Positions 1-64,000 of a stretch of 64,000 bases of DNA are shown here, piece by piece. The translations under genes were made by a program, and so were the position numbers. This stretch comes from a virus, in IMG/VR virus record IMGVR_UViG_3300036770_008442, positions 1 to 64,000 of that record. One strand, 5' to 3'. A model generated the notes under the pieces. It ran no database searches and had not been told where the DNA came from. It saw only the letters and a list, made by a program, of their open reading frames with translations. Numbering within the stretch: position 1 is the stretch's first letter; each line of letters starts with the position of its first letter.

Positions 1-938
1 CTCTCGGCTCCAGGAACTCCCCAAAGATAAGAGAGGTCCAACAGGACCGGTCCGTCTTGTTTGAGATCTCCCTTGAGCTTTGCCAACAGGGGTTTGGGAT
101 CTAGAAGGGTCAGGACCAGGGCTTTGGCTTTGGGATCATCAATAGTTTCCCAAGCCTGCAGCCATCCGGCAGGTCCCCATTGACCCTTCGGAATTTTGAA
201 TTCTTGAGCTTCAACCCCAGCAGAAAATCTGAAGACACCCCCTATCTTCTGGGGTGCCCCGACTAGGGTCTCCAGAGGATTTCCATCGCAATGGAAATCT
301 CCTTTCACCTCCGAGGTTGCTCCCTCGAGGGAGGTGAGCTTGTTCCGGTGACACCGAAAATCCCCTTTCACCTCCCGGGGTGCTCCGACTAGGGAAGTGA
401 GCTTGTTCCCGGAGCAATAAAAATCCCTACTCACCACCGCGGGTGCTCCCTCGAGGGAGGTGAGATTGTTCTCGTAGCAATAAAAATACCCTCCCACCTC
501 CGGGGGTGCTCCCTCGAGGGAGGTGAGCTTGTTCTCGTAGCAAGAAAAATCCCCTTTCACCTCCCCGGGTGCTCCGACTAGGGAGGTGAGCTTGTTCTCT
601 GAGCAACTAAAATCCCCTCTCACCTCCCCGGGTGCTCCCTCCAGGGAGGTGAGCATGTTCCCGGAGCACCAAAAACCCCCACTCACCACCCCGGGTGCTC
701 CCTCGAGGGAGGTGAGCTTGTTAAAGGAGCAATTAAAATTCGCACTCACCTTCCCAAATGTCACACCCTTCAAATCAGAAAGTCCCTGATAGGAACATCT
801 AAAACTCCCTTCCACATCCACCAGTCCCTCTGCATTAACGGTCCAGGTACCATAGGTGCACTTGTCCAACCAACTTTCCTGCTCGGGTGTCAGTCCATGA
901 ATATCGGATTCGAAAACCTTGAAGGTTTTGATTCTCAT
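1..938 (-). CDS. Leucine-rich repeat protein with 22-aa 'LTSLEGAP' repeats (3' end lies beyond window start; missing from ORF track)
   Basis: Manual translation from ATG at 938: MRIKTFKVFESDIHGLTPEQESWLDKCTYGTW...FNCSFNKLTSLEGAPGVVSGGFWCSGNMLTSLEGAPGEVRGDFSCSENKLTSLVGAP...; no stop before position 1. Confidence 0.9.
   Translation of the reverse strand, partial: MRIKTFKVFESDIHGLTPEQESWLDKCTYGTWTVNAEGLVDVEGSFRCSYQGLSDLKGVTFGKVSANFNCSFNKLTSLEGAPGVVSGGFWCSGNMLTSLEGAPGEVRGDFSCSENKLTSLVGAPGEVKGDFSCYENKLTSLEGAPPEVGGYFYCYENNLTSLEGAPAVVSRDFYCSGNKLTSLVGAPREVKGDFRCHRNKLTSLEGATSEVKGDFHCDGNPLETLVGAPQKIGGVFRFSAGVEAQEFKIPKGQWGPAGWLQAWETIDDPKAKALVLTLLDPKPLLAKLKGDLKQDGPVLLDLSYLWGVPGAE
250..750 (-). repeat. 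In-frame 66-bp tandem repeat, about 7-8 units, encoding the LRR (V.GDFxCxxNxLTSLEGAP)
   Basis: Recurring ggtgctccctcgagggaggtgagcttgttc on the + strand at 66-bp spacing. Confidence 0.92.
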
Positions 939-947
939 TTACATTTT

Positions 948-1403
948 TTATTTATTTTTCATGGACTTTAGAAACTCATTAAATTCCTTAATGATTCTGG
1001 ATTTCTTTCTTTTTTTCTTAGTGCTAGACAGATTTAAAGAGGGAAATTTATCCCCAGATCCAACAGTTCCTCCATAAAAATCAGCGTTTGTACCACCTGC
1101 TGATGGAAATTGAACTGCTCCCATTCCTGAAACAGTATCAAGAGAAGCAAAAGAACCACCCCCCATATCTCCTCCCATATCTTCTAGGACATAATCAGTG
1201 CATCCACAGGTTTCTGTAATTTCCTTTTCAAGTTGCCATTTTTCAACACAATAGTTATTCGAATCCATCCATTCCTTATATGTGGATTCAACAGATTTTG
1301 GATCTGAACCAGATTCAAAAAAAGGCTTATCTGCCTCGCAACATAGACAAACCAAGGTTCTGCCCCCCGTTCCATTTCCTGTAGGATAGTATTTCATTTC
1401 CAT
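948..1403 (-). CDS. Hypothetical protein (Cys motifs, Gly-rich middle, C-terminal IKEFNEFLK motif)
   Basis: ORF track 151 aa, abuts neighbouring genes. Confidence 0.7.
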   Translation of the reverse strand: MEMKYYPTGNGTGGRTLVCLCCEADKPFFESGSDPKSVESTYKEWMDSNNYCVEKWQLEKEITETCGCTDYVLEDMGGDMGGGSFASLDTVSGMGAVQFPSAGGTNADFYGGTVGSGDKFPSLNLSSTKKKRKKSRIIKEFNEFLKSMKNK

Positions 1404-1628
1404 TTATTCTAAAACTTTTATTATATTTTTACTAAATATTCGGGAATATTGACCAGCAGAATCCCGAGTAACATACCCAATAATGTCCTGGTGTGGATCG
1501 TAAATTGCAGACACCACAAGAAGTTCACGATTTGAATCATCAACAATCATTTTTCCAGAAAGCTCGTCTACTTGTTTTGTCTGAGACGAGGGGAATACGT
1601 TATTTTTTTTGTTACAACCACAGCCCAT
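1404..1628 (-). CDS. Small hypothetical protein starting MGCGCNKK
   Basis: ORF track 74 aa; stop abuts next start. Confidence 0.7.
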   Translation of the reverse strand: MGCGCNKKNNVFPSSQTKQVDELSGKMIVDDSNRELLVVSAIYDPHQDIIGYVTRDSAGQYSRIFSKNIIKVLE

Positions 1629-1654
1629 GATTTCTATTTGTATTATTTTATTAT

Positions 1655-2077
1655 TTATCTGTAATTATTTCTCAATTCTTTTCTCCTAAGATAATTAAAA
1701 AGATATCTTAGGGCCTTCTTATATTCCATCGAATTTCTAAATGGCGATGGATAGGATCGAATCGGATTTCCTTGACCTTCCGGAAATTCAGAATCCTGCT
1801 CGTCTTCTATTGCTGGATTATACCTTCTGATTGATCCGGAAGGATGCACAGTATAAAAAACGTCACCATATCCTTCTTCGCGAGGCTGATTTTTTCTTTG
1901 AAATTTGAGGGTATTGTTGAGCTCCTGCTGATGTGAAGTTAAGTCTTCAAATCCAAGATCAATAATGTCTGCATATTCCGAGCTTTTTCTGATGTTGTCA
2001 AGATTTATTTCTCTTCTAGTTTCCTCTTGATACTCAGATTTAGGATCATAATCCCTATAAGAAATGACGGATTTCAT
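1655..2077 (-). CDS. Hypothetical protein, putative head-packaged
   Basis: 140 aa ORF; ATGA overlap with upstream gene; N-terminus MKSVISYRDY. Confidence 0.7.
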   Translation of the reverse strand: MKSVISYRDYDPKSEYQEETRREINLDNIRKSSEYADIIDLGFEDLTSHQQELNNTLKFQRKNQPREEGYGDVFYTVHPSGSIRRYNPAIEDEQDSEFPEGQGNPIRSYPSPFRNSMEYKKALRYLFNYLRRKELRNNYR

Positions 2078-2730
2078 TTTTTACTGTCTTCTATCCAATC
2101 CCTATAATCCTTAAGATTCTCTAAATTTCTTTTGCCCGCTTTCTCTTTTTTAGAATCTGGATTTAAAAAAGGTACAATGGGTTTTATGCCCTTTCCAAAA
2201 TTCATATTTGGAACAAAGGAAGGCAACCCGCTGGATTTGATAATCTTGGCTGCATCGGATTCATTAACAGATGCAGGCAGATTTGACGTTTTTGTTTTTG
2301 CGAATTTCAGCAATTCTTTATCCGACATCGGTTTGACCTTTTTGCCCGAATCGTCTCTATATCCGAAAGCTATTTTTTTAATTTCTTCCTTATATTTAGG
2401 ATCAATGTCCGATATTTTTAGACTTCCTTTTCTCAAAGCCCACGCCTGCCCCATAATAGATTGCTGAGATTTACTGACCGATTTTTCATCCAAATTCTCG
2501 TTTTCTAGATACAAATTTTTCATTTTCTTTTCTATTTCTTTTGAGCTCATCGGCTTTGAATTCAATTGCCAATTAGTGTTTGGGTTGATAATTTTCTTTT
2601 TCCCTTTTTTCCAATCAGAAAAAGTCCACAGCCATCTGTTATAACCTTTACCAACAACCTCAAATCCTTTATCTCCAGGCTGAATAGCAATTGGTGATTG
2701 GGGCGGTATGTAGCTTCCAGTTTCAGCCAT
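2074..2730 (-). CDS. Hypothetical protein with DUF3008-like segment, putative internal head protein
   Basis: KSVSKSQQSIMGQAWALRKG...LLKFAKTKTSNLP resembles DUF3008; flanked by LDE and VNE. Confidence 0.6.
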   Translation of the reverse strand: MAETGSYIPPQSPIAIQPGDKGFEVVGKGYNRWLWTFSDWKKGKKKIINPNTNWQLNSKPMSSKEIEKKMKNLYLENENLDEKSVSKSQQSIMGQAWALRKGSLKISDIDPKYKEEIKKIAFGYRDDSGKKVKPMSDKELLKFAKTKTSNLPASVNESDAAKIIKSSGLPSFVPNMNFGKGIKPIVPFLNPDSKKEKAGKRNLENLKDYRDWIEDSKK

Positions 2731-2936
2731 TATTCTATTACTGATTCTATTTTTGATTTAGAAACCTGAACGGTCTCAAAAAATCCGACAGTTCCCTTCA
2801 GATGATCTGAAACTTTTGATTCCACTTCTAAAACGGATTGAGCCTCAACCAAAAATTCCACCTTTTTAAGAACAGGATCTCCATTTTTTTTGACCTCACC
2901 TGATTCAAAACTGACTTTAGCGATATAATATCCCAT
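2730..2936 (-). CDS. DUF4494-like small protein (Bacteroidota-type)
   Basis: MGYYIAKVSFE...KKVEFLVEAQSVLEVESKV...VQVSKSKIESVI; start moved to ATG at 2936, downstream of the GATATATA motif. Confidence 0.6.
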   Translation of the reverse strand: MGYYIAKVSFESGEVKKNGDPVLKKVEFLVEAQSVLEVESKVSDHLKGTVGFFETVQVSKSKIESVIE

Positions 2937-2948
2937 GATTGTTTTTTT

Positions 2949-2956
2949 TATATATC
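2949..2956 (-). promoter_or_regulatory. GATATATA putative late-promoter element
   Basis: Exact motif 13 nt upstream of ATG 2936; recurs in many intergenic gaps. Confidence 0.55.
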
Positions 2957-2967
2957 TTTTCTTCATG

Positions 2968-2996
2968 AGAAAGGCAACCGATTGGGTTGCCTTTCT
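2968..2996 (-). terminator. Hairpin, probable intrinsic terminator after the Hc1-like gene
   Basis: agaaaggcaacc-gattg-ggttgcctttct, 12-bp inverted repeat. Confidence 0.6.
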
Positions 2997-3017
2997 TGAT
3001 TTCAGATCTTTTAGATC

Positions 3018-3191
3018 TTATGAATTCTTAATCTCCTGGACTTCTGTTCTGACCTGTTGAGCAAGTTTTTTAATCTCCTGCATAGCTTGTCGAACGCGGG
3101 TTCCAGCAGCTTTGTTTCCCTTTCCTACAAACTTTTCAACGTCTGCTTCTGCGGTGGAAACGATTTCCTTGATTTGTTCAAAAGACTCCAT
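3018..3191 (-). CDS. Histone H1-like Hc1-family small DNA-binding protein (57 aa; missing from ORF track)
   Basis: Manual translation MESFEQIKEIVSTAEADVEKFVGKGNKAAGTRVRQAMQEIKKLAQQVRTEVQEIKNS; GNKAAGTRxR is the hallmark of the short Bacteroidota Hc1-like family. Confidence 0.85.
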   Translation of the reverse strand: MESFEQIKEIVSTAEADVEKFVGKGNKAAGTRVRQAMQEIKKLAQQVRTEVQEIKNS

Positions 3192-3247
3192 GTTTTTTTG
3201 TTTTATGGTTTGATGATTATAGTGATATTTTCTTTTTTGTTTCAGTC

Positions 3248-3781
3248 TTACCTGCTAATTATGTAAGTTTTTTCACGGGATCCGGTTTGAATAGACCATT
3301 CCGGTCCAATGTATGAAAGTAGAATAGATCTCATATTTTCTTCATAGTTATCGATATCCAAATTTGTTTCCATTTCGTCGAAAATTCGGATCACTTTGGG
3401 ATTTTTTTCCAGATAATTGAGGATAGCCTTGGAGATTTGCTCAAAGAATCTTGACAGATCATTGCCCGATAGAGTAAATTTCTCTTCGTTTACCATGGGC
3501 AATTCAGCTTTACCTATAGCAACATCCTGAATGATCTCCGGAGAAATCTGATTCACATTTAAGACAGCATAGGAATTTTTAGGTCCTTCTGTCGTCTCGA
3601 ATTGAGAATACTTACCTATCATAAACATAAATCCCAGACTTTCTCCTTTTTCAAGTTCGAGCTGGAAGAAATAATAGAATAAATCCCCATCTTTTTTTTG
3701 TAGGAAGGGCATAGTCCCAAATCCATCCCCCTCATTTATTCTTCTATTAAAATCAGAAAAACTAAGAACTTTAATTTTCAC
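3248..3781 (-). CDS. Hypothetical protein, putative head-packaged
   Basis: 177 aa; N-terminus KVLSFSDFNRRINE-G; GATATATA at 3800-3807. Confidence 0.75.
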   Translation of the reverse strand: MKIKVLSFSDFNRRINEGDGFGTMPFLQKKDGDLFYYFFQLELEKGESLGFMFMIGKYSQFETTEGPKNSYAVLNVNQISPEIIQDVAIGKAELPMVNEEKFTLSGNDLSRFFEQISKAILNYLEKNPKVIRIFDEMETNLDIDNYEENMRSILLSYIGPEWSIQTGSREKTYIISR

Positions 3782-3799
3782 TTCGATTAATTATTTTTT

Positions 3800-3807
3800 T
3801 ATATATC
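3800..3807 (-). promoter_or_regulatory. GATATATA putative late-promoter element
   Basis: Exact motif in the intergenic gap upstream of 3781. Confidence 0.55.
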
Positions 3808-3812
3808 CAAAA

Positions 3813-5717
3813 TCAAACATCCTTTACAAGATCATTATAGAGAATCGCAACTTCAGGGGGAACCATTTTTTTAAACTTAGAAAAATCCCGATCCGTCAAA
3901 GCTTCTCTTACTTTAGTAGCTGATCCAGATCGTGGGGTTTCAATTAATTTCAGGTCCGGACTAATAATATCCTTAATGTCGGATTGCTTGATGTATTCCA
4001 TTTGCTTCTGGTAATCATCTATCCTATCATCTCCTGCTCCTATTAATTGAGGATCATATCCTGAATCGAGAAGTTTAGCAACAGCAGATCCTAAAAGACC
4101 TCTGGATAACATCATAAATCCCTCGATCTGGGGATGATTCTTGGTGATTTCTCCCATATATCTCTCAACCTTGTCAATGGGAAATGGAGATTTACCGGAT
4201 TTATTATGACCTGGATGAACGACTATAATATAGGAATCAAACCCGTTTTTTTCTTTTAGGAAATCAGCCATTTTTAAATGGCCATAATGAAAGGGCTGAA
4301 ATCTACCCAGGATCACATTGATCTTCTTTCTTTCCTCCTCTGTATCTTCTACAATGGAATCAAATTTAGAAGACTGGGAATCAATAGTTTCTAGGTTTCC
4401 AATAAATTCATCATAAGAAAAGAGAGGATTTTCGTTTTTCTCATCTTCCTCGTCTTCCTCCTTGAGATACTCTACTGGCTTAATAAATTCCTTTTTGAAT
4501 TGATCGAAAGAAATGAGAGATGATTCGTTGATTTCCTTTTTTGGCTTCTCCACATATCTTCGAATCTCCTCGACCAAAGAATTGAATTGCTCCTGCATAC
4601 CCTTGTTGATAATGCCTCCAGCTCGGGTTTTAATTTTCCGAAAAGAATTAAGAATAAGTTTGTAAAGGGATTCAAAGGTCTGATCCTTTTCCAGATACTT
4701 CAGAACTCTCCGATCATTAATGAGATCTTTATTCAGCCTGAATTCTTCTTTCTTTAAGTATTCTGGCTCTTCGTAATCAGCATTTTTATACTTATTCTCA
4801 TATCGATCTAAGAATCGAACAAACACATCAGAAATAAAAGAAATGTATCTCTCATCTTCTGTATCCCCATCAATATCGAAAGATCTTACACCCTCCTCCA
4901 AAATAAAATTCATAACATCCATGAGAGTTATGCCCAAAAAATCACTCGGTTTTTTCTGAGCCTTCTCCTGATATTTGGATTTTGCTATTTCGGTAAAGAT
5001 CGGATCCACCATTTTGGCTAACACGGTTTCTCCCTCCTTATCAGGATCACCGAATCTAAAAACAATTCCTTCCACGTCCTTATCTAGATCTTCATTCAAG
5101 GCAGTTTTAGATAATTCCGGGTTGAGAGTGGAAATTATGAATCTGACAAAACTATTGGTTCTAAATTTCTCTACTAGATCTTTAAATGGAGTTTCTAGAA
5201 ATTCCATCAGTTTTATCTTCTGAGTCGAATCTAGAATGCCCTGAAAAATGATGGGGGGTCTTTCCACACCTAATAAATCCGCCCAGGTGTCAAGAAGATC
5301 TTTGTCCTGGATCGTTTTAATTATTTTTCTTGATTCGTCCAATTGATGGACATAAGAAAGGATAAGATGATTTTTAGGAGTTCTGTCGTAGACTATCTCA
5401 ACAGGCTTGTTATTGGCAAAATATTCAAGTCCGAATCTCCACCCTCTGGGAATTTTCTCAATCACATGGGGAGGCAGGGATTCAATATAGTTAATTGGTT
5501 TTTCATAATATCTCATCAAAGTCCGATCGACGAGAGTTATAGGATTTCTTTGATCTCTTCTATAAAATTTAAACCTTCCGCTTTCCCTGTCTCTTTCAAA
5601 CGTGAAAGCGGATCCATCCATTTTCTCATTGATAGTGACGAACTGATTAAAAAGATCATTAATAAAATTTGCACCCTTTTTATTATAGATATCGTAAAGA
5701 TGATTAATTCCAGACAT
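3813..5717 (-). CDS. Fusion of an N-terminal RNA-ligase/ATP-dependent-ligase-type nucleotidyltransferase domain and a C-terminal HIGH-family (cytidylyltransferase/NMNAT-like) domain
   Basis: Ligase motifs I EKMDGS, III GLEYF, IV EGIVFR, V AKMVD; C-terminal GRFQPFHYGH, GAGDDR, SATKVREAL; likely start MSGINHL at 5717. Confidence 0.8.
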   Translation of the reverse strand: MSGINHLYDIYNKKGANFINDLFNQFVTINEKMDGSAFTFERDRESGRFKFYRRDQRNPITLVDRTLMRYYEKPINYIESLPPHVIEKIPRGWRFGLEYFANNKPVEIVYDRTPKNHLILSYVHQLDESRKIIKTIQDKDLLDTWADLLGVERPPIIFQGILDSTQKIKLMEFLETPFKDLVEKFRTNSFVRFIISTLNPELSKTALNEDLDKDVEGIVFRFGDPDKEGETVLAKMVDPIFTEIAKSKYQEKAQKKPSDFLGITLMDVMNFILEEGVRSFDIDGDTEDERYISFISDVFVRFLDRYENKYKNADYEEPEYLKKEEFRLNKDLINDRRVLKYLEKDQTFESLYKLILNSFRKIKTRAGGIINKGMQEQFNSLVEEIRRYVEKPKKEINESSLISFDQFKKEFIKPVEYLKEEDEEDEKNENPLFSYDEFIGNLETIDSQSSKFDSIVEDTEEERKKINVILGRFQPFHYGHLKMADFLKEKNGFDSYIIVVHPGHNKSGKSPFPIDKVERYMGEITKNHPQIEGFMMLSRGLLGSAVAKLLDSGYDPQLIGAGDDRIDDYQKQMEYIKQSDIKDIISPDLKLIETPRSGSATKVREALTDRDFSKFKKMVPPEVAILYNDLVKDV

Positions 5718-5733
5718 GTTTGAGATAATATGA

Positions 5734-6159
5734 TTAAGATTCCGCGGAGGATTTGATAAAATGTGGGCCAAATTGAAGATCTAAACTCGATTTTACGATC
5801 CCGTTCATGATCAAATAGGCTATTCCTTGTACAATACTTTCTATCAATATTTTCGATTTATCATCTAGATCCTTTTCATAAATAGTCGAAAGCTCCTCCA
5901 AAAAATCATCAATTTCCAGAGCCATTTCTTTTCTGTTTATGACCTCAAAAATGAAATTTTCTATGGTGTACACAACAGATCCATTGACGATAATATCCCA
6001 GTTTCCTGTTTGGTTTTTTTCGATTATACCATGATTACCAAGTCTAGTACTAAATTCAATCCTATCCAATTCTCTACCTATAATTAAAGGAGAATCGTGC
6101 TCTAGAAAAACATCTAGTGCCCCATACATCAAGTCATTATATTTTGATGTGAATTCCAT
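5734..6159 (-). CDS. Hypothetical protein
   Basis: 141 aa ORF tightly packed between the two nucleotidyltransferase genes. Confidence 0.7.
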   Translation of the reverse strand: MEFTSKYNDLMYGALDVFLEHDSPLIIGRELDRIEFSTRLGNHGIIEKNQTGNWDIIVNGSVVYTIENFIFEVINRKEMALEIDDFLEELSTIYEKDLDDKSKILIESIVQGIAYLIMNGIVKSSLDLQFGPHFIKSSAES

Positions 6160-7076
6160 TATCTTAATTCTGTTGGGATTTCATAATTCCCATTGGTTAA
6201 ATATCTAATGAGATCATCTTTAATAGATTCAAATCGATCCTTATGTATAAAATTAGGGGATTTCACCATTTTCCAGGCTTGCTCAAATGTTTTGACATCG
6301 TCCGGTGAAACTCCTCCTCCAAAAAGAAGATCTAAGAATTCTTCGGGGCTGTCAGTAATAAACTGGTTATGGCCTGCTACCGTCTGGGGGTTTTTAAGTC
6401 TTTTGGTAACGCCCTTAAAAGTTTTTTTATTCTTATAAATTCCATCGCTGAGTCTTAGGGCATAAGAATAATATGTTTCAGGATCCCCGTTGTCATCAAA
6501 GCTCTCGACTTCCTTCAGAGAAGAAAGAATAGCCTGAAAAAGCCAGTTTCTGTGGGCTGATTTGTATTTACTTTCACCAATTCGATAATCGGGTGAGTAA
6601 AAAATAAAACTAGCCCAGTCCATATTAGAAATAGGAATTAGATCCAGTTGAACAGTCTCTGAATTCGTATTTGCTCCTGCAATGGGCCAACCAATAGAGA
6701 TGACATTGATCCCCTTCATTAATTTCATCTCCGGGGTAAATCCCAAAACACCAGGAAGTTCGTCCTCTAGCAGTTTAAAAATGAATTCCAGAACCTGATC
6801 TTCACTAATCCTAAATTTTCTGGAAATGTACCCTTTATCTATACCCAGGTCAATATCACCCGATGTGTCTGTTGGATTCTGTTTTTTCCCAATACTTCCG
6901 ATGATAATATATTCTTCACCCATTTGACCACCCCCGATCAGAGGAAGCAACAAATTTTCGATTGATTTGAGGGTTTCAGGAACCTCAGATTCCATAATCC
7001 TCCTAGATTGTTTAATGGCATTGCCGCCTTCAAACAGAGATTGGAATTTAGAATATGTGAGTATTTTAGAAGTCAT
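6159..7076 (-). CDS. Pol-beta superfamily nucleotidyltransferase
   Basis: IIGSIGKK...SGDIDLGID (GS + DxD) and third acidic residue in VQLDL; likely start MTSKILTY at 7076; LFE-GGNA putative cleavage site. Confidence 0.75.
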   Translation of the reverse strand: MTSKILTYSKFQSLFEGGNAIKQSRRIMESEVPETLKSIENLLLPLIGGGQMGEEYIIIGSIGKKQNPTDTSGDIDLGIDKGYISRKFRISEDQVLEFIFKLLEDELPGVLGFTPEMKLMKGINVISIGWPIAGANTNSETVQLDLIPISNMDWASFIFYSPDYRIGESKYKSAHRNWLFQAILSSLKEVESFDDNGDPETYYSYALRLSDGIYKNKKTFKGVTKRLKNPQTVAGHNQFITDSPEEFLDLLFGGGVSPDDVKTFEQAWKMVKSPNFIHKDRFESIKDDLIRYLTNGNYEIPTELR

Positions 7077-7509
7077 CCGTGAAATATTTTCTTGCATCCC
7101 TAGCGTATCTAGAATAAATTATTTCTTCCCTGCTTCTAGGGTTGTTCAGATTAAAATCTTCCCCAAAATAATCTCTGCCTTGAGAAGTATATTTCCGGTA
7201 AAAATCTTCGTAATCTTTTTTCTTATTTTTTCCGCTAATGCGAATTCCCTCTCCCCATTTATCCAGAATTTCGCTCCTGTTTTTTTCTAAATCATCCAGA
7301 CTCATTTTTTCAGCATTTTTATCGCCGAAAAGATTTGAGATTCCCTTAGAAATTTTTTTAATTCCGGAAAAAACCTGTCCCAATAGTCTTTTGGCTGCTC
7401 CACCCTCATCATAAACCATCCGATCTAAAGAACTGATGCCTTTCTCTTCCGTATCCTCCTGATATTTAGACTCTAATAGAAAATGATGAAAATTATGTAA
7501 ATATTTCAT
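7066..7509 (-). CDS. Hypothetical protein, putative head-packaged
   Basis: N-terminus MKYLHNFHHFLLE-S; GATATATA at 7525-7532. Confidence 0.75.
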   Translation of the reverse strand: MKYLHNFHHFLLESKYQEDTEEKGISSLDRMVYDEGGAAKRLLGQVFSGIKKISKGISNLFGDKNAEKMSLDDLEKNRSEILDKWGEGIRISGKNKKKDYEDFYRKYTSQGRDYFGEDFNLNNPRSREEIIYSRYARDARKYFTDDF

Positions 7510-7524
7510 GCGGATCTTTTAGCC

Positions 7525-7532
7525 TATATATC
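7525..7532 (-). promoter_or_regulatory. GATATATA putative late-promoter element
   Basis: Exact motif 16 nt upstream of ATG 7509. Confidence 0.55.
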
Positions 7533-7542
7533 GGCAAAAAAA

Positions 7543-9066
7543 TCAAAGATTAACCCTGAAGATTTTATATCTGAAATTCTCATTCCGATAGATCTGGATC
7601 CTTGCCTCACTGTGCTTCATGAGGTAATTATTGTACTTGGGTGTACTGAAATCGTCCACAAAATCTATGACATTGACCTTATCCTTGCCCTCCATTTTTC
7701 TCATCCCCCGTCCTAAACTCTGCTTGATCAGAACCTCACTTTTATAGGATTCCACTAAGAAAATATTATGTAGATTGTTGATTGAAATCCCGGTGGAGAA
7801 AGTGCCGTAGGTCGCAATAAGAACCTTGTTTTCCCCCGATGACATCCGGGTCTTGTACTCTTCTCTCAGAGATTCGTCTGTGTCCCCATCCACATAGAAG
7901 ACCTCTCGATCCGAACTGAGATCCCTGAGTCTATTCCAGATCTGTTTTCCATATTCGTCCTTTACAGATTGAAAAAGAACCAAAGAATTTTTAGAGGTCT
8001 TTGAAATAAAATCCACTACGTATTTAAGCCTCTTTTCGCTTTCTATGACCAGTTTTCTCTCGATATTATAAATATCATTGCCCTCCATATTGACGGCATT
8101 CAGTTTCAGATCTGCCAGTTTAGCTTTGATCTCTGGATCAAGCCAGTTCATGATGACAACTTTGATCTCGACCGGAGTAGCATGATTGTTTTTAAACAGG
8201 AATTCGGGAGAAATCTCCACCACCAATGGGCCCAAAAATTGTTGGATCGTCAAATAGTCCGCAGATCCTCTTTTGGTCAGGGTTCCGGTTAGACCAAATC
8301 TCCACCCGCAATGCATACAATGAGCAACTATTTTTTTGATGGACATTGAATTAGTGTGGTGAGCTTCATCGACAAAAACCGCATCCACCTCCTCAAAGAA
8401 ATCGGGGTCTTTCTTAACCAAAGACTGGAATGTTCCTATAATTAGATCACACCCCTCTCTCAATTTGCTGCCTCCTCCTATCTGCTGGATTTTAACCCCC
8501 AAGTCTTCAATCCCATAATCAATAAAGTCATCATTTCCTTGAAAGACCAAATTTGTATTTGGAACTATCATAAGAAATTTTCGGATCAGCCCCTGTTGCT
8601 TTAAATAGGCAAAGATCATAAAAGAAATGAGGGTTTTGCCGGATGATGTGGCAATTTCAGAAATGGAATATCGATATTTTATGATCTTCCAAGCTGCCTC
8701 TATTTGATAATCCCGGGGCTTGACATCCTTTCCCTCGAAAAATTGGTCAACCCATGCATTAAAGCTCTCGAGAGTAAGATCAGTGAGAATAAGATCCTCA
8801 ATTCCTTCGATCTCGATCTCCATCTTGTACTCTTTTCCGATCTCTAAAACCTCCCTCCATAGACCGATCGGAATTTTCCAAAATGCTCCTTTTTTTTCAA
8901 TGAAACAGATGCTTCCATCCCAGATTTTTTTCTTAACCAACGGATGGAAATACCAATTATGGATCTTTTTGGTCAGAGAAATATCTATCTGTCTTTTTTC
9001 AACCTCATCTGAGGCACTAGCCAGAATAATCCATTTTCTATCCTCAGAGATGTTGAATTTAAGCAT
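7543..9066 (-). CDS. uvsW: SF2 DNA helicase, T4 UvsW-like
   Basis: WDG, PRDYQ Q-motif, ATSSGKT Walker A, DEAH, GLTGT, FSTGISI, QSLGRGMR. Confidence 0.92.
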   Translation of the reverse strand: MLKFNISEDRKWIILASASDEVEKRQIDISLTKKIHNWYFHPLVKKKIWDGSICFIEKKGAFWKIPIGLWREVLEIGKEYKMEIEIEGIEDLILTDLTLESFNAWVDQFFEGKDVKPRDYQIEAAWKIIKYRYSISEIATSSGKTLISFMIFAYLKQQGLIRKFLMIVPNTNLVFQGNDDFIDYGIEDLGVKIQQIGGGSKLREGCDLIIGTFQSLVKKDPDFFEEVDAVFVDEAHHTNSMSIKKIVAHCMHCGWRFGLTGTLTKRGSADYLTIQQFLGPLVVEISPEFLFKNNHATPVEIKVVIMNWLDPEIKAKLADLKLNAVNMEGNDIYNIERKLVIESEKRLKYVVDFISKTSKNSLVLFQSVKDEYGKQIWNRLRDLSSDREVFYVDGDTDESLREEYKTRMSSGENKVLIATYGTFSTGISINNLHNIFLVESYKSEVLIKQSLGRGMRKMEGKDKVNVIDFVDDFSTPKYNNYLMKHSEARIQIYRNENFRYKIFRVNL

Positions 9067-9081
9067 AGATTTACCGAAATT

Positions 9082-9522
9082 TTACTTAATTGTACTTCCT
9101 CTTAGGTATTCCTCCAGAGATATTCTAGACTTGATCCCATAGAGCATATGATCTACTGTCTGGATTGTCTGATCTATAAATTTTCTATGGCTCTCTACCA
9201 TTTCTATCTTATTCACTATTTCTGCTACTTCTCCTTCAATTAAAATTTTCATCTCATTGGATCCATATCGGATATCACTATTCTGACTGTATTCTTTAAG
9301 CTTATTAGCCCGGGTCTGTCTCTCTTTAGCTCCCATCTTGCTTATAATCTGAGCAAGTTTATAGCTGTATTCTAAAAGAACCTGTCTTTGGGAAAAGAGA
9401 TCTATTTGAACTTCCGCTACAGTTTTAATGTTTTTAAGTCCTAGAGAAAGGACTTGAATTTTCTCTTTCCATTCCGATCTCTCAGATTCAAAGAGCTTGA
9501 GATAATTTTCATTCTGATCCAT
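9082..9522 (-). CDS. uvsY: Recombination mediator, UvsY-like
   Basis: 146-aa helical protein directly upstream of uvsW with T4-like synteny; ...QTVDHMLYGIKSRI end typical. Confidence 0.6.
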   Translation of the reverse strand: MDQNENYLKLFESERSEWKEKIQVLSLGLKNIKTVAEVQIDLFSQRQVLLEYSYKLAQIISKMGAKERQTRANKLKEYSQNSDIRYGSNEMKILIEGEVAEIVNKIEMVESHRKFIDQTIQTVDHMLYGIKSRISLEEYLRGSTIK

Positions 9523-9524
9523 AA

Positions 9525-9743
9525 TTAAAATAATCCTTTTTTGGATTCATTTCTCTTAGATGATTTCCAGAGATTAATTTCTCTCACATCATTTTTTATA
9601 ATGGCAGGAGGACTGGTAGTCACAGTAGTCTCTATTTTTCCCAGATTGATCAGATCATCAGTTTCTAAGATTTTTACGGGAAATTTTAGTTCGCCCTCCT
9701 TATTATCGTCAATTTGTTTCTCCCATTCTTCGGTCATATCCAT
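9525..9743 (-). CDS. Small hypothetical protein
   Basis: 72 aa ORF in the replication operon. Confidence 0.65.
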   Translation of the reverse strand: MDMTEEWEKQIDDNKEGELKFPVKILETDDLINLGKIETTVTTSPPAIIKNDVREINLWKSSKRNESKKGLF

Positions 9744-9754
9744 ATTTATAATTT

Positions 9755-10816
9755 TTATCCTTCCAGGAAATAAACAAGATCCAAAATATCAGAAGTGAAG
9801 TATTGATCGAATCTTTTGACCTTTATCCCGTTTTTTCTCAAGTGATTGACCATATCGTTTAGATCCCACTTCTTATTTATCGGAAGATCGTGCTCGATCA
9901 AGAATTTTTTCCAATTGAAGACCGCAAATCCATTTGATAGCATTTCGGCATTTTTGATTCTGCCTGCTTTGTCCCAGTCATACCAATATTGCACATTATC
10001 TATTTCAAAGGGAAATTTGTTCTCAACCGAGCACAAAGCAACAGAATTCTTCCAGAGCCAAGAATCCATAGGTCCCTCAAAAATGGTGATTGTTCGGTCA
10101 AATGTTATTTTGCCAATATTAAATACACTAGAAACAGGATCTATCTTTCTAGCCTCCTCTAAAAAATCATCATCCTTAATCCGATACAATTTATCCCAAA
10201 TTCCGCTGAGCTTGTATGTGTAATATTTTGCTCCTCCCGAGTATTTCATATTTCTGAACTGAAGTCCTAAAATCTGATCTTCCCGGGTCAAATTAAGCAA
10301 ATAAAGCCTCTGATTCTTTTCATCCCAGGCAAATTTCTCATCAGGAATTTGATTTCTGTTAATCAAATATCTTTCTATTTTAGATCCGTGTACCTCTTTT
10401 AAGTCTAGATTCTGCATAAAATCTTGTCGGGGAATAACTACTTTCTCAAAATCGGTATCAAAAAAGAAAGAGATGTCAACATCCCCGTAAACTTTCCTTC
10501 TTTTATCCTTTCCGTCTCTAACAATAGAAAGAATATCATTTTTTTCTTCCTGATTGATTTTTAAATCCAGAGAAAAATCTTTGAGCAAAGTAAAGGCATC
10601 CTTAAAAATACCACATCCACCATTATAGCATTTATAAGTTAGGGTATCCAAATAAAAGTTCCCCCTTTTCTTCCTGTAATTTGTGCTGTCTCCACAATAG
10701 GGACAAGAAAAATTCAGTCTGTTTCCAGCTCTGTAAATTTTCTGCTTATTGATGTCACCCGGAAAAGATTTACCGAGAGCTTGTCCCAGAAGATCCTCTA
10801 TTCTTGATATTTCCAT
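9755..10816 (-). CDS. DNA primase, T4 gp61-like
   Basis: Zn finger CPYCGD...YKCYNGGC; TOPRIM FEGPMD and YDWDKAG; WDLND. Confidence 0.9.
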   Translation of the reverse strand: MEISRIEDLLGQALGKSFPGDINKQKIYRAGNRLNFSCPYCGDSTNYRKKRGNFYLDTLTYKCYNGGCGIFKDAFTLLKDFSLDLKINQEEKNDILSIVRDGKDKRRKVYGDVDISFFFDTDFEKVVIPRQDFMQNLDLKEVHGSKIERYLINRNQIPDEKFAWDEKNQRLYLLNLTREDQILGLQFRNMKYSGGAKYYTYKLSGIWDKLYRIKDDDFLEEARKIDPVSSVFNIGKITFDRTITIFEGPMDSWLWKNSVALCSVENKFPFEIDNVQYWYDWDKAGRIKNAEMLSNGFAVFNWKKFLIEHDLPINKKWDLNDMVNHLRKNGIKVKRFDQYFTSDILDLVYFLEG

Positions 10817-10828
10817 TTTTGTTACATG

Positions 10829-10862
10829 AAAAAGGGGGACAGTATCTCTACCGTCCCCCTTC
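10829..10862 (-). terminator. Intrinsic terminator after the gp32-like gene
   Basis: Minus strand aagggggacggta-gaga-tactgtccccc followed by ttttt. Confidence 0.8.
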
Positions 10863-10876
10863 TACTTTATTATAGA

Positions 10877-11896
10877 TTAGAGATCTGCGTACAGATCATC
10901 TAAGGAAGATGCAGTCTCAGGGGCAGAAGGCTGCTTGAAAGGAACATCGTCATCGTCAGATTTCTTCGAACTTTTAGATCCAATCTTGGTATCTCCGGAT
11001 TCATCAAAAATCTGAGAACTTGTACTTGTGGAAGAAGAGGAAGATGATCCAGAGCTTTTGGTTGAAGATCCGGAGTATTCTGATTTGTTAGAAGAATACT
11101 GGGAAGAATTAACTCCTGACAAAATCTCATTAACCATCCTTCCGTCGGGAACTGTATTTTTAATGATGTTCATAACCCGATCAGTCAGATTATCGTCCCA
11201 TTCTTTATATTCAAAGCTCTTGAGGTTATCTGGACCAGTTTTGAGGAATTCCATAATGGTTTCCATGTCCTCTTTTGTTTTCTTCATTTTGCGCCCTTCT
11301 ATTTCAATAGGACTATTATTTCCAACAAATTGACAGAGGTCATAATTGTTCCATTCCCCAACCTTTCTGGAATGAATAGAAAAGAGCTTTCCTTCAAAGA
11401 GATCAAAGGGATTACAGGGATCTCCATATTCAGGCTTTAACTGGGACTCAAGCATATCATTGATCTTTCTTCCAAACTTAAAGATCATGATTTTACCCTC
11501 GAGATCTGGATTGTTCTTATCCTGAACAATTTGAATCAGTGCATAATAATCTTCTTTTCTGGAGAAAGATTTAGCAAGTTCCTGATCTGCCGCAGAATTA
11601 GAATTCTTAAGCTTCCAGAAAATATCCTTTAGAATAGATTTTTTCCCCATCGTTGAAGGGCAGTCGACCGAAAATCCTTCTCCCGAAGAAGGGTCATTCA
11701 AATAAACATAATACTTATGGATCTTTGATTTAGCAGGATCCACATAGTTAGGAACGAACCTAACCAAAGCCTTATAAACTCCATCCTTCCCATTTTCCGG
11801 ATAAGGCTTGTAAAAATCAGAATCTCTCGAATCCTCTTTTTTGGGCTTCGTTACGAAATTCTCAACATCCAAGTTAAACACATCTAAATTACTCAT
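10877..11896 (-). CDS. Single-stranded DNA-binding protein, T4 gp32-like
   Basis: ALVRFVP, CPST, GKIMIFKFGRKI, PFDLFEG, NYD; Ser-rich linker and acidic tail LDDLYADL. Confidence 0.9.
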   Translation of the reverse strand: MSNLDVFNLDVENFVTKPKKEDSRDSDFYKPYPENGKDGVYKALVRFVPNYVDPAKSKIHKYYVYLNDPSSGEGFSVDCPSTMGKKSILKDIFWKLKNSNSAADQELAKSFSRKEDYYALIQIVQDKNNPDLEGKIMIFKFGRKINDMLESQLKPEYGDPCNPFDLFEGKLFSIHSRKVGEWNNYDLCQFVGNNSPIEIEGRKMKKTKEDMETIMEFLKTGPDNLKSFEYKEWDDNLTDRVMNIIKNTVPDGRMVNEILSGVNSSQYSSNKSEYSGSSTKSSGSSSSSSTSTSSQIFDESGDTKIGSKSSKKSDDDDVPFKQPSAPETASSLDDLYADL

Positions 11897-11968
11897 ATTA
11901 CCTTAATTTTTTTTAAATTCTTCTATTTAACTTCTACCGAGATCAAAAGTTTCACCCTTATTTTCTTT

Positions 11969-12718
11969 CTATCTTGAATTTTTCGTCCAATTTAGCTCAT
12001 TTTGTTCCAGGTCTCCAATTCTTTTGTCTCTTAAATACACATCAAGATCTACTCTTTCCACATCGAACTCCGATGTGAATAAATGATATTTCAATAGGGT
12101 CTCGGGATGGAAAAGTATTTTCTTATCGACTATATATGTCTCTATTTTTGAATATAGTGAACAGTAGTAAGACATGGCATCCCTTCCTCCCATGGCAAAA
12201 ATGTCATTAATCCCAGATCTCCAGTCATATCCTTTGGGAATTCTAATGACCATTGGATCCAGATTGAATTCAGGAGACTCCTTAAAAAGTAAATCAAATC
12301 TGGATTTAATAATCCTATCATATCTTATTCCGGTTTCCCTCTCATAATCAGTCAGAAGGGAAAGGGCAGATCCTATTTTATACCACATACAGAATACAGA
12401 GCTAAAACTGATCTCCCCATTCTTGATGGAAAAATCCCCCAGTGAATTTGCCCGGTTGATAATATTTTTTATTTTGGGAGAATTAAAATCCTCCGAAAGA
12501 ATTGATTTTGGTTCGTAGATTGAAATGACATCAGAGATGCTCAGGGTATCCTGAATATCCCGGGTCTGTAATTGAACTGTATCAAAAATAGTTTCAGTGG
12601 GATTCCAACAAGAAATAAAAACATCAGGATGATAAACATCAAGAATATTTTGCTTGAATTGAGGAAAATAATCAGAAGCGTTTCTGAATTGTCCCGAAAT
12701 TAATAGAGCAGTTCTCAT
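11969..12718 (-). CDS. Putative glycosyltransferase-like protein
   Basis: ALLISGQFR...DVFISCW...YDRIIKSRFD...INDIFAMG...HPETLL pattern of viral putative GTs; start MRTALL at 12718 with ATGA overlap. Confidence 0.6.
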   Translation of the reverse strand: MRTALLISGQFRNASDYFPQFKQNILDVYHPDVFISCWNPTETIFDTVQLQTRDIQDTLSISDVISIYEPKSILSEDFNSPKIKNIINRANSLGDFSIKNGEISFSSVFCMWYKIGSALSLLTDYERETGIRYDRIIKSRFDLLFKESPEFNLDPMVIRIPKGYDWRSGINDIFAMGGRDAMSYYCSLYSKIETYIVDKKILFHPETLLKYHLFTSEFDVERVDLDVYLRDKRIGDLEQNELNWTKNSR

Positions 12719-13176
12719 AGATATCGGCGGGAATAATCCGTACAAATTGCATAGCACACAGAAACATCATCATTATGTATCTCTGGTAAAACTGCTACAC
12801 TGCCCACGATGGGCTGATTTCCTGGATATGCCCAGATAAAACCAAGAGAGGTCAAGGTAACAGAATCAGACTGGTGCCAAAAATAATTGTATCTACATTT
12901 CCAATGGAAATCACTCTTATCAGAAGCTGATTGGAAAAAACAGAGAGCTTCAAAATTCTTACAATGAATCCAAGTGTTTTTGCATCTATCGGAAAACCAA
13001 GACAGAGAGACTGGGAAATCTGGTTTATCGTGGCCCAAGAAAATTCCGTTTTCTAAGACCCAAACATCGACTTCGACATCAAATCCCCCAGCAAGAGCTG
13101 CATCTATATAATCTGGGTGATTTTCAAGAGATAGATTGGGTCCTTCTAAATTTCCTCGATGTGCAATAATAATCAT
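12715..13176 (-). CDS. Glycerophosphodiester-phosphodiesterase-like (PLC-like) short protein
   Basis: IIAHRGN, EN, DVEVDVW, LGHD, WIHCKN, ICTD motifs. Confidence 0.8.
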   Translation of the reverse strand: MIIIAHRGNLEGPNLSLENHPDYIDAALAGGFDVEVDVWVLENGIFLGHDKPDFPVSLSWFSDRCKNTWIHCKNFEALCFFQSASDKSDFHWKCRYNYFWHQSDSVTLTSLGFIWAYPGNQPIVGSVAVLPEIHNDDVSVCYAICTDYSRRYL

Positions 13177-13180
13177 TCCC

Positions 13181-14416
13181 TTAGAAAATACGATAAGCTA
13201 GATCTTTTGAAAATTTTCGGTCTCCCCATTTTTCAATGGCTGCTTTGTATTCAGGCTTTTCAAATTCCCCATTGATGGCCTGAATCATAGCAATTCCACC
13301 GGATCTTGTTCCCATGGGATGTCCATGCATAGCACCCCCGACGTTAGCCATCCAGTCTGTAGAGTCTATAACCTGATTAATAAACTGAACTAATCCGGGG
13401 TGCATGCCGCAACTAAGAGCAGGAACTATATCAAAAGACCATAAAACCTTTAAGGCATCAATTAATTCTTGGTCTTCCTGGTTCATATAGCCACCTATCA
13501 TTCCTGCATGAATAGAGTCGCAGCCAGACCATCCCGCTATTTTACAGATAACGGGCCAATAGATGTGAAATGGAGCTCTGCGATCAGTAAAGAATTTATC
13601 ACCGCTTTTTTGAAAATGAATCCACAGATCCGGATTTTCTTTTCTAATAGCTCGATAAACACCCAGTCCACTCCATACATTGATGTGAATCCCGTTGCCC
13701 CCGTTTTCTTGAACGAATCGAGCTCTCTCCAAAGCATATGGACTGTCTCCATTGATACAAAAACAATAGATCACATTCGGTGCATGGGAATTAAGCCAGT
13801 TGCTAATGAGAGGAACTCTTACCTCGAGTGGGCAGTGAGCAGGATTGCCCAAAAGCTCGTCTTCCTTGATGAAATTAACCCCTCCTGCCACCATTTCTTT
13901 AACAGCTTCAAGGAGCACATCCGGACTCATCCCAACCTTGGGCTTCACAATTCCACCTAAAAAGGGTTTATCATAAACTCCATTGAAGGATCTAAATCCC
14001 CGGATTCCATAGGCACTCTTTAAGGTAAAAGATCTTTCTACATCAGGGGGAAGTTCAATATCCAAGACGTGACATTTCTGAATTTCCAAAATGTCAACTT
14101 GACCTCCAGCTACATGACAAAGAATTTGGGAGATCCCATCCTCCTCGAGATTCAAATTGCTTAGAGGAAATGCTATCCGAACCTCCCCACTTTTTATTCT
14201 AGCGAGGCCCTCCTCTTCTTCTAGCACTATACATCCGTGATTGAGAAACATTTCTTCAGTTTCCCAAAAGCTTCGGTTATTCGGATTGCCTATGCTCTGG
14301 CCAATTGCTAGATTCCAAGCAGCCTCTCTGAGCGAATTTTTGGCTTCGAGATAATATGTTACCGTGAAATAATCGGATAGATCCAGATCGGATTCATTCC
14401 GAAATATACTAACCAT
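13181..14416 (-). CDS. RuBisCO-like protein (form IV RLP)
   Basis: GIVKPKVG (K175/K177), FIKEDE (carbamate Lys motif), SIHAG, SCGMHPG, GGAMHGHPMG; lacks the E60, N123, H294 and loop-6 K334 equivalents. Confidence 0.92.
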   Translation of the reverse strand: MVSIFRNESDLDLSDYFTVTYYLEAKNSLREAAWNLAIGQSIGNPNNRSFWETEEMFLNHGCIVLEEEEGLARIKSGEVRIAFPLSNLNLEEDGISQILCHVAGGQVDILEIQKCHVLDIELPPDVERSFTLKSAYGIRGFRSFNGVYDKPFLGGIVKPKVGMSPDVLLEAVKEMVAGGVNFIKEDELLGNPAHCPLEVRVPLISNWLNSHAPNVIYCFCINGDSPYALERARFVQENGGNGIHINVWSGLGVYRAIRKENPDLWIHFQKSGDKFFTDRRAPFHIYWPVICKIAGWSGCDSIHAGMIGGYMNQEDQELIDALKVLWSFDIVPALSCGMHPGLVQFINQVIDSTDWMANVGGAMHGHPMGTRSGGIAMIQAINGEFEKPEYKAAIEKWGDRKFSKDLAYRIF

Positions 14417-14427
14417 TTTTTATTAAA

Positions 14428-14748
14428 TTAAATTGCGTATTTATCCCCGGGTTTAGATGGTGTCTTAACGATCAGAACTTCACAGTTTTCAATAAAAATC
14501 GGATCTGCAACTTCATATTTTTTAATGACAAATATATCACCTTTTACCAATTCTTTTCCTTGTATGATCATTCTTCCCCTGATCAATAAATTGATCTCGT
14601 CGCTTTCCCGATGGTAATGTACTGGCCATTTTTCTCCGGCTATATGGGTCTTAAAGCAGACTTCAAAATCACCGGTCTGATAGGCAGAAGGATCGAAATT
14701 TCCGATAAACCATCCTCCTTTATAGCTCTCGATTCTTGTAACTTCCAT
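14428..14748 (-). CDS. Cupin (RmlC-like) protein
   Basis: GWFIGNF, HYH...E cupin metal motif, KTPS..GDKY. Confidence 0.75.
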   Translation of the reverse strand: MEVTRIESYKGGWFIGNFDPSAYQTGDFEVCFKTHIAGEKWPVHYHRESDEINLLIRGRMIIQGKELVKGDIFVIKKYEVADPIFIENCEVLIVKTPSKPGDKYAI

Positions 14749-14778
14749 TTTCTGTTTTTGAATTTAGTTATTCATTGA

Positions 14779-15270
14779 TTATTTACCGATCGGAATTATT
14801 AGACTGGCTGAGACTTCTCCTGTGCTCGGGACATAACTCGCCGCTAAATTACCTAATGATACCCCAAATGCTCCGGGTTCATAAGATACCCCGACATCTG
14901 TATTAGGTATATAATATGTGAAACCTCCCGCTACCATACCTTCACCTGACTCATCATCCCGATACTGGTAAAAAAAAGGTTCAAAACCTTTATCTATTAA
15001 TCCCTGCGATAATCGGGAAACAAAATCCGGTTTAGCCGGGTCTAAATTTAGACCGACAATTTTTTTAGCCAATTCTGTATTTTGTCGGATCTGATCCAAG
15101 AGGGATTTGTTATTTTTAATTATTGAGGGAGTAAGTTTCGGTATTTTTAAGATTGAAGCTGAAACCGGTTTGGTTTTTTTACCCTTATCTAAAATATCCC
15201 TGCTGGATTTTTCTTGTAAAATTTTTGAAAGTTGTTTCATCCTACTGTTTTTTAATTCACCGTCACTCAA
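14779..15270 (-). CDS. Hypothetical protein
   Basis: 163 aa ORF; start uncertain. Confidence 0.6.
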   Translation of the reverse strand: MSDGELKNSRMKQLSKILQEKSSRDILDKGKKTKPVSASILKIPKLTPSIIKNNKSLLDQIRQNTELAKKIVGLNLDPAKPDFVSRLSQGLIDKGFEPFFYQYRDDESGEGMVAGGFTYYIPNTDVGVSYEPGAFGVSLGNLAASYVPSTGEVSASLIIPIGK

Positions 15271-15292
15271 TATTTATTCCCGTAATAATAGA

Positions 15293-16225
15293 TTAGTGAC
15301 TAAATGTATGTGAAGTTTTTTTAATGTTGGGCATATTATTAAATACAAACTCTCTTGGAAATAATCCTCCCCCGAATGGTGCGTTTGGATTGGGAACTCC
15401 GTTGTACAGATCATTAAATAAATAGTTACAAGCGTCGTCACTTAAATTGCCGTATGATCCAATCGACCATCCTGTTCCTATACTATAGTTTGTAATGTAC
15501 CATACCCCGTGATCTTTTTTTCCTCCGAAGATTCCAATATCCTGATACCATTGCCAGTATTGCCAATATGCCGGGTTTTCTATATACCATCCACTTGCAT
15601 TGGAAATAAAGGAATTTTCGTTACACTCAGAAATCCTATCATCACATTGATTACTTGGATACCATGCTGTAATTTCAAAATTAGGTAAAAGAGTATTCCA
15701 TACTTGTTGATCAAGACCAAAAACCGCTTGAAGCATAATGTCAGTATAACCTGTATCAGTTTTGGCGGGTACATCTACCGTTGATAAATCAGATAGTTTT
15801 CCCGAAACTGTGTAAGTTCCGAATGCGGTATTGACTTGTCCTTCATAAACTGTATCCCAATATGTGGTTGGATCATCATAGAATGTTTGTAAATCAAACT
15901 GAAATTGATTGGAGGTATTTTGGAATCTTTCTATAAGACGGCTTGTCGCACTTAAAAGACTCGGTGGTGTATTGGTTGAATATCTTGAAACAACCCCACA
16001 ACAAAAATTGGCGGCGATTTGAGTAACCCCGTCGGATGCTGCCCAAAATGATCCGTCTAAAATATTGATTCCGATTTGGACTCCTAAATCTTTATTGTCT
16101 TGGATGGATAAAAGAGCAAATGCGTTTTCTATTTTGAGATTACCATTCACAAGAATGTCAGAATTTAAGTCCATAAGGTTTCTTAAATTTAATTTTACTT
16201 TGTCGATTTGATCTTGTGGAATCAT
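15293..16225 (-). CDS. Hypothetical Trp/Tyr/Asn-rich protein
   Basis: 310 aa ORF, ATGA overlap with the NTP-transferase. Confidence 0.7.
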   Translation of the reverse strand: MIPQDQIDKVKLNLRNLMDLNSDILVNGNLKIENAFALLSIQDNKDLGVQIGINILDGSFWAASDGVTQIAANFCCGVVSRYSTNTPPSLLSATSRLIERFQNTSNQFQFDLQTFYDDPTTYWDTVYEGQVNTAFGTYTVSGKLSDLSTVDVPAKTDTGYTDIMLQAVFGLDQQVWNTLLPNFEITAWYPSNQCDDRISECNENSFISNASGWYIENPAYWQYWQWYQDIGIFGGKKDHGVWYITNYSIGTGWSIGSYGNLSDDACNYLFNDLYNGVPNPNAPFGGGLFPREFVFNNMPNIKKTSHTFSH

Positions 16226-16971
16226 AGTATGGTATTTTTTTGAATTATCGATTGATATCTTTTGAGGTCTTCTGGAATTCCAATCGGAAAATGCATATTA
16301 AAGAAATAGGGTAATATTTTTTTTCCCTCTTGAATCAAGTAGTTATAGGTTGGAGCAACATAAAATTCCCCATTGCAACGATCGTTGCATTGAATCATTT
16401 GTTCGGCAGATCTAACAAAATCAGAGCCGGATTTCCAATAATGGAGACCGTTGGTTGCTAAATTAGAGATAACCTTTTTCTCCGCTGTCTGAACGACCTC
16501 TCCATCCCGATTGAGTTTGATGTAACTGTTTTTGGGTGACTCCGAGACAAAGCATCCCAAAGCTCCATCGCAATCATGAATCTGTACAAAATCCGAGAAA
16601 AATTGGAAATCAAAGTCCCGAATAATCTGATCACAATTCACAACCAAAAGAGGATTCTGAGAATCGATCTCTTGTTTTGCGAGAAGACATGTCGAAGCCG
16701 GGCCCTCTGTTAAAATAGGTGTGGTTATAATTTGAAACTCAATCCCAGTTTTAGAAACATGCTTAATAAAGTCCAATGGAGGTAGGATCCCCTCCCGAAC
16801 GACAAATAAAAAACGAGAATTTGGGATCTTTAAATTCTTAATAACCGATGTGATCATCGATTCCCCGTCCACGTTAATGAAAGGTTTGGGATCTAAATAT
16901 CCCGCATCAGAGAATCTCTTTCCCAATCCCGCCAAGGGAATTAGTACATTAATTTTTTGGTTCGATCTCAT
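16222..16971 (-). CDS. Sugar-phosphate nucleotidyltransferase (GT-A fold NTP_transferase)
   Basis: LIPLAGLGKRF..GY..PKPFI, TEGPASTC, VNCDQ, EFYVAPTYN, GIPEDL. Confidence 0.88.
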   Translation of the reverse strand: MRSNQKINVLIPLAGLGKRFSDAGYLDPKPFINVDGESMITSVIKNLKIPNSRFLFVVREGILPPLDFIKHVSKTGIEFQIITTPILTEGPASTCLLAKQEIDSQNPLLVVNCDQIIRDFDFQFFSDFVQIHDCDGALGCFVSESPKNSYIKLNRDGEVVQTAEKKVISNLATNGLHYWKSGSDFVRSAEQMIQCNDRCNGEFYVAPTYNYLIQEGKKILPYFFNMHFPIGIPEDLKRYQSIIQKNTIL

Positions 16972-17620
16972 GACCTAAAAACAAACAGATCCAGGTTGCG
17001 TCAATAATATCATCAATCGGTTTATTGATATTTCTCTTAGGGGTAATCCAAGAATCCTGGTGATCCTTGAGTGCATTAGTGAATGTGTGAAGATTAGTTT
17101 CGGGTAATTGCATTTCCATTATCCTATGATAAAGCTCATCTTTCTTAGCGTTACCTTTGAGAGCAAATTTTTTAACAGAGGTTGGGGAAAACACATAGAA
17201 TCTTTCTGGTCCTGAAAAATCCATAATTTTTTTCCGGAGTAAAGCGGTGGCCATGGAGATATCAATCAGGGCATTGCCATTGGAAGCAAAACTAAGACCC
17301 TCGATAGCTACATAAACTTCATCTCCAGGCAAACAATGTTTTTCAATAGAGGACCAGAAATGATCTACAAGCTCCATAAAATAAACGATCTTAATTCTTT
17401 CTTTCTCTGAATACTCCTCGGGAATACTCTTTTTTTCCAGGAAAGACAAGAAAAATTCCTTCATACCATCGAGAACGAAAAAGGGTTTATCCTTGGATTT
17501 TTTGAGAGAATTTTCATTTCGATCTGACCGGGTGAGAGATCCCCAAATAAAATTATTCTCTCTTCTGATACAAAAAGCAGGGGAATTGAGGGAAAAATCG
17601 ATCCCAATTAAAACTTTCAC
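16949..17620 (-). CDS. RuvC-like Holliday junction resolvase
   Basis: IGIDFS, IEGLSF, PTSVKK, DDIIDA RNase H-fold acidic motifs. Confidence 0.75.
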   Translation of the reverse strand: MKVLIGIDFSLNSPAFCIRRENNFIWGSLTRSDRNENSLKKSKDKPFFVLDGMKEFFLSFLEKKSIPEEYSEKERIKIVYFMELVDHFWSSIEKHCLPGDEVYVAIEGLSFASNGNALIDISMATALLRKKIMDFSGPERFYVFSPTSVKKFALKGNAKKDELYHRIMEMQLPETNLHTFTNALKDHQDSWITPKRNINKPIDDIIDATWICLFLGHEIEPKN

Positions 17621-17647
17621 TATTTACAGGTTTATAGAATTACCTTC

Positions 17648-17655
17648 TATATATC
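17648..17655 (-). promoter_or_regulatory. GATATATA putative late-promoter element
   Basis: Exact motif immediately after a terminator, upstream of 17620. Confidence 0.55.
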
Positions 17656-17658
17656 CAC

Positions 17659-17690
17659 AAAAAAAGACCCCGGAAAATTCCGGGGTCTTA
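17659..17690 (-). terminator. Intrinsic terminator
   Basis: Minus strand aagaccccggaa-tt-ttccggggtc followed by ttttttt. Confidence 0.85.
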
Positions 17691-17735
17691 AGACAATAAA
17701 ATAATAAGACAAAAAACACAAGAACCAAGAATAAA

Positions 17736-17981
17736 TTATATTGAAGGCTTTACATTCTCACCTTTTTTTCCAGTGTAATTATAGACATTGATGAGCTTGT
17801 TGTAGCAATCTTTCATTTGTGCGTCCGTGAGACAATTGACTATGTCATTCAGAACTCTTTGATCGTTCCCAGAAGCAGCTACCAAAAGATCCTTCATATG
17901 GACCTTGAGGTCATTCTCCCCATACATGGGTTGTCCATATTTCATCTCATTGATCTTAGTTAATTCCGAAAATTTCTTCAT
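17736..17981 (-). CDS. Small protein, putative abundant head protein
   Basis: MKKFSELTKINE-M N-terminus; own GATATATA (17999-18006) and own terminator. Confidence 0.75.
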   Translation of the reverse strand: MKKFSELTKINEMKYGQPMYGENDLKVHMKDLLVAASGNDQRVLNDIVNCLTDAQMKDCYNKLINVYNYTGKKGENVKPSI

Positions 17982-17998
17982 TTCTCAATTTTTCTTTT

Positions 17999-18006
17999 TA
18001 TATATC
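17999..18006 (-). promoter_or_regulatory. GATATATA putative late-promoter element
   Basis: Exact motif 18 nt upstream of ATG 17981. Confidence 0.55.
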
Positions 18007-18565
18007 ATTTCTGTTTTCTGATTTCTAGATCTATGTCAAGATAGTTACATCTGAATCCAACGCTAAAGGTGTAAACACTGGGTGCATTTTGTGTGTAATT
18101 GAGAGATAAATTTGAAACGGAGGTCAGGGTAACCTCTTTAAAAATTACGCTGGTCACTACATTACCTTCGTTATCCAAAATTCTCAAAGGAAGATTCGGA
18201 AGAAACACTTGGGGATTTTTAAAATTAAGCTTATCCAAAATAGTCTCCAGAACAATAAAATAATTTATAAATCCCTCTGACATTCTAAATACGACCTCAA
18301 AATCCTTACTAAAAAGATCTTGAACTGGTGTTGCACTTTGATAATTAATCTTTTTGCCAAGATTCCGGGTCTGCTCCACTAGGTCAATAGACATGGTAGG
18401 AAATCCAATCGACTGGATTGAGCTATTGATATATGAAGTGATAGTATCGTATGGAGTGGGCTGTTTTTTTACATAGTCGATGTATTTCTCCTGAATTTTT
18501 TCAGGAAAAAATCCCTTCGGAAAAACAAAATAAAAACTATTGGCTCTGGCATTAAGCATACTCAT
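18005..18565 (-). CDS. Tail tube/tail-completion (gp19/gp3 fold)-like protein
   Basis: 186 aa; SIQSIGFP...LRILDNEGN...LSLNY...FSVGF pattern typical of tube-fold proteins. Confidence 0.55.
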   Translation of the reverse strand: MSMLNARANSFYFVFPKGFFPEKIQEKYIDYVKKQPTPYDTITSYINSSIQSIGFPTMSIDLVEQTRNLGKKINYQSATPVQDLFSKDFEVVFRMSEGFINYFIVLETILDKLNFKNPQVFLPNLPLRILDNEGNVVTSVIFKEVTLTSVSNLSLNYTQNAPSVYTFSVGFRCNYLDIDLEIRKQK

Positions 18566-18582
18566 GATGGATATTTCTTATT

Positions 18583-21015
18583 TTAAATTGTTCTTCTGGG
18601 TATTGGAGGAATGTTCGGAGATCCGCTATCACTACCAGACTGATTAGCATTCGAACCCATGTTTGCTCCATCCCCGCCGTTTGTTCTTCCTCCTCTGGTA
18701 TCGCCATAATAATTCAATAACAAGAGATCTCCTCTACTGAAAATTCCAGTTACAGCTTGCGTAAATATCTCTTTGGTGATTCCAGAATATAGTTTGTATC
18801 CAGCAGAAGATGGATCTAAGAAATAAGATAATATCTCGGGGGTATTCCACCCTAATTGGATTTTACCCTGAACATCAGAGGCAATAGCAGACTTTAACTC
18901 GACGGGAGAAATCTTCATTTCGGTGATCGTCTGGGTAGGTCTGGGAATTCCAGATGTTCCTGCTGAAGCTCCTCTGGGGGCTTTCACAGATTGCCAAGAA
19001 CTTCTGCCCACTTTAGAAATAACTGGTTTGGTTTCGGGCTGTACGGGTACCACCGAAACCTGAGCGCTAATAGCTGGGGTTTGTTCAGGTACTAATTCAT
19101 CTTCTTTCAGCCAATTTCCCCAATACAGCACAGAAAAAGAATTTCCACCGACATTTGCAGTATTGACAGCTTTTGAAACTGGAGAAGTTCTTTTAGCTTG
19201 GATTTGAATATCTTTAGCAGTATCCTTTAAACTAATTGATTTTTGAGCCAGCCTTTCCTTGATACTTGAAATCTTAGAAACTGGATTTATAGATCCGGCT
19301 GAAGGATTTTCCTCCGGTGGTTTATTAGTTATGTAAAATTTTCTGTTTGTAAATTGCAGAATTTGATTCGAAAGAGATTCATCAACCTTAAAAGCCAACT
19401 CCCCCTTTGCCGGTTTAGATATATTTTGATCCGCAATAGAAGGAGCATAGACTTTGTTTCCTAGATTATCCACAAAAACAATATTATAAGAACCAGAAGA
19501 GGATAAATCGATTTCTTGGGTGGTCCCATCATTTCCTCTTTTGTAGAAAGAAAATTTATAGTAATTATCGAAGGGACTGATTTTTATATAAGCCTTCCCC
19601 ATCCCATAAGAAATAGCTACCTGACTAGTGGTATTTGCCTCTGTTAAGGATGTCCCGTTGAGTTCCAGATTAGTAACAGAAGTGTTGACAAGAGTTCTGT
19701 CTACAAAGACATTAAAAACCTTATTAATAACAACGGGGGAAATCTGATTTTGGGGAACCGTAATATTAGTCGGACCTGCTATTTTATTAAATATCTTTTG
19801 CTGTTGAGGTAAAACAGAAAGCTGAAGAGGAGTAATTGTGAGTCCATATCTACCAGGATCACTATCTGTATACGTGGCTATTCTGATAAGTCTGCTTTGA
19901 TCCTTGCTATTAACGAGAGTTACTGTGTACCGGAGAGAAAAACTAGTAGCAACATTTGAATATCTGACGATGGGCCTGAACAGATTTGGGACATCGTAAG
20001 CTGAGGTTTGGATACTAGTAAAATTAGAGGTTTCGAGCCAAGCTGCTCCAACCTGTTCCAAAACTTCTATTGAATGCTGAATGTAATAACTATTTCCAAT
20101 CGAGTTTTGGAAAAGAATAAAATCCTCAATAAAACCCCCGTTTTCTGTTGCAAAATACTCAAAGAAATCTCCAGTGTCTGCAGGGGCTATATAAGCTCCA
20201 ATCGTTTGAAAGGGGTCAGTTGGTTCCAGAGACAAAGAAGCTAAGACCTGAGTTCCGTAATTTTCATATCCATCCACTAAGCTGGTGCTGATAATGGAGT
20301 ATGCGGTAACTCTAATAGGGAAGTTTGCTAAATACCCCCTGCCGCTTTTAGAAGTCAATGCAGCTAGAGTTTGAGGCCGAGCCACAGAACTGACCGCATT
20401 GTACTTATTTATCATGTCAGATAAAGATGGGATCTTAATCTCAAAGTATTTGTCGTAGATATTAGATCCGATCGTAAGAGGGCTAGGATTTAGAGTATAG
20501 GATTGAGAACTTCCCTTTGATAGTTTAATCTGAGAGAAAGTAACAAAAGATCCATCCACATCCGGATATCCGATTGATAAAATTAGTCCATCAATATTAT
20601 CCAAATTATATCCTGCCAGAATGTGATAACGAACAGAATCATAAACAACATTTAGATTAGATGGGAAGACGATGGGTAAATTAGCAGTATCTGTTAATTC
20701 TGGACTAAAGTCATTATAAGGAACTATCAGATTCGGATTAAGAGTGATGAAATTACTCCCGTTAATTCGAACTACACTGTTATTAGATGTGTTTTGAGTT
20801 ACGTTAGCATCCTGGTCTCTATTAAATATTTGGGCGTCATTGCTGGGTTGACCGTTTGAATCCGTAAATATGCCATTGATAAGTTTATTGTACCCAACGC
20901 TTGGGAATCCAGTGTTTACAAAATATGTTTCAGGATCAGGAGGTCCTGCATACATGTATTCCATAACTAAATATGGAGCTAACTGAACGTATTTTGATGT
21001 GGTCGAAAAGGACAT
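18583..21015 (-). CDS. Putative virion structural protein
   Basis: 810 aa, beta-rich, within the structural block. Confidence 0.55.
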   Translation of the reverse strand: MSFSTTSKYVQLAPYLVMEYMYAGPPDPETYFVNTGFPSVGYNKLINGIFTDSNGQPSNDAQIFNRDQDANVTQNTSNNSVVRINGSNFITLNPNLIVPYNDFSPELTDTANLPIVFPSNLNVVYDSVRYHILAGYNLDNIDGLILSIGYPDVDGSFVTFSQIKLSKGSSQSYTLNPSPLTIGSNIYDKYFEIKIPSLSDMINKYNAVSSVARPQTLAALTSKSGRGYLANFPIRVTAYSIISTSLVDGYENYGTQVLASLSLEPTDPFQTIGAYIAPADTGDFFEYFATENGGFIEDFILFQNSIGNSYYIQHSIEVLEQVGAAWLETSNFTSIQTSAYDVPNLFRPIVRYSNVATSFSLRYTVTLVNSKDQSRLIRIATYTDSDPGRYGLTITPLQLSVLPQQQKIFNKIAGPTNITVPQNQISPVVINKVFNVFVDRTLVNTSVTNLELNGTSLTEANTTSQVAISYGMGKAYIKISPFDNYYKFSFYKRGNDGTTQEIDLSSSGSYNIVFVDNLGNKVYAPSIADQNISKPAKGELAFKVDESLSNQILQFTNRKFYITNKPPEENPSAGSINPVSKISSIKERLAQKSISLKDTAKDIQIQAKRTSPVSKAVNTANVGGNSFSVLYWGNWLKEDELVPEQTPAISAQVSVVPVQPETKPVISKVGRSSWQSVKAPRGASAGTSGIPRPTQTITEMKISPVELKSAIASDVQGKIQLGWNTPEILSYFLDPSSAGYKLYSGITKEIFTQAVTGIFSRGDLLLLNYYGDTRGGRTNGGDGANMGSNANQSGSDSGSPNIPPIPRRTI

Positions 21016-21025
21016 TATGTTCTAA

Positions 21026-21817
21026 TTATTTTCCAAATTGTGCCCATTTAGGTGAATATGATAATCCTAAACCCAAAAATGGACCAGGATAATATCCATT
21101 CTGATTAAAAACAATTCCATATCCCAGGGAAACCCCAAATCCGAAGGGCTTTCTGCTGTTTATGGATTGCTCCTTATCAGACGGGCTATCTATAATATCT
21201 ATTGATTCAATTTGACTAAAAGTTATCCCTGGGAAAGTGGTGGATGCTCTAATCTTGAGCTGATTTGTTTCGGGATCCCGATAAAGGCCGGTAACTAAAT
21301 CAATTTTTTGATCCAGAGTCAGAATAGCCCTACCTGGTAAAATCGTACTATCTGAAGTGAATGTATAAGGTATATCACCGCTAATTAAAAGTCTATTTGT
21401 ACCTGGTAATACAGGATTATAAGAAAATGTGATAAACGATGAATCACCTACGTGACGGTTAGAAGCTATAACGAAAATGTTGGTATCCCTATAAACGATC
21501 TCAGTCTCGATAATTACTTCAGGTTTCTTATTTTTCTCTAATTCTAGTCTTTTAATTAGATCCCTGTGATCATCCGATAATTCATTGTATCTTAATTCAT
21601 AAGCAGACTTTTGAGCTAAAACATTACCATATTTAGATTTAAGATGGGTTACCGAATCTTGGGAAGCTAAATAGTTCCTAAATTCTCTCTCGGCTTTTCT
21701 TTCCGCTTCTTCCGTTACCCCACACTGTCTGATCAACAAAAGAAAAACAAGAATCAAAGCTATCAATAAGAAAGCTTTATTCTCGAGTAATTCTAATATT
21801 GATTTAATTTGTTTCAT
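21026..21817 (-). CDS. Membrane-anchored coiled-coil protein, spanin-like lysis candidate
   Basis: N-terminal TM (FLLIALILVFLLLIRQC), coiled coil, C-terminal FGFGVSLGYG...GLGLSY beta-hairpin. Confidence 0.5.
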   Translation of the reverse strand: MKQIKSILELLENKAFLLIALILVFLLLIRQCGVTEEAERKAEREFRNYLASQDSVTHLKSKYGNVLAQKSAYELRYNELSDDHRDLIKRLELEKNKKPEVIIETEIVYRDTNIFVIASNRHVGDSSFITFSYNPVLPGTNRLLISGDIPYTFTSDSTILPGRAILTLDQKIDLVTGLYRDPETNQLKIRASTTFPGITFSQIESIDIIDSPSDKEQSINSRKPFGFGVSLGYGIVFNQNGYYPGPFLGLGLSYSPKWAQFGK

Positions 21818-22049
21818 ATTCTAGGGTAAATGGATTGAGCTTGCCCTGACCATATTTTTTCGACAGAGCATTCATAAACTCTGTTTCTTTATCTCTCAAA
21901 AGTTCTAATTCCTTGATTAGAGTTCCTGCTCTTAGATTCAAATTTTCTATCATCGATTGGACCTCTGATATCTCGCCTCTAATTTGAGCGAAATTAGACT
22001 TCATTCTATTTGCTTGGTCCATTTCTTTCTTGGTCAGTTTCTTTTGCAT
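21804..22049 (-). CDS. Small coiled-coil protein
   Basis: Likely start MQKKLT at 22049; ends LSKKYGQGKLNP. Confidence 0.65.
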   Translation of the reverse strand: MQKKLTKKEMDQANRMKSNFAQIRGEISEVQSMIENLNLRAGTLIKELELLRDKETEFMNALSKKYGQGKLNPFTLEYETN

Positions 22050-22078
22050 ATTTATCTTAGTTTTAAAAATTACCAGAA

Positions 22079-23767
22079 TTAGTCTCCTCCTGCTCCTCCC
22101 CCAGTTCCTACAATAACAGAGCTCCAATTAATCCATCCACAATCCAAATTAATTCCAGATGTCCCCGAATAGAAACTATATAAATAGTGTCTCCTTAAAA
22201 AATCTTCCCGCGAATTAAAGAAAGTCAGTCTGATCCATCGACATGAAGATTCAACAGTAGCCGAATTACCTCCGGGATCTGTGATTTCGTTGAAATTAAA
22301 TTGCCCACTACCACCTCCTCCTGTCGTTGGAATGGTTCTAATTCCACCAAATGCATAGGTGTTGCTATTCATTATAATATCAACCGTTCTTTCCTTCCCC
22401 TGCGATAAATTCAGCCAAGCGAAGCTTGAGCCAATAGAAATACAAACTCTATTGATCCTATTATTTGTTTTCACAGATCCAATAGTTCCTGTGGGGTTTA
22501 TAAGGATCACATCTTTTGATGGAGAAATAGAAACGAAATTGTTAGTAAATCCGCCATAACTAAAAGTTGAAGAAAAAGAACTATTAACAACTTCAACGGA
22601 TTTAACTAATTTACCCCCTGTAATTCCAACCGATGTACTGCTCACGGTACTATCCCCAGTGCCACCAATTTGCAAAAATCCCCTGTCTTCCAGACTTAAA
22701 GCTTGCAAATAATTACCATCATCAGAAGAGCATCTAAATACTCCGGCTGTTCCCGCTGAAGACTTGATTGCATTGACCTTGATACCATTTAAGGATGTAT
22801 TTAAATAAACGACTTCTGGGGTTTGAGGATCTACAAAACTATTCATTCTCACATATCCAAAAGTTCCAGAAGTTCCGTTTGGTCCAATAGAGGTTGGATT
22901 AGAAATCATCTGGGCTGAATCCAAGACCAGAGAAGAACTTAGGACATTAAAAACCCCGGGTGTTGAAATCGATATATTTCCAGTGGATCCTGCACTAGTG
23001 CCGGAATTAAAAGTTATATTGGCAGCAGAATTAGCGTAAAAATCTGTTCCTGCCTCAATCGTGTGGGTTCCCCCAGTCGATCCAAAAGAAGCAGCAGAAG
23101 AGATAATAGTGCTTTCTGATCCAACATCAAAAATTGTATTATAATTTGTTCCCAGAGGACTTTCAAAGTAAAATCCTGGCAAATTTTCCTGAGGAATAAA
23201 AGTCTTTGCCATTCCTAAAATGGGATTCGAAACTCCCATTGAAGAATCCACGGAAATCAACATTTTAGCAAGATTGGGATTGATGCTTCCAGTAAAACCT
23301 TCTGCATCGGATATAACTAAAGTGGTATCAGCCGGATTAGGAACGGGATCATTGATCACAACAACATTGTTTTCAGTTGATCCACCAGGACCAGAAGCTC
23401 CCGGTAGAACCTTGAAAACACCAGCTGTTAGCAGGCTTTCTCCCGAATCTACCCAAGATCCTGATGTGTATTCAAAAACCTGCTGAGCACCAGTTGGCCC
23501 TATATTGATCCAAATATCTCCATTTTGAGAAACGGACGCTTCGGGTTCATCGGGTTGAAAATACCATTCGGTAGCTCTATTTCCAGTTGCCCCTGGCTGT
23601 CCATCCCGACCCGCCTGACCTATGATACCGGTAGCTCCAATTTCCCCTATCTCGCCCCTCTCTCCAACTGCATGTGAAAGAATGTTATTAAAATTTCTGT
23701 TGGTCTTAGAAATAATAACATTTTTATCATCTCCGGGTAAAATGTAATCGTTATTGTATTTGGACAT
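22079..23767 (-). CDS. Tail fibre-like protein with short collagen-like (Gly-X-Y) segment
   Basis: GERGEIGEIGATGIIGQAGRDGQPGATGNR; GDIWIN repeat; paralogous to next gene. Confidence 0.7.
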   Translation of the reverse strand: MSKYNNDYILPGDDKNVIISKTNRNFNNILSHAVGERGEIGEIGATGIIGQAGRDGQPGATGNRATEWYFQPDEPEASVSQNGDIWINIGPTGAQQVFEYTSGSWVDSGESLLTAGVFKVLPGASGPGGSTENNVVVINDPVPNPADTTLVISDAEGFTGSINPNLAKMLISVDSSMGVSNPILGMAKTFIPQENLPGFYFESPLGTNYNTIFDVGSESTIISSAASFGSTGGTHTIEAGTDFYANSAANITFNSGTSAGSTGNISISTPGVFNVLSSSLVLDSAQMISNPTSIGPNGTSGTFGYVRMNSFVDPQTPEVVYLNTSLNGIKVNAIKSSAGTAGVFRCSSDDGNYLQALSLEDRGFLQIGGTGDSTVSSTSVGITGGKLVKSVEVVNSSFSSTFSYGGFTNNFVSISPSKDVILINPTGTIGSVKTNNRINRVCISIGSSFAWLNLSQGKERTVDIIMNSNTYAFGGIRTIPTTGGGGSGQFNFNEITDPGGNSATVESSCRWIRLTFFNSREDFLRRHYLYSFYSGTSGINLDCGWINWSSVIVGTGGGAGGD

Positions 23768-23777
23768 TTTTTATAGA

Positions 23778-25298
23778 TTAAAGGGATGATATTCTGCCAC
23801 AATCACCTTCACAGGTGGCATAATAGATTGAAAAATCATTGATACCCGATCCCTTAACAAGGATGACATCAACAGAAAGAGCTGCAGTACCAAAAGCTTC
23901 AATTGCTCCGGGACTGCCGACAGAGCTACCAATACTTAGGGCTGTAATTTTCTTGGTTCCATCAACACTGGATATTTTAATACAGATTGAGCTGTAATTA
24001 TCCAGATAACTTGTCCAAGATCCATAATTTGTTAGAGCACTCCCATAAGGGAACATAATAATTCTTTGGGAACCGGCTGCAGGGGTCAATTCAGTCAATA
24101 GGATATTTCCATTATTTAAAATATCATATCCGATTCTCCATACGTTATCTGTTCCTCCACCTCCTCCGTCACTAGTCCAAGCGTTTGCAGCCGTACCCAC
24201 GAAAGAGGTAAATCCATTAACCATTTGGACGACTTCCGTTCTTCCGTCCGCCCGAGCTCCGAATATTCTACTGCCTGAGGATTGAAAATCAGCTATATAA
24301 TAACTGCTCGAGTTGGATGTCGTATTTACTCTTAATCCTCCACCTCCCACTCCAGAAACAGGAGTGTAATTATTGTAGATATTGAGAGCAAAATTAGAAC
24401 TATTATTGTTTATAGTTAGGGGAACGGATAATTGAAATTTATTACTGCTCAGAACCGCTTTTGAAGATGTAAGGGTGAAAGCAGCATTTCCGCTTTTAGC
24501 ATTAACAGTAATGGAACTATTCGAGGTGAAAGACATATTTCCCCCTGCGGAAAAACTCATTGTTGAGTTTGAATAAAAACTTAGTGTTGATGATGTGCTT
24601 CTGATTAAAAGGTTTCCGCCAGATCTGATAGTTAATGTGTCCTGAGGAACCGTAAAGAGGAGGTTATAATTTGTTGAAGAAGGATTTAACCATCTAAATT
24701 GGGGATGTCTATTATAATCAATTGGAGATCCAACATTTAAGGCATTGGTTTTAGAAAATTCCAAAATCGGGTAGTCGCTAACAGAATTTGTTGAGATCAA
24801 TACCTTAGCATAGGTTGGATTCACTGTGCTAACGTTAGCTAAAGCATCACTTAAAACTAGGGTATTAATTTGGGGAAAAACAGAACTAAAGACAATAGCA
24901 TTTTTATTACCGACGGGACCTGATATTCCTTCTAAAGATTTAAAGACCTCCTCTGCTTGTAAATTTGAATTTGTGTTCACCCATCCTTCTGGACCGTATT
25001 GATAAATTGTATTTTCATTGAAAACATCCACCCAATAGTCACCAACTAAAATAGGATCATTTACTCCTCCCGTTGGGCCAGTAGCCTGGACAAACCATTT
25101 GGTTCCCCTAGTTCCTTGCTGACCCGGATCGCCCTTCGGGCCAGCAGGTCCAACTGGTCCCTGAGGACCATTCTGGCCCTTTGGACCCTTGGGACCTCCA
25201 CCATTAGAAACTATGGAATCAAAATTAGAATTTACCTTTCTAATTATATCTTCCTGAGAATCACCGGCATTGAGATTTAAGATGTTTAAGCTAGGCAT
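23778..25298 (-). CDS. Tail fibre-like protein with collagen-like segment
   Basis: GPKGPKGQNGPQGPVGPAGPKGDPGQQGTRG; GDYWVD. Confidence 0.72.
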   Translation of the reverse strand: MPSLNILNLNAGDSQEDIIRKVNSNFDSIVSNGGGPKGPKGQNGPQGPVGPAGPKGDPGQQGTRGTKWFVQATGPTGGVNDPILVGDYWVDVFNENTIYQYGPEGWVNTNSNLQAEEVFKSLEGISGPVGNKNAIVFSSVFPQINTLVLSDALANVSTVNPTYAKVLISTNSVSDYPILEFSKTNALNVGSPIDYNRHPQFRWLNPSSTNYNLLFTVPQDTLTIRSGGNLLIRSTSSTLSFYSNSTMSFSAGGNMSFTSNSSITVNAKSGNAAFTLTSSKAVLSSNKFQLSVPLTINNNSSNFALNIYNNYTPVSGVGGGGLRVNTTSNSSSYYIADFQSSGSRIFGARADGRTEVVQMVNGFTSFVGTAANAWTSDGGGGGTDNVWRIGYDILNNGNILLTELTPAAGSQRIIMFPYGSALTNYGSWTSYLDNYSSICIKISSVDGTKKITALSIGSSVGSPGAIEAFGTAALSVDVILVKGSGINDFSIYYATCEGDCGRISSL

Positions 25299-25336
25299 TT
25301 TTGAGGTCTTTATTTATATATTTCCAATTCTTTTTC

Positions 25337-28300
25337 TTAGATTTTTTGGATTTGGAAAGAAAAGGTTGTTGAATAATTTTGAGAATCCTCCAGAGGAAGT
25401 TCAAAGGTGTAAGAGAGATCATTTCTCATAGTTAAACTAAAATTAGCCTGGGGATAATACTGATATCTAATCCGATCAGGGTTTATTAAATCTCCACGGA
25501 GTAAAAGTTCAGTTGGAGAAAGTCTATTTCCAGTTTTTTTAACATATAGGTCTAAACTTACAGCCTCGTAAATTGGGACTATGTTCTTATCGATATATGC
25601 CTTGATATCATCTTCAATACTATTAGGATCACCCACTCCAAATTCTGAAATCATATTGTCAACAAAAACACGATCAATCCCCGAATTGAGAAGATATCTT
25701 CTTAAAACTCTATCTAATCTAATAGATCCAACTAATTTATTGTTTCTTTCGTCCCTTTGCCAAAAAATTTCTACGTCGGGATAAATCCTTTCATCCAGAG
25801 AAGCTAAATCTACACTGCTTCGAGCTGTTCCCAGCTGACCAATCCCAGTATTAGAATTGGATGGGGTAATGCTTTGAATTTGGGTTAGAGCTGATTTTGC
25901 AGCTTGATTAATGGTCTGAACGTCAGTACTACCCGATGTTCTTGATATTTCAAGAGCAATAAATGTGTAGAGGGTAATAGTGTAGGGGGTTTGCATCATT
26001 TTTGATCCCAAAAATGACTTGTTCTCCCTCATGGATCTGGTTCCTGCCACAGGTGTTTGGGATGTTGCAGAACTATATAAATTGTAATATCCAGGATCCC
26101 AAGAGCTCAAAAAGACTGAGAAATTTTTACGATCAATGGGGGTTTGGCCAACTAAAGGATATGCAGGGCCTGCTGGTAAATTTTGGGACGCCTTTAAGAT
26201 ATTTTTACCCAAATCCACTTTACTATAGCTCAGATTATCAACGATTCCAAACCCATTTTTTTCAGGTGCAAATGTGCAATTTCGGTAAGACAAATCCACA
26301 ATAGGATAGCCGGTAATTGTGTCGTTTTTATCTCTCTTAAACTTAAAAATCTTCTTGAAGATCGGTTCATAAGAACCAGCATATCGTAAAATATCCGATG
26401 CATAAGCTGCACCCCCATTTCTAATCGTATAACTAGTCGGCTGATTTTGACCTAAAGTCTGAGGTCCAAAAAAGCTTTGAGCTGGAAAAAGACCGCTGGG
26501 TTTTTTAATAGCAGTCGGTTTTGATAACTGGATTTCAAAGTAATCCAGTCTTGATTTAGTAGATTGAGATTCACTATCCCAGTAATAACTAGTATATGTG
26601 ATATATGGACTTCTGGAATTTACTCTCTCGTAGATCCGAGCCAATGAAATTCTTTTCATAATAAAATCAAAGTACCTAATCCCGCCATCTAATTGAAAAA
26701 CAGGATTTCCCGCATAGGTACTTCTTGGTCCAATCGGAACTGTAGCTGGGGAAGAGAAGGAGAAAGGAATAGTAAAAGTATATTCCGGATTTTGAATAGG
26801 TCCGAAATTAACTATTCTAGATGATCTTCCTGTCGGCCAAGGATACTTGCAATCTATTTCGGGAACAGTAAAACTGCCCGGACCGGTTAATCCTAAAGAT
26901 CCAGTTCCCCCCGGAGGATAGAATAGATTAATTTCTTCCCTCAGATCAGTATCAAATTCTGGGTTTGGAATCGTATATATGAATCCAGGATTAGTAATAG
27001 GGGTAACTGAACTACCTGAAGACATTGATAAATCCAGAGCTGAGCTGAGCTTAATATCGGATATTTCATACAGATTAGGTCTTATAGCTCCAGTCGGTCC
27101 GGTATATCCAGTAAGCCCCACCCCAGCATCTTGTTTTTTATCTCTTAGACTATACAGAAGGGTGTAGTCTAAGAAAGGACTACCTCCCGTACCCCCAGTA
27201 TAGCCAAGTGGTAAAGCTCGATAGTCTTTAATGACAACTTTGCAAATGAAAAGAATTGATTTTTGCTCTACATTCTCTATTATTTCATAGGTTACCGGGG
27301 CTTGAATAGTGTCAGTAGTTTCCGGGACCACCCTTAAAACGGAAGCAAATTTATAATCTTGAAATCCTCTGTAATTTGGAATAAATCTTTCCTCATCACT
27401 CGTAGGGTTTTGAATGGAACTTCGTCTTTTCAAAGAGATTTTAACACCCCTGAAAATAGTGTCATAAAAGCCATTAGCTGGATTATAGAAAAAGGGAGAA
27501 AAAATCTCCTTAACCTGATTTGAATTCAAATTATACGGAGATGGGTAATCACCCGGATCGATGGTAAAAAAGGACGAGAAATAAAGAGCATCATCAGGAT
27601 CTGCACTTTTAATCTTGGCAAGATCTACATTTCCAGGTAAATAATTTTGCTGGGATCCAATCTTGTTAACTGGATAGCCGGGAGGAATACCCTCAAGAAG
27701 CATCCATTCATGAGTTAAATATTTGGGATCTGGACTTTCTTTTTCAAAGCTAGGGGAAAAGTTGGTGGGACTAAACGCGGGGGAGACGTCCAATCTATAA
27801 ATATTTCCTCTCGCATCAGATCCTCCAAAAAATCCCCACTTATTAATATAAGGTACAACTTTTGAACGATTAGCACGGGTAACTGTAAAGTTCTCCTTTA
27901 AATACAAATATTCGTTACTCAGTTTCCCATAATTAAAAAGATCCCCTTTAAATTCTTCTCCCGGGACCTGTTCTGTTGAATCTATTGCCTGGATCCCATA
28001 AAATCCATCAAAAGAATCTAGATTTTCCTCTGCTTTTATTTCGGCAGGATTATAGGTAACAGTATCATCTTGCCACGGGATCTGAGTAAAAATAGCAGGA
28101 ACAACAATAGATTTTACACCTAAGGTGTTCAGTCCAGTGTCCAAAAAAGAGCTCACCGTGGATCCAATAAAAACCTGACCCTGGGAAAGGGTTCTCTCCG
28201 TGGGAAGTCCCTTGTCAACCAGAACAACTCCTTGACGAATAAAATACTTAACTCCCTCTATTATTTGTCCATCCGTCTCGGGGAGAAGTTCGAAATATCG

Positions 28301-30877
28301 ATGATATTCAGGATCTGGGGTTTCCCCGTACGGAGAAGACCAAAAATCAAAATCAAAATCTTTAAGATCAAAGAAAGAAAACACACCAGTTTTAGGCCTA
28401 AAAACCTCAAAAACATTAAAAGACGAATCGCTACCGAGATCTATTTTAATTTTTTGATTCTGGAGATTAGCAACCAGTCTTTCACCATATCCAGAAAATC
28501 CAGAAACGGATCCATTTGAAACTATGGGTTGATCCACATATCTACTGATTGATTCGACAATCGCTATTCCCCCAGTAACACCGGTTCCTTCTCCTACTTG
28601 AATCCAGGATCCTGCCGGAATTTTATCTCTATCATTAATACTAAAAGAAACCCGGCAGAGAGGATTATCGGTGCCTCCTGAAAAATAAACGATTCCGTTT
28701 ACATCGGATGCATCGATATCTCCTATTTTAATGTATCCTGGGGAATTAAATGTCGAATGGGGATCCCAGTTTGAAATGTCATCATCAGGAGAAATATTAG
28801 GAGAAGTTGGGGTTGCAGTCGAAATATTGGAAACAGCCTCAAAATATTTCCCTTGATAAAAAACAATGTTTCCGGCTGTGTATGAACTCGTTGGATTCCA
28901 AACGCCGATATAGGAATTTAAAAAATTCTCATAATCATCATAAACAGTGACAGAAAAAGATTTGTTTAAACTATATCCAGTTGATTTACAAACTATTGCT
29001 GATATTGATCCAGCTCTAGCACAATCCCAAACGGAATCATCAATAGAAAGAACGCACTTAGTGAAAGCATCAGCAAAATCAGAATTTTCCCCATCTAACC
29101 AATTGAAATAGTGATAATCCCCACTGTTATAAGCTGACCCCTTGGTCCAGCCTAAAAGTGTTCCCCCAAATTCACCGCTTCTAATCAAATCATATCTGCC
29201 TGCAGGCTCCTCGAATGTTCCATTGGGCCAAAATATCTTAAAAACTATTTCTCCAGTGAAGTCGGATTTTTTCAGAAATTCTATCCCGGTATTTGCCTTG
29301 CCATTTGAGTTAGGAAGAAATCCTTTATATGTTCCCACCTTAGATCCGGGTCCTGTAAAGAGTGCAAGGTCTACCGATTTATTAGCAATAACCAGGGATC
29401 CTGTAGTAAGATTAGGATCTCCAGTAATCCCGAATGTATTTCCATTAAAAGCACCATATGTAGCATAATCCGGGGTGTTATTTTCCCATTGATCCGTAGA
29501 GGGAGAATAATTCTCAAATCTTTTTAATGAATAAAATTTATCCCCCTTGTCGGTGATATAGTACAATTTCTGCGGATCATTGACATTAACATCATATGAA
29601 CCAGGCATCCATCCATTTAGATCCTCATAAAAAAGCCGGACCCCTCCGGTACTACTTTGGAACTGAACCCTATTGTTGAAATAATAACCCAGATTATCAC
29701 GCGAAGGTTTGGGTTCGTTTAAATTATAGGGAAGATTTCTATAACGATAAAAGAATTCTCCATTGAGATGAAAATCTCCCAAATCATTTCGGGAAACATA
29801 GCACCCATAATACCTGTTGATCGTATATAAATCAGAATCCCGATCATTGAAAAGAAATTCTAAATTCAAAAGACTAGCACAGATGATACCATTTCTTCTG
29901 AATCCGGAGGTCACATAATTTTCAAAGTCGGATTGAACAGTAGATCCATCAGATACTAAATAGTCATACAGTAGTTCTCCGGATCTGGTAAAAACTCCGT
30001 TTTCAATAGAAATCCCATTGTAATAAGTATAAGAATTAGATTGAAATGAAAAATCAATGGGTGCATATCTAAATTCTGGATCATTAACTATCGATCTAAT
30101 GTACTTACCTATTTTCGTCTCAGCCCGAAGATCAAAGGTCGCTACAACCGAAGAATTCGGTAAAATTTTAGAATTAAAGAGAGCATTGACATCATCCACG
30201 TTTGGCTGAAACTTGAGCTCCGTCATTTCAACTATTTTACCGCTTCCACTTAGAATTTGATAGCTTGGATATAATGGATCTCCAATAAAAATATCACCGT
30301 TTGAATAGGTGACAGTCTGATTTAATTCATTAACAGCATAGGAAATGCTAAAAACATCAGTGGAAGATGTATCCTGTACCACCTTATATGATTTTCCCCC
30401 AATAATTGTGGTTTGGTTAGTTGAATAAGGATAGGAAAGGGGTTCAGGAACTTTAAAAACTACGAAAAAATCAGGGAGTTCGTTTCTGAGCCAAAGAGGC
30501 TGAAAATATCTGAAGTTTTCTGGGTAGTTTCTATCGATAAGTGTAGAAGCTCCAGCCCCATAGAAAAAATCATACTGGAACTCGAAATCGTCCACTGGTT
30601 TATTCTCTCCATCTGTGAATGCACCAACCTGAAATATAATGTCATTTGAGATCGACTCATCATTGAAAAGATTGTAAATATCCTGAGAATAAGGAAGATT
30701 ACCTGTTACCTGGTATTTTTTAAATTTCTGAGAACTTAGAGCCGGATTAGCATTAAGGGAATTGAGCCAAACTCCACCTTCGGAATCCAGAGTAATCTTC
30801 ACATTTCCGGTTAATCTAGGATTTGTTCTTAAGACTCCGAACGAGGAATTATAGTCAAATAGTTTTGGAGATGCCAT
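25337..30877 (-). CDS. Very large virion structural protein (1846 aa) with a CBM5/12-like module
   Basis: Long ORF in the structural block; WNPTSSYTAGNIVFYQGKYFEA resembles a carbohydrate-binding module. Confidence 0.6.
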   Translation of the reverse strand: MASPKLFDYNSSFGVLRTNPRLTGNVKITLDSEGGVWLNSLNANPALSSQKFKKYQVTGNLPYSQDIYNLFNDESISNDIIFQVGAFTDGENKPVDDFEFQYDFFYGAGASTLIDRNYPENFRYFQPLWLRNELPDFFVVFKVPEPLSYPYSTNQTTIIGGKSYKVVQDTSSTDVFSISYAVNELNQTVTYSNGDIFIGDPLYPSYQILSGSGKIVEMTELKFQPNVDDVNALFNSKILPNSSVVATFDLRAETKIGKYIRSIVNDPEFRYAPIDFSFQSNSYTYYNGISIENGVFTRSGELLYDYLVSDGSTVQSDFENYVTSGFRRNGIICASLLNLEFLFNDRDSDLYTINRYYGCYVSRNDLGDFHLNGEFFYRYRNLPYNLNEPKPSRDNLGYYFNNRVQFQSSTGGVRLFYEDLNGWMPGSYDVNVNDPQKLYYITDKGDKFYSLKRFENYSPSTDQWENNTPDYATYGAFNGNTFGITGDPNLTTGSLVIANKSVDLALFTGPGSKVGTYKGFLPNSNGKANTGIEFLKKSDFTGEIVFKIFWPNGTFEEPAGRYDLIRSGEFGGTLLGWTKGSAYNSGDYHYFNWLDGENSDFADAFTKCVLSIDDSVWDCARAGSISAIVCKSTGYSLNKSFSVTVYDDYENFLNSYIGVWNPTSSYTAGNIVFYQGKYFEAVSNISTATPTSPNISPDDDISNWDPHSTFNSPGYIKIGDIDASDVNGIVYFSGGTDNPLCRVSFSINDRDKIPAGSWIQVGEGTGVTGGIAIVESISRYVDQPIVSNGSVSGFSGYGERLVANLQNQKIKIDLGSDSSFNVFEVFRPKTGVFSFFDLKDFDFDFWSSPYGETPDPEYHRYFELLPETDGQIIEGVKYFIRQGVVLVDKGLPTERTLSQGQVFIGSTVSSFLDTGLNTLGVKSIVVPAIFTQIPWQDDTVTYNPAEIKAEENLDSFDGFYGIQAIDSTEQVPGEEFKGDLFNYGKLSNEYLYLKENFTVTRANRSKVVPYINKWGFFGGSDARGNIYRLDVSPAFSPTNFSPSFEKESPDPKYLTHEWMLLEGIPPGYPVNKIGSQQNYLPGNVDLAKIKSADPDDALYFSSFFTIDPGDYPSPYNLNSNQVKEIFSPFFYNPANGFYDTIFRGVKISLKRRSSIQNPTSDEERFIPNYRGFQDYKFASVLRVVPETTDTIQAPVTYEIIENVEQKSILFICKVVIKDYRALPLGYTGGTGGSPFLDYTLLYSLRDKKQDAGVGLTGYTGPTGAIRPNLYEISDIKLSSALDLSMSSGSSVTPITNPGFIYTIPNPEFDTDLREEINLFYPPGGTGSLGLTGPGSFTVPEIDCKYPWPTGRSSRIVNFGPIQNPEYTFTIPFSFSSPATVPIGPRSTYAGNPVFQLDGGIRYFDFIMKRISLARIYERVNSRSPYITYTSYYWDSESQSTKSRLDYFEIQLSKPTAIKKPSGLFPAQSFFGPQTLGQNQPTSYTIRNGGAAYASDILRYAGSYEPIFKKIFKFKRDKNDTITGYPIVDLSYRNCTFAPEKNGFGIVDNLSYSKVDLGKNILKASQNLPAGPAYPLVGQTPIDRKNFSVFLSSWDPGYYNLYSSATSQTPVAGTRSMRENKSFLGSKMMQTPYTITLYTFIALEISRTSGSTDVQTINQAAKSALTQIQSITPSNSNTGIGQLGTARSSVDLASLDERIYPDVEIFWQRDERNNKLVGSIRLDRVLRRYLLNSGIDRVFVDNMISEFGVGDPNSIEDDIKAYIDKNIVPIYEAVSLDLYVKKTGNRLSPTELLLRGDLINPDRIRYQYYPQANFSLTMRNDLSYTFELPLEDSQNYSTTFSFQIQKI

Positions 30878-30901
30878 ATTTTTTCGTCTTTATCTTATTG
30901 T

Positions 30902-33900
30902 TTATCCTAAAATTTTAGATGAAGTAAAGTTGGGGGAAGAAAGCGTATCGTTCTTATATTTTCCGGTTACCTCTACATCGAATGAAAAAGGACTTTGATT
31001 CCTAACCTGCACATCTATTCCTATTTTTTTATTGTAAGTAATATTGGTTGGATTTCCGTCTGCTCTGTATCCTCCAATATATCCAAGCTTATCAACTGCT
31101 CTAAATTGGAAAATCAAGGGAACATTAATAGCATTAGAAACACCGGTTTCAACTGGTTGAGATGCAAGTTGAGTTGATCCCTGTACTTGGACTAAAGAAG
31201 CAGTAGGAGGACCTAAGAAAAGATAAGATCCGCAGCTATATCTTCCTATCAGATATGAATCATTTTCAGTAAAGCCAAGTTTTTGTGGGTACATAGAGTC
31301 TTCTCTGGTAGCTGTAGCCCCGGTTGCAAAAGAATCCGTAACTACCTGATAGCCAAGCTGTTTATAGCTGTCGACTGTAGTGGAGTCCGTGTAAAAGTAG
31401 TCGGAATGCCTAAAATATGGGTAAACGACAACATTATTGTTGAAATCTGGTTTAACCAAAGAAGTAAAAATATTTCCAGCAGGTCCGATCGAAAGTGCTG
31501 GGTGATCCACATGAATACAAAATTCAGACAGGGTTCCATTTCCTTCACCCGCATACGATCCAGTCTGTCCAGTTACCCCTCCGTTCCACACATTAGCGTT
31601 TGATCCAGATGCTGTTGGAACTGCTGAATCAGTGGGATCAAATGGAATAAGCTGACTTCCATTTCTAGGCAATCCGTTCGAATCCCCAGCATAAGAATAT
31701 GATGGGACATATGAACTTGGAACCACATAAAGATCATTATCCAGACCAACAGTTTTCCATCTTGGGTAAACAAATTGACTATGGGAATTACCCGAAGCAA
31801 AAGGAGGTGCTTGTCTAAAAAGCTCAAAAGATTCAAGGGTTGCAGCCGAAAATCCAGGAGGAACAATATCCGATGTAGTGAGGGAAGTAATAGAAATTGG
31901 GATTTCCCCATATCTTAAATTCGTTCCATATCCAGCAGGAAGCGGGAAAGTGGCAGATTGGCCTGCAAGAACATCCAGTCCGCCCGGTAAAACAGAGGAT
32001 AGTTCCAATATTCCAGCTGCAGTATTTGTGATCTGAATTTGATAAATCACAGAAGCTATACTTCCAGCATCAGCTCCAAGAGGATCATTAAATATCTGAT
32101 TATAATAACCAGCGTTAATTTTAATAGTGGAACCATTATTTACGATTTGTGAGTTGCCATCCTGATCCACGATCGATACCTGAAGTACACCCACACTTTT
32201 AACAATCGTAGAACTCAATAAATTAATTTGATCTTGGAGTTCTGTTAATTTTCTGAATAGATCTACTGGATTACCAGAAGAGTCAAAAAATCCACTAGCA
32301 ACACTATCAGATCCAATATAATATGTCTTATTGCCAGCAGTAAATTTTTGGGAAAGCAACCCATCTAAGCCTTTAGAAGAGAGGTCCTGCTGAATTTTAA
32401 GTACAGCAGAATCCCTTAAATTGGATGTGAAATTAGCTGCAGTACTCTGAGTTGAAGCATCCTCGGGGAAAGTTATGATCACAGATTCGCTAAATTCAGA
32501 CATTGCTGGATTATCGGGCCATCCAGCCTCTGAAATTGAACGAATTCTTATTTCCACTCTTTCACCCTTGGTAATTGGGATATCAAGTTGATTGATATTG
32601 TTTACGTCTGCATTATCAGGTTGTTCCTCTACCCAAACATAAGTCCCTGTATTGGGATCGTAGACTTTACTACGAATCTCGGATTTTATCTCATTCCAGT
32701 TACTAAAGGCCCCAGTCTTTCTCTGTCCGTTTTGATCCAAATAATTGATCTGCTCAACAGGAGGCACTGCTCCAGAGTCGCTAAGATATCTGTATTGAAT
32801 GAGAAATTGTATTACATTCTGAGGACCAGTAAGCGGACTATCCTTAGGAGCAGGCATCGCCCAGAATCCACGAACTCTATATTTGGGTTCAACATTTAGC
32901 TGAGGGTTTGTCTCTGAAATAGTTGTGATGTCGGAGACAACAGAAGCTAAAAGCTGTTGTTTTTGTACCCTTTGCTCCGTTAATGCATTTAGATTTGCAA
33001 TCTGGGATGCGTTATCAGTTGAAGCAGAAGTGCTTCGATTCTGAGCAGCCTGACCCAAAGACCTAGTAGGTGCAACGGCTGTTGTGGAATCACTATTAAT
33101 AGATGTTCTAATCTGAGAGATAGAATTATCTAATTGGGAGATTTCACTTTGGAGGGTTGATTTTAAAGAAACCTTTTCGTTTAGAACTCTGACATCAGTA
33201 CCTCCTGTCAATTGACGATTAATCTGGACAACCTTAAAATTTTCAGCAGCTAAGAGAGGTGGATTGGGACTTTCTGCATTAATTGCTGCGATCTTTTTCT
33301 CTTTCGCCATGCCCAGGAATATCTGTCCTAAATCAGCAACGGAGCTCAGATAAAATTGTTCTAGAGTCTGAACCCCAGAGAAAGTATTGATATTTAATTC
33401 ATTGCTAAAAAAAACAACACCAGTGGACCATGTTGACCCAATAACGTTGTAATTATCATCTATTTTCTTAAAAAAGATGCCCTGCCTTTCATCAAATCCC
33501 ACATTCACTTCAACGAATCTAGGACTAAATTGAGTTGAGAGGAGGGTAAGCACGTCTGCTCCTATTTCTACTGGCTGATAGCCCGAGGTTCTTTTTAATT
33601 GAACCGAGGTTTCTTCAATATTAACGCTCGTAATCTGATATCTAGATCCATCAGCAGTCAAAAGAAAGTCACCAACAGTTAGTGTTTTTCCATTTACTAC
33701 ATTAGTAGTCGTATCTGTGTAATTAACGCTTGTTAGTTTGTAATTCCTTCGGGTTTCCTGAGTTTGATTGCCATTCGAGTCTATAACAGTAACAACATCA
33801 TCATAAAAAGAAACCACCCCAAAATTACCCTTATTTCTGATCGTTCGGAGGGGTAAATCTATGTTTTCCTCATCAACAAAATAGATAATACCATTATCAT

Positions 33901-34462
33901 CTAAAGCATTAATAAAATCCTCTTCGCTTATGTCATTTCTTCCTTTCAGATTCTGATCAAAATAACTCTTTTGCTCGTCCGTCTCGGTATTGGCTATAAC
34001 CCTCTTAACCCTAATCCGGTCGGCACTATCGTCTATTTGACCTGTTACATCTATACTTATATAGAGAAGAGGAGATAGAAAGCTCTCGAAAAACCAATTA
34101 TCCCGGGTTGCAAAAGTACTTGGAACCTGAAGATTTACAAGAGGGGTTGGATCTTTAACAGGTTGAGCCTTATAAACTTGAGAATATGTACCGTCTGGAT
34201 TTCTAACAGTAGCAAAGCTATCTCCTAAACCAGCAAGAGACTGGATATTAGAATCAAGTCTTTGAATTTGAGATCTTAGATATCCATATCCTGGAAGGTT
34301 AGCAAAGGAAGGTAACCCATTCTCATCTAAAACCTCAATCTGAACATTCTCACTGGTGGAGGTTGCCACCTCATTCAATCCATTGATGATCTCAATGGAG
34401 TTTTTCTGGAGTCTTAAGAACTGAGCTACTAATGAGCTAATCGAATTTTGTGTCGCTGCCAT
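30902..34462 (-). CDS. Large virion structural protein with coiled coils and an FN3-like segment
   Basis: 1186 aa; heptad segments; VEIRIRSISEAGWP. Confidence 0.55.
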   Translation of the reverse strand: MAATQNSISSLVAQFLRLQKNSIEIINGLNEVATSTSENVQIEVLDENGLPSFANLPGYGYLRSQIQRLDSNIQSLAGLGDSFATVRNPDGTYSQVYKAQPVKDPTPLVNLQVPSTFATRDNWFFESFLSPLLYISIDVTGQIDDSADRIRVKRVIANTETDEQKSYFDQNLKGRNDISEEDFINALDDNGIIYFVDEENIDLPLRTIRNKGNFGVVSFYDDVVTVIDSNGNQTQETRRNYKLTSVNYTDTTTNVVNGKTLTVGDFLLTADGSRYQITSVNIEETSVQLKRTSGYQPVEIGADVLTLLSTQFSPRFVEVNVGFDERQGIFFKKIDDNYNVIGSTWSTGVVFFSNELNINTFSGVQTLEQFYLSSVADLGQIFLGMAKEKKIAAINAESPNPPLLAAENFKVVQINRQLTGGTDVRVLNEKVSLKSTLQSEISQLDNSISQIRTSINSDSTTAVAPTRSLGQAAQNRSTSASTDNASQIANLNALTEQRVQKQQLLASVVSDITTISETNPQLNVEPKYRVRGFWAMPAPKDSPLTGPQNVIQFLIQYRYLSDSGAVPPVEQINYLDQNGQRKTGAFSNWNEIKSEIRSKVYDPNTGTYVWVEEQPDNADVNNINQLDIPITKGERVEIRIRSISEAGWPDNPAMSEFSESVIITFPEDASTQSTAANFTSNLRDSAVLKIQQDLSSKGLDGLLSQKFTAGNKTYYIGSDSVASGFFDSSGNPVDLFRKLTELQDQINLLSSTIVKSVGVLQVSIVDQDGNSQIVNNGSTIKINAGYYNQIFNDPLGADAGSIASVIYQIQITNTAAGILELSSVLPGGLDVLAGQSATFPLPAGYGTNLRYGEIPISITSLTTSDIVPPGFSAATLESFELFRQAPPFASGNSHSQFVYPRWKTVGLDNDLYVVPSSYVPSYSYAGDSNGLPRNGSQLIPFDPTDSAVPTASGSNANVWNGGVTGQTGSYAGEGNGTLSEFCIHVDHPALSIGPAGNIFTSLVKPDFNNNVVVYPYFRHSDYFYTDSTTVDSYKQLGYQVVTDSFATGATATREDSMYPQKLGFTENDSYLIGRYSCGSYLFLGPPTASLVQVQGSTQLASQPVETGVSNAINVPLIFQFRAVDKLGYIGGYRADGNPTNITYNKKIGIDVQVRNQSPFSFDVEVTGKYKNDTLSSPNFTSSKILG

Positions 34463-34478
34463 TTTTTATTTTAAGATT

Positions 34479-36689
34479 TTACCCATTATTGGTTAAACTT
34501 TTTCCAACTATATCAACCTGAAAGAGAAGACTATTTTCATCTATACACACTATATCTATGACTGGCAAATACCCATAAGAATTTATGTCAGAATCAACCA
34601 GAGAGATGATGAGAGTTGAATATTCAACACCAGATGGATTATCCACAGGATATCTGCCATTAGCGTTGGTAAGGAAGTTTATATTGTAATCTCCTGGAAT
34701 TATCTCATCGCCAAAACTGAATCTCATAACCTGACCTCTTTTCCACTGAACAGGACCATCATTAATTCTAATAACCAAATCGGAAGATAAAGTTATGGGG
34801 GTTCCATTATTTACGTGTTTAATGTAATTTCCAAAACTCCTGAGAGGCACCTCATTAAAAGTTGAATTTTGGAGGTTGACAATTCCGAAGTTGTTTCCGA
34901 TATTATAGGACTGATTATCATTGTAAATAATAACCTGATTTGGAATTCCTCGATCTACCAAGATTCCAGATCCCTGCTTAATTCCATCTAAATTATATGA
35001 GATCTCGACTGATGTTTCATTATTAATGATCGCTCGAATGAGCTCATAGTTTTGATTAATCAGTCCCATCACAGCCTGTGTGTTATTAAACAGGGCTTGG
35101 TTAGAGGCATATGAATTTTCAAGAGAAGCTATTCTTCGGTCGATGTTTACAGTGGTATCAGTAGAAAGTACTAGATTTTCCAAATTAGAAACTCGTGATT
35201 CCAAAGCACTGTATGTAGAAGCATTGTTATTTAGAGTTGATGAAGCATCCTGAAGCACGTTCATGGCATCCATAAACATAGTTAAGGAAAATGGGGAATA
35301 GTCATTAATAGCTTGTTCTACTCCGGTTTGATCTATATCAACATCAAATTTGATATTCAATTTAAGTCCGTATGAGTTACCATTAAGTTTAGTAACTATA
35401 TTCGGCTTATACTTCTTAAAAGTGGGTATTTGATAAACATCAGTTCCCGCCACTTGAACATCATCTAAAAAGAGAACTCCATATAGGTTAGTGGCAGAAT
35501 CTGTGGGGATAGCTGGATCGTAAACATCATAATACACTAGAACACAGTTGAACTCAAAATCTATAGACAGGGAGGTTGAATTAAATTCCTCGATCGTACT
35601 GATTGAGGAGTCATCAACAATTTGCTTATATGATCCTGGATCAAAATCAATTCCGACTGAATCGAGTTTGGTTCTTACATATTTCTGAAAAGCAACACCC
35701 GAAGTTGCACCTGAAACAGATTTTGATAAGATGAGCGAAGTTGGATCCGTAAATAAAGCATCAGTAAAATATGTGTTAGCCGTATCTCTTGGTGTATACC
35801 AATTTCCAGCTCCTGTTGTTCCATCGGAGGTATCCTCATAAGTAACAGAGGGAGATCCCAAAACATCATCGTCGAAAATAGCCAGATTAGTCAGACCACT
35901 AGGATTTAATTCATCATATGCTCTTCCTGTTAGATATTCTCTGTTTAAAGGATCAGATGGATTATTAGTCCACTGATAATCTGGGTAATAATTGGTATCG
36001 ACTACGTTTTTGAACAAAACAGTAGGGGTGTTACCATCCTTTGTTGGTACATGAACATAAACCTCAGAATACGTATTGTTGTTGTTCTTGACAGAGTTGA
36101 CTATATCCAGATTTCCGATGTACTGAACTACCCGATTATAGATAGATCCTGATAATCCATAAGATCCTGTACCTCCAATAGGGTCGCCCTCAACAAATCT
36201 TTTTTGGGTAACCGGAAGAGAATTGACAATAGTAACAGTGTTTTGATCTAAGGTGGGGACAACCTGAGCAGATGATGCTGGTTGGAATCTAATAGCTCCA
36301 ATTTCCTTTAACCATTTAAAAAATATTCTTTCGGAAATATTCTGCTTCAATGACGAATCATAAACATCAGAACTTAAAATTGTGGTTTCTAAATTCAGAC
36401 AATAGCTTTGAAAACTCTGGGAAAAATCAATGTTAGCATTACCTGTAATAATTTTTCCCGCACTAGATGCTTTATCTAAAAAAGCACTATCGGGAGCATT
36501 CAGTTTAATTGAATTTCCTAAAGGATCTCCTGAATTAATTTCAGGCAAATTCAGCAAAGCAAATTTAGAGAATTTAAATTTATTAACCGAATTATTAAAA
36601 GTAAAAGACAGGTCTTCAGCAGCAGAAGAAAAAGCATAAAAAGTTCCTCCCTGTATTTGAAGCGGTCTTATAAAAGGTGTTTTTGCCAT
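34479..36689 (-). CDS. Virion structural protein (baseplate/fibre attachment candidate)
   Basis: 736 aa; GGTFYAFSSAAED N-terminus; coiled coil LESRVSNLE. Confidence 0.55.
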   Translation of the reverse strand: MAKTPFIRPLQIQGGTFYAFSSAAEDLSFTFNNSVNKFKFSKFALLNLPEINSGDPLGNSIKLNAPDSAFLDKASSAGKIITGNANIDFSQSFQSYCLNLETTILSSDVYDSSLKQNISERIFFKWLKEIGAIRFQPASSAQVVPTLDQNTVTIVNSLPVTQKRFVEGDPIGGTGSYGLSGSIYNRVVQYIGNLDIVNSVKNNNNTYSEVYVHVPTKDGNTPTVLFKNVVDTNYYPDYQWTNNPSDPLNREYLTGRAYDELNPSGLTNLAIFDDDVLGSPSVTYEDTSDGTTGAGNWYTPRDTANTYFTDALFTDPTSLILSKSVSGATSGVAFQKYVRTKLDSVGIDFDPGSYKQIVDDSSISTIEEFNSTSLSIDFEFNCVLVYYDVYDPAIPTDSATNLYGVLFLDDVQVAGTDVYQIPTFKKYKPNIVTKLNGNSYGLKLNIKFDVDIDQTGVEQAINDYSPFSLTMFMDAMNVLQDASSTLNNNASTYSALESRVSNLENLVLSTDTTVNIDRRIASLENSYASNQALFNNTQAVMGLINQNYELIRAIINNETSVEISYNLDGIKQGSGILVDRGIPNQVIIYNDNQSYNIGNNFGIVNLQNSTFNEVPLRSFGNYIKHVNNGTPITLSSDLVIRINDGPVQWKRGQVMRFSFGDEIIPGDYNINFLTNANGRYPVDNPSGVEYSTLIISLVDSDINSYGYLPVIDIVCIDENSLLFQVDIVGKSLTNNG

Positions 36690-36706
36690 CCTCTAAAATT
36701 TATTTG

Positions 36707-37591
36707 TTAAGACCAAGACATATTTGACGATCCCAAAACTACCCACGATCCTTCTTGGTTACCCGTTCCCTTTCCAATTCTAGGTTCCCATTGAAGCTGT
36801 ATTGATGACTGATAAGGTCTATCTGCATCTACTGTAATTCCGGTAGAAGGGAATTTTCCATATGTGGAAATTGTATTAAATCCAGTATAGGATGATCCTT
36901 GAATTCCCGTCTTAATAACACCTCCAGAAGCTCCAGTATTCACAATTGTTATTCTTAATCCGTCGGGAATATTAGAAGCGGTAGCTCCAGTTGTTCCTAC
37001 GCTCATATAAAAACCAGGATTGCACTGAGCATAAATAACATCCTCTAGCCCAGTAATAACATAAGGACTACCTGAGGAAGTGGCTATCCCGCCTCCACCG
37101 GATGTCGAAACGGGGAATGGTGTTCCTGCAGTTGCTCCAGTAACAACAACGGTATTTTTGCTTCTAAAACTTCCAGCCAAATAACCAACGGTTAAAGCTC
37201 CGTTTAGATTAACAGCACCATTTAAATTAGTATTTCCGGTGAAAGTGCTGATTCCACTTTGGGCCAAGGCCCCAGAGAGATTAATAGCTCCGCTTCCGGT
37301 CAGAGTAGTAGTAGATAGACTTTGGAAGCTCGCAGCCCCCGATGAAGTAATCTGAGCAAGAGCAGTTCCTCCGCTAGGAACGATAATTGAATCAAATTTG
37401 CCGGATTTAGCAGAGATTCTTCCGGTTGATGCTAAGGATAGATCTAAAATCCCATTGGTAGAATCAATACCAAAAGTATTATTGTAAGAGTTAATCCAAT
37501 TCTGTAGTAGTAGAAAATTTGAATTAATAGTGGTCCTAGATGATGAGATAGAATCAGAACCTAAAATAGTCGTTGTGCTTACTGTCGCCAT
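36707..37591 (-). CDS. Short fibre-like S/T/G-rich structural protein
   Basis: Likely start MATVSTTT at 37591; ILGSDSISSSRTTINSNF anchor motif shared with the collagen fibres. Confidence 0.6.
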   Translation of the reverse strand: MATVSTTTILGSDSISSSRTTINSNFLLLQNWINSYNNTFGIDSTNGILDLSLASTGRISAKSGKFDSIIVPSGGTALAQITSSGAASFQSLSTTTLTGSGAINLSGALAQSGISTFTGNTNLNGAVNLNGALTVGYLAGSFRSKNTVVVTGATAGTPFPVSTSGGGGIATSSGSPYVITGLEDVIYAQCNPGFYMSVGTTGATASNIPDGLRITIVNTGASGGVIKTGIQGSSYTGFNTISTYGKFPSTGITVDADRPYQSSIQLQWEPRIGKGTGNQEGSWVVLGSSNMSWS

Positions 37592-37626
37592 TTGGTAAGA
37601 ATTTTTTAATTTCTGTAATTTTAGAA

Positions 37627-37634
37627 TATATATC
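37627..37634 (-). promoter_or_regulatory. GATATATA putative late-promoter element
   Basis: Exact motif in the divergent gap upstream of 37591. Confidence 0.55.
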
Positions 37635-37774
37635 TTATCATTTTTAAACTCCAAAATATGTCCGGACAAAATTTGGTCCGTCTTCATAGACTTCCACTCA
37701 GGATTCCATTGGAAAATTGCCACGGAAAAGGAATAAAGAACCCAAAAAATCAAATTATAGATCTATCTTAAATC

Positions 37775-38434
37775 ATGTCAGAGAACCAATCAAAAAGAGT
37801 TCCCCGCGGGGAGATGAAATTTTCAATAGTTTTATCAGAAGAACAAAAATCAGCTAAATCTCAAATCCGAAACCACCCCTTTAATTTTCTAACTGGAAAA
37901 ACTGGAAGCGGAAAAACATTGTTGGCTGTACAGATAGCACTGGACTCTTTTTTTAAAAGAGAAGTTGATAAAATAGTCATTACCCGACCAACCGTCTCTA
38001 ATGAAGACAACGGGTTTTTGCCCGGATCATTGGAAGAAAAAATGGAGCCTTGGCTAGTCCCCATTCGATCTAATATGAGAAAGGTTTTCGACAATCCGGA
38101 AATTTTGGATCGGATGGAAAAAGAGGAATGTATAGAACTCGTGTCTTTAACTCATTTCAGGGGTCGGACTTTTGATAATTCTGTTGTTATAGTTGACGAA
38201 TTCCAAAATTTAACTAAACAGCAGCTCGGGATGGTGCTTGGAAGACTTGGAAAAAATTCTAGGATGATCCTATGTGGAGACGGACAGCAGATAGATCTTA
38301 AATTTGCAAACGATTCAGCAATTCACGACATCCCCAAGCTCAAAGAATCTAAATATGTCTTTACAATTGGATTAAAAGATAATCACAGACACGAATCTCT
38401 AGATGAGGTGTTGAGGCTGCTATTTTCTTTTTAG
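37775..38434 (+). CDS. phoH: PhoH-family ATPase
   Basis: GKTGSGKT, ITRP, GFLPGSLEEKMEPW, RGRTF, DEFQN, GDGQQIDL, NHRH. Confidence 0.95.
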   Translation: MSENQSKRVPRGEMKFSIVLSEEQKSAKSQIRNHPFNFLTGKTGSGKTLLAVQIALDSFFKREVDKIVITRPTVSNEDNGFLPGSLEEKMEPWLVPIRSNMRKVFDNPEILDRMEKEECIELVSLTHFRGRTFDNSVVIVDEFQNLTKQQLGMVLGRLGKNSRMILCGDGQQIDLKFANDSAIHDIPKLKESKYVFTIGLKDNHRHESLDEVLRLLFSF

Positions 38435-41400
38435 TACTGATTGAAAGTTGCGTCTGGATTATCTGGAATAAATATCCCAGATCCAAATTGAATTCTATTA
38501 TCGAATAAAATCTCTAGGCGTTCTTTAGATAGATCCTCTGCTAGCTGGAAAGATTTTGAATTCCGGTCTACCTTAGTTTCTACATATCCATAATCAGCAG
38601 AATTAACATATTCTGGATTTGGATCGTCCGCAAGAGGAATTGATTGATTGACAACTTTAATCATGGCGGGTTTGGAAATTTCATAAACATTACCCGCCGA
38701 GTCCTCAACTGAATTAACAATGGAATAATATCCAGATCTAGTAAAAGTGTAAATAAAATAGGGAACATTCTTAACATCTAGCAAGATCTCTCCTGTTTTA
38801 GAATTAGAAAGAACCCATCTGTTATTTCTTTTACCAAATATTTTGGAATCGTAGTTGCTCAAAAAAACTGTCGATAGCATGGGAACATAAAGATCCCTTT
38901 CTGAGTTATGAACATCAAACCAAGTCCATGCTCCAGATCCTGCTCTAGAGATGATTTCTCCCATGCTCTTACCAGTTTGAGGTTTATAGCTTTCCAGAAG
39001 ACTAACAAAGGATCCGGTTCCACCCTCATATGGAAGATTTAGTGGTCCATTATTGCCATAATAAGATCCCGCCACGAATAAATCAGAATTGCTGGAAACG
39101 TGATATTTAAGACCAAACTGATCTATAGCCAGTGGGGTTAAACAAATCTGAGCAGCACCCGCCTCCATGTTTGTCGGAAGGGTTCCAGTAACAGATCCAT
39201 TTAAATAATTTATCTGGAAAAAAGAACCAAGATTACTGATAGAGCTAGGCACAAAAGACCCGGTATTTCCAGCTGAATCTGTGATAGAAATAGTAAAACT
39301 AGCAGCAGGAATATTAGAAAGAGTTCCGGAAATATCCAATCCGCTCTGAGATGCATTAATTAAAATAGCTCCACTGACTGGAGAGAAATAATAAGCAATA
39401 GCACCATTTACTGGTGGATTAAAACCAGTTACTTGAAAATCAACAGAATAACAACTAACTGGGAAAGTAGAAAAATCATCGATAAAGGTACCAGTCACGT
39501 TTCTTTTGATTAAAAGATGACCTTTCTCTGTGCTGCCCGGAGTCTTGGGATAATAAAAAGAAGAGTAATAATCATTATCTGTATTAGCATCGCTAGATCC
39601 GGCTTGACTCACATAATAAGTATCCTCATAAGATTCAGGTAAGACCTCATAATTGGAAAGAATCGAATAATAACCACCTGGTTTAACAGAAAGGGTTCCA
39701 AGATTTAGAGATCCAGAAGCTCCCGGTGAAGTAATGATGTTGCCATTGGGTGAATTTGAAAAAATAGCATTCCCCGTGTATAAGAAATCTAAATAATATT
39801 GAGATCCCGACTTAAATGGAGAAATTGTATTTCTCCAGTTTTGAAATCCCACTGCGTTTTTATCCGAATTTTTAATAAAAGACCCGCCAAGAGCAGAATT
39901 AGAAGAACTGTTTAAAATAAAGAAAGGCATTGCATATCCTGGCTTTGGATGGATCAAAGAAATACCGGGAGATGACACATTATATTTTGAAGTTCCAGTT
40001 AGTAAATATGTTAGAGAATCGGGAAGACCTGAAATTTTATCCAGCGAAAGAGACTGAGTGTTAGGACCGGTATCCCCAATCGAAACACCGTTTTTAAGAT
40101 CCAAATAAGAATCTAAATCTATTACCGTCCCGCCGTCCGTATAATTAGGGCCAAAGAAATTTGTAAAAATAAAATCTGGAGATTGTGGCATATCGCCAAA
40201 GTTTCCGTATTGGTTTTTAAGCAAAGAAATTCCCCCGCTATAGTTTACTGTCATGCGGACAGAGTTTTTAGAAACTGCTAAATCAACAGATCCAATTTTA
40301 TTAGGAGAATCTGCAGTAGGAACGCCAGGTCTAGGGTCATAAACAGAACTAGCTCCCGGGAAGTATCTAAAATTCTTTAGACAATAAGAGGACTGAGGGG
40401 TTTCACCCTGGGAAAAATCTATTCCGCCGTAACTAGTTTGGTTTCCAAGATCGAAATCAACCTCAGCTAGAAAAAATCCGTATCTGTCAACAAGAATACT
40501 AGTGTCGGGTAAATAAATTCCACTAGTTGCTCCGGTCGGTCCATTTAATATCCAAGGATAGTCATAACTGCTGGTAATTCCGGGCGTTGCTATATTAGAG
40601 AATCCTATCGGAGAACCGGTTGGACCACTAACTCCAGTTGCCGTCATATCAGGAGCTCCTGGATATTCGGAAGAATAAACGAATTTTCCGGCCTCTATGT
40701 ACTTCTTAAAAGCCCCGGCAACATACAAGGTTGAATCATCCAGTGAAGGAACCGCTTTAAAGACATAGGTAGAACTTCCCCTAAAAGGAATACATCCTAA
40801 AACTTGACCTCCGTCTGTATAGAAAGCTATGAATCCAACTGGATTAGGGGATCCACTAGAATCAGTTGGATTGGGATTAAGTAAAGTGTAACTCTCCTCC
40901 AGATTAGAGGATTGTCCGAGTACAATGGAAGGACTATCGGAATACCCCGTTACTACATTATATCCCCTGAATTTACAGGTGGAGGTCACCGTAAAGGGGG
41001 ATGTATCCTGGAGCCAAGAATTTGACGGAATCTTCTTAGCAAGATCCTGATCTTCAATAGGTATAACTGGTCCGTTGTTCCAGTATGCTTGTTCTCCTGC
41101 CCGATTATTTGCTATATCTTTGAAATCTGTTTCCAAAAAAAGATTTCTTGGGTCCATTCCCGGATGGGCAGTTATTAGATAATTAAGATCCCGATTGGTC
41201 CAGGTTGGAAAGGTCCAGGTGTACTTATCGGCCTTAGGTAGTCTAGCATGATCGGTAGTTGCACCTTCTGAGGTGGGTGTATAATAAACGAAATTCCATC
41301 CGGTCGAGCCAACATATTTAGACGTAGCATAAATATGAGGAATCTGGTAATCGAAAAGAACCAGATTATTCCCAGAGACAATCCAAAGATCCCCTGGATA

Positions 41401-42417
41401 AGCAGAGGATGTTGAGAAATTACTTTTCTCCTGGACGAGCATAAGATCAACTACCCGATCATCAATAAGATCGGAATTGGATTGATTATAATTCGTAAAA
41501 GTATCCCCGTTGAAATGATAGAATCCATCGGTAACACTCGTAGTAACCAGGGTTGGATCTCCTATTTTAAAGAAAACGTGTCCATTTTTTCGGGCAACCA
41601 CTTTAGTTACCCCTAATCCCCCACCAACATCCCATCTATAGTATTTTTGACCATCCCAATAGACTAATCCGTTTTGGGTTCCAAGCCAATAATTGGCGTT
41701 CTCATCAAAAGAAATTGAATAGACAATATTTGACCCGATCCCTGAGTTAGATGTATTTTTTTTAATCAGGTTTGGAATAGAAATCAGGCCATCCAAGAGA
41801 ACAGATGAATCAATTTTTCCATCTGGAATAATTTGTAGTCCGTCAGAGGTACACAGATAATACTCATAGTCACCATTAGAAGTACCCAAAGCAGTGATAT
41901 CATAAATATGTGGCCAAGTGTAGTCTTGAACAACCTCCTCCCAATTTTTTGAAAATTTATCATATCTCCAGAGGTATCCCCCTGTTGTTCCCACATCGCC
42001 AGTTGCTCCGGTTCCTCCACCCCCATTTAAAGGAGAGATAAATGCCAAAACATCGTTCCCGTATGGACATCCATAGATAGTTGGGACCTCCCAATTTGGG
42101 CTAATCGAAGAAAGAGATCCAAAATTAGAAAGATCCCAAGATTCACCCTCTTCTACAGACTCTCCGCTCAGATAGAAAACAAGATCCTGTCCAATTCCGG
42201 ACGTAACCGCACATCCAACCCATTTATTATTTTGAGGATCAATAGAGATTGATCTGGTATCTTTAAAATAAGGTAAACTACTAGGAACTGCAGAATTAGT
42301 AGAATTATAATAAAACCAATTGTCTCCATCAAATTTGTTTACATTTCTACCAACGCACCAGACAGACCCAAAAGAATCTAGAGAAGCCTGATTAATAAAT
42401 AAATTTTGGTTTGCCAT
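38431..42417 (-). CDS. Beta-propeller (two-component-regulator/PorZ-like) repeat protein, probable receptor-binding/structural protein
   Basis: Repeats YNSTNSAVP..SISIDPQNNKWVG, NTSNSGIGSNIVYSISFDENANYWLGTQNGL, YNQSNSDLIDDRV; C-terminal PKD-like YTFTRSGYYSI. Confidence 0.65.
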   Translation of the reverse strand: MANQNLFINQASLDSFGSVWCVGRNVNKFDGDNWFYYNSTNSAVPSSLPYFKDTRSISIDPQNNKWVGCAVTSGIGQDLVFYLSGESVEEGESWDLSNFGSLSSISPNWEVPTIYGCPYGNDVLAFISPLNGGGGTGATGDVGTTGGYLWRYDKFSKNWEEVVQDYTWPHIYDITALGTSNGDYEYYLCTSDGLQIIPDGKIDSSVLLDGLISIPNLIKKNTSNSGIGSNIVYSISFDENANYWLGTQNGLVYWDGQKYYRWDVGGGLGVTKVVARKNGHVFFKIGDPTLVTTSVTDGFYHFNGDTFTNYNQSNSDLIDDRVVDLMLVQEKSNFSTSSAYPGDLWIVSGNNLVLFDYQIPHIYATSKYVGSTGWNFVYYTPTSEGATTDHARLPKADKYTWTFPTWTNRDLNYLITAHPGMDPRNLFLETDFKDIANNRAGEQAYWNNGPVIPIEDQDLAKKIPSNSWLQDTSPFTVTSTCKFRGYNVVTGYSDSPSIVLGQSSNLEESYTLLNPNPTDSSGSPNPVGFIAFYTDGGQVLGCIPFRGSSTYVFKAVPSLDDSTLYVAGAFKKYIEAGKFVYSSEYPGAPDMTATGVSGPTGSPIGFSNIATPGITSSYDYPWILNGPTGATSGIYLPDTSILVDRYGFFLAEVDFDLGNQTSYGGIDFSQGETPQSSYCLKNFRYFPGASSVYDPRPGVPTADSPNKIGSVDLAVSKNSVRMTVNYSGGISLLKNQYGNFGDMPQSPDFIFTNFFGPNYTDGGTVIDLDSYLDLKNGVSIGDTGPNTQSLSLDKISGLPDSLTYLLTGTSKYNVSSPGISLIHPKPGYAMPFFILNSSSNSALGGSFIKNSDKNAVGFQNWRNTISPFKSGSQYYLDFLYTGNAIFSNSPNGNIITSPGASGSLNLGTLSVKPGGYYSILSNYEVLPESYEDTYYVSQAGSSDANTDNDYYSSFYYPKTPGSTEKGHLLIKRNVTGTFIDDFSTFPVSCYSVDFQVTGFNPPVNGAIAYYFSPVSGAILINASQSGLDISGTLSNIPAASFTISITDSAGNTGSFVPSSISNLGSFFQINYLNGSVTGTLPTNMEAGAAQICLTPLAIDQFGLKYHVSSNSDLFVAGSYYGNNGPLNLPYEGGTGSFVSLLESYKPQTGKSMGEIISRAGSGAWTWFDVHNSERDLYVPMLSTVFLSNYDSKIFGKRNNRWVLSNSKTGEILLDVKNVPYFIYTFTRSGYYSIVNSVEDSAGNVYEISKPAMIKVVNQSIPLADDPNPEYVNSADYGYVETKVDRNSKSFQLAEDLSKERLEILFDNRIQFGSGIFIPDNPDATFNQY

Positions 42418-42466
42418 TTTTCTTTCTGTATTTATCTGCTGTTAAACTTCTCTTTATTTTAATTCA

Positions 42467-42715
42467 TCAAACGGGGACAACAGTAACCAAATTGGATAGG
42501 GTCAGAGTATTAGAAACCCTTTCAGAATCTGTTACTTTCAGGGTCACATCAAAACTTCCTAGATAATTATAAAAAACAGAAGCAGTGGGACCGGTAGCAG
42601 AGGTAATAGATCCACCAACGAATGTCCATTCATAACTATAAGGTCCAATACCCCCAGTGGAAGTTTCCTGAAAAATAACAGATTGTCCTTGATTGATTTG
42701 AATATTATTTGGCAT
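42467..42715 (-). CDS. Stand-alone PKD-domain protein
   Basis: PYSYEWTFVGG...GSFDVTLKVTDS PKD signature. Confidence 0.75.
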   Translation of the reverse strand: MPNNIQINQGQSVIFQETSTGGIGPYSYEWTFVGGSITSATGPTASVFYNYLGSFDVTLKVTDSERVSNTLTLSNLVTVVPV

Positions 42716-42729
42716 TTTTCGTTTGTTTA

Positions 42730-45700
42730 TTATGGGCCAGTTGCATAAGTAAATGAAACAACTAAGGGAGCTGGTGCACCAGGAATACTAGCTGGAATAG
42801 GGGCTGTTCCCCCTGTTGCAGGGACGTCATAAAAACTTAGATCCAAAGGAGCAGAGGTGGTGAGGGATGCACTAGCAGTGGAGGGAATAACCCGATAATA
42901 AAAATTAGTAATATTGGGATCTGAAGAGTTGTTTAATTGGTCTACGGCAGACTCCAAAACCAGATAAGCAGAAGCACCAGTTGATCCAGTAGTTCCAAAG
43001 GTTACCCCCGTTGGAAATGGAAATGTTTCAGCCCCGGTACTAATTTTTATATGATCCCCAATCTTAGAACTGTGGATTTCATATCCTCCAAGCCAGCCAC
43101 TCTCATACCCGAAATCATCCCAGGAATGAGCATATGCTTCGTCCCAAGATGGATCCGTAAAAGTCTCCCAGTCTAAGAACTTGGTTCCGAAATATTTCAA
43201 ATTATCAACCGGCAGATTACCTTCTGCTGGATCCCAATTGACATAGGAGGTTCCCCCCGTAACTCCACCCGATAGAAAACTATCACTAGAAACCAAAATT
43301 AGAGATCCGGTTAAATTAACAGTTAAGGACTTGTCGTTTCCAATACTTCCACTGCTAGGATCTGCCACTATATTAATAGTAGCAGGATCTGAAGAAGGGG
43401 AAAGAGACTGGGCAAAATAATCAGGTTGAGTTGTGACCTTATTTATTTCTTCGATAATGGAATTAACAGTTGCCTGTAAATTAGATCCGGATGAAGTTGC
43501 TCCTATCACTCGTCCATCCACAGAAACAGATATTCCTCCACCTCCCGTAGTTTTTTGATCCGGATAAAGATCAGGCAAGACGTAATATCCAGTTCCCCCG
43601 ACTATGGAGGAAATTCCAGAGGTCAGACCAACCCCAATCTCATTATTAATGACATAAGGAACCTGAAAACTGTAACCAGTAGCTCCTTCAGGAATTATAA
43701 CTTTCCAAGACTTATTTAGGGTCGGGATAGATCCCGTTATGAATATATTTTCACCCGAAATGAAGTTATGCGGTTCCGTGGTGTGAATGGTAGCAAATCC
43801 ATATTGATCACCAGATATAAATTTAGAATACGCCTTGCTTATAGTCAGAATATTTTGGTCTATAACAAAGTTACCAGATGCACCCACGGAAGGAATTTGG
43901 GCAAGAACTGATAAATTTTGGCCATCCACTGCGTTATTTCCGTAAATAGCGAAATCCAGAATTTCCTCAGGTATTTCCTTGGTTAGATCAGAGTATGATT
44001 TTCCCTCTGCTGGATATTCCCAAATAGAATCATAATCGTCCCAAGAACGGATAGTCTGATCCCAGATGTATCTTTCATTTTCTCTATATCTTGTCCAGGC
44101 ATCAATTTGAATTGTTCTAGGAGAAACATTTATAGCCTGTTTCCTTATTTTTCTATTTTTAAAATTGAAAGAATCATAGATGTAACAGGTTACATCATAG
44201 ATACCAGGATAAGGTAAAAAATGTGCTAGCTTGTAAAAATTAAAAGCATAACCGCGATATGAGAAATAATATGGACTGCCGGATTGGGTTGGTGATTTTT
44301 GTATGATCCATTCTATTTCATTATAGGTCGAAAAATCAATGGAGTCCCAAGTTAAAGCTTGATTATCGAAGCTAAAAGCAGGCAAAGACATAGAGTCCCA
44401 GCTCATGCCCATTTCAGCCCAGTCCCAGGTGTCAACCTGGAGTTCTAAAACCAAAGGCATTCCGATAGGATTGATATAGGGATCTCCAGTAACTGGATCT
44501 AGGTCCGAAATAGGATCTTGAACGTTATCCCCCAGATTTTCTAAAAGCCCATTCTCCTTATAATAATAGAATTCAGAGATAGCGTTAATGAGGGATAAAT
44601 TCTGATTCTTATCGTATCTCTGTCCATTATGGAGGGGATTAACAATATTGCCAAAATCCGAGATGGGAGCGTTATTGACATTAATAGATCCTGTTAATTT
44701 CACAGGATTTATAGATGAATAATAATACAGAGTAGATTGCTCTTGAGGATTCAGATCCAGGACGACAGATCCGGTGGAGGCTCCATTGTTCAAAATCCCC
44801 AATGGATCAACCTGGGTTAATCCAGGATCAGTGGTTATATAAAAATCATACCCACTGGTTAGAACGTTAAAAATGTATTTTTTGCCTCTTGATAATTCAA
44901 GGGTGCTGTTCAATTTAGGAGAAGTCGAGAACAAAAAAGCATCTCCTGTAGGACCAACAACAGTCACCCCAATTTCAATAGCATCATCATAATTCATAGG
45001 GGCCTGAATAGAAATTGGACTAGTCCTCGTTCCAAATGCTCTAAGATCTTCAATAAATCCAAAATCTGGGTTTACGACAAAATCAATATTATTGCCAGAG
45101 GTAATATCATATCTCTCAACAAAATCAGTCCATTCCTTCGCATTATAGATGTTGTAATAAACTCCTTCCCCTGTAATATCAATAATTCTTGCATTTAGTG
45201 GCAGATAAGATTTTTTCAATCTTTCCTTCAGAGCAAAAAGTTTTAGGAGAACCTCTTCCTGAGTAAATGCGAATGCTTCCGGGGTTATGGGGTATCCATA
45301 ATCATCTAAAAGATCGGAAGTTCTATTGATATCATAATACAGGCCAAAGAGAGAAGTCTTTTTATAGGTTCTGCTAGGAACTAAAGTATTTTCAGACGAA
45401 ACGTCTAAAATATATTCACCATCCTCGTTTGGCCCATATGTTTGCTCCAGTCTGTATTTTCCACTGTTCTCATTGTCTAAGACATCAGCAATTAGAACTG
45501 ACTGATTAGCAGTTATGCTATTATCATAATTATCTAGAAAAATCTTATTCTCCTCCAGAGGAGTTAATTGAGTTTGATTAAACTGAAGATTCAGCCAGTA
45601 CTCCTTAATCCTAAGATCTTGATATCCAAAAAATTTAAGAGCACCAATTAATCCTTTGTAACTACCGATATAGGGAAAAATCTCTTCCCCCGCTACCATT

Positions 45701-46776
45701 AATTCTTTTCTCTTCTCGTTAATCTCTAAATAGTTTGGGAGTGGCTCGTTAGGATCATGATTTCTTAAAATAGGAGAATCAGATCCAAAGAAAGCTCTAC
45801 CTAAGTTTTTTGTCAATACATCAAGTCTTGAGTCTTCTCCTATTACCTGTCCATAAAAAAGTATCTCAGCAACCTTGGAAGGGGAATCATAAGTAATGTC
45901 TTCAATTATGAGTCTTCTCTCGTAGATTTCGGCAGCTATTTCTGGAGCCCCAAGAGCAACATTTACACTCAAAGCCCGAGAAGGAGTTGCCGATTCTGGG
46001 GTAACAATATACCCGAAAGAATAGGAATCTGATGGATTTTTAATAACAGGAAAAGCTATGTTTTCATAGTTCTTAATCGAAGGATCCCCGTTCAAATCAG
46101 GATCGTTTTCAACTATTTGGTAGGTGAAAATAATATTTGAAACATCGGTATTTCCATATGTTTGATTTTCCCACCGTGTTCTCCATAAAGGATTAGAAGC
46201 AGATCCAGTTGCACCCGTGTGGGGCAAACCCACGAAAGGACTATTAGTGGAAGAATCTCTAAATTCCTGAACAATAAAAATCTGCTCATTTTCAAAAAGT
46301 CCAGCAGAAACAGGCTCGAAAAAAACGGATCCCGTAAAATATCCGCCGGGAAGATTTTGGGTCAAACACTCCAAGTATGCGGTATTTCCATCGGAAATGA
46401 TGGTTGTTCCGAGAACACGGGAGAAGTTAATTGTAAGAATAGTAGCACCGATAGAAATAGAGGAGATTTCACCTTCCAGAATATTAGCAGGGTAAAATGT
46501 AGTCTTCAGAATTATCTTTCCTCCTTGAGAAATCTGGGTATTAATCGTATTTGCCCAAAGGGTCAAATCGTACCCATTCATATCTTTCTTATTCAGATAG
46601 ATAATATTAGAAGAGATGTCATAAAGTGAAATTCCACCCTGGGGTGGCGAAGCACTATAAGAGGAGCTCTCGTAATTAAAAGTATATGTTAGAGGTGGCT
46701 CTGCACTGGGTCCAACGTATTCAAAATTTAAGGGATGACCTCTTTTATCGAAAAATTTAAGATTCCTGTTTGCCAT
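42730..46776 (-). CDS. Large baseplate wedge-like structural protein (gp7-like)
   Basis: YIGSYKGLIGALKFFGY..LRIKEYW resembles the wedge/tail-P2-I core; adjacent to the gp6-like gene. Confidence 0.55.
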   Translation of the reverse strand: MANRNLKFFDKRGHPLNFEYVGPSAEPPLTYTFNYESSSYSASPPQGGISLYDISSNIIYLNKKDMNGYDLTLWANTINTQISQGGKIILKTTFYPANILEGEISSISIGATILTINFSRVLGTTIISDGNTAYLECLTQNLPGGYFTGSVFFEPVSAGLFENEQIFIVQEFRDSSTNSPFVGLPHTGATGSASNPLWRTRWENQTYGNTDVSNIIFTYQIVENDPDLNGDPSIKNYENIAFPVIKNPSDSYSFGYIVTPESATPSRALSVNVALGAPEIAAEIYERRLIIEDITYDSPSKVAEILFYGQVIGEDSRLDVLTKNLGRAFFGSDSPILRNHDPNEPLPNYLEINEKRKELMVAGEEIFPYIGSYKGLIGALKFFGYQDLRIKEYWLNLQFNQTQLTPLEENKIFLDNYDNSITANQSVLIADVLDNENSGKYRLEQTYGPNEDGEYILDVSSENTLVPSRTYKKTSLFGLYYDINRTSDLLDDYGYPITPEAFAFTQEEVLLKLFALKERLKKSYLPLNARIIDITGEGVYYNIYNAKEWTDFVERYDITSGNNIDFVVNPDFGFIEDLRAFGTRTSPISIQAPMNYDDAIEIGVTVVGPTGDAFLFSTSPKLNSTLELSRGKKYIFNVLTSGYDFYITTDPGLTQVDPLGILNNGASTGSVVLDLNPQEQSTLYYYSSINPVKLTGSINVNNAPISDFGNIVNPLHNGQRYDKNQNLSLINAISEFYYYKENGLLENLGDNVQDPISDLDPVTGDPYINPIGMPLVLELQVDTWDWAEMGMSWDSMSLPAFSFDNQALTWDSIDFSTYNEIEWIIQKSPTQSGSPYYFSYRGYAFNFYKLAHFLPYPGIYDVTCYIYDSFNFKNRKIRKQAINVSPRTIQIDAWTRYRENERYIWDQTIRSWDDYDSIWEYPAEGKSYSDLTKEIPEEILDFAIYGNNAVDGQNLSVLAQIPSVGASGNFVIDQNILTISKAYSKFISGDQYGFATIHTTEPHNFISGENIFITGSIPTLNKSWKVIIPEGATGYSFQVPYVINNEIGVGLTSGISSIVGGTGYYVLPDLYPDQKTTGGGGISVSVDGRVIGATSSGSNLQATVNSIIEEINKVTTQPDYFAQSLSPSSDPATINIVADPSSGSIGNDKSLTVNLTGSLILVSSDSFLSGGVTGGTSYVNWDPAEGNLPVDNLKYFGTKFLDWETFTDPSWDEAYAHSWDDFGYESGWLGGYEIHSSKIGDHIKISTGAETFPFPTGVTFGTTGSTGASAYLVLESAVDQLNNSSDPNITNFYYRVIPSTASASLTTSAPLDLSFYDVPATGGTAPIPASIPGAPAPLVVSFTYATGP

Positions 46777-46778
46777 AA

Positions 46779-47309
46779 TTAAAATACCCTCTTATTATTA
46801 AAAGGAACTGTGTAATTGAAAGTGTTTCTAATCTGTTTGACTGACTCGACCAGAGCAAAAACTATCTTTTGAAGCGAAAATAGGATCTCTGTTCTTTTAG
46901 GATCCCTAAAAATCACATTCGACATGGTCCGAGGAAATATTTGTTCCTTGTAATTAAAACCCTCCTTAACTCGATCATAAGCAGAATCTCTAATATCAAA
47001 TAGATTATCGGTGGGATCGAATTGATAATATCTCCTTTCCATATTATTCTCATTTATGCTCTTCATAATCGAAGTATAAACACTTACAGAAGAACAAGGA
47101 CCATATAGCATATCTCCCTTTGCATTAATAGTTGCTTTTCTATATCCACTGCAACCTATATTATAAGATCTTTCCTCTGCCTGAGCAATAGTCGGATAAA
47201 GATCGTTGTTCGTTTCAAAAACGGGAGTAGATGTCCGGTAAACTATTTTTCCAACATTATAGGAGTTCTGTTTTTCCTTCTCTAAATAAGGGCTATAGTT
47301 TCTATTCAT
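46779..47309 (-). CDS. Hypothetical baseplate-associated protein
   Basis: 176 aa ORF between wedge genes. Confidence 0.6.
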   Translation of the reverse strand: MNRNYSPYLEKEKQNSYNVGKIVYRTSTPVFETNNDLYPTIAQAEERSYNIGCSGYRKATINAKGDMLYGPCSSVSVYTSIMKSINENNMERRYYQFDPTDNLFDIRDSAYDRVKEGFNYKEQIFPRTMSNVIFRDPKRTEILFSLQKIVFALVESVKQIRNTFNYTVPFNNKRVF

Positions 47310-47310
47310 G

Positions 47311-49041
47311 TTATCTATTGTTCGATATAAGTCTTGATTTCGTTTCAGAATTTAATTCATTCAAGAAATTTCTGGGATTAATAGACACAATGGAAATATT
47401 CAGAGCTGAAGGCTTACCTGAAACTATTCCTTCCTCGTAATAAATACCATTTCGATCTGCCCAGCCTCCCCTCATCAGGATAAGTTCTCCGTTTTTAATA
47501 ATGACATCACCAAAATCATCCAATCCAATCTGTTTGTTCTTCTGTTCATTACTAGCATTCTCCAATCCATCAATTATAGTGTGATAATTTTCATTCTCTT
47601 GTCCTATGAAATAAAAAGAAACAGAGTCAACACCTTCTATGGATTCTATAATAGCTATGATGTCTGATTTTGGTATACGATCCCTTCTTTTATTATTGAG
47701 CATATATTCAGAAATAGAAGATCTGACCTTATCTTTGACTAATTCTGGATCGTATCCTTCGAAAATAGACATAACCACATTTCCTACAAATCTTCTAATT
47801 TCGGGCTCAATGATCTTCACTACTGTTGTCGCTATCATTCTGCCTGAATCCTCTATCAGATTTAGAATCGAAAGTTTTTGAGAAGAGGTTAAAAGAAAAT
47901 TAGATTCAGGGATATCAAAATAATCCTGATTGCTGGTCATACTTATGGTCACATCAGGAACTAGAAAAATGTAAACAACGTTATCATCATCTAGGTATTC
48001 ATCATCAAAAGTTGAAAAGGCCTGAATCTGAGAAAAGATATTAAATTTCTGCAGAAATATTTCATAGTTTTCCGCATTAGCGAAAACAAAGGATCTACTT
48101 GTTTTGGGTGCTACTAGTCTTGTGATTTCTATTGGCTCTGGATCAGATCCAAAGGAGGGATCAAGAACTCCCAAAACTTTTAAATAATTGTCCAGATTAA
48201 CAGTGTTTCCAAATAAATCTTCCCCGGGATCTAAGAATTTGTAGGTTAGGGTTTGATCTGGTCTACTTTGAATATTTCCACTAAATCCAGAGGTCTGTAG
48301 ATATTCTATTCTAATACTAGATCCCGCCTGGGGAATTTTTCCGAAATTAGAATTTCCGAAGTAAATATCTATTCCCTCCTGAATCCCGGATCTAACTAGA
48401 TATCCCTCTCTGTTTAAAGGAATATCATATAATGATTCGTATTTTTTCCATTTGTTTCCATTCACATAAACATCAACATAGAACTGATCTATTAAAGCAC
48501 CGGATTTAGAAGGAAGATTATAGCTTTGCAGTGCCCTACCAGTTCCAGTAAAAGTAGCAGACCCAAATGCACCCTGAACTATCTTGAAATTGAAAGAGGA
48601 TGATCTATTGAGCGGGACCTTAACAGAAGGGGATCCCAATAAAAGAGTATATGGCAGACCGTTTTGAAGGCATTGAATTCGAGGAGTTCCTCTTAAAACA
48701 ACAGCTCCACCTCCAACATCAGACTCCTTTAGATTCCATGCTATGGATACTTCCCCCTGTGCAGACATACCCCGAACTGGATCATATCCAGATATCCTAG
48801 CTAAACTTTTGATAGAATAGCTTCTTGTCGCCTCCTGCATATTCAGTTCTGTGATAGAATCCTCAATAAAATAAAGTATAAGCTGGGAAAGATTTTCAAG
48901 AACAAATAGGATTTGTCCCCAAGCAGAAGCAACAGTAAAAACGTTACGGGACTGACTATAAGTACGCTGTAAAAACTGGTAGGAATCATTTAAGAGACCT
49001 CCTATGAGAATATTGTTCTTTTTAAAAATATTTTCCGCCAT
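47311..49041 (-). CDS. Baseplate wedge subunit, gp6/baseplate-J-like
   Basis: SLARISGYDP, IYFGNSNFGKIPQAGSSIRIEYL..SG..GN, GSDPEPIE..R..AP, IESIEGVDSV. Confidence 0.85.
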   Translation of the reverse strand: MAENIFKKNNILIGGLLNDSYQFLQRTYSQSRNVFTVASAWGQILFVLENLSQLILYFIEDSITELNMQEATRSYSIKSLARISGYDPVRGMSAQGEVSIAWNLKESDVGGGAVVLRGTPRIQCLQNGLPYTLLLGSPSVKVPLNRSSSFNFKIVQGAFGSATFTGTGRALQSYNLPSKSGALIDQFYVDVYVNGNKWKKYESLYDIPLNREGYLVRSGIQEGIDIYFGNSNFGKIPQAGSSIRIEYLQTSGFSGNIQSRPDQTLTYKFLDPGEDLFGNTVNLDNYLKVLGVLDPSFGSDPEPIEITRLVAPKTSRSFVFANAENYEIFLQKFNIFSQIQAFSTFDDEYLDDDNVVYIFLVPDVTISMTSNQDYFDIPESNFLLTSSQKLSILNLIEDSGRMIATTVVKIIEPEIRRFVGNVVMSIFEGYDPELVKDKVRSSISEYMLNNKRRDRIPKSDIIAIIESIEGVDSVSFYFIGQENENYHTIIDGLENASNEQKNKQIGLDDFGDVIIKNGELILMRGGWADRNGIYYEEGIVSGKPSALNISIVSINPRNFLNELNSETKSRLISNNR

Positions 49042-49046
49042 TTCTT

Positions 49047-49418
49047 TTAACTTAGTTTCAAAACAATTGCTGGGGATTCATTGCTATAATCCGGTAAATA
49101 GAAATCCAAAAAAGCTATATCTCTATTTACCCCCTGATAAAATTTGAGATCAAAATATCCTCCCAATTGTGAAAAAAGGGGAACATAAATTCTTAGATGG
49201 TCATTGATTCTTTCTTTTAGGCTTTCTTCTGAAAGATCCATAGAAAACACTAATTCGTCAAGATTTAAACCAAATTTAGGATCACCCAATACTTCCCCTT
49301 TATTGGTTAAAAGAATCATTTTAATTTGGCCAATACAAACGTCAGTAGGTTTTGTGACCTCTACAATATCCTGTTTGTAATTAAAATCTTCTGGGTCCTT
49401 ATTGTAAATCTCAACCAT
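49047..49418 (-). CDS. Baseplate wedge/sheath-initiator, gp25-like
   Basis: IKMILLTNKGEVLGDPKFGLNL signature; likely start MVEIYN at 49418. Confidence 0.8.
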   Translation of the reverse strand: MVEIYNKDPEDFNYKQDIVEVTKPTDVCIGQIKMILLTNKGEVLGDPKFGLNLDELVFSMDLSEESLKERINDHLRIYVPLFSQLGGYFDLKFYQGVNRDIAFLDFYLPDYSNESPAIVLKLS

Positions 49419-49439
49419 TGGGAATCTAAAATTTCCCAA

Positions 49440-49447
49440 TATATATC
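49440..49447 (-). promoter_or_regulatory. GATATATA putative late-promoter element
   Basis: Exact motif 22 nt upstream of ATG 49418. Confidence 0.55.
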
Positions 49448-49451
49448 GAGA

Positions 49452-50228
49452 TCAATTCCACTGCAAGAAATACGACGGAGTGTTTTCTCCGTTGATCATA
49501 TCCATCACTTCTTGCAGCTCCTTTTCTCCGTCAGATCGGAGTTCAGATGTGTTAACACTGATTCCCCCAGGTAAATTATAATTGAAAGCACTAAGAACTC
49601 TGGAAAGGCTGATCTTGGATTTAGCCAAGCAATATCTGATAAAAAGTTCGTCATCATAAAGGTCATCATCATCAATGGCAACAAAACAACGAACTGCAAC
49701 ATCCATTCCATTCTGATCATACCCCGTTCCGACTCCTGTCGATCCAGATCTATTTGGATCTCTTCCCAAAATTGTTAGTTTCTTGGTGTTCTTATTCCAC
49801 TTAAAAGCGTAAGTAGGGAGAAGATAGGCTTGAGCTAAATCAAAATAAGAGTACATGACCGTCCGGTAAACAAGATTATCTCCAGTAAAAGGGGATAGGA
49901 GAAGTTCAGATCCTAGAAGTTTAGAATCACCGAAATCCCTATCTGGGTTTCCTGAGATCCCCATCCCATTCACCTCCCTAACGTCATAGACACTCACAAT
50001 TCTTTCAGGGAGATTAATCTGTCGGGTTTTTCTAAAACTTGGATTCGAAAAAAGATTATTGGCCAAAATAAAAACCCTATCTTCCACTGCATATTGATAA
50101 TTATCATACATGTATTGCTTTGCCCTTTTGACAATACGATGAATCTCATCATCATTTAAGTTATAAGGCAAAGAACAACTAGCTGAAATGTCGTCTTTGA
50201 TCTCTTGTACCAATTCTTCTAAAGTCAT
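49452..50228 (-). CDS. Neck/head-completion protein, gp13-like
   Basis: RYCLAKSK...FNYNLPGGISVNTSELRSDGEKEL signature; likely start MTLEELV at 50228. Confidence 0.75.
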   Translation of the reverse strand: MTLEELVQEIKDDISASCSLPYNLNDDEIHRIVKRAKQYMYDNYQYAVEDRVFILANNLFSNPSFRKTRQINLPERIVSVYDVREVNGMGISGNPDRDFGDSKLLGSELLLSPFTGDNLVYRTVMYSYFDLAQAYLLPTYAFKWNKNTKKLTILGRDPNRSGSTGVGTGYDQNGMDVAVRCFVAIDDDDLYDDELFIRYCLAKSKISLSRVLSAFNYNLPGGISVNTSELRSDGEKELQEVMDMINGENTPSYFLQWN

Positions 50229-50229
50229 C

Positions 50230-51627
50230 TTAGTAATTTTGATTTTTAAATTTAATTCTAGAAATGGGATTGTTAAGATCCTTGAGTCTAGAATCAGAAA
50301 TGAACCGGTCTTGCCTAATTTCATTGAAGTCCTTAATCTCCTCGGTTTCCTTGCTAACTTCAGCACTACTCCCGATATCTGCTTTTCTAATTACCCCTCC
50401 ATCAACCCGACAATTAATCATTTTTCGGGGAGAATCAATATAGCAAGATTCCAACAAATTCCCATAATCTGCGTTGGTATTATGGATCTTACTGTGAAAT
50501 ACTTTATTAGAATTTATGATCTGTGATTCCTGAATTTCAGAATCTCTAACCTCACAGCCATATAAATTGCAATTAATAAGCTTAGAATTTTTTATTTTAC
50601 AATTAATAAGATCCAGATCTGTCAGAAATGAAGCACCCTTACACTTGGCATCTTTGAGCTGGAATCTTCCATTGCTCGTGTCATAATTAAAAAAAGCATG
50701 CTTGACGTTGCCCTCGACTATGATATCAAAAACCTTTTCCCTAATAAAAGGAAAATAGGTCTTAATATTTTCATCAAATCCTTTTAAATCAACCAGAAGA
50801 TGAAAATCAGGAAAATTGGTAAAAAATGATTCGACGTCAGAAAAACTCCGGACTACCTTGGTGTAATCCCTCATCATTTCCTGGAGCTTTTCAAGATCTG
50901 CTTTACTATATGGCCTTCTATTGGAGAGAAGATCGTACAGATAAAGGACTACATAATCAACAACCTCCCTGATAGCAGAGATCTTTTTCTCATAGTCCCT
51001 TCCCCCTAGATATCTTATTTCAATATAACCCTTTGGAATTTTAGAAAAATTAGCACCGTAATACTTCTCCTCTGGAACTTTAAATAATCTAGGATCTATG
51101 GATGAAATGTTTTCTAGGATAGAAAATCTATTTCTTGGGACTATTTTTTTTACAGATTTAGCGTAAACGTTATTAGTTCTATTGCCAAATTTAGAATAAA
51201 TAAGTCCTTCATCGATCCCTAGAATGAATTGGAGTTTATCCAATTCTTCCATCCTTTTAAGTTCCCTATTTGATCTATCAAAACTGATGGAAAATTGAAA
51301 AGCACACTTATCATCGGTCCATCCATTTTCATCTATCCACCTTAAGGTTTTAATCAAAATAGGCATAGCCTCCTGATAAGAAAGAGGACCTGTAATAAAT
51401 TCGTTCATTTTAGAACCACCCGAATAATCTGGCTCGAGTTTAAAAGACTCAGAAGTAACCGGTATTTTAGAGTGATATTTGCTACTCAGAACTACCTTTT
51501 TACCTAGAATCTTTTCAAGCCCTTCCGTTATTCTGCCTCTAGTTAGGTCCGAATAAAATTCAAACTCAAATCCGATTTTAGAATCAGAAAGAGCACCAGA
51601 TTTATCGAAATGGGAACGTTCAGCCAT
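50230..51627 (-). CDS. Putative amidoligase (COOH-NH2 ligase) family protein with C-terminal beta-helix-like repeats
   Basis: IGFEFEF, LEPDYSGG, EFITGPL, KYYGANF, YIEIRYLGG; tail of IxNSx repeats. Confidence 0.65.
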   Translation of the reverse strand: MAERSHFDKSGALSDSKIGFEFEFYSDLTRGRITEGLEKILGKKVVLSSKYHSKIPVTSESFKLEPDYSGGSKMNEFITGPLSYQEAMPILIKTLRWIDENGWTDDKCAFQFSISFDRSNRELKRMEELDKLQFILGIDEGLIYSKFGNRTNNVYAKSVKKIVPRNRFSILENISSIDPRLFKVPEEKYYGANFSKIPKGYIEIRYLGGRDYEKKISAIREVVDYVVLYLYDLLSNRRPYSKADLEKLQEMMRDYTKVVRSFSDVESFFTNFPDFHLLVDLKGFDENIKTYFPFIREKVFDIIVEGNVKHAFFNYDTSNGRFQLKDAKCKGASFLTDLDLINCKIKNSKLINCNLYGCEVRDSEIQESQIINSNKVFHSKIHNTNADYGNLLESCYIDSPRKMINCRVDGGVIRKADIGSSAEVSKETEEIKDFNEIRQDRFISDSRLKDLNNPISRIKFKNQNY

Positions 51628-51630
51628 TTA

Positions 51631-52785
51631 TTATTCTTTAGGTTTTGCAAATAATTTACCCATTACTGGATCCACCTCATAGATTTCAACTTCAATCTTA
51701 TCGCCAGTTTTAAGCGATTTATGCTCTCTTGTCATTCTTGCCTGCGGAATAACAGCCATAATTCCCATCCCGTTTAGCTCAATCAAAGCTCCATTTTTCC
51801 TTCTGTGCTTCAGAGTTGCCATAGAAGATATTGGACCGCTTTCTTCTATCTCTCTCTTCATATCATACAGTTTTACTGTTTTTTCTATCGGCTCCCCGAA
51901 AGTGAGAGTTAATTTATTATCGTCCTTTACCTCTTTGATGTAGAATTCAATTTCATCTCCGGGTCTAAATCCCTTCACAACCTCATTTTCAAATTCGGTC
52001 TTATGGATTAATCCTGTGTAAACATCCTCCCATTCAACAAAAACACCAAATTCTGATGTGCCAGTTACATATCCTTTGTATTTTTTAGTTAAATCCAATT
52101 CCTGGATTTTGTCATCCATAATCTTTTGGAGATATTTCTTATACGAGACCACGAAGATATCTTTCTGCGGTACATATCCATCTATCATAACATAAATACT
52201 TTTTCCCACATAAGATTCAAAATCGCTGATTTTATTGGCAGCAGCTAGAGATCCGGGCAAAAAGCATTCTAGACCTTGGACTTCTACCATATATCCGCCC
52301 TTGTTGACAGATTTTACAGTTGCTTTGTAGGCTAGGGTTTCTTTTTCTATTTGTTCAAAAAACTCAGTTCTAGTGTTGTTAATAAATCCATCTACAACAG
52401 ATCCATAATAGGTGCTCATAACTTTTCTGACAGTGGCGTGGATTTCATTACCAACCGAAAAATCTATTCCAGTAATACTTAATCTTTTGGCGTCTTTAAA
52501 CTCTTTTACGAGATCTATGTAAACCGATTGTCCACCGTTTGTTTCTGCAATAGCATATTCATCATTGCTAAAAACAACTCTACATTCGTAAGAATGCCCA
52601 CTAGTTAAATCTTTGGAAATATCACTATCTCCGATTTCATTAATATATTTATTATAAGTATCCTGAGCGTAAGGCTCATGACAATAGACTTTGGACCCGT
52701 CCCGGGTTTTTACTTTACGATTAACAACATAACCATTGAGTAGATTCCAATCGAAGTCTTCGATTGGGCTTGAAAAATTAGACAT
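51631..52785 (-). CDS. Ribosomal protein S1-like protein (tandem S1/OB domains)
   Basis: VKSVNKGGYMVEVQGLECFLPGSL; GYVTGTSEFGVFVEW..YTGLIHKTE; LKTGDKIEVEIYEVD. Confidence 0.85.
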   Translation of the reverse strand: MSNFSSPIEDFDWNLLNGYVVNRKVKTRDGSKVYCHEPYAQDTYNKYINEIGDSDISKDLTSGHSYECRVVFSNDEYAIAETNGGQSVYIDLVKEFKDAKRLSITGIDFSVGNEIHATVRKVMSTYYGSVVDGFINNTRTEFFEQIEKETLAYKATVKSVNKGGYMVEVQGLECFLPGSLAAANKISDFESYVGKSIYVMIDGYVPQKDIFVVSYKKYLQKIMDDKIQELDLTKKYKGYVTGTSEFGVFVEWEDVYTGLIHKTEFENEVVKGFRPGDEIEFYIKEVKDDNKLTLTFGEPIEKTVKLYDMKREIEESGPISSMATLKHRRKNGALIELNGMGIMAVIPQARMTREHKSLKTGDKIEVEIYEVDPVMGKLFAKPKE

Positions 52786-52811
52786 TTATTTAAGTTTTAA
52801 AGTTAGCTTAT

Positions 52812-52819
52812 TATATATC
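52812..52819 (-). promoter_or_regulatory. GATATATA putative late-promoter element
   Basis: Exact motif 27 nt upstream of the S1-like ATG. Confidence 0.55.
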
Positions 52820-52846
52820 AAAACTTAGAAATAATCCGGGAAAAAA

Positions 52847-55624
52847 TTATTTCTTTAGAGAGGGTAAAAGATAAGTTCTTATGAACCAAAGCTCTCTATT
52901 AATTAATATTCTTAGGTCTCTAGCCTGAACTTTCTCAGGGAATCCCTGGGTAGTCACTCTATATTTAGAGAGTGCTTGTCTTAGTCTTCCTGAATAAAGG
53001 TCCGAAGATATACCCTCCCGATTTTTTCCCCTTACAACAAAATCAATTTCGTTTGTATCCAGTTCATCAGAAGAAAAGTAGTCTAAATTCCTATATTTAT
53101 AGAGAACAGAAAGTAAAATTTTAGTGCTTATCCCCAATTCATTAACAGAATAAGATCCATAATAAAAAGAATTTTTATTGGGCATGGAAGTGCTAAATTT
53201 ATAGGAATTATCCCCCTCTTCTCTGTTATACAAGAAATTTTTACCCAGATCAGCTCCGCCTAAATTTTCAGAGGATAATTTTTCTTTGAACACTGATCTG
53301 TCCAATCCTAGTTCTTGAAGCTGCGAATCTAAATCATAGAATAAAGTCTCTATCGGAGATTCATCATCATTGAGTATCGAGTTAAAAGCTTCTCTAATCC
53401 CCTCATTAAACTCGGGTGTTGCAAAATCCTTTACAGTGGACTCATAAGCCCATGATCTTGAAGCAAGATCTAAAATTTCATCCAGAGAATCAACAGATAC
53501 ATCAGGAGATTCACCAATGTCTTCGCCCTTCTTGATTTTATCTACTCTTTGATTTAAATCCAATTTGTTTAGTCCAAATAGACTTCTAATGATAGCGGGA
53601 AAAATAGAAGGAATCTGAATAGCCAAAGCGCCGAAAATAGCTAATATCCCTTTTATAGATTCCCATATTATAATAAGTTTGAGGGGTAAATATTTTTCTA
53701 AAATAAATAATGGTGTCTTGTTTTGGTTATTCACAGTCAATTGAGAAGAGAATCTAGCAATATTGATTCCACGAACGGCTCTCTCTTCATTAGAGATCTG
53801 ATCTTCCCCGGTTTCCGTAATTTGTTTTAAAACACCATATTCAATAAAATCTTGGTCTATTCTTTTGTAGGTAATTCTAAATTTTTGGAATCTTTCTCCA
53901 ACGAAAAGAGTAATTATTTCTCCGACCGTAACGTTAACCAACGGTGCCAAAGCATTCGATACATTCCCTGTCTTATAAGATACCCGGATTCGAGTAATTG
54001 AATCAATATTACTCGAATCTGCTGTTAATTGTCCAGCTTCTGGAATTTCTAGACTTCCAATAAAATCGTATGGAAAAGAAAGAGGAATTTTATCAATCTG
54101 ATCTCCCTGCCCTGCTTGATTCAATTCAGTCCGAATAGAATCTAAAAAATCTTTGCTAGGTGTGAATTTTTTTAGATCCCTAGAAAACTTACCACAAACC
54201 ATATCACTGATTAATGGTCTCAATCCTCTACCTGGATCAATCGGATCCTGTTTTGCCTCTGAGTATGGCATAATCGGAGTGATAAATTGAGCAATATAAG
54301 GTTCTATGAATTCAAGAATTGCTTCTGAAATCAGATCACAAAAAAGTTTAATGGGATTCGTTATTCCTAGAATTACAATTCGGATAAGACCAATAGGATT
54401 GGTTATTTTTTTTGCAAGTCCAGCCAAGGAAGAAAGAAAAACATGAACGGGAAGCAATAAGAGTTTTAAAATATTAAGGATGATCTTGATCAAAAAAAAT
54501 GGATTTTCTGCTCCGATCTGAATTAGTCTGGCGAAAGAAACCAAATCTTCTTTTCTTTGTTCTCTCTTCCCCTGCTGGCTGTCTGGATTTTCTTGGGTCT
54601 CTTTAAAATCTATTTTAGGAAATTTGCCTTCTAGAATTCCAGAAAGAATTTCGCTGAAGTCCAATCCAGATTGTGCTCCCAATTCTTGCAGATATTTGGC
54701 AGTTGGGGAGTCAGGAGAAACTTTAGAAAAATCCCCAATAACCAAATTAATTCTAGACAGAAGGGGAAAATTAAGTCCAAGCACAGAGAAAGGTATAATC
54801 AAGGACCCATCTTTGATGAAATTCCGGAGTATCAATCTTCTAGAAGTCCGAATTTCAACATTGGAAAAATTTGGGATTGTAACAGATCCAGATGAATTGG
54901 ATTCTTCAAAACTTAAAGAAAGAAGAGTCAGTCCAAATTCATAATAATCGGGGGTTCCCTTTATTTTTCTTATTGAAGTGACTCTAAAAGATCCATAATT
55001 AGGACCATCTGTTATATCCAGATTATCACCTATTTTTAGCAGGGATAAAGAAAAATTAGGGTCAGAATTTTCTGTTACTGTACTGACCCTTATCGTCCTA
55101 ATCGTTGCTAGAGAAGAAGAATTTGTAGTGATCTGACCTTTCTCGGGTGAAGACGAGGAGAGAAAAATCGTCTCGTAATTATATCTTTCCAGAGTGGAAT
55201 CAATGGGATCCGGTCCTGAATTATCAATGAGACTTTTAAGTCTATCCACATCCCCAGAGGATTCACCAATTCTCAATTCTAAAGGAAACGGGAATTCTTT
55301 TAATGTTGAGTTAAACCCCTCATCCAATAAGAACTGTAAAGGACTACTGAATATGGTTTTTATCGAATTAAAAGCCGTTCGAATTTCATCTAGTCCTTCC
55401 CCACCAAGAGCCTTTTTACCAATAAAAATAGGAGCAAATAAGGAGGATAAAGATTTTTCTAGTATTTTAATTTGCAACTTTACCAAAAGTCCCAGCCCGA
55501 AAAGATTTTGGTTTGGAATTTTGAATTTCGAATCACTAACAATCTCCCCAGAGGTAGAGTTTGTTCGATCTATAAATGCTCCAATTTCTTCATCTTCTAG
55601 TATTTTATCAGGTAACAATCCCAT
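52847..55624 (-). CDS. Large hypothetical protein with hydrophobic helices and an internal duplication
   Basis: 925 aa; directly downstream of the gp5-like gene. Confidence 0.6.
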   Translation of the reverse strand: MGLLPDKILEDEEIGAFIDRTNSTSGEIVSDSKFKIPNQNLFGLGLLVKLQIKILEKSLSSLFAPIFIGKKALGGEGLDEIRTAFNSIKTIFSSPLQFLLDEGFNSTLKEFPFPLELRIGESSGDVDRLKSLIDNSGPDPIDSTLERYNYETIFLSSSSPEKGQITTNSSSLATIRTIRVSTVTENSDPNFSLSLLKIGDNLDITDGPNYGSFRVTSIRKIKGTPDYYEFGLTLLSLSFEESNSSGSVTIPNFSNVEIRTSRRLILRNFIKDGSLIIPFSVLGLNFPLLSRINLVIGDFSKVSPDSPTAKYLQELGAQSGLDFSEILSGILEGKFPKIDFKETQENPDSQQGKREQRKEDLVSFARLIQIGAENPFFLIKIILNILKLLLLPVHVFLSSLAGLAKKITNPIGLIRIVILGITNPIKLFCDLISEAILEFIEPYIAQFITPIMPYSEAKQDPIDPGRGLRPLISDMVCGKFSRDLKKFTPSKDFLDSIRTELNQAGQGDQIDKIPLSFPYDFIGSLEIPEAGQLTADSSNIDSITRIRVSYKTGNVSNALAPLVNVTVGEIITLFVGERFQKFRITYKRIDQDFIEYGVLKQITETGEDQISNEERAVRGINIARFSSQLTVNNQNKTPLFILEKYLPLKLIIIWESIKGILAIFGALAIQIPSIFPAIIRSLFGLNKLDLNQRVDKIKKGEDIGESPDVSVDSLDEILDLASRSWAYESTVKDFATPEFNEGIREAFNSILNDDESPIETLFYDLDSQLQELGLDRSVFKEKLSSENLGGADLGKNFLYNREEGDNSYKFSTSMPNKNSFYYGSYSVNELGISTKILLSVLYKYRNLDYFSSDELDTNEIDFVVRGKNREGISSDLYSGRLRQALSKYRVTTQGFPEKVQARDLRILINRELWFIRTYLLPSLKK

Positions 55625-55627
55625 GAT

Positions 55628-56296
55628 TTATCTTGTTTTTGAAACATTAGACAGATGGGATGGATCTGATGGAATTACAGGGGGAGATGTGGGTGCTCCC
55701 AAATTTCCTATATGAGTATGAGAATTAAAATAAGTTTGGAAAGTATTTCCTTTGATAACAGATTCAATAGCAGCTTCCCCCAGTTCTATATTATTAGAAT
55801 TAATTATGACCTTATTATTCTCCATTCGAATTTGGTCATTTCCCATTTGAACCACTATTCTTAGAGCTCCACCATCTTGGGTATCCAGCTGTATTTTAGC
55901 ATCACCTAGAATTAGATTCAGACCCTTTTTTTTAGTGTAAAAAATTTGAAGAGAACCTGGCTCTGCCGTATTATCATAGATCAAAGAATGAGCACCTTCA
56001 TAAGAATCAGCAATCTCTTCTTTTAAATCAGGGGATGTCTCAAAATCTGAATAGTAGTATGAGTTATAATAATTCTGTCCATTAAATTCTAATCCTACTA
56101 TAGATCCGAGCTTGGGGATAGAGATATTACCACCCCCCAGTCTACCAAAAGAAGGGGGTTTAACCTGGGTAGACCAAGGAATGTCTTCATTCTCGATACC
56201 ATCAAAAAGACCAAAGACTCTAACCCTTGCCCTACCCTCTTTCTTGGGATCGTTTATATCAACAACCTCTCCGAGATAAATTTTTGGTGATGCCAT
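55628..56296 (-). CDS. Baseplate hub/spike protein, gp5 OB-fold type
   Basis: GEVVDINDPKKEGRARVRVFG, DIPW, IPKLGSIV; C-terminal HTHIGNLGAPTSPP spike tip motif. Confidence 0.88.
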   Translation of the reverse strand: MASPKIYLGEVVDINDPKKEGRARVRVFGLFDGIENEDIPWSTQVKPPSFGRLGGGNISIPKLGSIVGLEFNGQNYYNSYYYSDFETSPDLKEEIADSYEGAHSLIYDNTAEPGSLQIFYTKKKGLNLILGDAKIQLDTQDGGALRIVVQMGNDQIRMENNKVIINSNNIELGEAAIESVIKGNTFQTYFNSHTHIGNLGAPTSPPVIPSDPSHLSNVSKTR

Positions 56297-56298
56297 AG

Positions 56299-58863
56299 TT
56301 AGACTTCATAATCATCTGGATTGAAATCACCCAAACTGATGTTATATTTATCCGAAGGTTTAGAATTTCCTAGATTTAGGGGGGATTCCATTATAAAATC
56401 TCCGGATGTTAAGGGAAAAACATTTCCCAAATTTTGAGGTTTCTTTTGCCTATTTTGATCCACATAAACATTACCCGGGGATTGATCGAAATTATTTTCT
56501 CTATTTCTTAATTCTCCCCGTGATTCAATCTGGGTAGATTGCTCATAAACTTTAGAAGCTTCTAATTTAGGCGAAAAATCTTCTAATCTCGAAGGAAATT
56601 CGTTTGATAATGAATTTGGTGCTTGCGTATTTTGATTTGGAGAATTATCATAAACAGTGGAATTAAAAACCGGATATGTCCTATTAGGTACCCCTAGATC
56701 ATCCCCAGGAACTTCCCGATATAGATCAGAATCTAAAGATGGATACTGTCGAATAGGAACCCCTAGATCAGCTCCGGGAACATCTGGATAAACATCAGAT
56801 TTTATAGATTCATAGTCCCGGGACGGAACCCCCAAATCAGCTCCAGGAACACCTGAATAAACATCATCAACAAGACCGGGATACTCCCTAGTAGGAACAC
56901 CTAAATCTGAACCGGGCACACCCGGGTAAACATCATCATTAAAATCTGGATAAACCCTGTCTGGAACTCCCAGATCAGTCCCAGGAACACCCGGGTAAAC
57001 ATCATCATTAAAATCTGGATAAACACGGTCTGGAACTCCCAAGTCTTGACCTGGAACATTTTCGTAAGCGTCTCCGCTCGAAGGAGGATAAACCCGATCC
57101 GGAACCCCTAAATCAAATCCAGGAACATTCACATAAACATCTTCTTTTGGTTCTGGATAAATCCGATCTGGAACACCTAGATCGGTCCCAGGAACATTTG
57201 AATACAAATCATCTTCTACCGTCGGATAAACCCTGTCAGGAACTCCTAAATCCGATCCAGGTACATTTGGATAAGCATCAGCCTTTACCATAGGATAAAC
57301 TCTTTCCGGAACTCCTAAATCTGGACCAGGAACACCCGGGTATGAATCCGAATTTCCTCCCACTGGGGGATAAACTCTTTCCGTTGGTCCGCCCTGTCCC
57401 ATTTTTTGAGGATTGGGGAGATTTCCTTTAAAAATATTGTCTATCCCAGTTTCAGCTGCTCCATTCAAAAAGTTTTCAAGATTATTAAAACCAAGTTTAC
57501 CGCTTTCATTAGTAAATCTAGCTAATTGGGTTGGATTAAATGAATATATGTTTCCCAATAAACTTTGATCCAGTCCGCTTAAAAATCGATCAGACAGAGA
57601 TCTTATCCCTTCGTTAACAAGATCAGAAACAGCATTTGAAACAACGTTAGTTAAAAGTTGTCCAGCGTTTCCCAGAAGCTGTTCGAGACTTAAAGCATCA
57701 GAAGCTCCAAGGTCCTGTAAAGAAGATCTATTTTGATCGTATCCGTCAGCTAAAATGAGGGGTTTACCGTCACCTCTAATGTTGGGATATTGGGATTTAG
57801 TCCTTACTTTCCCGACATATATTCTGAACTGATTAGTTTCAGGTTCTGCTGAGGAAGATCCCATATCAATCGTTGATTTTATCGGGGTGGTTTCGCTAAA
57901 ATCAAATTCACACTGTTGGCATTCATAGATCATAACAGGTTTGATGCCCAGCTGATCTGTTTGGTTTGAAAGAGCAGCGATGTCGTTTGAAATTCCAGAT
58001 TGACCCAAAATATTGTTCGTAAAACTAGAGAAAGAGTTGCCCCTCCCTGAATCACTGCCACCAACAGGATCAGAGGTCAAAGAGGATAGTCCGCTTCCGA
58101 TACTGCTCCCTGCATTATTGTTAGTTTGTAATAGGTTAGAAAGACTATCGATAGCGGTTAATGTAGTACTTGAATTTATCAGTCTGCTGGTCTTGAAAAA
58201 ATTCCTAATTTCTGTAACAAAAATCCACATCGTGAACTTCCTCAAATTTCTCGGGACTAGCCATCTCATATTATCATAATCAAAGGTGGCCTGATTATAC
58301 AATTCAGCTAAAGCAGAAATTCTAAGGTTTATAGATTCTAAAGTTTTAATATTTAGATATTTTTCTGCTGTTCTTTGGGTATCAAAAGCATCGAATTGAT
58401 TTGATGTTTGAAATCCAGATCTGGAAACTTGGGACAATTTATCAAGTCCATCGATTGACTGAAAAAACCAAGGCGAATTGGCATTTATTTCTTGTAAAAG
58501 TTTAGTAAATTGTAGAATAGCATTTGCTCTCTTTGTCCTATTATTCTCAGCATCAAAAGACCCTTCTCTTTGTAGCAAATAATTATAAGCAGAATAGTAC
58601 ATTAATTGCGGGTTTGAAGCAGCATATTGTGGCTGACCAAAGGGATTATTGATACTTTCAGCCATTGATGAGTTATCTATAGAGTAATTTTCTCTTTTCA
58701 ATAAAGGACTAGGAGCCCATCCATAATTTGGATCAACCGTGAGATTTCCAAAATCAAACATTATTTTAAATCCAAGATAAGTTGGATCCTCATTTTTGCC
58801 CGAATTAGAAAGCTTAAATCCTTTAAGGAATAGACTCCTTTCTCTATCTGTTGCTTGTATCAA
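56299..58863 (-). CDS. Baseplate/tail-associated protein with C-terminal 23-aa tandem repeats
   Basis: 854 aa in baseplate block; VPGxDLGVPxRxYP repeats. Confidence 0.6.
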   Translation of the reverse strand: MIQATDRERSLFLKGFKLSNSGKNEDPTYLGFKIMFDFGNLTVDPNYGWAPSPLLKRENYSIDNSSMAESINNPFGQPQYAASNPQLMYYSAYNYLLQREGSFDAENNRTKRANAILQFTKLLQEINANSPWFFQSIDGLDKLSQVSRSGFQTSNQFDAFDTQRTAEKYLNIKTLESINLRISALAELYNQATFDYDNMRWLVPRNLRKFTMWIFVTEIRNFFKTSRLINSSTTLTAIDSLSNLLQTNNNAGSSIGSGLSSLTSDPVGGSDSGRGNSFSSFTNNILGQSGISNDIAALSNQTDQLGIKPVMIYECQQCEFDFSETTPIKSTIDMGSSSAEPETNQFRIYVGKVRTKSQYPNIRGDGKPLILADGYDQNRSSLQDLGASDALSLEQLLGNAGQLLTNVVSNAVSDLVNEGIRSLSDRFLSGLDQSLLGNIYSFNPTQLARFTNESGKLGFNNLENFLNGAAETGIDNIFKGNLPNPQKMGQGGPTERVYPPVGGNSDSYPGVPGPDLGVPERVYPMVKADAYPNVPGSDLGVPDRVYPTVEDDLYSNVPGTDLGVPDRIYPEPKEDVYVNVPGFDLGVPDRVYPPSSGDAYENVPGQDLGVPDRVYPDFNDDVYPGVPGTDLGVPDRVYPDFNDDVYPGVPGSDLGVPTREYPGLVDDVYSGVPGADLGVPSRDYESIKSDVYPDVPGADLGVPIRQYPSLDSDLYREVPGDDLGVPNRTYPVFNSTVYDNSPNQNTQAPNSLSNEFPSRLEDFSPKLEASKVYEQSTQIESRGELRNRENNFDQSPGNVYVDQNRQKKPQNLGNVFPLTSGDFIMESPLNLGNSKPSDKYNISLGDFNPDDYEV
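56650..57380 (-). repeat. In-frame 69-bp tandem repeat (10 units of VPGxDLGVPDRVYPxxxDDVYxx)
   Basis: ccaggaacacc/ctaaatc motifs recur at 69-bp spacing; visible in the translation. Confidence 0.92.
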
Positions 58864-58886
58864 CTTTAGAATAATTATTTTTGTAT

Positions 58887-60392
58887 TTATCCGGAATAAA
58901 GATTTAATGGGAAAGATTTCGGGAATGTTCCTGCACTATTCAGAGTCCATTCTCTTTTTCGAAGATGCAAAACCTGATAAATTCCGCCATATCTTTCATA
59001 ATTAACCTCTATTCCATCCAAAATGTAAATCCCCGAAAGAAATTGATCCAGTACCGGATTTATCTCTTCCTCTATTTTTTCATCATTTGAAGTACCAGCA
59101 TTATTTTTTCTTATTCCCTGGTCATTGACATAGATTAAAACAGGAATTGCCTGACCCCTGTAAAAACCAGCATAATAAGGCCTAGTTTGAACTCTCAGAG
59201 TAAATTTTGTGATCTCCTCATTATTTATTTCATTCTGGATTAAAGCCTGAATGAAATTTTCATGAACCCCTCCCCTACCGGAATCACTGCTGTTTAGAGT
59301 TCCGTACCAATTTTTTCGTATTTCTTGCCTATAAAGATCCTCTTTAGGTCTTCCCTTCTGAAGAATCTGATTTTCTCTCAGATTTTCTGTTGTTGTACTT
59401 TCAATTGTATATCTGATGTATTTCTCACTATAATTCTCCGTATTTAGTCCGCTGTCATAAAACTGAACTTCCTGGATGTATCCCCTATTATTAACAACGT
59501 TTCCTGCGTTTGATACTAATGTATAATTCGAAATATAAAGCGGAATATCCTGACTACCTTTTTGGTTCGTTAGCACCAAAGGCATTTCCTGCATTTCAAG
59601 TTCTATTCCTTGGAATTTGGTATCGTTAGCAGTATTCGTAGACATTCCTCGAATGACTTTTACCTGCTGTACATAGTCAGTAGCAGTCAACTGATTTTCC
59701 AGATTTACGAAATTCAAATTATAATAGGGATCTATCCAGACTTTAAAAAAACTTCGATCGTCTTTATAAGATCTACTAGCAACTTCCTTAATAAAATCGT
59801 AATACGAGAGGTTCGGACAAATCCACGTCATAGAGTCATTCAGATTCTGTTCATTCGAAGAGAAACCGAGATTTAATTCTTGAGAAACCTCAAATAGGGT
59901 ATCATAGGAAGTCTTTCCTCTAAATGCTTTAGATATTTCAGAATAAAGACCAGGTATTCTAGTTTCTGCCAAAATGCTGAATTGTATCCCATTGCCCTCT
60001 GGATCGGCAGATTGTCCGGATTTAACAGAGAGAATGTTGAAATCCATACGAAGAGGCTTATATACTTCTACCCATGATCTTAGATAAACAGAAACAATAT
60101 CCCCATCTTTTGGATAATTAACACTAATAAATAGAGGATCTCCCATAGTGAAATTAAATCTTAGAACTGGAATAATTCCAGTCATGTCTAGGGAGAAAAA
60201 AGATAGGTATTTTTGGACATAATATCCATTGACAAAAACCACCGGAGTATAGGCCCCGAAAGATTTCTCGTCCGCATCTTGCAATAAAGGCTGATCCCGA
60301 TTAGCATCCCCACTTCTATTCGGAACAACCAGCTCATCTAATCTAATGCTAGTTCGGGCAAAGTTATTTATGATGATCTGGTCAGAAGGCAT
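58887..60392 (-). CDS. Baseplate hub protein, gp27/gpD-like
   Basis: Position upstream of gp5; DSMTWICP, WIDPYYNLNFV, FLSGIYILDGI pattern. Confidence 0.55.
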   Translation of the reverse strand: MPSDQIIINNFARTSIRLDELVVPNRSGDANRDQPLLQDADEKSFGAYTPVVFVNGYYVQKYLSFFSLDMTGIIPVLRFNFTMGDPLFISVNYPKDGDIVSVYLRSWVEVYKPLRMDFNILSVKSGQSADPEGNGIQFSILAETRIPGLYSEISKAFRGKTSYDTLFEVSQELNLGFSSNEQNLNDSMTWICPNLSYYDFIKEVASRSYKDDRSFFKVWIDPYYNLNFVNLENQLTATDYVQQVKVIRGMSTNTANDTKFQGIELEMQEMPLVLTNQKGSQDIPLYISNYTLVSNAGNVVNNRGYIQEVQFYDSGLNTENYSEKYIRYTIESTTTENLRENQILQKGRPKEDLYRQEIRKNWYGTLNSSDSGRGGVHENFIQALIQNEINNEEITKFTLRVQTRPYYAGFYRGQAIPVLIYVNDQGIRKNNAGTSNDEKIEEEINPVLDQFLSGIYILDGIEVNYERYGGIYQVLHLRKREWTLNSAGTFPKSFPLNLYSG

Positions 60393-60397
60393 TTTAA

Positions 60398-60982
60398 TTA
60401 TAGATTAGCATTTGGGTTTGGAGTAGCATTACTGACATCTGGGGCTAGAGCTATAACAGATCTAGTTCTAACTGTTTGTCTTTCTCCTTCTTGCATTAAG
60501 TTAGGAGGCAGAATTTGGGGTGGCAAATTCTTAGCTTTAGCTGTCATTTCAATGAATTTGGATCTCGATTCACTAGTTTTAAACTTTCTTTGCTCTTGAG
60601 ATTTTCTAAATTGAGTGTTAGGATTAGATGTTCCAGATTCTTTCTGGATAAGTTTGGCTTTCTGAGTCACCGCACTATCCAGGGTTTCCTTGAGAGGAAA
60701 AACTGCTATATCTCCCTCTCCTACCGCAAAGGGATTTGAAATTCCATTGAATTTCATAAAAGATCCGGTATAGGATATTTCACCATAAGAAAGATAGGCC
60801 AATCTATCAGGTCTCATAGAAAATTCCTCCGCAACTATTTTATAATTTCTAATTTTTTGAATTACCCCGGTATAGGTTAAGCTGGATTTAGTAAGATCCC
60901 AGATACCAATATTTCTGGACTGAAGCTGGGTATCAGGATTAAATATACCCTTGTTTTTAGAAATTGTATCTATTTGTAGCAT
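60398..60982 (-). CDS. Baseplate wedge gp53/LysM-like protein
   Basis: MRPDRLAYLSYG....FMKFNGISNPFAVGEGD. Confidence 0.75.
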   Translation of the reverse strand: MLQIDTISKNKGIFNPDTQLQSRNIGIWDLTKSSLTYTGVIQKIRNYKIVAEEFSMRPDRLAYLSYGEISYTGSFMKFNGISNPFAVGEGDIAVFPLKETLDSAVTQKAKLIQKESGTSNPNTQFRKSQEQRKFKTSESRSKFIEMTAKAKNLPPQILPPNLMQEGERQTVRTRSVIALAPDVSNATPNPNANL

Positions 60983-60993
60983 TTCTGTTTTTA

Positions 60994-62883
60994 TTATTGA
61001 ACTATAACACTCGTTTGCTGCTGAAGATTCTCTAAAGGACTTGTTTGGGTAGAATCATCAGGATTAACAGCAGCAGAAGATCCATCCGTGTTTGCAAGAG
61101 CAGAAGTGGATTGATTAGACGAATAAGTCGGAAGAGAACTTTGATAAAGTCTTTGTTGACCTCTGTTAAAAATCGATTCAATCTCCCCCTTATCCCGATC
61201 TCTTCCGTGTTTGAGACTAAAAGTGGCAACAAGTTCAGTCGGAAAATCATCAGGCCCAAGAACTTCTCCAAATTCAATAGAAACGCTATCGCAAATCAGA
61301 TTACCTATCATAGCAACAGGATTTAAAGGATTACCAACAACCAGATGCCATTCACCAACAGGAGCACCAGTATAAAGAGAAAGTGGGAGTCTAATGTCTT
61401 GTATTAAGTCATCCGCTAGAGCAGCAGCCAATACATTAGAAGCTGCTCCCTCAGCATCAGCAGCGATTGCTTTTAAATCTCCTTTCTGGAACTGTTCTAT
61501 AACAGAAGCAAGATCCTGAACTGCTCTTTCGATAGAATCTTGAGTTTCCTTAAGGTCCTGAGAAACCGGATTATTCATAGTGGTTCCACTCGGATCTGCT
61601 AAAAATTGAATAGCGGTTTTGGTCCAACCGATAGGATCTGTAAAGAATCTTTTTAAACCGTCATCCCCTCCCGGGAATCCAATTGCAGGGAATTTGTTAT
61701 CATATCTTATTTCAGGGGTCAAGAAATTTCCATAATTGGTACCTAAAGCTAACAGATTTGCTATAATATCAAACATTGCTGCTTTGGTATTAACCTCCCC
61801 AACAGAGGTTAATTCATAGTGAAATTTAATATCGATAGCTTTATCTATATTAAAGGTTAATCCCCTGCCTCTAATGTAAGTTTTATCCACAGTATCAACA
61901 GAAACAAAAATAAAATCAGAAAGAGGCCCTCCTGGCTGAGTCATTTTATCACGGAGAGCAAAATTGATCTTAGGAATAGTGACCTCTTCTAATCCAGTTT
62001 GACTAGCTTGAACTGCAATATTGGCGGTGTTCCCTAGAAGTGCTAAGAGTTCACCAGCTCCCGCTTGTTCTGAAAGTCCAGTAAATGCTCTGCCCAAAAC
62101 CGATTTAAAAAATCCTTGATCAAATCCCTCTTGCTTTAATAAGTCAGCCTGGGTTTTTGACTGCCACACAAGTCCAGTAGAAAATCCTACAATATCACTT
62201 AAAGAATTATCTGTTGCTCCGCCCCACCAGGTAACAGCTTGGGCAACAGGCCTACCCGCTCCCTGAAATTTAAAGTAATCAGATTGAATAACTCCATCGG
62301 GCAAAGAAAGATTATCCCTCATGGGAGAGGGAAATCTTCTAAGAGTAATCATATAATTATTGGGGATAGTTCCATAATATTTACAATATAAAAAATCACC
62401 CCATGTATAGGGAGCAGAAGCACCTCCCAAAATTTGAGAAGTCTGAAATGATGCAGACTCACTACTCCCTCCGCCTTCTGCTGCTTCTATAGCTTCATTA
62501 GAATATTTAACCAGGGATCCAGCACTTGGATTTTTCGATTTAAAGGATGAAATTCCTGTATTAAAATCAGTTCTTTCCGATTTATAATACAGGTCAGTAA
62601 AATTATTTCCGGAAGGATTTCTTAAGGAATAAAATAAAAACTGACCATATTTGTCCTGCCCATCTTGATAAAAACCTCCTCTATAAAAAAGAGTTCTTGC
62701 AGTTGGGACAGTTAACGGAATGGCAGATCCTAAATTAGATCTAGCAGAAATCAGATTATCCGCTCCTTGCTGTCTTCCTACTTCACCTAGTGAGAAAGTT
62801 TTTTCTGCCTGATTTTCCCTTATGTTTCTTTCAACTTCGGCGGAAGTAGGTGAATTAGTATTCGTAAATGTTTCGGATGACAT
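60994..62883 (-). CDS. Tail-tube initiator/baseplate cap (gp48/gp54-like) protein
   Basis: GEWHLVVGNPLNPVAMIGNLIC...DDFPTELVATFSLKH; synteny with gp53-like. Confidence 0.5.
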   Translation of the reverse strand: MSSETFTNTNSPTSAEVERNIRENQAEKTFSLGEVGRQQGADNLISARSNLGSAIPLTVPTARTLFYRGGFYQDGQDKYGQFLFYSLRNPSGNNFTDLYYKSERTDFNTGISSFKSKNPSAGSLVKYSNEAIEAAEGGGSSESASFQTSQILGGASAPYTWGDFLYCKYYGTIPNNYMITLRRFPSPMRDNLSLPDGVIQSDYFKFQGAGRPVAQAVTWWGGATDNSLSDIVGFSTGLVWQSKTQADLLKQEGFDQGFFKSVLGRAFTGLSEQAGAGELLALLGNTANIAVQASQTGLEEVTIPKINFALRDKMTQPGGPLSDFIFVSVDTVDKTYIRGRGLTFNIDKAIDIKFHYELTSVGEVNTKAAMFDIIANLLALGTNYGNFLTPEIRYDNKFPAIGFPGGDDGLKRFFTDPIGWTKTAIQFLADPSGTTMNNPVSQDLKETQDSIERAVQDLASVIEQFQKGDLKAIAADAEGAASNVLAAALADDLIQDIRLPLSLYTGAPVGEWHLVVGNPLNPVAMIGNLICDSVSIEFGEVLGPDDFPTELVATFSLKHGRDRDKGEIESIFNRGQQRLYQSSLPTYSSNQSTSALANTDGSSAAVNPDDSTQTSPLENLQQQTSVIVQ

Positions 62884-62895
62884 GAAATAACAGTA

Positions 62896-63234
62896 CTATT
62901 TTTCATCAATATGGATGGTATAGTCTATTTTTTCTTCTATTTCATTGTCTAAGAAATACCTTAGATTTTCAATGAAAGAAGAAGAAATATTCTTATAGAC
63001 CACCAAAATATCTTGAGTTTTAGTACTATATATTCCTTGTATAATTTTCCTCTGAACTGTATAGTTTATGACAAATTCGGACTCGGATGTCAAAAATTCT
63101 AAGCTATATCCGAGTTCTCTAATAATTTTACCAATATCTACTATAAAAAAAGAAGACTCTGGACAATGTTTTTTCTTAGCCTCTTTCGGGGAGCAATTAG
63201 TAAGAATAAATCTTATTTCCCTTGCTCCCTCCAT
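62896..63234 (-). CDS. Hypothetical protein
   Basis: 112 aa ORF, tightly packed. Confidence 0.65.
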   Translation of the reverse strand: MEGAREIRFILTNCSPKEAKKKHCPESSFFIVDIGKIIRELGYSLEFLTSESEFVINYTVQRKIIQGIYSTKTQDILVVYKNISSSFIENLRYFLDNEIEEKIDYTIHIDEK

Positions 63235-63236
63235 TA

Positions 63237-63581
63237 TTAGGCAATCTTTTCTTTAGAATCTAGAAAATTATCAGAATCAGATCCCTGAGGTAAATCGGAA
63301 TTCTGTAAATAATTAGAACCTAAAAAATCAAAAGAAGATCCAGAAACATTTTCATTAGAGTTGATGAGACCGGAAATAGATTCTCCCTCTATTCTTTCAG
63401 TATTTTTTCTCTCAGATTCAAGTTCTAAATTTTTAATTCTTTCCAAATGTCCGAGATGTAAATATTTACCCATCTCTTGGGATCTTCTATATCTTTCCCT
63501 CTGCTGATCTAAAGTTTCTTCTTTCCCTAAATACCCCAACTTTTTAGCAAGTTGTCTTCTTTGTCTTCTAGATTCACTCAT
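63237..63581 (-). CDS. Hypothetical protein with basic N-terminus
   Basis: 114 aa; MSESRRQRRQLAKKLG. Confidence 0.65.
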   Translation of the reverse strand: MSESRRQRRQLAKKLGYLGKEETLDQQRERYRRSQEMGKYLHLGHLERIKNLELESERKNTERIEGESISGLINSNENVSGSSFDFLGSNYLQNSDLPQGSDSDNFLDSKEKIA

Positions 63582-63592
63582 TTTAGAATTTT

Positions 63593-64000
63593 TTAAATTG
63601 TACTTGATTTCGAAGGAGACGTACTTTGTATATCTATCCCCAAAACATATTTGAAAAGTTTTAAGAAGAGACCAGGGATAAAAATATCTTTAGCTTTTAC
63701 GACATCATTGGCTGGAATAAACATAAATTCCATCTCCTGTTCTTTCTGACTACCGTCTGTAATAGGATCTCTCTTTTCTATATTCGTAACATCAACCGCA
63801 AAGCAAGGTTGTTCGTGTTGGACGAATTTAGACGAAGTTACAGATCCAAGATAATACCATCTTTTATTATCAGAAACCTCGAATCCAGCTTCCTCGAGCA
63901 ACTCTCTTTTGGCCGTTGTCAATAAATCAGGATCTTCGTCTTCAGTTGTTCCTGTAATCAGGGTAACAGAATATCCTTCATCCCTGAATGGATTTTTTTC
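63593..64000 (-). CDS. Nudix hydrolase (5' end lies beyond window end)
   Basis: Frame open to 64000: ITGTTEDEDPDLLTTAKRELLEEAGF Nudix box. Confidence 0.85.
   Translation of the reverse strand, partial: EKNPFRDEGYSVTLITGTTEDEDPDLLTTAKRELLEEAGFEVSDNKRWYYLGSVTSSKFVQHEQPCFAVDVTNIEKRDPITDGSQKEQEMEFMFIPANDVVKAKDIFIPGLFLKLFKYVLGIDIQSTSPSKSSTI

What the first reader, a model, noticed from the sequence alone, without database searches (positions are those of the whole stretch)
11969..16971. Phage-encoded RuBisCO-like protein embedded in a sugar-nucleotide/glycosylation operon
Seen: co-oriented, partly overlapping genes for a sugar-phosphate nucleotidyltransferase (16222-16971), cupin (14428-14748), form IV RLP (13181-14416), GDPD-like phosphodiesterase (12715-13176) and glycosyltransferase-like protein (11969-12718), inside a phage. 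Known: characterised RLPs perform enolate chemistry on sugar phosphates (methionine-salvage enolase/isomerase, and enzymes of branched-sugar catabolism such as apiose and hamamelose). Inference: this RLP runs in a biosynthetic direction, making an unusual (possibly branched or rearranged) sugar phosphate that is NDP-activated and transferred to virion proteins, phage DNA or the host surface. An anabolic glycan role for an RLP in a virus would be a new system.
Basis: partly seen in the sequence, partly recalled or inferred. Interest (0 to 1): 0.9.

Follow-up and report, generated by a model that had tools for sequence, protein, structure and literature searches.

The report
Phage RuBisCO-like enzyme in sugar-activation cassette
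A large uncultured phage carries a RuBisCO relative that cannot fix CO2 and sits in one gene cassette with a sugar-activating enzyme, a small metal enzyme, a miniature phosphodiesterase and a glycosyltransferase-fold protein, so it probably helps build an unusual activated sugar, a job never tested for this enzyme family.

Summary
In detail: all five genes are at the stated coordinates on the minus strand of an IMG/VR phage record. Two unmentioned ORFs lie between the cupin and the nucleotidyltransferase.

The RLP is not a methionine-salvage enzyme. It belongs to a separate, well-supported clade (SH-aLRT 99) that includes a Beckwithbacteria sequence, so it is probably the 'form IV-like' phage clade of Jaffe et al. 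2018 (PMC6389311). Phage RLPs are therefore already known.

Apparently not in print is the linkage:
- A nucleotidyltransferase homologue lies near the RLP in 77 of 80 viral and 38 of 42 cellular loci.
- A cupin lies near it in 76 of 80 viral loci.
- Fusions exist: RLP with nucleotidyltransferase, and nucleotidyltransferase with cupin in 14 loci.
- The cassette sits in glycan gene clusters of phages, giant-virus bins, SAR11, DPANN/CPR and two cultured bacteria.

This supports an anabolic, nucleotide-activation-coupled role. Substrate, product, direction and target remain untested, and nothing supports a branched sugar. A heptose link was tested and is not general (3 of 22 records).

This scan has reported the same cassette on other DNA many times.

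The parts
16222..16971 (-). Sugar-phosphate nucleotidyltransferase (249 aa). It is the constant partner of the RLP.
   Evidence: PF00483 5.2e-07 at 29.9 bits against cut-off 21.2. phrog_3980 1.2e-57. Best solved relative is 4evw, an 'NDP-sugar pyrophosphorylase', at 8.2e-22. A homologue is present in 77 of 80 viral loci and 38 of 42 cellular loci. It is fused to the RLP in P0122.
15293..16225 (-). Unknown 310-aa ORF, a window-specific insert. It overlaps the nucleotidyltransferase stop by 4 nt.
   Evidence: ORF. No Pfam, NCBIfam or PHROG hit. Present in 0 of 80 related loci. ESM Atlas gave only hits at or below 0.81 with no family.
14779..15270 (-). Unknown 163-aa ORF, a window-specific insert.
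   Evidence: ORF. No family hit. Present in 0 of 80 related loci.
14428..14748 (-). Small metal-type cupin (106 aa).
   Evidence: Invariant H44, H46 and E51 in 30 homologues. Profile hits to solved cupins. phrog_24762 8.3e-27. Present in 76 of 80 viral loci, median gap to the RLP 17 bp. In one ORF with the nucleotidyltransferase in 14 loci.
13181..14416 (-). RuBisCO-like protein (411 aa) of a distinct 'form IV-like' clade.
   Evidence: PF00016 2e-30. All NCBIfam equivalogs score far below cut-off. The clade is separated at SH-aLRT 99. The KPK and K-E-D-E motifs are kept. The positions aligned to E60, N123, H294, R295 and K334 are changed.
12715..13176 (-). Miniature GDPD-like phosphodiesterase-fold protein (153 aa).
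   Evidence: Invariant H6-R7-G8, E18-N19, E35, D37 and H49. Profile hit to GDPD 7e0v at 3.9e-05. AF2 pLDDT 95. Foldseek top hits are GDPDs, but weak. Present in 63 of 80 viral and 22 of 42 cellular loci.
11969..12718 (-). DUF7796 protein with a GT-A glycosyltransferase fold. The probable start is the ATG at 12718; the longest ORF starts at the GTG at 12757.
   Evidence: Weak DUF7796 hit at 0.0024. phrog_13607 1.5e-16. AF2 pLDDT 88, with the first 15 residues of the long ORF poorly modelled. 201 Foldseek hits at E <= 0.001 to GT6/GT8-type enzymes. Fused to the GDPD-like protein in L062.
17664..17689 (-). Terminator-like hairpin just upstream of the RuvC-like gene. It may mark the 5' boundary of the transcription unit that holds the cassette.
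   Evidence: Stem of 11 bp with 7 G-C pairs, followed by a T run. This is a consensus match only, and the number of such sites in the region is not above the shuffles.

Best explanation
The RLP is one enzyme of a portable cassette that makes a nucleotide-activated sugar, or sugar-like phosphate, for a glycan.

Proposed order (all steps inferred; none assayed):
1. The RLP uses its retained carbamyl-lysine/Mg site to enolise a common keto-sugar phosphate of the host. It returns it as an isomer or epimer that still carries its phosphate.
2. The small cupin carries out a further metal-dependent isomerisation, as the cupin half of bifunctional phosphomannose isomerase/GDP-mannose pyrophosphorylase does.
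3. The nucleotidyltransferase joins the product to an NMP.
4. The GT-A-fold DUF7796 protein transfers it to an acceptor.
5. The miniature GDPD-like protein makes or trims a phosphoester or phosphodiester on the way.

Shown: gene order, homology, fold, residue conservation, co-occurrence and fusions.
Inferred: every chemical step, the direction, the substrate and the acceptor.

The confidence figure is for the pathway-level claim, namely that the RLP is functionally coupled to nucleotide activation in glycan building. The specific isomerase/epimerase chemistry I rate at about 0.4.
For: (1) Linkage. A nucleotidyltransferase homologue lies in 77 of 80 viral RLP loci, 73 of them within 1.5 kb. A cupin lies in 76 of 80 and a GDPD-like gene in 63 of 80. 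Only 16 of the 80 share this phage's replication backbone. The linkage therefore recurs on unrelated genomes, including five records labelled as giant-virus bins.

(2) Cellular loci. The nucleotidyltransferase is within 1.5 kb of the RLP in 38 of 42 loci. These include a complete Pelagibacter chromosome, Nonomuraea rosea, Azospirillum oleiclasticum, Elusimicrobia, DPANN and CPR.

(3) Fusions. RLP with NTP_transferase in P0122, which is 53% identical to the window RLP. Nucleotidyltransferase with cupin in one ORF in 14 loci, a beta-phosphoglucomutase-family HAD domain with nucleotidyltransferase in 12 loci, and GDPD-like with DUF7796 in 1 locus.

(4) Neighbours are glycan genes. In SAR11 the cassette sits among GT17, GT61, a methyltransferase and RmlD-like genes directly after pheT and lepA.

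(5) Active site. K175, K177, K201, D203, E204, H327, S379, G381 and G403/404 equivalents are invariant in 23 diverse members. The carboxylation-specific positions are replaced (spinach numbering is recalled).

(6) The DUF7796 protein has a GT-A fold.

(7) RLP-less relatives. Cultured cyanophages carry the nucleotidyltransferase (22 records), the GDPD-like gene (17) and the cupin (3) in glycosyltransferase clusters, but no RLP in any of 50,697 records. In Bellamy and S-SM2 a class II aldolase-family gene lies in the same cluster. That family also forms enediolates on ketose phosphates. It was found in 0 of 122 RLP loci.
Against: - No biochemical datum exists for any member.
- The cupin is missing or undetected in 28 of 42 cellular loci, and the GDPD-like gene in 20 of 42 and in 17 of 80 viral loci. 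Only the RLP-nucleotidyltransferase pair is constant.
- The cupin's 2-His/1-Glu site fits a dioxygenase as well as an isomerase. Its best solved match by E-value is a quercetin dioxygenase.
- The GDPD-like and GT-A assignments rest on weak structural scores: TMq 0.35-0.58 and 0.37-0.47.
- The 80 viral loci are not independent. Several are near-identical, and collapses only some of them.
- Loci were found through the RLP, so co-occurrence is one-directional. The nucleotidyltransferase-cupin pair also exists without an RLP within 1.5 kb (Bellamy).
- A specific heptose idea was not borne out. This genome has an rfaE-domain-I-like kinase, but only 3 of 22 RLP-bearing viral records have one.
Confidence: 0.7

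Rival explanations
1. The chemistry copies the enolase-phosphatase-dioxygenase segment of methionine salvage, but in a glycan context. The RLP acts as an enolase on a diketo-sugar 1-phosphate. The GDPD-like protein removes the phosphate. The cupin acts as an acireductone-type dioxygenase that cleaves off one carbon to give a 2-keto-acid sugar. The nucleotidyltransferase then activates that sugar.
For: The three enzyme types (RLP, phosphoesterase, 2-His/1-Glu cupin) parallel MtnW, MtnX and MtnD; the pathway is as recalled and as stated in the abstract of PMC3698126 listed. The best solved match of the cupin profile is a dioxygenase (2.3e-06). MtnW-type models are the third-best NCBIfam hit of the RLP.
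Against: The nucleotidyltransferase matches sugar-1-phosphate enzymes (PF00483, RmlA/GlmU-type models). No match to a CMP-ulosonate synthetase model appeared in those outputs. The cupin and the GDPD-like gene are dispensable in many loci, including the DPANN loci, whereas RLP plus nucleotidyltransferase stay together. No MtnA-family (IF-2B) or class II aldolase/MtnB-family gene was found in 0 of 122 loci.
Confidence: 0.12
2. The cassette makes a donor for modifying the phage's own DNA (a glycosylated or otherwise hypermodified base) rather than a protein or surface glycan.
For: In this phage lineage the cassette lies between the RuvC-like and gp32/primase/helicase genes, in 16 of 80 viral loci and in L083. 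It is co-oriented with them.
Against: The cellular homologues lie in surface-glycan islands with GT2/GT17/GT61 genes. Most viral loci place the cassette among GDP-mannose dehydratase, aminotransferase, epimerase and O-methyltransferase genes. No base-modifying enzyme was seen next to the cassette.
Confidence: 0.06
3. The RLP is a stand-alone auxiliary metabolic gene for host methionine/MTA or sulfur salvage (YkrW- or DeepYkr-type), and its neighbours are coincidental.
For: A DeepYkr RLP with an adjacent cupin performs MTA salvage in R. palustris and R. rubrum (PMC5893883, passages read).
Against: The RLP lies outside the MtnW-labelled clade and scores 84-115 bits against MtnW cut-offs of 409-514. 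The cupin profile finds only 3 strong matches in 301 alphaproteobacterial genomes. All 3 lie beside nucleotidyltransferase homologues, and the weak cupin hits have no RLP within 1.5 kb. No MtnA-family gene occurs in 122 loci or in the 128-kb genome fragment. The fusion to a nucleotidyltransferase is unexplained by this reading.
Confidence: 0.04
4. It is a working carboxylase (form III-like) used in nucleotide salvage.
For: The best NCBIfam hit by score is the form III model (142 bits).
Against: That score is far below the cut-off of 497. The positions aligned to E60, N123, H294, R295 and K334 are Gly, Gly, Gln, Lys and Tyr, and are invariant in the family. No IF-2B-type ribose-1,5-bisphosphate isomerase lies nearby.
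Confidence: 0.02

Closest known systems
'Form IV-like' RuBisCO-related proteins of phages and Beckwithbacteria (Jaffe, Castelle, Dupont & Banfield, Mol Biol Evol 2018/2019, PMC6389311; passages read)
   Same: These are divergent RLPs on putative Myoviridae and large phage contigs from IMG/VR, grouping with Beckwithbacteria. Here a Beckwithbacteria locus (L093, 50% identity) falls inside the window's clade.
   Different: That paper leaves the function open. Its main text has no occurrence of nucleotidyl, glycosyl, cupin or neighbor. The cassette, the fusions, and the SAR11, giant-virus and isolate carriers are not described there. Its supplementary figure S1 (phage genome map) could not be seen. 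I had none of their sequences, so identity of the clades is inferred through Beckwithbacteria.
DeepYkr RLP plus adjacent cupin of the MTA-isoprenoid shunt (R. rubrum; R. palustris RPA2169/RPA2170; PMC5893883, passages read)
   Same: An RLP gene lies next to a small cupin gene. The RLP moves a carbonyl along a ketose 1-phosphate through enediolates and keeps the phosphate. The cupin acts on its product.
   Different: The RLP clade is different. The cassette cupin profile finds no strong relative beside an RLP outside the cassette in 301 alphaproteobacterial genomes. MtnA/MtnP-type genes are absent. The partner here is a nucleotidyltransferase in glycan clusters, not a sulfur-salvage set.
Bifunctional type II phosphomannose isomerase / GDP-mannose pyrophosphorylase (NTP_transferase domain plus cupin isomerase domain; recalled, not tested here)
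   Same: The two-domain logic matches the nucleotidyltransferase-cupin fusions found in 14 viral loci and in one alphaproteobacterial genome.
   Different: The cupin here has 106 aa and gets no hit to any Pfam cupin or isomerase model. Homology to the PMI domain is not shown beyond a 1.6e-04 profile hit to a 113-aa protein deposited as 'mannose-6-phosphate isomerase' (7zvm).
Glycan gene clusters of cultured T4-like cyanophages (Bellamy NC_047838, S-SM2 NC_015279, S-CAM9, S-PRM1 and others)
   Same: They hold homologues of the nucleotidyltransferase (often HAD-fused), the GDPD-like protein, DUF7796 and, in Bellamy, the cupin, among glycosyltransferases and epimerases.
   Different: None has an RLP (0 of 50,697 phage records). 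A class II aldolase-family gene stands in the Bellamy and S-SM2 clusters instead.
MtnW/YkrW 2,3-diketo-5-methylthiopentyl-1-phosphate enolase
   Same: Same superfamily. The KPK and carbamyl-lysine/Asp/Glu metal motifs are retained.
   Different: Scores of 84.5 and 115.2 bits against cut-offs of 513.6 and 409. It lies on the other side of a branch with SH-aLRT 99. The genomic context is different.

Membership tests
RuBisCO large-subunit superfamily (PF00016) | Significant match to the catalytic TIM-barrel domain above Pfam's cut-off. | tested here: met
   106.5 bits against a cut-off of 30.1. 98 solved RuBisCO/RLP sequences match at E <= 1e-05.
Bona fide RuBisCO (forms I-III) | The full carboxylase residue set, including E60, N123, H294, R295 and loop-6 K334 (spinach numbering, recalled). 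| tested here: not met
   In the alignment to 2cwx these positions are G39, G105, Q269, K270 and Y310. They are invariant across 23 family members. The form III model scores 142 bits against a cut-off of 497.
Bona fide RuBisCO (forms I-III) | Carbamyl-lysine and metal ligands (K201, D203, E204) and K175/K177. | tested here: met
   K158-P-K160 and K184-E-D186-E187 are invariant. These residues are shared with active RLPs, so they do not make it a carboxylase.
MtnW/YkrW methionine-salvage enolase | Score above the equivalog cut-off and placement in the MtnW clade. | tested here: not met
   115.2 bits against 409, and 84.5 against 513.6. The MtnW-labelled representatives (P0226 at 606 bits, over the cut-off) lie across a 99-supported branch.
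MtnW/YkrW methionine-salvage enolase | Pathway context (MtnA, MtnB and others nearby or in the genome). | tested here: not met
   IF-2B-family and class II aldolase-family queries found 0 of 80 viral loci, 0 of 42 cellular loci and nothing in the 128-kb genome fragment. The fragment is estimated at only 46% of the genome.
OiaX-type apiose-pathway RLP decarboxylase | Score above the equivalog cut-off, or placement in that clade. | tested here: not met
   109.1 bits against a cut-off of 700. The OiaX-like representatives form their own 100-supported group on the other side of the tree.
Jaffe et al. 'form IV-like' phage/Beckwithbacteria clade | Groups with Beckwithbacteria RLPs and phage RLPs, apart from the other RLP clades. 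| tested here: inconclusive
   A Beckwithbacteria MAG locus (L093) and 23 viral sequences fall in the same 99-100-supported clade. None of the published sequences was available for direct comparison.
Sugar-1-phosphate nucleotidyltransferase (PF00483) | Match above Pfam's cut-off over the nucleotide-binding core. | tested here: met
   29.9 bits against 21.2 over residues 14-182. Substrate specificity is not testable with these tools.
Cupin superfamily | Motif 1 (G-x5-H-x-H-x3,4-E-x6-G) and a beta-barrel of matching size. | tested here: met
   H44, H46, E51 and G58 are invariant. The profile matches solved cupins. The Nonomuraea homologue has a weak Cupin_2 hit. The window protein itself has no Pfam hit, and its fold was not predicted.
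Glycerophosphodiester phosphodiesterase (GDPD) | Full (beta/alpha)8 barrel of about 220-250 aa with the H-R...E...E-x-D...H catalytic set. | tested here: inconclusive
   The catalytic motif is present and invariant and aligned to 7e0v at 3.9e-05. The protein has only 153 aa, gets no Pfam hit, and Foldseek E-values are >= 1.1e-03 with TMq 0.35-0.58.
GT-A glycosyltransferases | GT-A Rossmann-like fold. | tested here: met
   201 Foldseek hits at E <= 0.001, with probability 1.00 for GT6/GT8 enzymes, although TMq is only 0.37-0.47.
GT-A glycosyltransferases | Catalytic DxD-type motif binding the nucleotide sugar. | not tested
   Invariant R153 and D155, and nearly invariant D147 and D185, were seen in the alignment. 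They were not mapped onto a donor site.

The most novel reading that the evidence does not exclude
A branch of the RuBisCO superfamily is a biosynthetic enzyme. Wired, and sometimes fused, to a nucleotidyltransferase, it makes the precursor of an as yet unidentified nucleotide-activated sugar or sugar phosphate. Phages, giant viruses, SAR11, DPANN/CPR cells and a few cultured bacteria use that product to decorate surfaces. In RLP-less clusters a class II aldolase-family enzyme does the equivalent step.
Probability: 0.55. Interest if true: 0.85.

Novelty: new variant of a known kind. Interest (0 to 1): 0.65.

Why it matters
Every characterised RLP acts in salvage or catabolism: methionine/MTA salvage and apiose breakdown. 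An RLP that feeds a nucleotidyltransferase would give the RuBisCO fold an anabolic role.

It would also point to an unknown activated sugar in some of the most abundant marine cells (SAR11) and their viruses. There, surface glycans decide who is infected by what.

The question is directly testable. Three cultured carriers turned up here, along with culturable cyanophages that carry the RLP-less version of the cluster.

Tried and rejected
Heptose route. The same genome carries a PfkB kinase at G000 92312-93304 that scores 301.9 bits on the heptose-7-phosphate kinase model (cut-off 345). Cyanophage clusters also have genes annotated as 'phosphoheptose isomerase'. However, no SIS_2 or HAD 'Hydrolase_like' domain was found in the 128-kb fragment. 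Such a kinase occurs in only 3 of 22 RLP-bearing viral records searched (7 of the 29 handles I asked for were not held), and in 1 of 80 loci within 8 kb. I rejected it as a general explanation.

Kinship of the cassette cupin with the DeepYkr-linked methylsulfurylase cupin. The profile search of 301 alphaproteobacterial genomes gave 3 strong matches, all beside nucleotidyltransferase homologues, and 5 genomes with weak matches. The weak matches have no RLP within 1.5 kb. No support. No labelled methylsulfurylase sequence was available, so this is not a refutation.

Searches that gave nothing useful:
- tblastn of the RLP and megablast of 12 kb against 50,697 phage records: no match.
- PDB sequence profile search with the DUF7796 alignment: one chance-level hit.
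- ESM Atlas for the 310-aa insert ORF: nothing at or above 0.9.
- The T4 late-promoter word TATAAATA is not enriched (6 found, 6.4 expected).
- Sigma-70-like sites are fewer than in shuffles (12 against 22.5), so expression timing could not be read.

Literature. Six full-text searches found no paper that links an RLP to a nucleotidyltransferase, a cupin, nucleotide sugars or the SAR11 hypervariable region. PMC13454268 has no mention of phage, viral or form IV. The library lacks most subscription journals, and supplements were closed. Tabita et al. 2007 was not held, so whether this clade equals their 'IV-GOS' clade is only a recollection.

Complex prediction, sequencing-run look-up and the metagenome scan were not used.

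Full report
OBSERVATION

The window is the first 64 kb of a 128,254-base IMG/VR virus record, estimated 46% complete. Nearly all ORFs of 100 aa or more that are not nested inside a longer ORF are on the minus strand.

- Nucleotidyltransferase (16222-16971). It passes Pfam's cut-off for PF00483 (29.9 bits against 21.2) and matches phrog_3980 at 1.2e-57.
- RLP (13181-14416). It matches PF00016 at 2e-30.
- The other three get no Pfam family above cut-off, so their labels had to be tested.
  - Cupin. Thirty homologues keep an invariant H-x-H-x4-E motif. Their profile hits solved cupins.
  - 'GDPD-like' protein. Thirty homologues keep H-R-G, E-N, E-x-D and H-D invariant or nearly so. The profile aligns this stretch to the catalytic N-terminus of a Pyrococcus GDPD at 3.9e-05. 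A confident model (pLDDT 95) has GDPDs as top structural neighbours, but weakly (best E 1.1e-03, TMq 0.35-0.58). It is a 153-aa miniature of a fold that normally needs about 220-250 residues.
- 'Glycosyltransferase-like' protein. The model (pLDDT 88) gives 201 structural matches at E <= 0.001, led by GT-A retaining enzymes: BoGT6a, the human ABO transferases and glycogenin. The first 15 residues of the longest ORF are poorly modelled.

Two more ORFs (14779-15270 and 15293-16225) lie between the cupin and the nucleotidyltransferase. They have no family hit and no counterpart in any of 80 related loci. They are a private insertion of this phage.

Flanking genes are gp32-like, primase-like and helicase on one side, and RuvC-like, tail tube and sheath-like on the other. 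A strong terminator-like hairpin lies just upstream of the RuvC-like gene.

WHICH RLP

No NCBIfam equivalog comes near its cut-off:

| Model | Score (bits) | Cut-off (bits) |
|---|---|---|
| Form III | 142 | 497 |
| MtnW (two models) | 115 and 84.5 | 409 and 514 |
| OiaX | 109 | 700 |

A search of 1.84 billion representatives found 869 relatives at E <= 0.001 but only 48 at E <= 1e-30. Identity drops sharply from 36% or more to about 30%.

Two trees were built.
- A FastTree of 161 sequences: 23 viral, 39 from cellular loci, and 99 representatives of 340-500 aa. Longer and shorter representatives were left out. It puts 83 sequences, including all viral and cellular-locus ones, on one side of branches with support 99 and 100.
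- An IQ-TREE (mixture model, short search) of a hand-picked 56 of those rows. It gives the family of 31 rows as one side of a branch with SH-aLRT 99.

On the other side lie representatives that I labelled with NCBIfam:
- an MtnW group (P0226 at 606 bits, over the cut-off);
- an OiaX-like group (431 and 364 bits, under the cut-off);
- a near-form-III group (445 and 408 bits, under the cut-off).

Only 10 outgroup rows were labelled; the rest are unnamed.

Inside the family, viral and cellular sequences are interleaved. The viral label needs at least 8 changes on the tree. A Beckwithbacteria sequence lies inside the family. This ties it to the 'form IV-like' phage/Beckwithbacteria clade of Jaffe et al. 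(PMC6389311). They reported about 80 non-redundant phage sequences, some from Myoviridae, and left the function open (passages read).

ACTIVE SITE

In the HMMER alignments to solved RuBisCOs, combined with the invariant columns of 23 diverse family members, two groups of positions stand out. The residue numbering is spinach numbering, recalled rather than computed.
- Kept and invariant: K-P-K (K175/K177), K-E-D-E (K201, D203, E204), H327, S379, G381 and G403/G404.
- Replaced, and fixed within the family:

| RuBisCO position | Residue in this family |
|---|---|
| E60 | Gly |
| N123 | Gly |
| H294 | Gln |
| R295 | Lys |
| K334 | Tyr |
| G380 | Cys |

This is the pattern of an active enolising RLP, not of a carboxylase.

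LINKAGE

This is the main result. A protein-guided scan of IMG/VR found 120 stretches encoding a relative; 80 were fetched. tblastn with the window's proteins at E <= 1e-05 gave these counts:

| Window gene | Viral loci with a homologue (of 80) |
|---|---|
| Nucleotidyltransferase | 77 |
| Cupin | 76 |
| GDPD-like | 63 |
| DUF7796 | 32 |
| This phage's helicase / primase / RuvC backbone | 16 |

- Within 1.5 kb of the RLP the counts are 73, 73 and 54. The median gap from cupin to RLP is 17 bp.
- The three loci without a nucleotidyltransferase hit are L016, L017 and L040.
- Several loci are near-duplicates, so 80 overstates the independent cases. The architectures printed still show many unrelated surroundings. 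Five loci come from records labelled as giant-virus bins.

A second scan, of one genome per prokaryotic species, gave 42 loci.
- They include a complete Pelagibacter chromosome and many SAR11 single-cell genomes.
- They also include Woesearchaeota/Nanoarchaeota, Patescibacteria, Verrucomicrobia and Elusimicrobia, and two cultured bacteria, Nonomuraea rosea and Azospirillum oleiclasticum.
- One locus (L083, a bin labelled Saprospirales) is this same phage type.
- A nucleotidyltransferase lies within 1.5 kb of the RLP in 38 of 42, a GDPD-like gene is present in 22, and a cupin in 14.

Fusions tie the parts together:
- a 667-aa protein, 53% identical to the window RLP, carries RuBisCO_large followed by NTP_transferase;
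- nucleotidyltransferase and cupin share one ORF in 14 viral loci;
- a beta-phosphoglucomutase-family HAD domain precedes the nucleotidyltransferase in 12 loci;
- GDPD-like and DUF7796 are fused in one locus.

CONTEXT

- Genes next to the cassette in related viral loci: TylF/FkbM-type methyltransferases, GDP-mannose 4,6-dehydratase, a DegT aminotransferase, UDP-GlcNAc 2-epimerase and GT2.
- In a SAR11 genome the order is pheT, lepA, GT17, GDPD-like, unknown, RLP, nucleotidyltransferase, unknown, GT61, methyltransferase, RmlD-like.
- In Nonomuraea the order is integrase, GDPD-like, RLP, cupin, nucleotidyltransferase, GT2, a protein with an AdoHcyase-type NAD domain, and a dNK-like kinase.

These are glycan islands. 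Queries for the MtnA family (IF-2B) and for the class II aldolase/MtnB family found nothing in the 122 loci or in the phage fragment.

RLP-LESS RELATIVES

Among 50,697 deposited phage genomes none has the RLP. 22 have the nucleotidyltransferase, 17 the GDPD-like gene and 3 the cupin; all but three of the nucleotidyltransferase records are Synechococcus phages.
- In phage Bellamy the order is glycosyltransferases, phosphatase, HAD-type nucleotidyltransferase, cupin, a DUF7796 homologue, and then, a few genes on, a class II aldolase-family gene, a small gene annotated 'phosphoheptose isomerase', and the GDPD-like gene.
- S-SM2 is similar.
- The Bellamy aldolase-family protein scores best on L-ribulose-5-phosphate 4-epimerase, ribulose-1-phosphate aldolase and related models, all below cut-off.

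That family, like RLPs, works through metal-stabilised enediolates of ketose phosphates. In R. palustris a class II aldolase and an RLP act on the same substrate (PMC5893883). I read this as a possible case of non-homologous replacement. It rests on two phage genomes and is an inference.

MECHANISM

What is shown is genetic coupling, not chemistry.
- The constant pair is RLP plus nucleotidyltransferase, so the RLP's product most simply keeps a phosphate that the transferase then uses.
- The known RLP reactions that keep the phosphate are enolisation and carbonyl migration or epimerisation.
- The nucleotidyltransferase-cupin fusion recalls the bifunctional phosphomannose isomerase / GDP-mannose pyrophosphorylase (recalled). 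I therefore favour an isomerase role for the cupin.
- Its 2-His/1-Glu site and its best solved match (a dioxygenase) keep open a methionine-salvage-like enolase/phosphatase/dioxygenase scheme.
- The role of the GDPD-like protein is the least clear.

A heptose route was considered because this genome encodes an rfaE-domain-I-like kinase. Only 3 of 22 RLP-bearing viral records have such a kinase, so it cannot be the general route. Nothing speaks for a branched sugar.

The acceptor is unknown. The cellular contexts argue for surface glycans. The position beside replication genes in this phage lineage leaves DNA modification as a minor possibility.

NOVELTY

Phage RLPs are published; the cassette and its fusions are not, as far as six full-text searches could show. 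The Jaffe paper's main text does not mention the neighbours. Its supplements, and most subscription journals, could not be checked.

Within this scan the same cassette has been reported many times on other genomes: 110 notes in at least 75 genomes. The follow-up readings there match mine. I reached my reading before looking.

New relative to what those notes show:
- the negative test of the heptose idea;
- the class II aldolase counterpart in cultured cyanophages;
- the private two-gene insertion in this phage.

VERDICT

This is a new functional setting for a known protein clade and is worth bench work. The chemistry remains open.

Noticed in passing
G000:C1:92312-93304 (outside the window, same record; L125:9313-10305): A PfkB-family kinase scores 301.9 bits on the D-glycero-beta-D-manno-heptose-7-phosphate kinase model (cut-off 345). 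No SIS_2 isomerase or HAD 'Hydrolase_like' domain was found in the 128-kb fragment.
   Followed up: yes
L083 (contig CALAZP010000190.1, a MAG labelled Saprospirales): This locus carries the same phage backbone and cassette as the window: helicase 83%, gp32 68%, RLP 77% identical. It is either phage DNA binned with a Bacteroidota MAG or a hint at the host group.
   Followed up: no
L065 and L071 compared with the window: These phages share the backbone (helicase 85%, tail tube 81%) and the insertion site between the RuvC-like and gp32 genes, but their RLP is only 51-52% identical. In the tree the L065 RLP groups with other viral alleles, L042 and L078 (L071 was not in the tree). The cassette appears to have been exchanged as a unit at a fixed site.
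   Followed up: partly
P0205 (583 aa, from the representative search): A TIR domain is fused N-terminally to a full RuBisCO-like protein of another clade (TIR_2 3.3e-13; RuBisCO_large 9.8e-46). This could be a defence-type architecture.
   Followed up: no
P0160, P0162, P0235: Other RuBisCO-superfamily fusions turned up: an IF-2B (ribose-1,5-bisphosphate/MTR-1-P isomerase family) domain fused to RuBisCO (726 and 742 aa), and a 1265-aa protein with RuBisCO plus an APH-type phosphotransferase domain.
   Followed up: no
L131 (G317:C1, an alphaproteobacterial genome) and L129: A cassette-type cupin lies next to a nucleotidyltransferase homologue in both loci. In L131 the cupin lies in a 361-aa open frame and is followed directly by the nucleotidyltransferase match, probably a fusion. 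No RLP lies within the 1.5 kb fetched on each side. The nucleotidyltransferase-cupin pair therefore also exists without an adjacent RLP.
   Followed up: partly
window 37775-38434 (+): A PhoH-like gene (PF02562, 4.7e-51) is among the very few long plus-strand ORFs that are not nested inside a minus-strand gene. It lies among minus-strand genes between 36.7 and 42.4 kb that were not annotated here.
   Followed up: no
L126 (phage Bellamy) 10013-10321 and homologues in 8 RLP loci: A 102-aa protein is annotated 'phosphoheptose isomerase'. It is too short for a SIS domain and has no NCBIfam hit, yet it recurs in 8 of 80 RLP loci and in the Pelagibacter chromosome locus.
   Followed up: partly
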